NCBI GenBank assembly: GCA_038087875.1
Contig: CM075978.1
Coordinates: 180,110,001 to 180,174,000, forward strand
From: Malacoraja senta
Lineage: Eukaryota
Length of the DNA: 64,000 nt
Reading direction: 5' to 3'
Shown: positions 1 to 64,000 of the stretch, piece after piece
Layout of the letters: every line of letters starts with the position of its first letter
How positions within the stretch are numbered: position 1 is the first letter of the stretch
Program-made: the position numbers and the translations under genes
Notes under the pieces: model-generated
Databases searched by the model: none
Seen by the model: only the letters and a program-made list of their open reading frames with translations
What the model was told of the DNA's origin: nothing

Positions 1-178
1 ATATCCAGCCCATCGAAAATGTAGTTGTGATCAGGGACCATTATGTGTCTGATCTTGGAATGGCCTAGCACATATTACCACATAAATCTTCTTTATCAGG
101 AAGACCATGGTGTTGAGTACTTTTGCGCTTTATCCCATATCAGATGCAATGATTTAGGCAGAGAAGGCAGATGTGCAA

Positions 179-340
179 TCACTCATAATACACAAAGGAA
201 AAGTCCCAGAAACTACAGCCCTCATTATTCTTGTTAAACTGATTGATGCTCTTCTGGTTAACATGTTTCACAAATTTCAATGTTTCTTTATCTCGGTAGA
301 TCAATGCCAATGCGTTGTCTTCTGGACAAAGAGTAAGTAA
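179..340 (-). CDS. OGFOD1: OGFOD1 exon 13 ([26 protein letters not shown]...[10 protein letters not shown])
   Basis: 162 nt to TGA at 181-179. Confidence 0.95.
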   Translation of the reverse strand, partial: LLTLCPEDNALALIYRDKETLKFVKHVNQKSINQFNKNNEGCSFWDFSFVYYE

Positions 341-3300
341 CTGAAATACAACATAAATAATTAAAAATGAATTTTGTTATAGAAAAGTAACACCTGATTT
401 ATTCTCCATCACTCCACGATTCCCAATGTTTTTCTTATGAAAAAGTTGGGGGGTGCATGAACAAACTATAGGATCCAGCTGAGATACTTGCTGGTCAATG
501 CAGGGAGGCTTCCCATATGATTCAAAGTTAGAGAACATCGCAGCCCCAAAATGGGTCATTCAGCCCCCCCCCCAATTCTTTGTTTGCCATCTGCATCATT
601 CCTAATGGCCTACATTAGGTGCATATCCTTATTTTGCTTATTTCAACATCTCGCTAAATGGCTCTCAAATATAATTACAATCACCTATGGTCATAAATTT
701 AAATAATCAGCATTCTGTAAAAAAACCTTTGACTAAAATCCCATTTAAAAATGCCTTAAGGCCATCTTAAATTTATGTCCACATGAGTTTGATACTTCCC
801 ACCATGGGAAAATAATTATTGCTACCTATGCCCATAAACTTTATATAGCGTTAGCAGGTCAGTTATCAGGCTCTTTTTCTTCAGAGAAAATAAAAATAGC
901 CTATCTAATCACTAATCTCCAATAACTAAACTACTTTAATCCAGGCAACATTTGCACTCTCTCCAGCATAACCATATCCTTCCTGTAGTGTGGTGACCAG
1001 TACGATCCAAGTAGGGTTTTGTAAAATTGCAACAAAAGCATTCTAACTTTTATATTTTATGGAAGATAGACATAAAATGCTGGAGGTCAGGCAGCATCTC
1101 TGGAGAAAAGGAACAGGTGACGTTTTAGGTTGAAACCCTTCTTCTTTATATCCACTGATTTATAAAGACAAACATGCCTTGTGCACAACGCTTACTATCT
1201 GCATTTACACTCTCTGGAAATTATGGGCTTAAAGCACAAGGTCCCTCTGTTCATCAACATCGCTTAGCACCCAAACATTTATTGTCCTGCATCTATCTGA
1301 ACAAATATACATCATCTTGCACTTGTCAAAATTAAATTCCATCTGTAAACTTACTAATCATACCCAAGTTCCCATCAAAACTATAACATACATAAAAAAT
1401 AACGAGAGTCCCACACTGATCCTCGTGATGTATCAGTATTCTGCCTAATTCGTTGCAGAATGCAATGTCTGTTGGAACTTGCATGCAAAAGGCAACATGA
1501 CTTGGTTACTGGGATTCCTAAATAAGATTTCATGGTTCAATGGTCCTTTATTGTCACAAGTACCAAGGTACAGCACGTAAGCATTTATTAAGCCTATATT
1601 AATTCCAAAGTTTTAAATCTCCTTAAGAAATTAATTTGAATTAATTCAGTTCATACCTCTTCATCTTCCCCTTTTGCAATGTATGAAGTGACACCACCAA
1701 ATTCCTCATCCCAGCCTGGAACAGAGAAATACGCATGTTCATTCTCCTAATCCCATCACATGTTTTCCTATACAATGTTTTGCTCTTCCCCTCAATGGTA
1801 TAACAAAAGCAAAGTTGTGATCCAGCATTACACCAGATGTGTAATACATATCCTGTAAATTAAAATCAGCATATTTACCTTCACAACCGCAGCTTAACAA
1901 GAGGTCTAGGGCAAATTCCGTGTTTTCCACATTGGTATCATGGATAAGTGTGTAGTATCCATTTTTCCAACGTCTTAATTCTCCTCGACAAACAGGAACA
2001 CCAGGCTCTGAAAAATAATTGATTGATGCATCTTCAAACTCTTTCACTTGCTTTTCATTGAGTATGTCAAGAACCAAACAATGTCTCCATTGTTATTTTT
2101 AACTTTACCATCTTATCATTTTTTAATTTTGTTGCCACACAATATTCATCAATGGACACGTTGATGCTCTGGCATTACTCCAAGATCACTGCTGCTCAAA
2201 TGTATTAAATTGTTGCTGAACGACCAACAGCTACAACTTTCTTCTCCCATTTCACTGTGTAGCATGAAGTCAATATCCACAACGTTCAACTGAGTACATC
2301 TGTGCTGACTTTATTAACTGTGTGGTATGTTGATTGACTGCTAATTGCAGCAAATCCTATTGAAGCTAATATTTCCTGAAATCTAAAATAAGGTGTCAAC
2401 TTACGTGTGCGGACATGGCACCGACGGACGAGAAGCCGAAGCAAAGAAGTCAAAGCCAAAGAACCGAATGGAAACGAGGCCGAAATGCCCCAAAAAACGA
2501 AAGAGTACTAAGACGAAACAGCAACTAACCGAAAGGATGAGACGCCTAAATGCAAACTAACCGAAAGGGCGGGATGCCTAAAAGCCAACTAACCGAAAAG
2601 CTGCGTCGCCTAAAAGCAATCTCACCGAACAGCCGCTCTGTCGAAACGCCACCAACCCGAAAGGCGCCGTCGCCTACAAGCAGAAAAGTCCAATAACGGA
2701 CATGACGTTGCAGGGGGGGGCGGAACTTGTCAGCGATTGGTCCAGACCCCCGTGTCCATCATATCACTGTGGAGGGATGAACATTGTCCCACAACTCCGC
2801 TCCACCCGACCCACAGCCGGTGGCCGTGGGAGAGTGGGGGCTGTCCCGAGGGATGCGCACCTCGGCCGCTTACAACTTGGTGCTTGGGTTCAGATTGCCT
2901 AGTCACCTATGGCTTGTGTGGAAAAATGACCCCCTCCCTCCCCTCTCCCCCTCTCTCCCTTCTATCTCACCTCCTTCTCTCTCCNNNNNNNNNNNNNNNN
3001 NNNNNNNNNNNNNNNNNNNNNNNNNNNNNNNNNNNNNNNNNNNNNNNNNNNNNNNNNNNNNNNNNNNNNNNNNNNNNNNNNNNNNNNNNNNNNNNNNNNN
3101 NNNNNNNNNNNNNNNNNNNNNNNNNNNNNNNNNNNNNNNNNNNNNTTTTAGGCGTCCCGCCCTTTCGGTTAGTTTGCATTTAGTCGTCCCATCCTTTCGG
3201 TTAGTTGGCATTTTGTCTTTGTATTCTTTCGGTTTTTTGGCGTTTTGGCCTCGTTTCCATTCAGTTCTTTGGCTTTGACTTCTTTGCTTCGGCTTCTCGT

Positions 3301-6300
3301 CCATCGGCGCCACGTCTGGGTACCGTCAATTTATTCAACTTCATCATGCCTCTGATCAACCTCACTGGCTACATATCTGCATCCCCCAAAACAAATTTAG
3401 TTGCTAACATCACACCATGAGGGTTCCATAAAAAAAAGGTGTTGTGCCTTCAGTAATCAGACTGATTTCTGAAATTTCACAGTTAAGAAAGAGGAGTAAA
3501 AATGTAGTCTGCTTCTGACTAACATAGACTTGGACATGTTAATAGCTTTAAACCCACCCAATTGTATTCACTATTTGATTCAGAGGGGATCAATATTGGA
3601 CAGTGTAAAACCAGTATTACATCCAACTTCGTTAAAATCCAGCTTCACTAATATCATCTAACTTGCAAGAAATTACCAGCTACAAGAGGAAAGCCCCTCG
3701 CTCTTTGGACAATCGTCAGCTGACCAACGACCTGAATGAGTTTTACTGCAGGTTTGAAAATCAGAAACGTAACCCTGGTACCCCCTCCCCCCCCCTCCCC
3801 AACCAACACAGCCAGACCCCAGTCTACAAAGAATGGACCCTGCATCCTCTCCTTCCCATTCACCACTTCACACCTACTTAAGGCAAGACTCCAGTATGAA
3901 AAGACTGGACCATTTCCCACCCCAACCACCCACTCACAGCCTGACCTCAGTCTGCAAAGACTGTGCCTTTCTACACCCACCCCCCTCCAATCACCACTTC
4001 ACACCCAATCACCCACACCCTCTGTGCTGCACAACATAACTTATCCAATATCAACAATTAAAATAGAGGAGGTGGAGAGGCTTTTCAGAGGACAAAAGAG
4101 CAGGAAATCTCCAGGACCTGACAACGTTTCCCCCTCTACTCTTAAGCTCTGTGCCAAACAGCTGGCACCGGTCTATAGACATTTTTAACCAGTCCCTGCA
4201 AACATGTACTGTCCCTGCCTGCTTCAAAGTCTCCACTATTGTCCCTGTACCCAAAAAGGCAAGTATTACTTGTCTTAATGACTACAGGCCTGTCGCACTG
4301 ACCTCTGTAGTCATGAAGACACTCGAACGGCTTGTGCTGGCCAAGCTGAAAAATATCACAAACTCTCTGCTGGACCCTCTGCAATTTGCATATCAGGCCA
4401 ATAGATCTGTGGATGATGCAGTCAACCTGGGCCTGCACTTCATCCTATAGCACCTAGACTGCCAGGGGACCTATGCGAGGATCCTGTTTGTTGATTTTAG
4501 CTCTGCATTCAACACCATTGTGCCAGCGCTACTACACTCCAAACTTTCCGAGTTGACTGTGCCTGAACCCCTCTGTCAGTGGATCACCAACTTCCTGACA
4601 GACAGGAAGCAGCATGTGAGGCTGGGAAAGCACATCGCGGACCCGCAAACACTCAGCATAGGAGCACCGCAAGGCTGCGTACTCTCTCCTCTCCTCTCTC
4701 TACACCAACGACTGCACCTCCACAGACACCTCTGTCAAGCTTCTCAAGTTTGCGGACGACACAACCCTGATTGGACTGATCCAGGATGGGGAGGAATCTG
4801 CCTACAGACAGGAAGTGTCACAGCTGGCATCCTGGTGCCGTAGCAACAACCTAGAGCTCAATGCTCTTAAGACAGTGGAATTGATTGTAGACTTTAGGAG
4901 AGCTCCCCTTCCCCTCACCCCACTCACCATCAACAACACCACAGTCACATCTGTGGAGTCTTTTAAGTTCCCGGGAACCATCATCTCCAAGGACCTTAAG
5001 TGGGGGGCTGCCATCGACTCCACAATCAAAAAGGCACAACAGAGGATGTACTTCCTGCGGCAGCCGAGGAAGCACAATCTGCCACAGGCAATGATGGTCC
5101 AATTCTACTCGGCCATCGTAGATTCTGTTCTCACCTTCTCCATCATGGTCTGGTTTGGCTCAGCCACCAAGCACAACACCTGGAGGCTGCAGCGAATCGT
5201 CCGATCAGCAGAGAAGATTATTGGCTGCAACCTTCCCTCCATTGATGAACTGTACACTGCAAGGGCCAGGAAGCGAGCGGGCAAGATAATCTCTGACCCC
5301 TCCCACCCTGGCCACAAACTCTTTGAATCACTTCCCTCTGGAAGGCGACTCCGGACTGTCAAAGCTGCCACAGCCAGACATAAAAACAATTTTTATCCAC
5401 GAGTAGTTGCGCTACTCAACAGCCAAAAATCTGTAACCTCCCTTTGATCTGGTATTTTGTTGGTTCACATGCTTGATCAATGGTGTTTTATCATGAATGT
5501 TTTATTATTATTAATGTTTAGTGTTTTCTGAGTCATTCGTAACTGTCACTGTATGTCATGTTGTTACTTGTGGGCGGAGCACCAAGGCAAATTCCTTGTA
5601 TGTGAATACTTGGCCAATAAACTTACTTACTTACTTACTTAACTTGAACAATTATTTTTTACCTGCCATAGTACCGAGTGATGACATCTGCCAATCCCTA
5701 AAATTAAATATTTTTAAAATAAATCTTACTTTGTGGACTGTCCGTTGGCATTGTTTTTTCTGTTGTTTCAAGAACACTGCCTCCTCTGCTATCATTGCCA
5801 TTAAGTAATGTTGAATCTGATTTCTCATCCTTTTCAGTGCTAGAGCATGCTTGCTCATTTTCATCAGACATCAGGTCATCTTCTTGCTCATCTTTTTCAT
5901 CATTATCTGAGGCTGCGAGGAAATGTAGCTTTAAGCCAGTGAAATTGGACAGAAACAGGAACATGGCCTCAGAATAAAAGAGCTTCATGCATTTGGCAAG
6001 AATGTCAGGAAAGCCATCTTCCTCTGCTTGATCATAGCATCTAAGAAACAGAGAGGCACTATCAGAGAGCATGCCACAAATCCAGGAAACACAGACCAGA
6101 GCTCTGAACAATAACAAGGTTTGTCACAAATACATTAAACAAATCTGGCAACCCATCTGCTATGAGCAGAAGCTCAAGTTAGCTTCTATTGTACAAAAGG
6201 AAACAACTGTGCAGCATTGAAAGACCATACTACTGTATAGATTGAAATTTTAGATAAAGTGGTCAAGCATGGCCCATTAAATCACCTGAGCAATATAATG

Positions 6301-9300
6301 AATGAGCCTGTGAACAGGTCATGATTCCTATGATCTCATGAAGTGGAATGAAAACGAGAGGGATAAAAAAGATGAAACTTTTACAAGCCTAGATATACAT
6401 TCTGTAGCACAAATAATGTTTTTTTCTATTTCTGAAATAATTAAGTGCAAGGGTGGTGACTGCCATTCTCTTCCATTCCAGGTTTAGATGCGCTTGATTT
6501 TTGGAGTAATACAACATTACAGAAAAGTCCTGCTGTAAATTCTGCACAGGTGCTTCTGGGTTAAGTATTCCATTGATAAGTGCATTTAAAAAAAATCATT
6601 CAACATCTTTAATATTCATGAATGCCGATCCTTCAGATTTCTGATCCACCTACCTTTTGTTGGCTGGTCCTCTTCTCTTCCATTTAATCTTTGGGTTAGA
6701 TATAGCCTCACATACCATCTGAAATTTTTCTTTCTGATCAGAAAATGCAGAAAAATGTTTGTTTTACTGTTATCGTCTGTGGTATTCACGCATTAACAAT
6801 ATTTTACATTTTGAAACTTCATTTCTTTCTTTTTTTGGATTCTCATCCTCTAATTGCTGTCATTTCATAGCTTTTGTTAATTTACACTCCACAACTTGTA
6901 GAACAAACTTCAAAGCCTGATAGTCAATACAATCCAGTGCGTTGACTTTTTATGCAAAATGACTGTTTCTTTGACTATGGCTCTCAATAATCTGGGCTGA
7001 CAGGGCAGTGCTGATTTGAAGAAACTGTACAATCGCTGAGATTCTATTTTTCAGATGATGCTGTTAATCAAGGTCCTCTCCCATCTGCCTGCCTAGGAGT
7101 CACACCAAAACATCCCAATGCAATGTTTAAACTAGAGCAGTGGAGGTCTCTTGGTTAACTGCCGTACATTAATCTATCTAATAATATTACTATAAGCGAT
7201 TATATAGTCATGCTTGCCATTTGCAAGATTACCATGCAAACACATCTATTTATGAACACTGAGAATATAGAAAATGCTGAAAATTCTCAGTTGGCCTAGC
7301 CCCAGTTGCAGCCTGACCTGTTGAGTATTTCCATATTTTCTGTTTTATTTTAGATTATCACCATGTATTCCAATAATATTTCACTAGCTGTGAAGCACTT
7401 TAGGACTTCCCAAGACCAAAAAAGTGCTGTGTAAATGTGATTTATTTTTTAATATACTCTCACGGAAGCAGAAATGTCAATAAAAGTATCTCCAATACCT
7501 TGACATAAAACCAAAAAGGAATTTTGTTGACCTTTGAAATCTGATATAATACACCTCTTTGGTTTCGGAATAGTTCCTGACTTCAAGGATCTTATTTTTA
7601 TGGCTACCTTAATGACCATTTGAAACAAAACCAAAAGATGTAACAAAATAATTATCTTGTAATCCAGATTAGATTCCTGGGCCTTCAAATTCTTGTTTCT
7701 GTGATCTCTCCAGGTGGTTTGATATAAACAGGGTGAATTAAAGATGATTTTACGTTTTTAAACTGCACTGCAGGTGAGATGTACAGAACACATAGCTAAC
7801 TTTAAATCTACAGTAACAGCAGCTCACAACTTTTTTCTATGTTGACTATTCCCTTAACATAATCTAAATAGATTAAGCCTCTGAATTCTCCACATGAACC
7901 TGGGATAAAACAACTTTTCCCCTGACATTATTTGCCTGTCTTAGACTTTTACAGTCAATGGCTGTCAGTAGCACTCCAATATCCAAGAAAGCTTTGAGTT
8001 TCTATAATGTTCTGATTGTCAGCATTCAATGAAATTAAAAAAGCCTCTCAAAGCAACCAGATGTAGATACCACCGATACATGACACCTGTGGGTGATAAT
8101 TATCACAAAACAATTAACAGTGAAAGCAGATACATAATATATTGACATTATAACAAAGAAATTAATTTACTCCGAAGACTTTTTCATGGACAAGGTGACA
8201 GATTCACATCCATTTTCCTATCCATGTGTGTGAGGCATTTTCTAAATTCAACCAAATAAGAGCCTGCCACACACTTACCTTGAAAAAATTCTTTAGAAGA
8301 ATTTCAGATTTTTCTTCAAACTGCTCCTGGATGTTCGCTTGAGCTGACATATCCATGTAAATTGGATTGATCCATTCATAAAGTATTTCTTCCTGAAACA
8401 TTTTAAGACAAAGCATGTCACAGAGGATCAATGTCTCATCACGATCAATATGCAACTTCCTGCTCAGTTGGAAGAAATAGAAACATAAACCGGCCATTGC
8501 ATCCCTTCAGATATAACATCCTTATCAAGATCACTTCTGATCTTTTGATTTAGCCGCAACCTCATGCACTAACCCTTGCTTTTAATTAACATCAATCCAT
8601 CTTTGTCTTGTTTACGTGAAGCATCTGTGCCTCCAAAGTGATCTTGGACACAGTGTCTCAGTTTATCATTTATATCCTTGGTCAAGAAATTTGTTATGCC
8701 AGTGTTGAATGATTAACCTCTCATATTGTACCTCTGATTTGATTCTAGAGACCCCAACCAGAGATTTTGTTATAGCCTTGTTTATCTTATTAAAGCTTGT
8801 AAGAATGTTGTATATTTCAATGGGATCACACAAATTCAAGATATCATTGACCCATCTCTTTAATCTATATCCATAAAACAAACATTCCTGCCCAGGAATC
8901 AATATGGCAAACTTTCTCTTTCACAAGTATAACCTTCCTTAAGTCAGAAAACCTGACCTGTACACATTATTCCAGTCGCAGTTTCACAAGGATCCTTTGT
9001 AATTGCAGGAATATGTTACTCTTGAAATCAAATCCTCTTGGACGAGGGCAAATATCATCTGCTTTCCTAATTCCTTGCTTTGCCTGCATGCTGACTTGCG
9101 GTGATGCACAATGACTCTTCTCAACCTCTCATGATTTAAAAAAATAAACTGTCTTGCTATTTTTTGCCACCTGCCAACTTTACTTAACCTGTCTGCATCT
9201 CCATATGTGACATTACCATCACAGCCCTCATTGCCACCTAGCTATGAGCAGCAGAATTACAGACTTGCATTTGATTTTCTCAAACATATCTTTGACATCA

Positions 9301-12300
9301 AGTCCAGCATTTAACCCTGTATCACCCTGCTTGTCAGGTCCCCTATGTGAAAAATACTTATTTATTTTCACTCTTGAGGAGTCAAGTGTTTAATTGTCAT
9401 AGGTCCAGAGGCAGAACAAAATCAATTCTTACTTGCTACATCTTACCAGTCCTGTAAACACAGTGACACACTTCATATATAATAATCAAAATATAATAAA
9501 TAAATAGCAGTAATACTAGTTAACCATAATAGTGCAAAAAATAAAGTCTGTAGTTCAATCAAAGGCACATTCCAAAGAAGATTATAATTATTAAGAGAAT
9601 ATTTCTAATGGACTTTGGATATGCTTCCTCTTTAGCTGCCTTTCAGACTCGAAGATGACTTGCATTCACTACTGTATCAACATTGCCGTTGAGCCATTCG
9701 TGGATTCTACAAATTCCATTATTGGTGCACAGAAGGATTACGATGCAGGAGACAATAAATAAAACTATCATAAGGTGTTAACTACTGCATCAGCATGATA
9801 TTGGTCTGACACAAACTGGCACCGATTAGAAAGACTACAACTGATAGGAAAATATAATTTACACTTCATTGCAGTTGAAATGGGTTGTTGGCCAGAGTTT
9901 GACAACCTTTGATTTGGGTCTCAATCGTGTTTTTTTTAACCTATTTTGTGTGTATTTGACAAGAAGATGGTTATTCAAGGTAGATTGTGAGAAAATCTCA
10001 ACTTACATCACACGCAATATGTGGCACTTGAGAAAGGCATTCAATGTAACGAGGTGGCCTCTCCAACATTGGCCCGTAGAACCAACCACTGATAGAAAGA
10101 CGACATTTGCCCTCTACCACCACTTCGGACACCTGAGCAGGTAAAGCATTAATCAGTAAATTTTAAAACACAGTGATTCATACAGGTCTACAATCAACTT
10201 TTTGGCAACTGGTGGTCTGGCACCTCGTTTAATCCAGACAAAATTACAAGATCCCATTTGGAATCCCTCACGGGAATCTCCCCGAAAATGTGGCAGCTAG
10301 GCCAGAAGACATGTCCGATCTGGATCTTATTGGGACTTCCGCGGCCAATTGGCAAGTCAAATTTTCCCTCTGTGACGGGGGCAATGGAACTCAGGCCTGG
10401 CCAGAACCGGCAGATCGTTTCCCATAGCTGACTTCCGCGATCGATCTGCAAGTCGAATTTGCCCCCAATGGTTGGGGCTCTCGAATTCCAGCCTGGCCGG
10501 AACCAGCAGATCATTCCCATAGCTGACTTCCAAGGCCGACTTTGTGGGCCGGTGTCTTGGCTCCCCGATGGCCTAGGCGGACCATTCCAGTACCGTTCGA
10601 CTCTTCTCGGAGGCGATCACCTTGGTTGTTCTGGCAAAACGGATAATCCAGCAAAGCTCTGCAACCAAGGATGCTAGAAAATTGGTGGTGGACCTGTGTT
10701 ACACGTTGTACCGAAATAAGCCATTTGTAACTTTATCAAATCACATTTTGATCATGAGCCAAATCTTGAGAGTCGTATGGGAATAAATTTGTCCCTTCAC
10801 CTTTACAAAGCCTATCAGCAGTTTTAATACATTTCTCAACATCTGCAAAGATTGCTTAGATTAAAAAAACACCAGGCAAAATTCACAGGCTGACAGGATT
10901 CCAGGAGACCTGGAGATGAGTACTTGACCAAGTGAAGGAGTGAGGCAATACTCCAAACGTTTTTAATGGTTGTGGGACCGGAATGAGTGCAAAATAAGCT
11001 CAAACTGTAATGGAAATCTCCAATGTCCCACATCAATTGGACAGCACTGCCTGAAGGAGGCAAACATAACAGCAGGATAGTTAGCTATTGGCAGCACCAG
11101 TTTTTACAGTTTGTGTTAGCGCTGATCAACGTACCAGTTGGCACACCTTCTTTTGCATCCTTCTTAAGTCCAATGTTTATTTAGTCAGTTCAACAGAATT
11201 ATCCCTAGTTAGAGGATAACTCCATCTGCAAGATTGGTGCTGCCTGACTCGGGTGTATCCAAATCTAACTGGCATTCTTTATTATGCTTCTTTTCCTGTG
11301 TATTTTTACAAAGGGCATTCCTATTCCAGTAATATCTTGGGCATATTGAAAAAACACACCTGTGACAGTATACCTATCACAACATCTTTAAATCAAGTTC
11401 GTCAAACAAGAACAAAGGTTCCAAATGTCTGGTCTTCATCTGAAACATCTTTGTCTGTTTGTCCACAGTTAGCTTATTCTGAACTTTTTCCACATCTGTA
11501 CCTGATGATGAGAGACAGGAGAAACTTCAAAGAAAACTAATGTGTTCCATGTTGGAGTTAATGACTTGACAATCTCTCGAGGCTGGTAATGGTCTATAGA
11601 AGACAATTAGATTGAAAAGCATCAGTGCAAGTCTGCAATTTCTAAACAAGCAAGCAGAATATATTTAATATTCTTATAACTTATCAAATATAATTTCACA
11701 TTTGCCCAAAATTACTTCCACATTCAGAAACAAGATTGCACACCCTCATCTTCTGCCCTACATCTTCCGATTGTATTATATACTTCCACTGAAGACTAGA
11801 AGTGACTGCAGAAGTCTAGTCGATTGGTGAAGGTGCTCCACAGTGGGGCAGGGGAGGTCACTCAGTGTTTTAGAACTAGTTAATGAGGTATGACAATTTA
11901 TTTCCAAAAATAATGGTGTACAAATTGATGCTGAATCTGCAGGCAAGTGTGTTCCCTTATGACTATCGTAGAGATCACAAAGTTCAAGGTGGTGTCATAG
12001 TAGCCGAGGCAAGTAACTACATTTCATAAATACCACACATGACAATCAGAGTGACAATCAGAGTGTGCTGGAGGTGGGGGGAATGGATGTTTATGATGGT
12101 AGATTGGTGAACCGCCTTATTCTGACTGGTGTCAAACTGCTGGAGAGTTGTCGGACCCACACTAATGAGAGTTCTCTGGTTGGCACTCAATCTGCTGATG
12201 TTATCATGGACCATGGGTCCATCCAGTCCAACATCTAAATCAAGACTTTTGTATTACTTGTAAAAAGACCCTTGATCAATAATAAAATATTGCATCCTAA

Positions 12301-15300
12301 TTTTACTGCATATAACTAGGGTAGCTAGTTTACTGCATTATAACAAGTGTAGCTACACGACTAGTGTAGCTGGGACATGTTGGCTGATGTGGGCAAATTG
12401 GGCCAAAGGGCATGTTTCCACACTGTATCACTCTAAGACTCTATAAATAAATGTTCTTTCCTCATTTTAATTTTGTCAGCTATGGCAATTATGTTGATTC
12501 TGAATTCTACAATAAGGAATTTGCCCAAATCTGCAAGGCCTATTTACCCTGCTGAAACCCATAGTAAATAAGATCCTCAAATTCTATCTACATCTTTCAC
12601 AATGACACCTATAAATATAGGAAACTCTAAAAATTACAAGAAAAATGAGCAGCTTATAATATGTTTAACTCAGGAGCTTACATGCTGGGGAAGCATGATG
12701 GGAAAAGAGGCCAACAGAGTGAAGGGAACTTAAAGATGTTAGGAGAAGCAATAAATAGATGTAATAAGGTGTTTAGATTCCACAGCATAACTAGCCTGTT
12801 AACAAAAACATTGGGGACTGTAAACTAAGTTGAGGGAAAGAAAATTGATCAGGAAATAGTGTTTTAATTGCAAATGGGAAGAGTGTTTTTTTTAACAGGG
12901 GTCAGAAGATTAAAGATAACTGGGAATAAAAACAAGATAAAAGGCTACAGAGACATTGATCAATGCTGAATTATTTAAAATATATAAAATGAACATGTAA
13001 CCGTTATGTTGTGAGAATATAAAATGCAATGGATGCTGTGAATCTTTGAAACACTTTGGGTTCTCTCAGCGTGTTTCCCAGCTCGTACTGTTAAGGCGTT
13101 GAATAAACCGACTTGTTTGAGAAACCCACCACTGCTTTATGAACTATTCTTTGTGTCTGTTCCTATCCGAGCTGTAATTAATATTACAACTGGGCCCCAC
13201 GTGAAAGCCAGATTCAGGGCACAAGATTCCCTCCAACTATCCTATGCTGGAGGAACTCAGCAGCTCATGAGCAAAAAAAAAGAAACTGCTGGAGGAACTC
13301 AGCGAGAAACAGTTCAAAATAGCACCCAACCGGAAACATAGTTTGTCCATTTCCCTCCACAAATGCTGCCTGACTCGCCGAGATTCTTCAGCAGTTTGTT
13401 TTATGCTTGTATATACATGGTCATTGGATGTTGTCAGGGTATTCATAACATTAATTACTGAGAATTAAAACATCAGCAGAAACTATGTGCACCATAATGA
13501 TGAATATATGTTAGACACCTTTGGGAGTCACCAGTACATCATGGCTAAAGCGATATAAGTCAGTGATATGTTGCAAATCTTACTCACCATCTGCATCATA
13601 AAGATCCAAGGTGCCACCATCACTTCCTTGCCACTCAGGCACAAGATACAAGATGAAGGCAATTCTCCGCCCTTCTAATTCATCATCATGACAGAGCAAC
13701 ACATCTGCAACAGCATTGGGTTCAAAACATCAATATAATTGCAACCTAAAGGTGTTTAATTAGACTTTCTAAGAAATTATGAAAGGGTACCAAGTATTTC
13801 ATTTTCAGTTCAACAAATGTAACTGTTACATTTACAGAATATTTTAAATGTGTTTTTCAAATCATATAACTTTTGTTAATGGTTTGATTACATCCACCAT
13901 TCTGTATACCAAGTTACTTCAATTCAATTCAATTCAATTCAACTTTAATTGTCATTGCACAGATACAAATATGGGTACAACGAAATGCAGTCTAGCGTCT
14001 GCTCGTAGCAATATTGCAATATAGAAATAAAAACACAGAACAAGAACAATATACAGAATAAAATACAGAATAAAATACAGAATGAGCAAACAATGTGGAC
14101 GGAGAGACTGGAGAAATCTATCGGCGGGACTCCGAGTTCAGCAATGTGATAGTGTTGTTAAAGAAGCTGTTCCTCATCCTGCTTGTGCGAGACCTGAGGC
14201 TTCTGTACCGCCTCCCTGATGGGAGGAGGGCAAACAGTCCATGGTTACTCAAGCCATTGTTGGATTGCATCATGTTTTCTCCTGACAACAGACGTCTATC
14301 AACTTTTTTTATTTTTCATGATAACAAAGAGCTGCAATTGGTTTGTGATTAAATATGGTGTTAAGGCACCAAGTCTAGACTCACATGAACAATAATACGT
14401 GCAAATGTTGGACATCAGGCAACACACATGAAAATAGTTTTCCAGGAAAATGGAAAAGGAATGCTTTACTGTTTTATCTTCTGAGGATGCCTTTACAAAA
14501 CGGGATCAGAAATTTGTCTCTGCAATGCCGTGAGGGGCTGCCTTAAAAAAATGTGTACATTACCACGTTTCTTAATGTCAACAATGGAACACTGAATTTC
14601 GTGGAATGCATTTTGGTGTTGTTCTTCCAGTATGAAAATCCTGTCAGCTGGACTTTTAACTACACTGGTTGGAATAATGACAGCTACCAGTTACTACAGA
14701 AGAAGCAGTTTCTGCTTGATCTGAAGGCTCACAAGTAATATTATTTGAGAGGAACAATCACACTAAATCTCTATTCAGAGTTGGTTGTACAATGTTATAT
14801 TTGCACAGTTTTCTCTATGCACTGCTCACACTGCAAATCAATTCTTGCCTGTATTGTCAAGCATTTTTGCAATCAAAATTGCTTTACAATCAGCATTTGT
14901 TTAGCCCTACCATTCCTCTTCATGGATGATCTGAGTCTGCAGAAGGTGTCTTCTATCTATGGCAATCACCTTATAGGAAGATTACAGTGAACAACGGAGT
15001 AAAACTCTGGTGATCCAGTCAGCAATTCTCACTTAACAAGGATGAAAAGTTAATTGGTTATATACCTCACGATTATACATAAAAGTCAATTTTTCCTATG
15101 TAGCAATTCAAGCACTTTAAGGTAAGGCAATGTACACAAATTGTAACATTTCTAAATGATGTAGCAATAATCCTTCACCTTATCAATACTCAAGATTTTA
15201 GCCAGTTGTACATAAAAGTGATATTAGACATAAGCTGTGTGTTTTCCAAAGCACACCCATTATATTAAATACCTGCTCCAAATCAACTTTTTAAACATAG

Positions 15301-18300
15301 GAGACTTTTAGGATTTTCATATTCAACTACAGTGAAAACCTGAAGACCACCCTCAAAACCGTCACAAAGTAATTATATGTAATGTTTACACCGTGTAGAA
15401 CAACACATGATTATCATACATTATATCTAGTGATATCACTGTTCTGATTCACCAATTATGAAGGTAAAAATAGCATTTATAGAATTCCAATAGTAAAATA
15501 TTCCTTGGATATCAGCAACTGAAAGCAAAAATGTTCATTCTATACATCTCACAAAGATAATTAAATGTGCATGCCATGCAACATTGCAACTGAAACACCA
15601 GATGTACCACATAATACAACATTGGCAGAACCCACAGTAAAATGACATGTAATCAATATCTCCCATATTTGCCTTATTAACACCATATACCTGTGTATTC
15701 ATACTTAGCGCAAGATATATCAACTGTGCTTTCCAGTTTTACACCTGCAATATCTGAGAGCCATAAACGAAAATCTTCATAAAGTATTTTCCTGGAGAGA
15801 GATAGAAGAAAATCATCTGAACAACTTAATCGATACGATACAATAAAACTTTATTCATCCCCGGAGAGAAATTGGTCTTGCAATCTCAGCTAAACCCAAG
15901 TTTGATCATGAATTCAACCAAATTTAACGACTAGGTGAAATAAAAATACAAGAGAACAATCAGCAGCTCCTAAACTCTGATAAATTATATCTCAATGCAC
16001 AATAATAAGAGAATACTGGAAATACACAGATCATATGCGAAAAACAAATTGATAAATTTTCATCAGAACTCAGGCAATTTTGGAACAATGAAAGTATTAC
16101 TTTGCAGAGATATAGTAGTTAGCTCTGGCAGATAGGGAGAGGTTAAGCAGACTAGGACTTCATTCCTCACAGGACGATGAGGGGTGATCTTATCAGGCAC
16201 GTGCCGTCAGGGTAGGCAAGGTAGGCACTGCCTACCATGACTAAAATTATAAAATGGTAATTATTAAATATAAATAGTAAAGGCATGGGAGAATTATGCC
16301 TACCTAAGAGATCGAGTAGGCATAATTCTCCCATGCCTTTCATCCGCAGTACTTGTAACACGCAAAAGCATGTGCAGCTCATGTGCTGTCGACGCTGCTT
16401 CAAGCCTTCACGACAAGGGGAGCTGAAGGCAGCTGAAATTCTGCCTTTGAATCGTGGACTGCGTACTGCGCATACGCAGCGCAAGTTTCTTGGCGGGTTT
16501 TTCAAACATTGATTACCATTATCTTAAGAGTATCTTAAGAAACAAAGAGAGAAGAGTGGAGTTCGTGTACAAATAATGCGGTAAGTAAATATCTTTGAGC
16601 TATATGTTTTTAAATACCGTATTTCCTGGCAATGAAGACGCTATTTTTTACCCAAAAATAAGACACGAAAATTTACCTGTGTCTTGGAGGCCAAAGGTTA
16701 GGTTGTTAGCCAAGAAAGATAGACTTGGTTATCCGTCAGTACAGCAACATCTAGAATGATGTTGCTGTACTGAGGGATAGCCAAGTCTATCCCTCATTGC
16801 TGGCAGCTGATGGGTAGCGGCCGTAAAGTGGGAAGTGGCTGTAAAAGGACAGCGCTGCGGGGGGGGTGAAGAGTTCCCTTCACAGCGTGTGGGGAGTCTG
16901 GCCAGTGGTAAAGTTGCGGGGAGGTCAGGAGCGTTGAGAAGGCGGGGGTCGGGGATCATGCCAGAAACTCACTCATTCACCGCTGCCGCGATGCTCCATG
17001 CGTGGAGCCACCGCATTGTGGCCGGGGAGGGAAGTAGCTCGGGTGGCTGCGAGTGGCCGCCGGGACAGGACAGCGGAACCAGCCACCACCTCAGTGCCTT
17101 CTGCTGGCCCGCTCACCTCTGGCAGTGCTCTCCGTCTGAACATCTCTCACCTGCTGCTCACCGGCCGCTTCCCGCAAATCCTTAAATTCCAACGGCCACC
17201 GGGAGCAGGATATGGCCTCACTTGCTGTGCTGGGTGACACTGCATGGCATTCACTGCCTGGTCCATGTCTTTCAATGTAGACCGGACAGTGAGGGGACCA
17301 GCTCAAGAGCGGGTCAGTGGGCAATGGATAACAGGACAGCGGGTGGTGGAGCTTACTCCTGTGTCAGCGCGAGTAACCTCAATTGGTCCCTTGATCGCGC
17401 TGACACAGGAGTAAGCTCCACTGCCCGCTGTCCTGTTATCCATCGCCCGCTGGCTCGCTCTGGACCTCTCCACCTGCCGTCACCCTCCACCCCCCACCCA
17501 TTCAGTAATTCAAAATGTAGGAGATTTGGAAGCCTTGGGCAAATTGAATTGTTACTTTCTTTATTTTTATTTTTTTGAGAAAATGCATGTCCCTACTTTC
17601 AAAATTTGAAATGCCTACTTTCAAAATTTTGCAACTCAAAATGGGGCGGCGTCTTCGACGCAGGTGCATCTTCATCGCCAGGAAATACGGTACTTTATTA
17701 GGAGATATGGCTTTTGAAGACTTTATAAAAGTCGACTGACAGCTTACGGAGAGGACAGCAATCTGCGTATGTGCGGTTTAAGATTTTTTTAAAGCCGACT
17801 GACTGAGTAATTACTCACGGCACGTGCCTGGATCTTATAAAGGCGTACAAGATAATGAGGGGAATAGATAAGGTGAATGCACAGAGTCCTTTACCCAAAG
17901 TAAGGGAACCAAGACAAGAGGATGTAGGTTTAAGGTGAGAGAAGAAAGATTCAATAGGAATCTGAGAGGCAACTTTTTAAAGTATCACGTAGTGTCCACA
18001 AGAGGATAAGCTGTGGTTTCATAGTAACTCGCCTTAGTGCTGAGATATGGTACCCCTTCCTCCTCCTGAGGTCATCTGACTATCAGGAAACAAAAGACAA
18101 CATTAACATCCAGCAAAATCAATCATTCCCAACTATATATTTACATCTAGACCTGTTCCTTTAATAGCGTCATTTATTTTCCGCTACTAAAACCTTAGCT
18201 CTGAATATTCACCTGGAACTTCATTCCGTCAGCTCAATCAGAATAGCTTAATTTAGTTTAGAGATACAGCATAGAAACAGGCCCTTCGGCCCACCTAATC

Positions 18301-21300
18301 CGCGCCAGCCAACTAGTACACTAGTTCTAACTTACACACTAAAGGGCCTGTCCCACTTACGTGTCCTTGGCATGCAAATTACGCGACCTCATGGTCGCGT
18401 TGAGCCTTGATGGTCCTGCGAAGGTCGGGCGCGATTTCATGCGTACACGCAGCCATCTGGAGCGCGTGACGTCATTTGAAGATGGACACAAAGCTGGAGT
18501 AACTCAGCTGGACCGGCAGCATCTCTGGAGAGAAGTAATGGGTGACGTTTCATGTCGAGACTCTTCCTCAGTCTGAAAAGAAGGGTCTTGACCCGAAACG
18601 TCACCTATTCCTTCTCTCCAGAGATGCTGCCGGTCCCGCTGGATTACTCCTGCATTTTGTGTCTATCTTCAATTTTCTTGGCCCCCCTCTTGGAGTAGAA
18701 GTGGGGGCGGATCCGGACCGCAACGGCTGTGAGCCCCAGGCCGAGTTCGTCGACCGTTTGCCTGCTTCTGCTGCTGTTGAAGGTGAGACGTTGTGTCGCG
18801 ACAGGGTCTTGGGCCTGTCCCACGTTGGCCGTCAGTTCCGCGACAGGCCGTTGGCGCACAAAGATTTTGTTCACTACAAAGATTTCGGAGCCCCGCGCGA
18901 TGTCGCACACAACTACATACCCCTCCGCGCTTCTAAGTGGGACCAGCCCGGCCCAGCCATACGATGCCCGTACGCCTCAACGCGACGACGAGGTCGCGTA
19001 ATTTGCGTGCCAAGGACACGTAAGTGGGACAGGCCTTAAGGACAGTTTACAGAATTAAATTAACCTACAAACCCGCACGTCTTTGGAATGTGGGAGAAAA
19101 CCAGAGCACCCAGAGAAAACCCACGCGGTCACAGGGAGAACGTACAAACTCCATACAGAGAGCAACTATATCCAGGATCAACCCTTGGTCTCTGGTGCTG
19201 TGAGGCAGCGACTCTACCACTGCGCCACCTTTACATATTTACATTCTAAATTTCATCTCATCACTTCTATCCCATACACCATTGTATGGGATCAGCTGTG
19301 GTTTCCACTCTCCAATTTACTTTCAATAATTTAATACAATCTTTCAAATTATATTTAAACAATGTCTGTATAATCTTGTCTCTATTAAGAAACTAAAATG
19401 CCAGCAAACATTGTAACTGGAATTTAACGTGATTGTGAAATACCACTTTGTCAAGTCACTGCAAACTTCACATTGTGCACATTTCAGAGTTTCTGTTATA
19501 CAATCATCACCTCAGCTTTGCCATTCCAAGAATTCTGCATAAAGATTTTCTGAAATTACAACAAAGGCTAAAGTATTAATGTGGTAATTGGGCTGCAGGG
19601 TTTTGAAAATAACTAAAATGATGCAAAAATCCTTTTGTAAATGAAAATTACTTAACTCCTTCTTTCTTTCATTCTATCCCTTTGCCTGTTCTCTTGTTCA
19701 CATTGTGCGAACAGTCCATTTGCTAGCGATAGAACCCCAACGTCTATACCCTTCTTAAGAAGCTGTTCATGATATGCATGCTGGGCTCATTCAAAGCAAG
19801 GAAATTAGTATCACTACAGCATAGTTTCATTAGCATGCATATACTGTATCTTCGAATAGCCTTCCTCACTATCCCTGTCCTTTTAGTGTTACGAATTTCA
19901 TTTTGTTCTCTCTCCAACCAACCCTTTCATTTGTTCTCTGCAAAACTGCTTCTCACCTGCTTAAATTTATAAAGATCGTTGGATTTTTCATGAAAGTTTA
20001 GTTGCAGAAGGTCATTTTGAAGTCCTGTCAAGAATGACCGACTCTGTATAAAGTCTGGTATCACACAGTGTGTGAATGGCTGAGTGCTGACCTGCAGACC
20101 CAGTTCTGTAAAGGAAGGCAGAAAGGCACAGGTAAACTTGTCAAGAAGCATTTATGCTGCAATAAATTAGACGCATGTTTCTCTTACAGTTTCTTAACAA
20201 AAATAAAGAGGAATTCTGATGATTATAATCTCTGAACAGAAAAAAAGGAACATATTTGTAGACTGCCAAAACTATTAATTACTGCAGTATTGGTTCAACT
20301 TACATTGCAGGTCTCATTGTCACTTGCGGGCGGAGCACCAAGGCAAATTCATTGTATGTGAATACTTGGCCAATAAACTTATTCATTCATAACACTAGTC
20401 ACCCTCCAGTCGTCTGGCACCTCACCTGTGTCTAATGATGACAAGACTTCAGCTTCCCAGTGTTCTTGGATTTATTAGATGAGATGGTAGATTCATCTAT
20501 CTTTGTACATTTATGGACTTTCAGTACTTGCTCAACTCTGACATTCTCAGTCTATCCTCAAAATATCTCCATCAACTTCTCCCAAGTTCCCCAGTCTTTA
20601 TGTCTTTCTCTGTCGTAAAAACAGAAGATAAATATTCATGGAGAACCTTTCCCATCTCATGCACTTCCACACATTGATGACCACTTTGGTTTCTGAGTGG
20701 CCCCATTCTCTCTCTAGTTACCCTTTTCCCCATAATATACTCACCCTTAAGCCTGTATACATCCACCACATGCGTACAGCCTACAATGCCATCAAAAATG
20801 AAGAATTTCACATATTTCAATGACATCACACCTCATATCTCCAAAACTAAGACAGTAGAATTGCAGACCATATACTCATTCCTCATCTGACAAACCTGCT
20901 GCTTTAAATTTAGTGAACCTTTACTGCAAACCTTTTGTCACAAGTATAACCTTTCTTAAGCAAAGACATGAGAAATATACACATTACAGCTGTGGCCTCA
21001 AAATAACCCTGCATAAATATAGCAAGGTATCCCTACTCATTCCCTCAAATTCTTTTGCAATAAAGGCCAACATTGCACTGGCCTATTTGCATTCATGTAT
21101 CCAGCCAACCAAGTCCCTCAAAATACCAAACACTTCCATTTCTCAGTCCACAAAATATTCCGCCTTTCTATCTTTTCTACTAAAGTGGATGATCCGCCTG
21201 TACATCATCCATATCCCTCCATTCCCTGCACTTCCTTGTGCCTATCTAAAAGCTTCTTAAACACCACTGTTATTTGCCTCCACCACCACCCCTGGCAGCA

Positions 21301-23315
21301 CAATGCAAGCTCCCACTACTCTCAGTGTAAAAAACATGCCCCACATATCTCCATTAAACTTTCTCCCACATTACAGTTATGCGCTCTCGTGTTCGATATT
21401 TCCACCCTTGGAAAAAGGTTCTGTCTTCCCTATCTTTGCCTCTCCTAATTTTATATACTTTTATCAAGTTTTCCCTCAACTTCCAACATTACAAAGAAAA
21501 CAAACCAATCACTCCTTGTAGCTGAAACCCTCTAATCTAGGAAGCATTCTCGTAAACCTCCTCTGCACCCTCTCCAAAGCCTCCACATCTTTCCTGTAAT
21601 GGGGCAACTAGAACTGTATGCATTATTCCAAATGTAGCATAACCAAGGTCATATAGAGCTGCTTCATGGCTTCTAACTCTTATATTCAATCCCCCTAGCA
21701 ATGGGGACAAGCATGCTATATGCCTTCTTTATCACCCTATCTACTTGTGCTGCCACCTTCAGTGAATTATGACCTTGGACTCCAAGATCCCTCTGCAAAT
21801 CAAAGCTGTTAAGAGTCTTGCTATTAACTGTATACTGATCCCTTATATTCAACCTCCCAAAGTGCAACACCTCAAATTTACTCGGGTTAAACTCCATCTG
21901 CCATTTCTCCGCTAGTGAATATCTTGCTGTATCTTCTAATAGCCTTCCTCACTATCCGCAACTCCACTGCGTTACTCCAGCAGTGTTTTGCTCAAGATTC
22001 TTTGATAGATTTGCACATTAGATCCTAAGAAGCTTTCCGCTTATTTGAAAATCCAGAGTTAGTAGAGGAGCAAGCAAAACAAGGAACTGTCTGTTAAGGA
22101 CTGAGTGATGACAGATTATGTTTGCCACAAATATTGTGGGCTGAATGGTCTGTCCCTGTACTGTACTTTTCTATGTCTATTCCATGATTAAGTCTGTTAT
22201 AAATCTTTTGGAATTCTCTACCCCTGAGAAACAGGGATCTCCAGTCTTCGAACATATGAACATTTGAGATTAATATATTTTTAGACACTAAGGCGATCAG
22301 AGAATATATATCCACCTGTCACATGCCAGGCGTTGTTCCACCTCTCTTTTCCAGTTTTCTTCCCCCTACTCGTCTCCAATCAATCTGAAATTTCCCGCCA
22401 TTGAATTCCTCCAGCACTTTGTCTTTTGCTGAAGATTCCAACATCTGCAGTTTCTTGTGTCTCCAGAGAATATACAGCCATGCTCATAAGATTCAATGAA
22501 GCTGTCACGTCTTGTCTACTGTTGCTTCTATTTCTTATATTATTTTATTTCCACCGCACTGATGTCAGGCCACATTTGGTGCTCAAATATTGTAATGGAA
22601 TTCGACTGATGCAAGAGTGAGTCACATTGACACTTGAATTGTGTCTCCATTCTCAACATTCATGCCTTACCCGGTACGATCCCCGCTGAAGTTAGACACA
22701 AAATGCTGGAGTAACTCAGCAGGACAGGCAACAGTCCCGCTGGGTAGCATTTTGTGTCTACCTTCGGTGTAAACCGCTATCTGCAGTTCCTTCCTACACA
22801 TTTCTCCAGTCTGCTCCAGTGCGAAATCTCCTCAAGCCAAGGTATGTCGACTTTGAAGAAGTTCTCCTCTCTCCGACGAGTTCTCCTCTCTCCTCTCTCC
22901 GCTCTCTCTCGCTGCTCCCCCTCTTTGATCCTTCCGTATCTCTAGTTTCCCTTTGGTTTGCCTCTCCCCTGACTCTCAGTCTGAATAAGGGTCTCGACCC
23001 GAAACCTCACCCATTCCTTCTCTCCAGAGATGGTGCCTGTCCCGCTGAGTTACTCCAGCATTTTGTGTCTGTCTACGGTGTTAACCAGCATCTGCAGTTC
23101 CTTCCTACACACGACCCCCGCCCGGCTCTCTCCAATGGACCGGGCCCGATACACTTCTCCTCACCATGCGAGTACTCTAACCCTCTGCTCCAGGCCTCGC
23201 TCACTCGCTCCTTCGCTTCCAGCAACAGCGGGTTGAGTTCCGCAATCTCCCTCTTCAGCTGTCTTTTCCTTCCGCGACCATTTTCCGACTCAGTCCGAAG
23301 CCTCTTCGAGCTCAT
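179..23315 (-). CDS. OGFOD1: Prolyl 3-hydroxylase OGFOD1, 13 coding exons, 1638 nt / 545 aa
   Basis: Exons 23165-23315, 19957-20105, 18033-18079, 15691-15791, 13588-13704, 11502-11593, 10007-10132, 8279-8392, 6654-6733, 5730-6040, 1879-2007, 1657-1715 and 179-340 join in frame with AG acceptors and GT donors (one GC). They encode the OGFOD1 motifs [58 protein letters not shown] and the C-terminus [10 protein letters not shown]. Confidence 0.97.
1657..1715 (-). CDS. OGFOD1: OGFOD1 exon 12 ([19 protein letters not shown])
   Basis: 59 nt, canonical splice sites. Confidence 0.95.
1879..2007 (-). CDS. OGFOD1: OGFOD1 exon 11 ([23 protein letters not shown]...CGCE)
   Basis: 129 nt, ttttcag acceptor, G|GTAAAT donor. 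Confidence 0.93.
2411..3318. mobile_element. Foldback/TIR element with ~31-bp internal tandem repeats, interrupted by an assembly gap
   Basis: 2411-2600 is the reverse complement of 3146-3318; the unit aactaaccgaaag...cgcctaaa is repeated in both arms. Confidence 0.7.
2985..3145. other. Assembly gap (N run)
   Basis: 161 N after a CT-rich tract. Confidence 1.
3650..5640 (+). mobile_element. 5'-truncated Rex1/Babar-like non-LTR retrotransposon (RT with frameshifts and a stop)
   Basis: [47 protein letters not shown]; (TTAC)n tail at 5621-5640; in OGFOD1 intron 10. Confidence 0.9.
5730..6040 (-). CDS. OGFOD1: OGFOD1 exon 10 (CYDQ...[14 protein letters not shown] plus acidic linker)
   Basis: 311 nt, TAG acceptor, A|GTAAGA donor. 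Confidence 0.92.
6654..6733 (-). CDS. OGFOD1: OGFOD1 exon 9 ([11 protein letters not shown]...RGPANKR)
   Basis: 80 nt, phase 0 in and 2 out; GPxNKR motif. Confidence 0.9.
8279..8392 (-). CDS. OGFOD1: OGFOD1 exon 8 ([14 protein letters not shown]...[10 protein letters not shown])
   Basis: 114 nt, CAG acceptor, AAG|GTAAGT donor. Confidence 0.95.
10007..10132 (-). CDS. OGFOD1: OGFOD1 exon 7 ([21 protein letters not shown]...)
   Basis: 126 nt, phase 0/0, RxS 2-oxoglutarate-binding motif. Confidence 0.95.
10183..10696. mobile_element. Tc1/mariner-type MITE with an internal ~110-bp direct duplication
   Basis: TA-CAGGTC(T/C)AC ... GTGGACCTG termini; ggaaccrgcagatc..tcccatagctgacttcc occurs twice. 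Confidence 0.6.
11502..11593 (-). CDS. OGFOD1: OGFOD1 exon 6 ([30 protein letters not shown])
   Basis: 92 nt, canonical splice sites, distal His ligand region. Confidence 0.95.
13588..13704 (-). CDS. OGFOD1: OGFOD1 exon 5 ([20 protein letters not shown]...; HxD iron ligands)
   Basis: 117 nt, canonical splice sites, catalytic HxD motif. Confidence 0.97.
13918..14240 (-). mobile_element. 3' end of a Rex1/L2-type LINE with (CAATT)n tail
   Basis: Microsatellite tail followed by RT C-terminal-like sequence (aagaagctgttcctcatcctg...cgcctccctgatggg). Confidence 0.6.
15691..15791 (-). CDS. OGFOD1: OGFOD1 exon 4 ([16 protein letters not shown]...[10 protein letters not shown])
   Basis: 101 nt, canonical splice sites, peptide match. 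Confidence 0.95.
16194..17830. mobile_element. Non-autonomous hAT-like element with an 8-bp TSD, inserted into a CR1 fragment
   Basis: TIR CAGGCACGTGCCGT / ACGGCACGTGCCTG; TSD GATCTTAT at 16186-16193 and 17831-17838; flanks rejoin as CR1 (RMRGDLI..YKIMRG). Confidence 0.85.
16617..17690. mobile_element. Tc2/pogo-like MITE nested in the hAT element
   Basis: TA-CCGTATTTCCTGGC.ATGAAGA.GC and its reverse complement GCATCTTCATCGCCAGGAAATACGG-TA. Confidence 0.85.
18033..18079 (-). CDS. OGFOD1: OGFOD1 exon 3 ([15 protein letters not shown])
   Basis: 47 nt, TAG acceptor, non-canonical AAG|GCGAGT donor; keeps frame with exon 4. Confidence 0.88.
18343..19036. mobile_element. PIF/Harbinger-type MITE with TAA TSD
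   Basis: TIR of about 45 bp AGG(G)CCTGTCCCACTTACGTGTCCTTGGCAyGCAAATTACGCGACCTC; TAA at 18340-42 and 19037-39. Confidence 0.85.
18490..18672. mobile_element. Inverted pair of Penelope-like pLTR fragments with degenerate hammerhead cores
   Basis: Palindrome ggtgacgtttc...cttcctcag|tctgaaaagaagggtcttgacccgaaacgtcacc (18541-18605); CTGA.GA...GAAAC core on both strands. Confidence 0.6.
19957..20105 (-). CDS. OGFOD1: OGFOD1 exon 2 (...[12 protein letters not shown]...[13 protein letters not shown])
   Basis: CAG acceptor, CAG|GTGAGA donor; peptide matches OGFOD1. Confidence 0.95.
20320..20390 (+). mobile_element. Rex1-family 3' UTR fragment with (ATTC)n tail
   Basis: Near-identical to 5565-5625 (gggcggagcaccaaggcaaattc.ttgtatgtgaatacttggccaataaactt). 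Confidence 0.75.
20500..21960 (-). mobile_element. Old CR1 LINE fragments
   Basis: [45 protein letters not shown] in ORF 21673-21897. Confidence 0.75.
22690..23110. mobile_element. Penelope-like pLTR fragments in OGFOD1 intron 1
   Basis: ctgaataagggtctcgacccgaaacctcacc...gctgagttactccagcattttgtgtct at 22981-23075; partial inverted copy at 22704-22765. Confidence 0.6.
23165..23315 (-). CDS. OGFOD1: OGFOD1 exon 1 ([11 protein letters not shown]...[13 protein letters not shown])
   Basis: ATG at 23315-23313; basic N-terminus and EAWSR motif; G|GTGAGG donor, phase 1. Confidence 0.9.
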
Positions 23316-23369
23316 CCCAGTTCAGCTGCACCTTTTTCAACCTTAATAACTCCAGGGTGTTCTTCTTCA

Positions 23370-23480
23370 ATGGAAACTACACTACCCGGCAGAACCCGCC
23401 GTGCCGCAAAGTCGGATGATTCCCGAAACAGCGCCGCTGAAAGGTCAGATGCTGTTGCAACTACTCAGAATGCACCTTCT
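23370..23480. promoter_or_regulatory. OGFOD1 proximal promoter with ZNF143/SBS-like motifs
   Basis: CpG-rich; ACTACActaCCCggcaga at about 23376 and TACTCAGAATGCAC at about 23463, 60-160 bp upstream of the ATG. Confidence 0.5.
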
Positions 23481-24029
23481 GTGCTGGTTTTGCCCACATG
23501 TGGCCAATGGCAACTGCGCCGCAGATCGCCGAGCAATTGGATCGATACAATAGTACCCTTCCAGTGGTAGTAATGAAGGGAATGGAAGAAAATTCTGATA
23601 AGAATCGTGACCATTCTGCAAGAAAACGTTATATAAAATCGGAATTTAGATTCATGACAAAATATTGTAAATGCTTGAAATCTGCATTAAAACAGAAAAT
23701 ACTGCAAATAATGTTGTCACTTCAACTGATAATGAAGACTGCTCAATTAATCTAATCCACAAGAGAGATCTAGCTGAACTAAGCTCTTTTTTTTCATATC
23801 CTCTAATGCCACTCCATTAATATCAGATTTTAAACTGTCAATCGAATTAATATCGACTGCTTTTCAGGAAAGAATTCCAGACCATGTTCCAAAGAATATT
23901 TATTGCGTTTCCTTCTGAATGACCAGTTCCTACTTAAAAATTACAAAATCTTCGAAACGAGGTCCCCTGCAAGAAAACCCAACTCTTTAGTTAAACAAGG
24001 GTTGTATTTAGAATCCTAAAAGGTCTCAA

Positions 24030-24500
24030 ATATCTCATGCTTTTTGCTCTACGTCCTTATTTTCCACCCCACCACTCTCCGGATTCAGCAAATCATTCTT
24101 CACAATTGCCACCTCATTCAACAAGGTTCACCTTACACATTTTTGCATTCCCTTCTCGCTATTACAAAATAATACTTCCCGTCATGTCTCCCTGATCCAT
24201 TCTGCCGTCTCCATCAACCTCTCCTCTCGGTGCAATTTTCCATGGAATCACAGGTGATGCAATATCTCTCGAGTTACCTCATCTCTTCACGAAAGAAAGG
24301 GAACATAGCACCCCTTTCTGATGAAGCAGAAATTCACTTTAACTTTTTACAAGCGAATGTACTGTATTTCATGCCTCCCCTACATTATGGAAACAGAATG
24401 CAGTTTGCGTGATTGCTTTGTGGAGCATCTGTATTCAGTCCATAAGGACAAATGTTGGCTTTCATTTGGCGACTACTTTAATTCTCCATCACCTTCTAAT
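24030..24500 (+). mobile_element. Decayed Penelope-like element, GIY-YIG region
   Basis: Degenerate QKFTxTxxNVLYCIxC..YIMETECxLRDCFVEHL..V peptide. Confidence 0.55.
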
Positions 24501-25989
24501 TAATTCATAACTAAGAGTTAGATATAGCTCCTATGGCCAACGGAATCAAGAGTAATGGGGAGAAAAGAGGAACGGGGTACTGATTTTGGATGATCAGCCA
24601 TGATCATTTTGAATGGCGGGCTGGCTCGAAGGGCCGAATGGCCTAATATTTTCTGCACCTATTCTCTATGTTTCTATGCTTCATTCATATTGCATCATTA
24701 ACATGCATTTCGCTGCTTATATCGTCCTTTTAGTTTCTTCCTCTCCAACCATCTGGATAGCATCAACCGGATAGCTTCATAAACGTGGAATCGCCTGGAC
24801 AAAGCTGCCTCACACTTCAGAGATATTTACATTGCCCTCGGCTCCTTTCTCCCTCCTTCTCTTGAACTAACTTGTTTACTCACGTTCCCAATTTCACAGA
24901 AGTTACAACCCAAAACATATCCTCTGTTTCTCTTTGAGCAACTATTCGCTGACTGCTGAATGTTTACAGTCTTTTCTGCTTTTATTTCAAGGAATAATGC
25001 ATAGTTCACAATTTAGTTCTTAAAAATTAAGCTAAAATGTAATTACACACAACACTCCATCTATCTAATAGTTTAGAGGGTGGGAGCCACAATTATACAC
25101 ACACCAGCCCTCATTTTGTGCAACTATGCTTTGCATTACTGTCAAATGACTGCCCACTCATTATATTACCTGATTGTATCCAGATAAAATCCATTTTATT
25201 TACATCTGTTAAATCCTGAAAAAAGTGATGTTACCAAGTTGGCTAAGAAGATTGATGTTCTTCCAAGACTTAATACTGAACAGCATGTTGAAGTACATTT
25301 GCTGTATGAATGCCCTAGTGCAAGAAGATGGCTACATGTCAACTTCCAAGGGACAGTTAGACATGACAACAAAACACACATTCTGAAAAATAAAATAAAA
25401 TAAATTAAATTCACGAATTTAGATTAGCAACAAACTAGCATCTATTTTTATTACTGAACTTTTACAGCCCTCCTAAGTACAAAACATCAAAAGTTCACTG
25501 CTTTCAGGGAAATAAATATTTTCTCATCTCTGTCTTCAATAACTGACCTTATCTTTTGAGAACATGGCTCCTCATCTTAGACACCCCCACGACAGGACAT
25601 CTTCTTTATGCAAGTACTGTGACAAACATCCAGGAATGTTTGTTAATCCATACAAGTCCATTACCCCCCAACATCATATGCCTGAAGATTCAACTCGTAT
25701 ACCGATCAGCATTACTGATGTCAATTAATACATTTGAGTACTTTTTCTTTTACATTTTCAGGAAATGTTACAGGAATAGGTAAGGGGAAAATAGATGGAT
25801 GGCTGAGAGAAAAAGTAACACAAAGTCCTGCCAGTGTATCTATGTGTAGGCCTTCGTGTACGCATAAAATAGGCATGTAGGTGTTTTTTCCGCACATTTG
25901 TGTGCACCTCTAGGTCACCTGCTTTGTGTCAATGATGTGTGCACAACACAGAACACACTCTGTTCATCCAGTGCCTGTGTGCTTGATCA

Positions 25990-26870
25990 TTTACTTTTGT
26001 GTCTGAGCCAGCATGATCTTCATTACAATCCAAATATTCAAATAATTGCACCATATTTACAGGTTAGTAATTTTGCAGAGAACACCAAAATTAAAGGCTG
26101 TCAAAGCATTGACTGAGATATGGATTAGTAATTGAAATGGATGGAGAAAGAGTAGATGGAATTTAATCTGTGAGATGTTGTGCTTTGGGAGGTAAGGGGA
26201 AAATATAAAGTTAATGGCATGACCCTTAACAGCATTTATGGGGAACAAGTCCACAGCTCCCTGAAAGTTACAACACAAGTAGACAGAGTGGTGAAGAAGG
26301 CACTGGGTTGCTTACCATTCGGGCAGGACATTGAATATAAAAGTCAAGAGGTTATCTTGTAGTTTTATAAGTCCTTAGTTGGGCTATACTTGGAGTATTG
26401 TGTGCAATTTGATTGAAAGACATGGAGTCTTTGGAGAGGGTCCAGAAAGGGCGTACCGGAATACTGCCTTGATTAGAGGGTATTAGCTGAAGGTGAGGTT
26501 GGACAAACTTGGATTATTTACTCTGGAATGTCACATATATATATATATGAGGATCATATATAAGATAGACAGTCTGAACCTTTTTCCCATGGTGGATATG
26601 TCAAAGACTGGAGGCCACAAGAGAGGTGAGAGGAGCTAAGTTTAAAGGGGATGTGTTGGGCAAGATTTGTTACTCAGGGACTGATGGGTGCGATGGAGAC
26701 ATACAAAAGTAAAGTTTAAGAGGTTTTCGGAGTGGATATGCAGGGAATAGAGGGATATGGATCGTGTATAGGCATAGGAGATTAGTTTGATTTGCAATCA
26801 TTTTCGCTACTGATATTGCGGGTTGAAAGGCATGTTTCTTTGCTGTACCGTTTTATTTTCTAAATCTCTC
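25990..26870 (+). mobile_element. Old CR1 LINE 3' fragment
   Basis: QVDRVVKKA..GQDIEYKSQEVIL; ends with a SINE/LINE-type tail. Confidence 0.7.
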
Positions 26871-27954
26871 CATGGCCTCACACCTTATCTCTACGTCGAA
26901 CTTCATACCCACAGCCTTATTGCTCTCATCGCATCCTGAATGCCCCCTATTTTCATATCGCTGCCACGAGGTGAAAATGCCACACCTTAACTCTGAAATT
27001 TGTTCTCAAATTATCTCGTCCAAAAACTAATTGGAATCCAATTTTTGTTTAGACAATCAGTCACGTTACTTAATATTAATGGGATTAAAAATTGTTCATC
27101 ATATTCCTATGAAACACCACCGAGGGGATTTGAGAACACAAAAAGCTCTGGATACATGAAAATTGATGTCGTATGTATTTTGGGGGAACATAAAGCAGTT
27201 TTACGACTATATTTAAATGCGTGAAGGTTCATTCCTGCAGATACTGGAATCTGGCGCAAAGAAAATAAAAAAATCTGCGGGAGGCTCTCAGCAGATCAGG
27301 CAGCATCTCTGGAGGGAAATGATGAGTCGAGGTGTCGGATCGGGACCCTTCAACCAGCTATTCTTTCAGTCCTAATGAAGGGTCTTGAACCGAAACATGG
27401 GCCTGCGCATATTTAAATATAGACATATTTATTGCTCTACGCTTCCCACAAATACACGCAGCATGCCTGCTTATTTGCCTCGATTTAAGGTTTACTCGGT
27501 TCCTTTTCAAAGGTATTTTTATATTTTGTTCCATTGTGATGGAGGGTCACGTCGTCTTGAAAGAGAGAACTACTTTAGATTTCGCTCGAATAGTATTACC
27601 ATTGGCTAAGTACGAACTTTTGCAACATGTCTCGAAAAAGATTGAACCAAGGTTATTTTTCTCTTTAACAAACAGACATACCGCAAACATATTTGGATTT
27701 CGATTCACTAGTAAGAGACAGCGTGAGAAGAAAATTTCAGCTGCCAGCCTGCTGATGACGTCGTGAAATGTTTCCGTGGCTCACGGGCACTGGCTGCTAG
27801 AGGTTAAATTGAAACGTAAGAGGAGTAATTTACGAAAAAATAAATCAGCGGATCAGGGAGTATCTATCGAATGGATTGAACAGTCGACTGTCTATTCCCC
27901 GCCAGTTTTGCTGCTTGGTCCATTGAAATCCCGCAGCAGTCTTTTTTTTTTTTT

Positions 27955-28185
27955 CACTGTATTCTCCCTGTGACTTCGTGGGTTTTCCCTGGGTGCTCCG
28001 ATTTGTCTTCACATTCCCACACTCCCACAAGACGTACAGACTTGTAGGTTAATTGGCTTCAGTAAAGATTGTAAATTGTCCCTAGTGTGCGGGACAGTGC
28101 GGGGTGTACGGAGTGATCGCTGCTCGGCGCGGACTCTATGGGCTGAAAGACCAGTTTGCGCGTTGCGTCACTAAACTAAACTAAT
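27955..28185 (+). mobile_element. HE1-like SINE (headless)
   Basis: Central V-SINE domain and aaactaaacta tail. Confidence 0.75.
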
Positions 28186-28659
28186 CTCTACCTGAGCATG
28201 TGATTACCAAATGGATAAAGGAAACTTTCAATAAAGTTCACGGCAGGTGACATAATGGGAGAGTCTGCGCGCCATTGATGGGAATGAGAGAGCATAAAAT
28301 GCGTTAAAGTAGCGTTGGCCAGAAATGGCGGCAGTACCTCCAGCACTTTGTGCTTTAGTGTCAATGTGGGTATATTTCCGTGCTGTACCTGTCTATGACT
28401 CTGTGACCCTGATTGCTAAAGTAAACATGTTAGTTTCGCTTGAAGGGAAATTTGAAAAAGATAGAACGCTCTGGCAGACGTATTCCCGTTGCGCTACCTT
28501 TCAAGGGTAGTGACATGGTCTTGAGTCCCTTTCCTCAAGTAATTAATCGGAATAAAGTCAGGCATATTATTCCAAAAGTAATGATATTTAGAAATTGAAA
28601 TGAATACTTGTAAAGATTGAACGAATATCAAGCAACGTTCAGGAAGATAGCTGACTGAT

Positions 28660-29875
28660 CATAGAAACATAGAAAATAGGTGCAGGGGTAGGCCATTCGG
28701 CCCATAGAGTCAACACCGTCATTCAATATGATCATGCCTGATCATCCAAAATCAGTACCCCGTCCCGGGTTTTTCCCCATATCCCTTGATTCCCCTGGCG
28801 CTAAGAGCTAAATCTAACTCTCTCTTGAAAACGTCCAGTGAATTGGCCTCCATTGCCTTCTGTGGCAGAGAATTCCACAGGTTCACAACTCGCTGGGTGA
28901 AAAAGTGTTTCCTCATCTCAGTCCTAAATGACCTACTCCTTATTCTTAAACTGTGACCCCCTGGTTCTGGACTCCCCCAACATCGGGCAAACATTTCCTG
29001 CATCTACCCTGTCCAATCCTCTAAGAATTTTATATGTTTCTATAAGATCCACTCTCATTCTTCTAAATTCCAGCGAATGCAAGCCCAGTCGACCCATTCT
29101 TTCATCATATGTCAGTCCCGCCATCCCGGGAATTAACCTGGTGAACCTACGCTGCAGGAATTAACCTGGTGAACCTAAGGCGAACTGGTCTATAATTCCC
29201 CGTTTTCTCTCTTCCCCCTTTCTTAAAAAGTGGAGTTACATTGGCTACACTCCAGTCCACAGGTACTGATCAAGAGTCGAGAGAACATTGGAAAATTATC
29301 ACCAACGCATCCACGATTTCTAGGGCCACGTCCTTGAGTACTCTGGGATACAGACCATCTGGCCCTGGGGATGTATCTGCCTTCAGTCCAAACAGAATAC
29401 CTAACACCATTTTCTGACTGATGTAGAATCCCTTCAGTTCCTCCCTCCGATTAGATCCTCAGTCCCCTAGTATTTCTGGGAGATTGTTTGTGTCTTCCTT
29501 AGTGAAGATAGAACCAAAGTGCTCGTTTAACGGTTCTGCCCTTTCCTTGTTTTCCATTCTAAATTCACCTGTCTCTGAGTGTTAGGGACCTACATTCGTC
29601 TTCAATAATCTTTTCCTTTTTACATACCTAAAAAAACGTTTCGACATTTTGTATATGCCCCGCAAGCTTTCTTTCATGCACATCCCCCCCCCTCTTAATT
29701 AACCCCCTTGTCCTCCTCGGTTGAGTTCTAAATTTAGCCCAGTCCTCTGGTTTGCCGCTTCTTCTGGCCAATTTATATGCATCTTCCTTGGCTTTATCAC
29801 TATCCTTGACTTCCCTCGTCAACCACGGTTGAGCCGCCTTCGCAGTTTTATTTTTTCGCCAGACAGGGATGAACA
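28660..29875 (-). mobile_element. CR1 LINE, 3' end plus internal piece
   Basis: GLHSLEFRRMRVDLIETYK, HSLRIR..FFTQRVVNLWNSLP; tail (ctatgttt) at about 28662. Confidence 0.85.
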
Positions 29876-31499
29876 ATTTCTGGAGTTCATCCATGCGGTC
29901 TTTAAATCTTATTGCAGCAGTCTCCAGGAAATCAATGCACTACACATGATGCTGTTCCTTCATGGTTAGCCTTCACGCGAAGATCGTGAGTTGTATAATT
30001 TACAATGATGTGCAATTATTGCTTTGGCAGTCCGATTCTCCAAAGTTCTCTTGAGTCGTGATGCACACAATATTTTATATTTAGTTTCATTTTCCAGGTT
30101 TTTTAATTTAACAATTTCAGTTTTTCTTTTGTTCTCAGCGTTGTATTGATCCAATGTTTGGGTTCTATTCAGTAATCTATTGGTAAATTCAGTAACGTCA
30201 AATGTAACTCAGTTTTATTCCGCTCAACATTTCAGTTCAGGTTTATTTCAGTAGCAGAAGCATTGCAACCATTGCTAAACTCACTCAGGGTTCATTCAAC
30301 GCTGGCATTAAATTATCATCGGAGACAACGGACTCAACTATAAGAGCAAAAGTCTGGCAAATTTCTGAACTTCAGTAATAAATGAAGGTTATAAAAATAA
30401 CTCAGCCGACACTGAAGGAATCAAACTTTTATTACAGATTCTCGGGAATGCAATTCGAAATAAGTAGATCTGCTCTCATGTCCATGTAACTGAAGATGGA
30501 ACAGAAAGGATATATTAACCCCAATGACCACATTTCACTGATCGTAGAGGGAAGGAACATTTCAGTGCAAACGATCTTTACAAAATATGAAAGGGGATGG
30601 AGTTACCGGCAGAACTGTCATTGTTACTTCACAAATGTTTTAAGTTGATAGAGCATACGAGATTGCTCTCAAAGTCACACCCGATCCTTTATTTATAGAG
30701 AACTAAATTATGTTAAGCCTTTCCTGGTTAGGCCTCTGCTGAAATGTCGTTTTCCAATCTGACAGTTGCACATTAGAAAAGTGAGAGAGTGTGGAGAGCG
30801 AACGTAAAAGGAGGTGGTGAAATAATTCTGGTAAGTGAAGAAATTGGATAATCAAGTGTTTTTCTCCTTAAACACAAGAATAATAAAGAAAAGTATTTTC
30901 AGTTATGAATAATAAGGATAGATGGGTGACATCCTTTCTGGTGTAACGGTCAGACGTGCCATCCCCCACTATTACCAAAGAATTGCACAAGGAAAATGCT
31001 ACTGATTGATTTTCACCTCCTGTTGCAAATGACCTAACGGGCTCGGGCCGACATCGGGCAAAAAACGTGCAATAGACTGAATTTTGAATGTGTCTCGCTT
31101 TTATTCAAACACTTTTTGTTATTGTGCTATAGCGTTGGTGATTCTGGACAGTTTTACTTCGCAGTTTTGTTGCTATTCGAAATAGCCCTTTAGAATCCAC
31201 CGAGCAATAACATTAACATTGGACTCAGCAGATCTGAACTGGAGAATAATAAAATGTCTTTCTCCAGCCACTTCAAGCCATTTTTTATGGAAGTTGGGGG
31301 AAATTGGAAGTGCTCTAAGTCACAAGTGTCCGTGATTAATATTTGGCAGCGCTCGCTGTTCGTGTACCTGAACAACAATTATCTCTTGTATGAAGGGTGG
31401 AAAAAAGTTCACGCCAATGATCAAAACGGTGAATTCAGAATCAGGAAATGTGGAAGTTGTTTGATAAAGGATGTAAATGTAGATCACTTAAAAGCAATC

Positions 31500-31655
31500 A
31501 ACCCGGAAGTGGCGGGGGGAGCATTGTATCTCAGATAAACACTAACCTACACAAAGCTCCGTTAATCATGTGATACCGGACGTCAGGATCATATGTTCCA
31601 TACAAGTACTCAAGAGATCCTATTTACTAGACAAACTTGCAAAGAAACCACATTC
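31500..31655 (+). promoter_or_regulatory. Candidate promoter of gene 1: ETS site, GC box, RUNX site
   Basis: CCGGAAGTG 31503-31511 followed directly by GGCGGG; AACCACA 31646-31652, about 40 bp upstream of the ATG. Confidence 0.45.
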
Positions 31656-31689
31656 ATTTACAACGAGTGGACAAGCCACTTTTCCTAAT

Positions 31690-34600
31690 ATGTTGGCGAA
31701 ATTTCCTGTACGGTACATGGCGTTATGCGGTATAATTTGGCATGGTGAGTTTAGATATTTGTGTTGTTCCTGAATTGCAATTCATATTTTACATTTTTCC
31801 TGTTCACATCCGGCAGATATAGCAAAAATGCCCCTTCTATTTGGGTGCCCTTCCATGATTGTTTTGTATTAATTTGCTATTCTTTTCCTTATCCAGTATA
31901 TGCAACTAATTTCTTACTTAATTTTCGGCAGTTGTGGAAGTATCTTCGAGCTCAGTGTATCAATTTCCTAATGATGCAGATGTCCCCATCGGTGCAAACT
32001 TTACCATGTTCTGCAAATTTCCCATATCGCAAGATACTATTTCCGTTTTTTGGTGGAGAGAAGGCATGAGAACATCATTGGAACCAGATACGAGAAAACA
32101 ATTTCATGTAGGTAGCGGAAGGGGAACATTTGTTCTCCATAATGTCAATGTTGCAGACTCGGGAATATATTACTGTCAAGCAAAGTACCAGAATCAACAC
32201 ATCGGGAATGGAAGTGGCTGTCAGCAGACTGTGTTCGGTGAGTGTACATGTTCGAAAATTAATAGATTTTCAGTTCTCTGTCATTTACATAGAAATGCGT
32301 CATTTATAAAATGTTCCAACTAGATAAAATCCCGGTGCTAATAAATCCCAAGTAAGATACTGGAATGGACGACTTGAACTGCGTCTTGAACTGAAATGAA
32401 TAGCTGTGGTGGAAAGTCAGTTTTCCTTTCACAGAGGAAAGAAATGGAGAACAATTTTAGCAACTTTCCCCTAGATTAGGTCTTGTACGCAACATTAAAG
32501 ATATTCCACTTCAGCGTACAGCTGCTTCCCGTGTTCATTCATTGCCCAGTTATCTTTCTGATGCTTCGATATCCAAATCTTATATTTGACTCGACGCATG
32601 AACGTTTTGCAGCAGTAGCATTGAACTCTGAACATTCCCATAGTGAAGTATGCACCATTGAAAATCTCCATCCCAAGATCTGAAAAAACAATTGACCAAT
32701 CAATTGTGAGCACCGAAATGTAATCAATGCATGTAACTACACCCTAACAATGCACGTAACCGCCCGACTCGAGAAATCTGTAACATCTCTACTTTAATAC
32801 CATTCTTTTCAATAAAGGAAATACCGATAAAGTCCCAAGCGTTAAAGTTAACATAGAAAGCCAGTCATTTCCATTCAGAACATTGACACCTTTCTCCCAT
32901 ATTACCCAAATATTAACCCTCCTGGTATAATGTCTAAAATCGCTCAGTTTTTATATCCAGTGTTCAAAAAAATCCATGGTTAACCAACGTAATATATAAT
33001 TATAATATAGTTCACTGAAGTGTAATGGAAACATGCAATATCACTTTTTTTTTCTGCTTAAGATTCCCCAACTCCTTTGAAAATTGTTTCACTTGAAGAG
33101 AGTTTGGCTGCTGCAAAACTCGTGTGTAAAACAGATGCGTTTTATCCAGAGACATTAGAAATCTTCTGGAGAAAAAATAATGTGGAGATTCTAACCGGCA
33201 TTGAAACCGTGACATACAGGAATGCGGACCGATTGTATGAAGCTTCCAGCTTTTTGGAAATAGCGCAGCCTGCCCGGGGTCAAGATGTGTACACCTGTTT
33301 AGTATCGCATATCTCACTTAAGGTACCGGCCAGTTTCACCTACATCGTCGAACCAGGTAAGACTGGGAATATTTGCAGTTGAGAATGAGTTAGTAGCTGA
33401 TCAGAATAGCGGATTATAGGGAGAAAGAGTTAAGGTGAATCATTTTTACACCAACGCTTCAATGTACCAGCATTAATCATCCCAATGGGCAGATGATTAA
33501 TTGCTTGCACAATGACGACCTTAAGACAATTTTAAAAGAAGAAACGTGAAGTAGAATAATAGAATGCCGCACTTTAATGCGTGGGAGATAATTGCATTGG
33601 GAGGAAATCGATTGGAAAACGATAAAGGGCATTTCATAGAAGTCGAAAATGCTGGAGCAACTCAGCGGGCGAGGCAGCATTCATGGAGAGAAGGAACGGG
33701 TCAAGTCAAGTCATGTCCACATTATTTGTCACATACACATACAAGATGTACAGTGAAATGAAAGTGACAATGCCTGCGGGATTGTGCAAAACAACAGAAC
33801 AACAGAACAGTACAGAACCAGTATTTACATTTAATAAAAAAAGACACAACAGCAATTACTCCCTGGTGAGATCAGAGTTTACAGTCCTGATGGCCTGTGG
33901 GAAGAAACTCCGCCTCGGGTCGAGACCCTTTCATAGATGTCGCACGGACGAACGAGTTAGTAGACATAAGGAGCAAGAAAGTCAGGCAGTGATATGAGAA
34001 CAAATTACAAATTTGAAAATCAAATTAATACGGAATAAACATGACAAAAAAACAATGATTTGATAGGTAATGGGATTTGTTCTCGGACTTGCGATGTGTT
34101 TTGCGAGACCTCGCGTTTATGCTGCGTAGATTAAGAGGATCTGCGTAGATCAGGAATAGCCAGGTCTCTGGGTGGCAAATGCCAGAATGAAGGACTTGGA
34201 GGAAGCAAGATAAAGTGGGTGGCATGGAGTCCATCAATGTTACCGAAATGTAAATGTTATTGAAGGCATTCACGTGTGGTCCAAAAGTGTCATCAGAACA
34301 GAATTTGTGGCAAGGAAGAGAAATAATTGCGTTGAATCTCACGAACTATAATTGGAGAAATATCTGCTCCTCATACTTCTATAGACGTAGACGTAGACGT
34401 ACATGCGCGCAGACGTAGAGTTGCAGCTTTACAGCGCTTGCAGCGCCGGAGACCCCCGGTTCGACCCCTACTACGGGTGCCGTCTGTACGGAGTTTGTAC
34501 GTTCTCCCCGTGACCGCGTGGATTTTTGTCTGAGATCTACGGTTTCCTCCCACACTCCAAAGACGTACAGGTTTGTCGGTTAATTGGCTTGATATAAATG

Positions 34601-35776
34601 TAAATTGTCCCTAGTGTGTGTACGATAGTGTTAATGTGCGGGTTCACTGGTGGGTGCGGACTCGGTGGGCCTTTTTCCGCACTGTGTCTCTGAACTAAAC
34701 TAAAGACATATTTGGTGCTGAAGGGTGAGATGATATGCTCGGAGTGGGATGTCGATGCCATACAGACAAATAAACTGTTAAAAGTCAGTGCCTGTTTTGA
34801 GTAGAACCATAGAAAAGAAGAGAGAATAGAAAATAAGTATTTCATTCAAAATTGAGATGATAGATTGTGTAAGAAGGAATTACGACGTGCTTATACAAAA
34901 CCGTAAAATTTACATGCGGGTATTGCTACGAGGGTGAGTGCTACGAGGGTGAATGCAATAGCAAGAACATTATATGGCAATTCCATAGCGGATTTGTTGG
35001 ACAGCTCCAGTGGAATATGCAGTGGTGCCCTGAATGAATTGGTTCTCGTGCAAGTTATCTAACATTGAATTAGCTGATAGTTTTCCAGATGAATGGGCCA
35101 TTTCCACTGAAATTATTGAGTGGATTGAGTCTAAAGTCATGTAGTCAGATAAAATAGTCATAATCTTGCTGATCCAGATAGGATTCCAAGAGAGATACCT
35201 ATAGATGTATTGATATGGGAGAGATATTCATTCTTATCGATTATTGTTTGGTCAGGCCCTCTAATATCTAATAATACGTTGACTGGTGTCAATTTTATAT
35301 GTTAAATGTATAATGGTCTTCTGACCTGCCTTGGGCTATCTTCTTGTGCTAACCGCTCTCTGCAAAACGTGTTAAGGCAAATATTCAGTATTCAACCAGA
35401 AATATAGAAGGTTGATTTCCATTATCTGGTGTGGCATTGTAATAGAAAAGCAAACGTTTTTCATCGAAATGGCTGACCTTCGTGGAAGCAGCCATTTTGG
35501 AATTGGATTTGCTTTTCTTCACAAATCCCATCTTGAACGTGCAATTGGTATTGTTTGTATATTTTATGTGCTGTGTGGATTTAAAGACATCTTTGAAATG
35601 CTCTACCTCGTGCGCTATTTATGAACGTACTTACATATGCATATTTTTTACATTTTAATATTTTGTTCTTGTAGATCCCAATTCCATTATCTTGATTCTC
35701 ACGTGTGCGCAGGGCGGATTGGCAATTATAGCTCTGTTAATAATTTTTGCAGAACTAGTGTACAAGCCATTAAATG
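31690..35776 (+). CDS. IgSF receptor gene 1: leader, V(J-like), C1-set, TM (NKp30-like V plus B7-H6/tapasin/antigen-receptor-like C1); cytoplasmic exons uncertain, possibly to 39963
   Basis: Phase-1 exons 31690-31744 (MLAKFPVRYMALCGIIWH), 31932-32237 (V: FC..WWR..DSGIYYC..IGNGSG), 33063-33356 (C1: LVCKTDAFYP..W..YTCLVSH) and 35675-35776 (TM IILILTCAQGGLAIIALLIIFA) splice in frame with no stops. Confidence 0.9.
31932..32237 (+). CDS. Gene 1 Ig V-type exon with J-like G strand
   Basis: ggcag acceptor, G|GTGAGT donor; B-strand Cys, C-strand Trp, DxGxYxC, GNGSG. Confidence 0.93.
33063..33356 (+). CDS. Gene 1 Ig C1-set exon
   Basis: CxxxxFYP, W, YxCxVxH C1 signature; G|GTAAGA donor. Confidence 0.93.
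33645..33940 (-). mobile_element. Penelope pLTR fragment interrupted by a LINE 3' end
   Basis: pLTR halves ...gagaaggaacggg (33710) and gggtcgagacccttt (33917) flank a segment starting tcaagtcaagtca. Confidence 0.55.
34418..34703 (+). mobile_element. HE1-like V-SINE in gene 1 C1-TM intron
   Basis: gtagagttgcagc..ggttcgacc tRNA head, central domain, gaactaaactaaa tail. Confidence 0.85.
35675..35776 (+). CDS. Gene 1 transmembrane exon
   Basis: ttgttcttgtag acceptor, hydrophobic run of about 22 aa, G|GTAAGA donor, phase 1/1. Confidence 0.8.
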
Positions 35777-37899
35777 GTAAGAGCGCAGCCTATTTCAACA
35801 AGAGTTTATATTTGTAAATTCGAAAATTAACATAGTGATCATTAAGAAAGATACGAGATTTTCAAAGGTCTATCTGATTGCTAATTCATTATGAAATTTA
35901 AACTATAACTTGTAGTGAAAACATTTCGCCTCGCCATTCGAATTATTCACCAATCTATCGCACATCAAGATAGCAATTTTACCTGAAATTAATCATCTTT
36001 TACACTTTGTAGATATGAATTCATCAAACAGCATAAAATAATAATTTAGAGCTTGAGTTTCTCTAATGATTTGTAACAGTTGTTAACATTGATCCGTTTG
36101 ATCTTGATTTTAATTGGAATTGTGAGAGATAACCCGGCTAATGATACGCTATCGTCTTTACGCAATTTGGTTCACGTCAAGATCCATTAAATTGAGGGTA
36201 GTATAGTCAATGAACAGGAGAGTGTAATGCACTGGAAAATATATGGCATCATTTTGACTTCTAAACATCTCCAGACAGACCTGTGCCTTATGTAAGGCAC
36301 ACTTGAGAAAATAAATGTAATTAGTATCAAAGGAGTAAGTTACTTTTAACTGATCATATTTATTCGATGTGATTTGCTTTTCTGTTTCCAAGGCGTTATT
36401 AGAAATTACGTGGAAGCAAATCGAGTGAAAAACGGGTAAGCATAAAATTCAATTTATATTCATGTTTGAATAAATGAATGGAGTCGTAGCCGAAGTATTA
36501 GATTCAGCAATTAAAACATATGTAATTTATCTTCTAAATATCGTAGGACATTATATAGAAGGAAAATACTCTGTCTGTGGCAACGCCTCTGTTGACGTAT
36601 GTATCATCTGGTCAATTCAAATTTCCCTTTCAAACTTATTGCATAGTACTTTCAGTCATATACTCCATATCAGAAACGTTAAGCGCATGCGTAAAAAAAT
36701 GCGGCATATAGAGTATTAAGTGGAGACATATATGGTTATTTACTTTGGCGAGAAGAATCAAAAAGTAATTAGGTAGCGATAAACTAATAAATATAAGTGT
36801 GTAGAGTGATCCCGAATGCTAGAGAAAGAACATACGAGATTTTTATTTGCTACAAGAAGAACAACTGTTTTACACTGCCCTTGAACATACGGGATTTCGT
36901 AAAGTTGCTGTTATTCTGCCCTAATTTGAGCGGAGTACATCAACTAAGACCCCAATTAGTAACATAAACATTGGTATTAATTCCTTGTTTCTGCACGCTG
37001 CGCCTTTACTTATGACTAGTCAAATCGGTTGTACTTCCTGTTTCAATCCTTATCTGGATTGTTCCCTGTCAAATCAAGCAGATTAGCATAACCCAGGACA
37101 CTATGTCCCTGTATCTAGTTCCTTAGCTAAATCAAGTTGGAATAGTACTTTATGTTTCTCAATGGCTGCTGCGTCTGGAAGTCAGAAGAAAGGAGTGGCC
37201 AAGGGCCACAGGTTCTGATTGCGAGCTAGGGGTGGACGTGAATACCTCGAAGAGGCATGAGAACAAGTGATATTCTCTGGAACACTATTAGTTATTCTGT
37301 TTGCCAGGCATGTTTAAGAATAGAATAGTGGAAGTTGCATCCTTGACAAGGCCTGCAAGGGGCCTGCTTCAAGCTCAATCCAATTCATAATTGCAGTTAA
37401 AAATTTGCAGCTAACCGTATCAGATCCGCATAATCAGGAATATTATGTGCATTTATCCAACTAGGTCGATAAGCAGCAGCATTTTAAGTACTTTTCTTTT
37501 ACACATTTTCTGGATGAAGGCCTTACTGGTAGGGCCACCGCGTAATATCCCGCCATAATTGCAAAGAAAATGGGGTGCCTTCTTGAAAGGCTGAATATGA
37601 AAGTCACTTATTAGCCGAGATCGAAATGCTGTTCAAGTTTCGTTTAGTTTAGTTTATTGTCACGTGTACTGAGGTACAGTGAAAAGCTTTTGTTGCATGC
37701 TCACCAGTCAGCAGAAAGACAATACATGATTACAATCGATCAATTTGCAGTGCATAGATACATGATAAGGGAATAACGTTTAGTACAAGGTAAACCCAGC
37801 AAATCCGCTCAGCAGATCCGCAAACCAGACAAGGATAGTCTGGGGCGTGGGTACGGCGTGCTGTGTCTGCTGAAACATTCCAAATGGAACAGAGCTTTG

Positions 37900-38260
37900 T
37901 GCAATCATCATCTAACATCCCCAGTTGTGACCTTAGCATGGCAGTAAAATGTTTTGATAAAGGAGCTGAAGATGGCTGGCCATAGGATATTGCATTGGAG
38001 AACATCGAAGGAGATGTCCCAGGCTGGGAACTCCAACAACCACAACCATATTTTCTCCTGAAAGAGGTAAACTCTAACTATCGATTGTTCACTTTGATGC
38101 CCAGTGAATTCCATTTTTCTGGGGCTCCCTATTTTCACAGTTAGTCAAATGCTGCCTTAAAGTAAAGGGTGCTTGGAACAGTAATTTTGCATGTGAGGTA
38201 TTTGTGCCTGACCACCAGTTTGAATACTTGAGGTAAGTTCCAACCTTGGATATGCCCATG
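37900..38260 (-). mobile_element. Old CR1/L2-like RT fragment
   Basis: Reverse complement resembles ggttgtggttgttgga..cccagcctgggacatc..cagccatcttcagct RT region. Confidence 0.45.
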
Positions 38261-60400: not shown

Positions 60401-62884
60401 ATGTCTGCGGAGGTTGCAGTTAGCTACATGGCTTTCCTGAGTACAGTTTGGCAAGGTACGCTTATTTTCCTGAATACAAAATCTTACTTTGGAAAATTTC
60501 ACCTTGATCAGGCACTACATACTTGATTGTAATCCCTGTCGAATTCGATTTATGCTGGATCTTAATTTTATTTCTGTATTTTATGTCTCTTGTGTTTTGT
60601 TTTTGCATTTAATCACCTTAAACAACTTCCTCTGACCTTTATTTTTTTTGGTAGCCGCCACAGTAACGTTTAGCAAAGTGGAACAATTCCCGATTGTTTT
60701 GCATGAAGCCGTAGGTGGAAATGTTTCCATTTTCTGCAAATATCACATATTGCAAGTTATTCCTGACGTCTACTGGTGGAGAGAGAGCGAGAATGCATTT
60801 ATAAAGCCAGACAGCAGAAAGCAATTTTATATAAACAAGGCCAGCGGTTCGTTTACTCTGCTGAATTTGAGTGTCGCAGACTCTGGGAAATATTATTGTC
60901 ATATCAAACAGCAGCAACAACCAATCGGAAATGGAAGTGGCACGCTGCTAGCTGTATTCGGTAAGTATCCTTACAGTGGAAGTCAATGTTATCATCCCCA
61001 TACCATGGAGATAAAACTCGGTGATCGCGAGAAAATGAAAATATTGGTACTCAATAAGAGTCATGTGACGCCGAATTCAATTTATACCTCGGAAATAAAT
61101 TGATACAGAGGGTGCGAGACTCAGGTAAACCAGTAGATACTGGGAATATTCAACAGGTCGGGTTGAATCCGTCGCGTGGAAAGTAGTTTGTCCTCCTTGT
61201 CTCTTCGTTTTTCTCATGGTCATTTTTACATCAAAGTTGACGTAGCCCTGTCGACTCACATTACACAATTCTGTGTTACTGTCTAGAATTATCGCGATAA
61301 TATTCGAATCTGCTTTAAATCCGAAGTGCTGATTTTGAAATGTTGTTAGAATTGCATTTGCATCTTTTTGGAAACGCGGCTTCAAATTGCGAATGGAATA
61401 TTTTCACAAATGTTCATACTGGGCAGATGTGTGTGGTAGTTTTCAAGCGAGAAACGAAAGTTGTTTTTATCCTGGAGCTAAAAAAAAGTACTGGAACAAC
61501 TTTTTCCAAAGAAAGGTCCCGACCCGAAATGTCACCCGTCCAATGCCTCCACAGATGCTGGCCAATTCGCTGAGTTATTCCATCATGGGGGAAGGACCAT
61601 GTTCAGTTCCCCCACTTCAGTGCGTGTGATGATTTATTTAGCGACGCTCAACTTCCAGTATGCCACTTCCCCACATTGAGAAATATTCCAGTTCTCCCTT
61701 CGCGTTCGGGAAACATTTATCCTGTTGAAATGTGTACCCTCGTAAACCTCCATTCCGCGCATTAAAATACAGTACTGTCCAAACACTCGCAAGGACCCAG
61801 CATTCATCCGCACCCTACCACTTGATTCTAGACAGCTGTGACAATTTCATTTTGTTCACGTGGCAATCTCTGAAATTAAAACATCTCGACAAACCACCTC
61901 GTTTTGAGGGAAACACAAATGTCTAATACCAATTGCGCCCGCGTTAAATCTTATACTCCTATTTAGAGCAGCGGCGCCTTTCTTATAGGTCACTAGTTCG
62001 TAGACTCGCATTCTTCGTGCTTTTAATTGACCTCGTCACTTTCCTGCCGACGGGAAAGCAGTTTATCACAATAGGACAACTTAAAACGGTTCAAACAATA
62101 GCGCGGTTAACTCGTCATAATAACATTGTGATACAATTCTCAAGTGAGACAAACGAGTAAACGTCCATTCCAAGGAAACAAAATACATAATATATTTGTC
62201 TCTTTGTTAAAGCTCCCCCAACTCCGTTGAAAATCATTCCGTTTAAAGGAACTTCATCGCAGTCTCGGAAACTTGTGTGTAAAACGGCGAGCTTTTATCC
62301 GGAAAAAATAGAAATCTCCTGGCGGAGAAATAACGAAGAAATTCTGACCGGAATAGAAACGGTAAAAAATAAAAGCACAGAGGGATTGTATGAGGTTTCC
62401 AGTTTTTTGGAAGAAATTAAACTTGCTTGGAGCGACGCCGTTTACACCTGTTTGGTATCTCATGTTTCCCTTGAGGTGCCAGCAGCTCTCAGCTACATCG
62501 TCAAAAAAGGTAAGATTGTCAGTACTTGCAGCCAAGAGCGGGTGTATATGCCCAACCTGGTTAGAATTTAAATATACAGCTGCTCAAACACGGGGACAAT
62601 GCCTAGATGCGACCCGTGTTTATTCGTAATGAGAGATCAATGTTTCAAAATCACAAATCAATCATGGAGCAAGAAGCTCAAAGGCTAATTGAGGTGTTCT
62701 GTGTTATCGCTAAATCCCTAAATGTGTATATATTTCTATATATTATATCGTTCACATTTTCCCTGTTTCTCTCTTGATCCATAAGACGCAGATAAAAACC
62801 TAATTATCGGATGCGCAGTTGGTGTCTTGGCAATTTTAGTTTTGGCCATTATCTTGATAAGACACCAATTAAAGGCACAAAATG
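60401..62884 (+). CDS. IgSF receptor gene 2 (paralog): leader, V(J-like), C1-set, TM; tail unresolved and may run past the window
   Basis: Exons 60401-60455 (MSAEVAVSYMAFLSTVWQ), 60655-60960 (V, IGNGSGTLLAVF), 62213-62509 (C1) and 62786-62884 (TM LIIGCAVGVLAILVLAIILI) splice in frame; leader and V exons are the same length as in gene 1 (55 and 306 nt). Confidence 0.9.
60655..60960 (+). CDS. Gene 2 Ig V-type exon with J-like G strand
   Basis: ttttggtag acceptor, G|GTAAGT donor; C, WWR, DSGKYYC, GNGSGTLLAV. Confidence 0.93.
61505..61585 (+). mobile_element. Penelope pLTR relic in gene 2 V-C1 intron
   Basis: aagaaaggtcccgacccgaaatgtcacc...cacagatgctg..cgctgagttattcca. Confidence 0.5.
62213..62509 (+). 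CDS. Gene 2 Ig C1-set exon
   Basis: LVCKTASFYPEKIEISW...YTCLVSHVSL; G|GTAAGA donor. Confidence 0.93.
62786..62884 (+). CDS. Gene 2 transmembrane exon
   Basis: Hydrophobic run followed by RHQLK; G|GTGAGA donor; an alternative in-frame acceptor gives a start at 62792. Confidence 0.8.
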
Positions 62885-64000
62885 GTGAGAATTATACACA
62901 TTTTACAGTATTCTCGGTCTTAATCATAATGGTGGTTAAAAAAACCAAGGGCAGTTAATGGTATTCGATTGCAAAACAATGAAATAATTGAGAATAAAGC
63001 TGACCATTAACAATGACAAAAAGAAATCTCAAGATATAAATCTTACATCTTCCCATGTCAATATTTCAATCGTCGTATCTTTTTGTTGTCTCCATCGGTT
63101 ATTGTTCATGATTTGCAACTTGTTACCATCATCGCAGTTCCAAATATTTACAGGAAACAATTATGCGCAGATCTTGATTGTGTTGGCGCAAAATAGGTTT
63201 TAGGTCACTACTACTCTGATAGCCATCCACAGTTTGATTTCCATTGTGATTTTGAGGTATAACATGACAGCTGAGGCCTATAACATTTCGTTGCATTCAA
63301 AGATACATTCCATTGTGTTTCACACCTTTAAGAGGATGAGAAGGTAATGTATAAAACACAACCTTATAACAATGGGTTATGCTTAAATCATCCATATGGT
63401 GCCCGCGGGCGTTCTTCATTTGGGCGACAATATCGATTGGCATCAAAGTACAACCTTCATGGGCAGCAACTCATACAAGCAAATCCGACAGGGTGAATAA
63501 CTTCGTATTTTTCAAACAAGAGTGTACTTTACTTTAGACTTTTAGACTTTAGACTTTAGAGTGTCTCAAAGAAGGATTACATGTCAGCAAATGGCATGTG
63601 TTAATTCCATAGAATCTTAGAATGTCGTAGGAGAGAAATAAACTATTCTATCCGCGTTACCTCTTTATTTTCATAATACCTACAATGACTATTTTAAAGT
63701 TCCCGGTGAATCTACTTTCAGCATCCATTAATGAGTGCATCAGGGTTGTAAACACGAGAGAACATGGCGCGTGGATATCAATGTGGGAACTTTTGCAGTT
63801 ATCCGTTGATTGAAGTGAATATATATTTAACGGCTCCACATTGTGATAATGAAAGTTAATTTCACGTACATCTCAGAAACATTTAATCTCATAACCTTAA
63901 AAGTGTAAATCGTCTGATAATTTGGGCATTTCATTAATTGCGCAGATTGCGAATCCACATTGCTAGAATTAACAACAGATTGCGTACTCACTTTAACATG

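Follow-up and report, generated by a model that had tools for sequence, protein, structure and literature searches.

Two neighbouring germline-joined V(J)-C1 genes of Malacoraja senta are old members of a chondrichthyan multigene family, probably of paired inhibitory and activating receptors

Which kind of receptor is encoded by a gene that joins a V-type and a J-like segment in the germline and follows them with a single C1-set domain and a transmembrane (TM) segment? Two intact neighbours of this kind, genes A and B, were found within the 64,000-nt stretch of Malacoraja senta DNA analyzed here (the window). A sequence-only reading had taken them for a possibly undescribed family of innate, T-cell receptor (TCR)-like receptors. 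Both genes have the same leader, V, C1, and TM exon plan on the + strand, as read from the sequence:

31690..31744, + strand: gene A leader exon (55 nt; ATG at 31690, GT donor after 31744, ending in phase 1)
31932..32237, + strand: gene A V(J) exon (306 nt; AG/GT sites, phase 1 at both ends)
33063..33356, + strand: gene A C1 exon (294 nt; Pfam C1-set, E 3e-11)
35675..35776, + strand: gene A TM exon (102 nt; hydrophobicity scan and splice sites; ending in phase 1 at a GT donor)
45525..46519, no strand: assembly gap, intergenic (purine microsatellite as left flank; flanking blocks colinear with sawfish locus L001)
60401..60455, + strand: gene B leader exon (55 nt; ATG, GT donor, phase 1)
60655..60960, + strand: gene B V(J) exon (306 nt; splice sites)
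62213..62509, + strand: gene B C1 exon (297 nt; Pfam C1-set, E 3e-12)
62786..62884, + strand: gene B TM exon (99 nt; splice sites; ending in phase 1 at a GT donor)

All of these exons are bounded by AG/GT, all junctions are in phase 1, and the spliced frames are open. Re-reading the exon boundaries thus upheld the earlier description of two intact genes with an identical plan. The leader peptide of gene A can be aligned with the leaders of the family described below, and its TM exon is homologous to the family TM exons. Since the TM exon of either gene runs into a GT donor in phase 1, neither gene stops there. Between the two genes, identity amounts to 47% for V, 58% for C1, and 39% for TM. 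The search of sequencing runs for the genes returned genomic runs only, and matching contigs of related species contained no splice joints; judging by their sites and phases, the exons would be spliced as listed, and both genes are presumably expressed.

The assembly gap lies between the last candidate exon of gene A (ending at 39963) and the start of gene B at 60401. A purine microsatellite of the GATAGA type borders it on the left, and the DNA around it is rich in repeats, including LINE fragments. On either side of it, order and orientation of conserved blocks match those at the sawfish locus. As the gap is intergenic and these blocks are colinear, the reading frames of A and B are unaffected.

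In both genes, the V exon ends in a J-like G strand (GSGCQQTV with an additional cysteine in gene A, GSGTLLAV in gene B), which is encoded in the same exon as V and directly abuts the GT donor. No recombination signal sequence (RSS) heptamer was found in or near either V exon, and no heptamer-spacer-nonamer arrangement occurred across the whole window. Both the J-like strand and the missing RSS, as previously claimed, were therefore confirmed, and neither gene has the separate, RSS-flanked V and J segments of a rearranging receptor.

The V domain itself is compact: 53 residues separate the cysteines, and a C'' strand is missing. Pfam detected the first domain as V-set only weakly, with a score below that of Ig_3 or I-set. 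The AF2 models contained no strand pair between strands C (37-42) and D (55-59), where a strict V-set domain has C' and C''. For the V domain of gene B (AF2 model, pLDDT 91.6), the nearest PDB folds were VNAR domains, which made up most of the top Foldseek matches (VIA Z 15.1, identity 24-29%) and which are likewise compact and devoid of C''. In sequence, the V domain is closest to shark VNAR and TCR V; VNAR was the best single-domain match (44 bits), although its lead over TCR V-alpha and VL was small (Z 14.0-14.3; 40 bits). Unlike genes A and B, VNAR depends on the RAG-mediated joining of V, D, and J segments and carries a long CDR3. Possibly, the likeness reflects mere common compactness.

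NKp30 (NCR3) also has a germline VJ domain, with a GNG(T/S)-type G strand at its end. It lacks a C1 domain and uses a charged TM arginine for CD3-zeta, whereas A and B have a C1 exon and an uncharged TM segment; the PDB sequences best matched by the V profile did not include NKp30 either. Membership in the NKp30, B7-H6, tapasin, and CD28 families was rejected on domain content.

As in rearranging receptors, V is followed by a C1-set constant domain in both genes, with Ig lambda C, UrIg2, and IgM as the best PDB sequence matches. The membrane-proximal part differs: the core of either TM helix contains no charged residue of the kind used for CD3/CD79, and the stalk of about 5 residues has no cysteine for pairing. 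These features bear on the idea that the products of A and B together form a non-rearranging TCR-like heterodimer, with the V(J) domains pairing via GxG-bulged G strands and the C1 domains like C-alpha and C-beta; such pairing would be the reason for keeping the tandem pair. We consider this improbable. It would fit the tandem arrangement, the retention of both lineages across batoids, the J-type G strand (GxGT in gene B), and the closeness in sequence of both domains to Ig, TCR, VNAR, and UrIg2 domains. The additional G-strand cysteine of gene A points the same way, UrIg2 V dimers being disulfide-linked via their G strands (PMC12227049), but A-group orthologs lack this cysteine. In addition to the uncharged TM and cysteine-free stalk, the aromatic residue before GxG, which packs the V-V interface, is replaced here by Asn, and the predicted ectodomain shape is extended. 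Finally, a large family with variable copy number that includes V-C1-C1 and V-V-C1 forms is better explained by independent receptors than by obligate pairs.

For the cytoplasmic part of gene A, three candidate exons were detected downstream of the TM exon:

36857..36903, + strand: candidate cytoplasmic exon with the ITIM LFYTAL (tblastn to batoid tails; phase-consistent splice sites)
38899..38960, + strand: alternative candidate tail exon with the ITIM-type motif SDYIAI (weak tblastn match to a shark tail; AG/GT, phase 1)
39886..39963, + strand: candidate terminal exon (phase 0; stop at 39963, AATAAA at 39983; recurrent tblastn matches)

The first of these putative tail exons starts in phase 1 and either ends in phase 0 at a weak donor (GTTGCT) or runs to a stop at 36924; in related species, it is more conserved than the surrounding intron. 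The last is a homolog of the LTYAAL exon of the family, with a degenerate motif (VIYAAQ) and an acceptor context common to the sawfish terminal exon. Its sawfish counterpart, in the block located upstream of the B ortholog, has lost both acceptor and frame, and 39886-39963 was consequently downgraded from a firm terminal exon. The degenerate motif, together with the loss of the acceptor in sawfish, indicates that gene A may signal weakly or differently. For gene B, no tail exon was found in 62885-64000, its 3' end lying beyond the window, and its sawfish ortholog has a terminal exon with the ITIM VTYTAL about 1.9 kb past the TM exon. Going by this ortholog, gene B would have an ITIM exon about 1 kb downstream of position 64000.

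Across the family, members carry tails with LTYAAL, TEYAQL, or TAYATL motifs, or have charged TM segments in their stead. Two kinds can be told apart: (i) members with an uncharged TM and an ITIM/ITSM tail, and (ii) members in which a charged TM goes with a short tail. By their uncharged TM segments, genes A and B fall with the former, and gene A has candidate ITIM exons. ITIM-like motifs arise easily, and their presence is no proof of inhibition. Most likely, A and B act as inhibitory sensors and not as TCR-like antigen receptors. Of the earlier label 'TCR-like', the non-rearranging character and the nearness of V and C1 to antigen-receptor domains in sequence stood. The functional part, i.e. 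TCR-like signalling, did not, given the uncharged TM, the missing membrane-proximal cysteine, the ITIM tails in relatives and in the sawfish B ortholog, and the extended shape.

To which family do the two genes belong? In a word-indexed search, 72 of 72 matches were chondrichthyan, with inconsistent automatic names; E-values of A and B to family members ranged from 1e-101 to 1e-30. In an exhaustive profile search, in which giant multi-Ig proteins crowd the 150 matches listed, the 10 lowest-scoring single-stretch matches among these 150 were all chondrichthyan. A single AFDB cluster entry was close (E 1.6e-22, 33% identity), and its accession series suggests a shark origin; the next followed at E 7.8e-15 and 23% identity, and no bony-vertebrate AFDB cluster was found near the family. 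Feature and shape searches of the Atlas returned generic V-C1 clusters only. Alignments of both domains showed that A and B share the exon plan of this unnamed family and possess all of its invariant V and C1 residues. The family is a large multigene family of variable copy number adjoining OGFOD1, with V-C1-C1 (2 of about 70 proteins) and V-V-C1 as variant forms. Sharks, rays, and chimaeras all have it, each group of cartilaginous fish that was checked having yielded members. Literature searches on SIRP, ITIM, C1-set, VJ-C1, and paired receptors in cartilaginous fish brought up no account of it. The proposal of a possibly undescribed chondrichthyan family is supported, and all identified relatives were chondrichthyan.

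In the tree, gene A is sister to 10 myliobatiform genes (100/96), gene B groups with genes of Pristis and Hemitrygon, and both fall inside a batoid clade (100/98). For each gene, separate orthologs occur in other batoids, and A and B had diverged before the batoids radiated. Both are under purifying selection, with dN/dS values of 0.48 (V), 0.24 (C1), and 0.36 (TM), and with an omega of 0.44 for the V exon of gene B relative to a related skate contig. The long-term selection on both copies that had been proposed earlier agrees with these orthologs and with the omega range of 0.24-0.48. Both genes were also present in genomic contigs of related species, where all listed indels were intronic. 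Could one or both copies nevertheless be untranscribed relics or decaying pseudogenes with frames open by chance? The purely genomic origin of the runs carrying the genes and the degenerate terminal-exon motif of gene A would be compatible with decay. We regard it as very improbable, as four open exons per gene and every family-invariant residue have been kept over a dS of about 0.8-1.2 between A and B, with omega below 0.5 and with the listed indels in four related species confined to introns.

Genes A and B are probably two old paralogs of an inhibitory/activating paired-receptor multigene family that, as found, is restricted to chondrichthyans. Its members would be type I membrane receptors with a split leader, a germline-joined compact V(J) domain, a C1-set domain, a very short stalk, a TM helix, and a tail with tyrosine motifs, a layout that would correspond to paired inhibitory and activating innate receptors such as SIRP-alpha/beta. 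Presumably, a ligand is bound on the membrane-distal face of the V domain, and phosphorylation of the tail tyrosines would bring in SH2 phosphatases, which would damp cell activation. In its logic, the family is closer to SIRP than to an antigen receptor. In both, a V domain whose G strand is J-like stands at the N-terminus and precedes C1-set, both comprise inhibitory members with an ITIM tail paired with charged-TM members, and both use an LTYAxL-type motif. The AF2 ectodomain model (pLDDT 90.9), whose inter-domain geometry comes from a monomer prediction, gave TM-scores of 0.73-0.77 on SIRP-alpha/beta and of about 0.4 on Ig/TCR chains. The ectodomain is accordingly predicted to be an extended rod of the SIRP/B7 type and not of the bent Ig/TCR type.

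There are also differences. SIRP has two C1 domains, whereas most family members have one, as do A and B with a single C1 exon each; the family V domain is compact and lacks C'', and no bony-vertebrate member was seen in the databases searched. The Foldseek alignment to SIRP showed 20-24% identity, no better than that to Ig lambda or TCR-beta. It is unlikely, if somewhat less so than the alternatives discussed above, that A and B are chondrichthyan orthologs of a named family (SIRP, B7-H6/NCR3LG1, tapasin-related, or PRARP) obscured by divergence. RefSeq automatic names include SIRP-alpha-like, NCR3LG1-like, and tapasin-related-like, but they conflict even between close paralogs. The best whole-model superpositions were those on SIRP-alpha/beta, but Foldseek E-values for Ig lambda, TCR-beta, B7-H6, and SIRP-alpha lay within one order of magnitude, and identity to each named protein compared was 17-24%. 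The domain plans of SIRP, B7-H6, and tapasin also differ from that of A and B: SIRP has its second C1 domain, the V domain of B7-H6 has no J motif, and tapasin has an N-terminal domain. The lack of a bony-vertebrate AFDB cluster near the family likewise argues against such orthology. In favor of orthology to PRARP, these genes (Fu et al. 2019, J Immunol) reportedly form a linked pair with VJ, C, TM, and tail, and mammals reportedly lack them.

Work on UrIg and UrIg2 (2023-2025) has reportedly reopened the question of which form antigen-receptor genes had before the RAG invasion, and it predicts an ancestor with the two domains VJ and C1. Like the present family, UrIg and UrIg2 have a split leader, a single-exon VJ, and C1-type domains and occur in cartilaginous fish (PMC12227049). 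UrIg, a secreted protein, contains three C domains, and in UrIg2 their number reaches up to nine to eleven; both are single-copy, linked to the MHC or the antigen-receptor complex, and form disulfide-linked homodimers (PMC12227049). In contrast, the family is multigene, lies beside OGFOD1, and combines a single C1 domain with a TM helix and tails of the ITIM type; the VJ exon of A and B is followed by one C1 exon and then the TM exon, where UrIg and UrIg2 have at least three C1-type domains. Fig. 2 of PMC12227049 shows a precursor with this two-domain VJ-C1 plan. PMC10751288 describes PRARP as non-rearranging VJ-type immunoglobulin superfamily genes proposed to be relics of the antigen-receptor precursor.

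Descent of the living VJ-C1-TM family from the two-domain precursor of UrIg, Ig, and TCR chains appears doubtful to us, about as improbable as the heterodimer. If true, no germline, never-rearranged domain would be a nearer relative of the NAR V domain than the compact V domain of this family, and the family would mark the kind of cell-surface receptor gene on which the RAG transposon or the later recruitment of NAR V acted. With its exact VJ-C1 plan, many members, and wide range, and with no name for it found in the literature, the family provides material to test the prediction of a two-domain ancestor. It also gives comparative immunology a SIRP-like paired-receptor system at the base of jawed vertebrates. 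The gain from the window alone is smaller, namely two further old and intact family members and an A/B split older than the batoid radiation.

The exons of genes A and B, two tandem receptor genes, were read from the sequence and follow an identical four-exon core plan, all on the forward strand:

31690-31744, +, gene A leader exon
31932-32237, +, gene A V exon
33063-33356, +, gene A C1 exon
35675-35776, +, gene A TM exon
60401-60455, +, gene B leader exon
60655-60960, +, gene B V exon
62213-62509, +, gene B C1 exon
62786-62884, +, gene B TM exon

AG/GT boundaries and phase 1 junctions were found throughout, and the predicted spliced reading frames are open in both genes. In Pfam, the second domain was assigned to the C1-set (E 3e-12 and 3e-11) and the first gave a weak V-set match. 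Each V exon terminates in a J-like G strand (GSGTLLAV in gene B, GSGCQQTV in gene A) directly followed by a donor site. Neither a strict nor a relaxed search detected a recombination signal sequence (RSS) near either V exon, and tblastn returned no further gene copies within the window.

The best single-domain sequence matches of the C1 domain were Ig lambda C, UrIg2 C3, and IgM. For the V profile, the best single-domain match was VNAR, the V domain of shark IgNAR (44 bits), followed by TCR beta, TCR alpha, and CD79b (39-41 bits); the higher rank of multi-domain I-set proteins is due solely to the summing of scores across their many domains. The AF2 model of the gene B V domain (pLDDT 91.6) lacks a C'' strand, and its nearest solved folds were shark VNARs (Z 15.1), by a small margin over TCR V-alpha and VL (Z 14.0-14.3). 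With a single VJ exon, no RSS, and these V and C1 matches, the sequence-only reading of a non-rearranging gene pair that is antigen-receptor-like domain by domain was borne out. In elasmobranchs, the non-rearranging VJ-C1 genes described so far are UrIg and UrIg2, for which a two-domain VJ-C1 gene has been drawn as precursor (PMC12227049); PRARP and NKp30 have been named as other VJ relics (PMC10751288). Our literature search, which covered PRARP through a citing paper, found no paper on the family of genes A and B.

Searches with the spliced gene B protein and with the family profile matched 17 and 72 proteins, respectively, all from sharks, batoids, or Callorhinchus. Among the matches listed in an exhaustive profile search, the ten lowest-scoring single-stretch ones were looked up, and all ten were chondrichthyan. 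The AlphaFold cluster library held only one close entry (E 1.6e-22, 33% identity), whose accession series suggests a shark origin; the next match followed at E 7.8e-15 and 23% identity. Automatic names conflict (SIRP-alpha-like, NCR3 ligand 1-like, tapasin-related-like, TCR beta-like) and also include Ig lambda-like, MHC class II-like, PD-L1-like, and CD276 homolog. The V-C1 layout holds for almost every member, the exceptions being a few V-C1-C1 or V-V-C1 forms. They comprise (i) proteins with an uncharged TM and ITIM/ITSM motifs (LTYAAL, TEYAQL, TAYATL) and (ii) proteins with a charged TM and a short tail; judged from these sequences, this is a paired-receptor family.

The TM segments of A and B are uncharged, and both genes lack a stalk cysteine. 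The two-domain model of the sawfish (Pristis) ortholog of gene B (pLDDT 90.9) forms an extended rod that superposes on SIRP-alpha/beta at TM-scores of 0.73-0.77 and on B7-H6 at 0.70; for Ig or TCR chains the score reaches only about 0.4, despite similar E-values. Together with the ITIM tails of relatives and the paired activating members, these features argue against the TCR-like receptor initially proposed and point to SIRP-like inhibitory innate receptors. A heterodimer of A with B is possible, with little to favor it. The G strand of gene A carries a Cys (GSGC, 32219-32230) where the family has Thr, and this Cys is missing from A-group orthologs. Since V dimers of UrIg2 are disulfide-linked via their G strands (PMC12227049), a covalent dimer through this residue is conceivable.

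At the 3' end of both TM exons lies a phase 1 GT donor, and cytoplasmic exons must therefore follow. For gene A, candidate tail exons gave two models, with six or five exons, that stay in frame:

36857-36903, +, candidate tail exon 1, ITIM LFYTAL, starts phase 1 and ends phase 0
38899-38960, +, candidate tail exon 2, encodes SDYIAI
39886-39963, +, candidate terminal exon, starts phase 0, stop at its end, AATAAA 20 nt downstream

The candidate terminal exon is homologous to the LTYAAL exon of the family, with a degenerate motif (VIYAAQ). In the matching sawfish block, neither acceptor nor frame is preserved. The surrounding block (39826-40169; 541-890 of the sawfish locus) is non-coding and conserved between sawfish and skate, and the putative exon within it is conserved no better than the flanks, or less well; rather than coding sequence, the block may be a UTR or regulatory element. 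At 36834-36840, a short distance upstream of the candidate ITIM exon, contigs of related skates are longer than the window by roughly 470-480 bases. The last 1.1 kb of the window yielded no candidate tail exon for gene B. In the sawfish ortholog of this gene, a terminal exon with VTYTAL follows the TM exon at a distance of about 1.9 kb, so the skate equivalent would be expected just past position 64000.

In a tree of 58 ectodomains, gene B clustered with Pristis and Hemitrygon genes, and ten myliobatiform genes formed the sister group of gene A (100/96), within a batoid clade (100/98) that includes both. As each gene has its own relatives inside this clade, the duplication is, on this tree, older than the batoid radiation. 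Between A and B, dN/dS was 0.48 for V, 0.24 for C1, and 0.36 for TM; for the gene B V exon versus a related skate contig it was 0.44 (12 non-synonymous, 7 synonymous changes). Both genes were found in genomic contigs of four related species, in which the indels listed were intronic without exception. Searches of sequencing runs for the two genes matched genomic runs only, with no RNA run among them. Very high-copy repeats occur within introns of both genes (33591-33950, 34315-34860, 61416-61663, and 63524-63647), with a summed contig depth of 1e4-1e7 versus 5-100 elsewhere in all skate runs compared.

The surroundings of the two genes contain:

1739-8497, -, exons of an OGFOD1-like gene (ORFs, one with a Pfam match)
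42155-43809, -, LINE copy, endonuclease and reverse-transcriptase ORFs
45525-46519, N run between A and B, purine microsatellite on its left flank
49950-52748, +, LINE copy, endonuclease and reverse-transcriptase ORFs (745-aa ORF, then 183-aa ORF)

The ORF at 8204-8497 (- strand) matches Pfam Ofd1_CTDD (E 5e-7), and those at 1739-2077 and 5704-6117 resemble neighboring exons; the receptor genes thus sit beside OGFOD1, which to our knowledge is not an MHC-paralogous marker. A second, short gap (161 N, 2985-3145) lies inside this region. The two LINE copies make up much of the 20 kb spacer between A and B, which in sawfish measures only about 9.5 kb, and LINE reverse-transcriptase ORFs flank the N run on either side. 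Because conserved non-coding blocks between 39.8 and 64 kb keep the order and orientation of the sawfish locus, the two sides of this gap appear correctly ordered and, by the same alignment, the gap is without bearing on either predicted reading frame. Just before it, about 1 kb of G+C-rich sequence (44116-45161), in which each strand holds long ORFs rich in Gly, Arg, and Pro, may represent the 5' end of a LINE or else a CpG-rich repeat.
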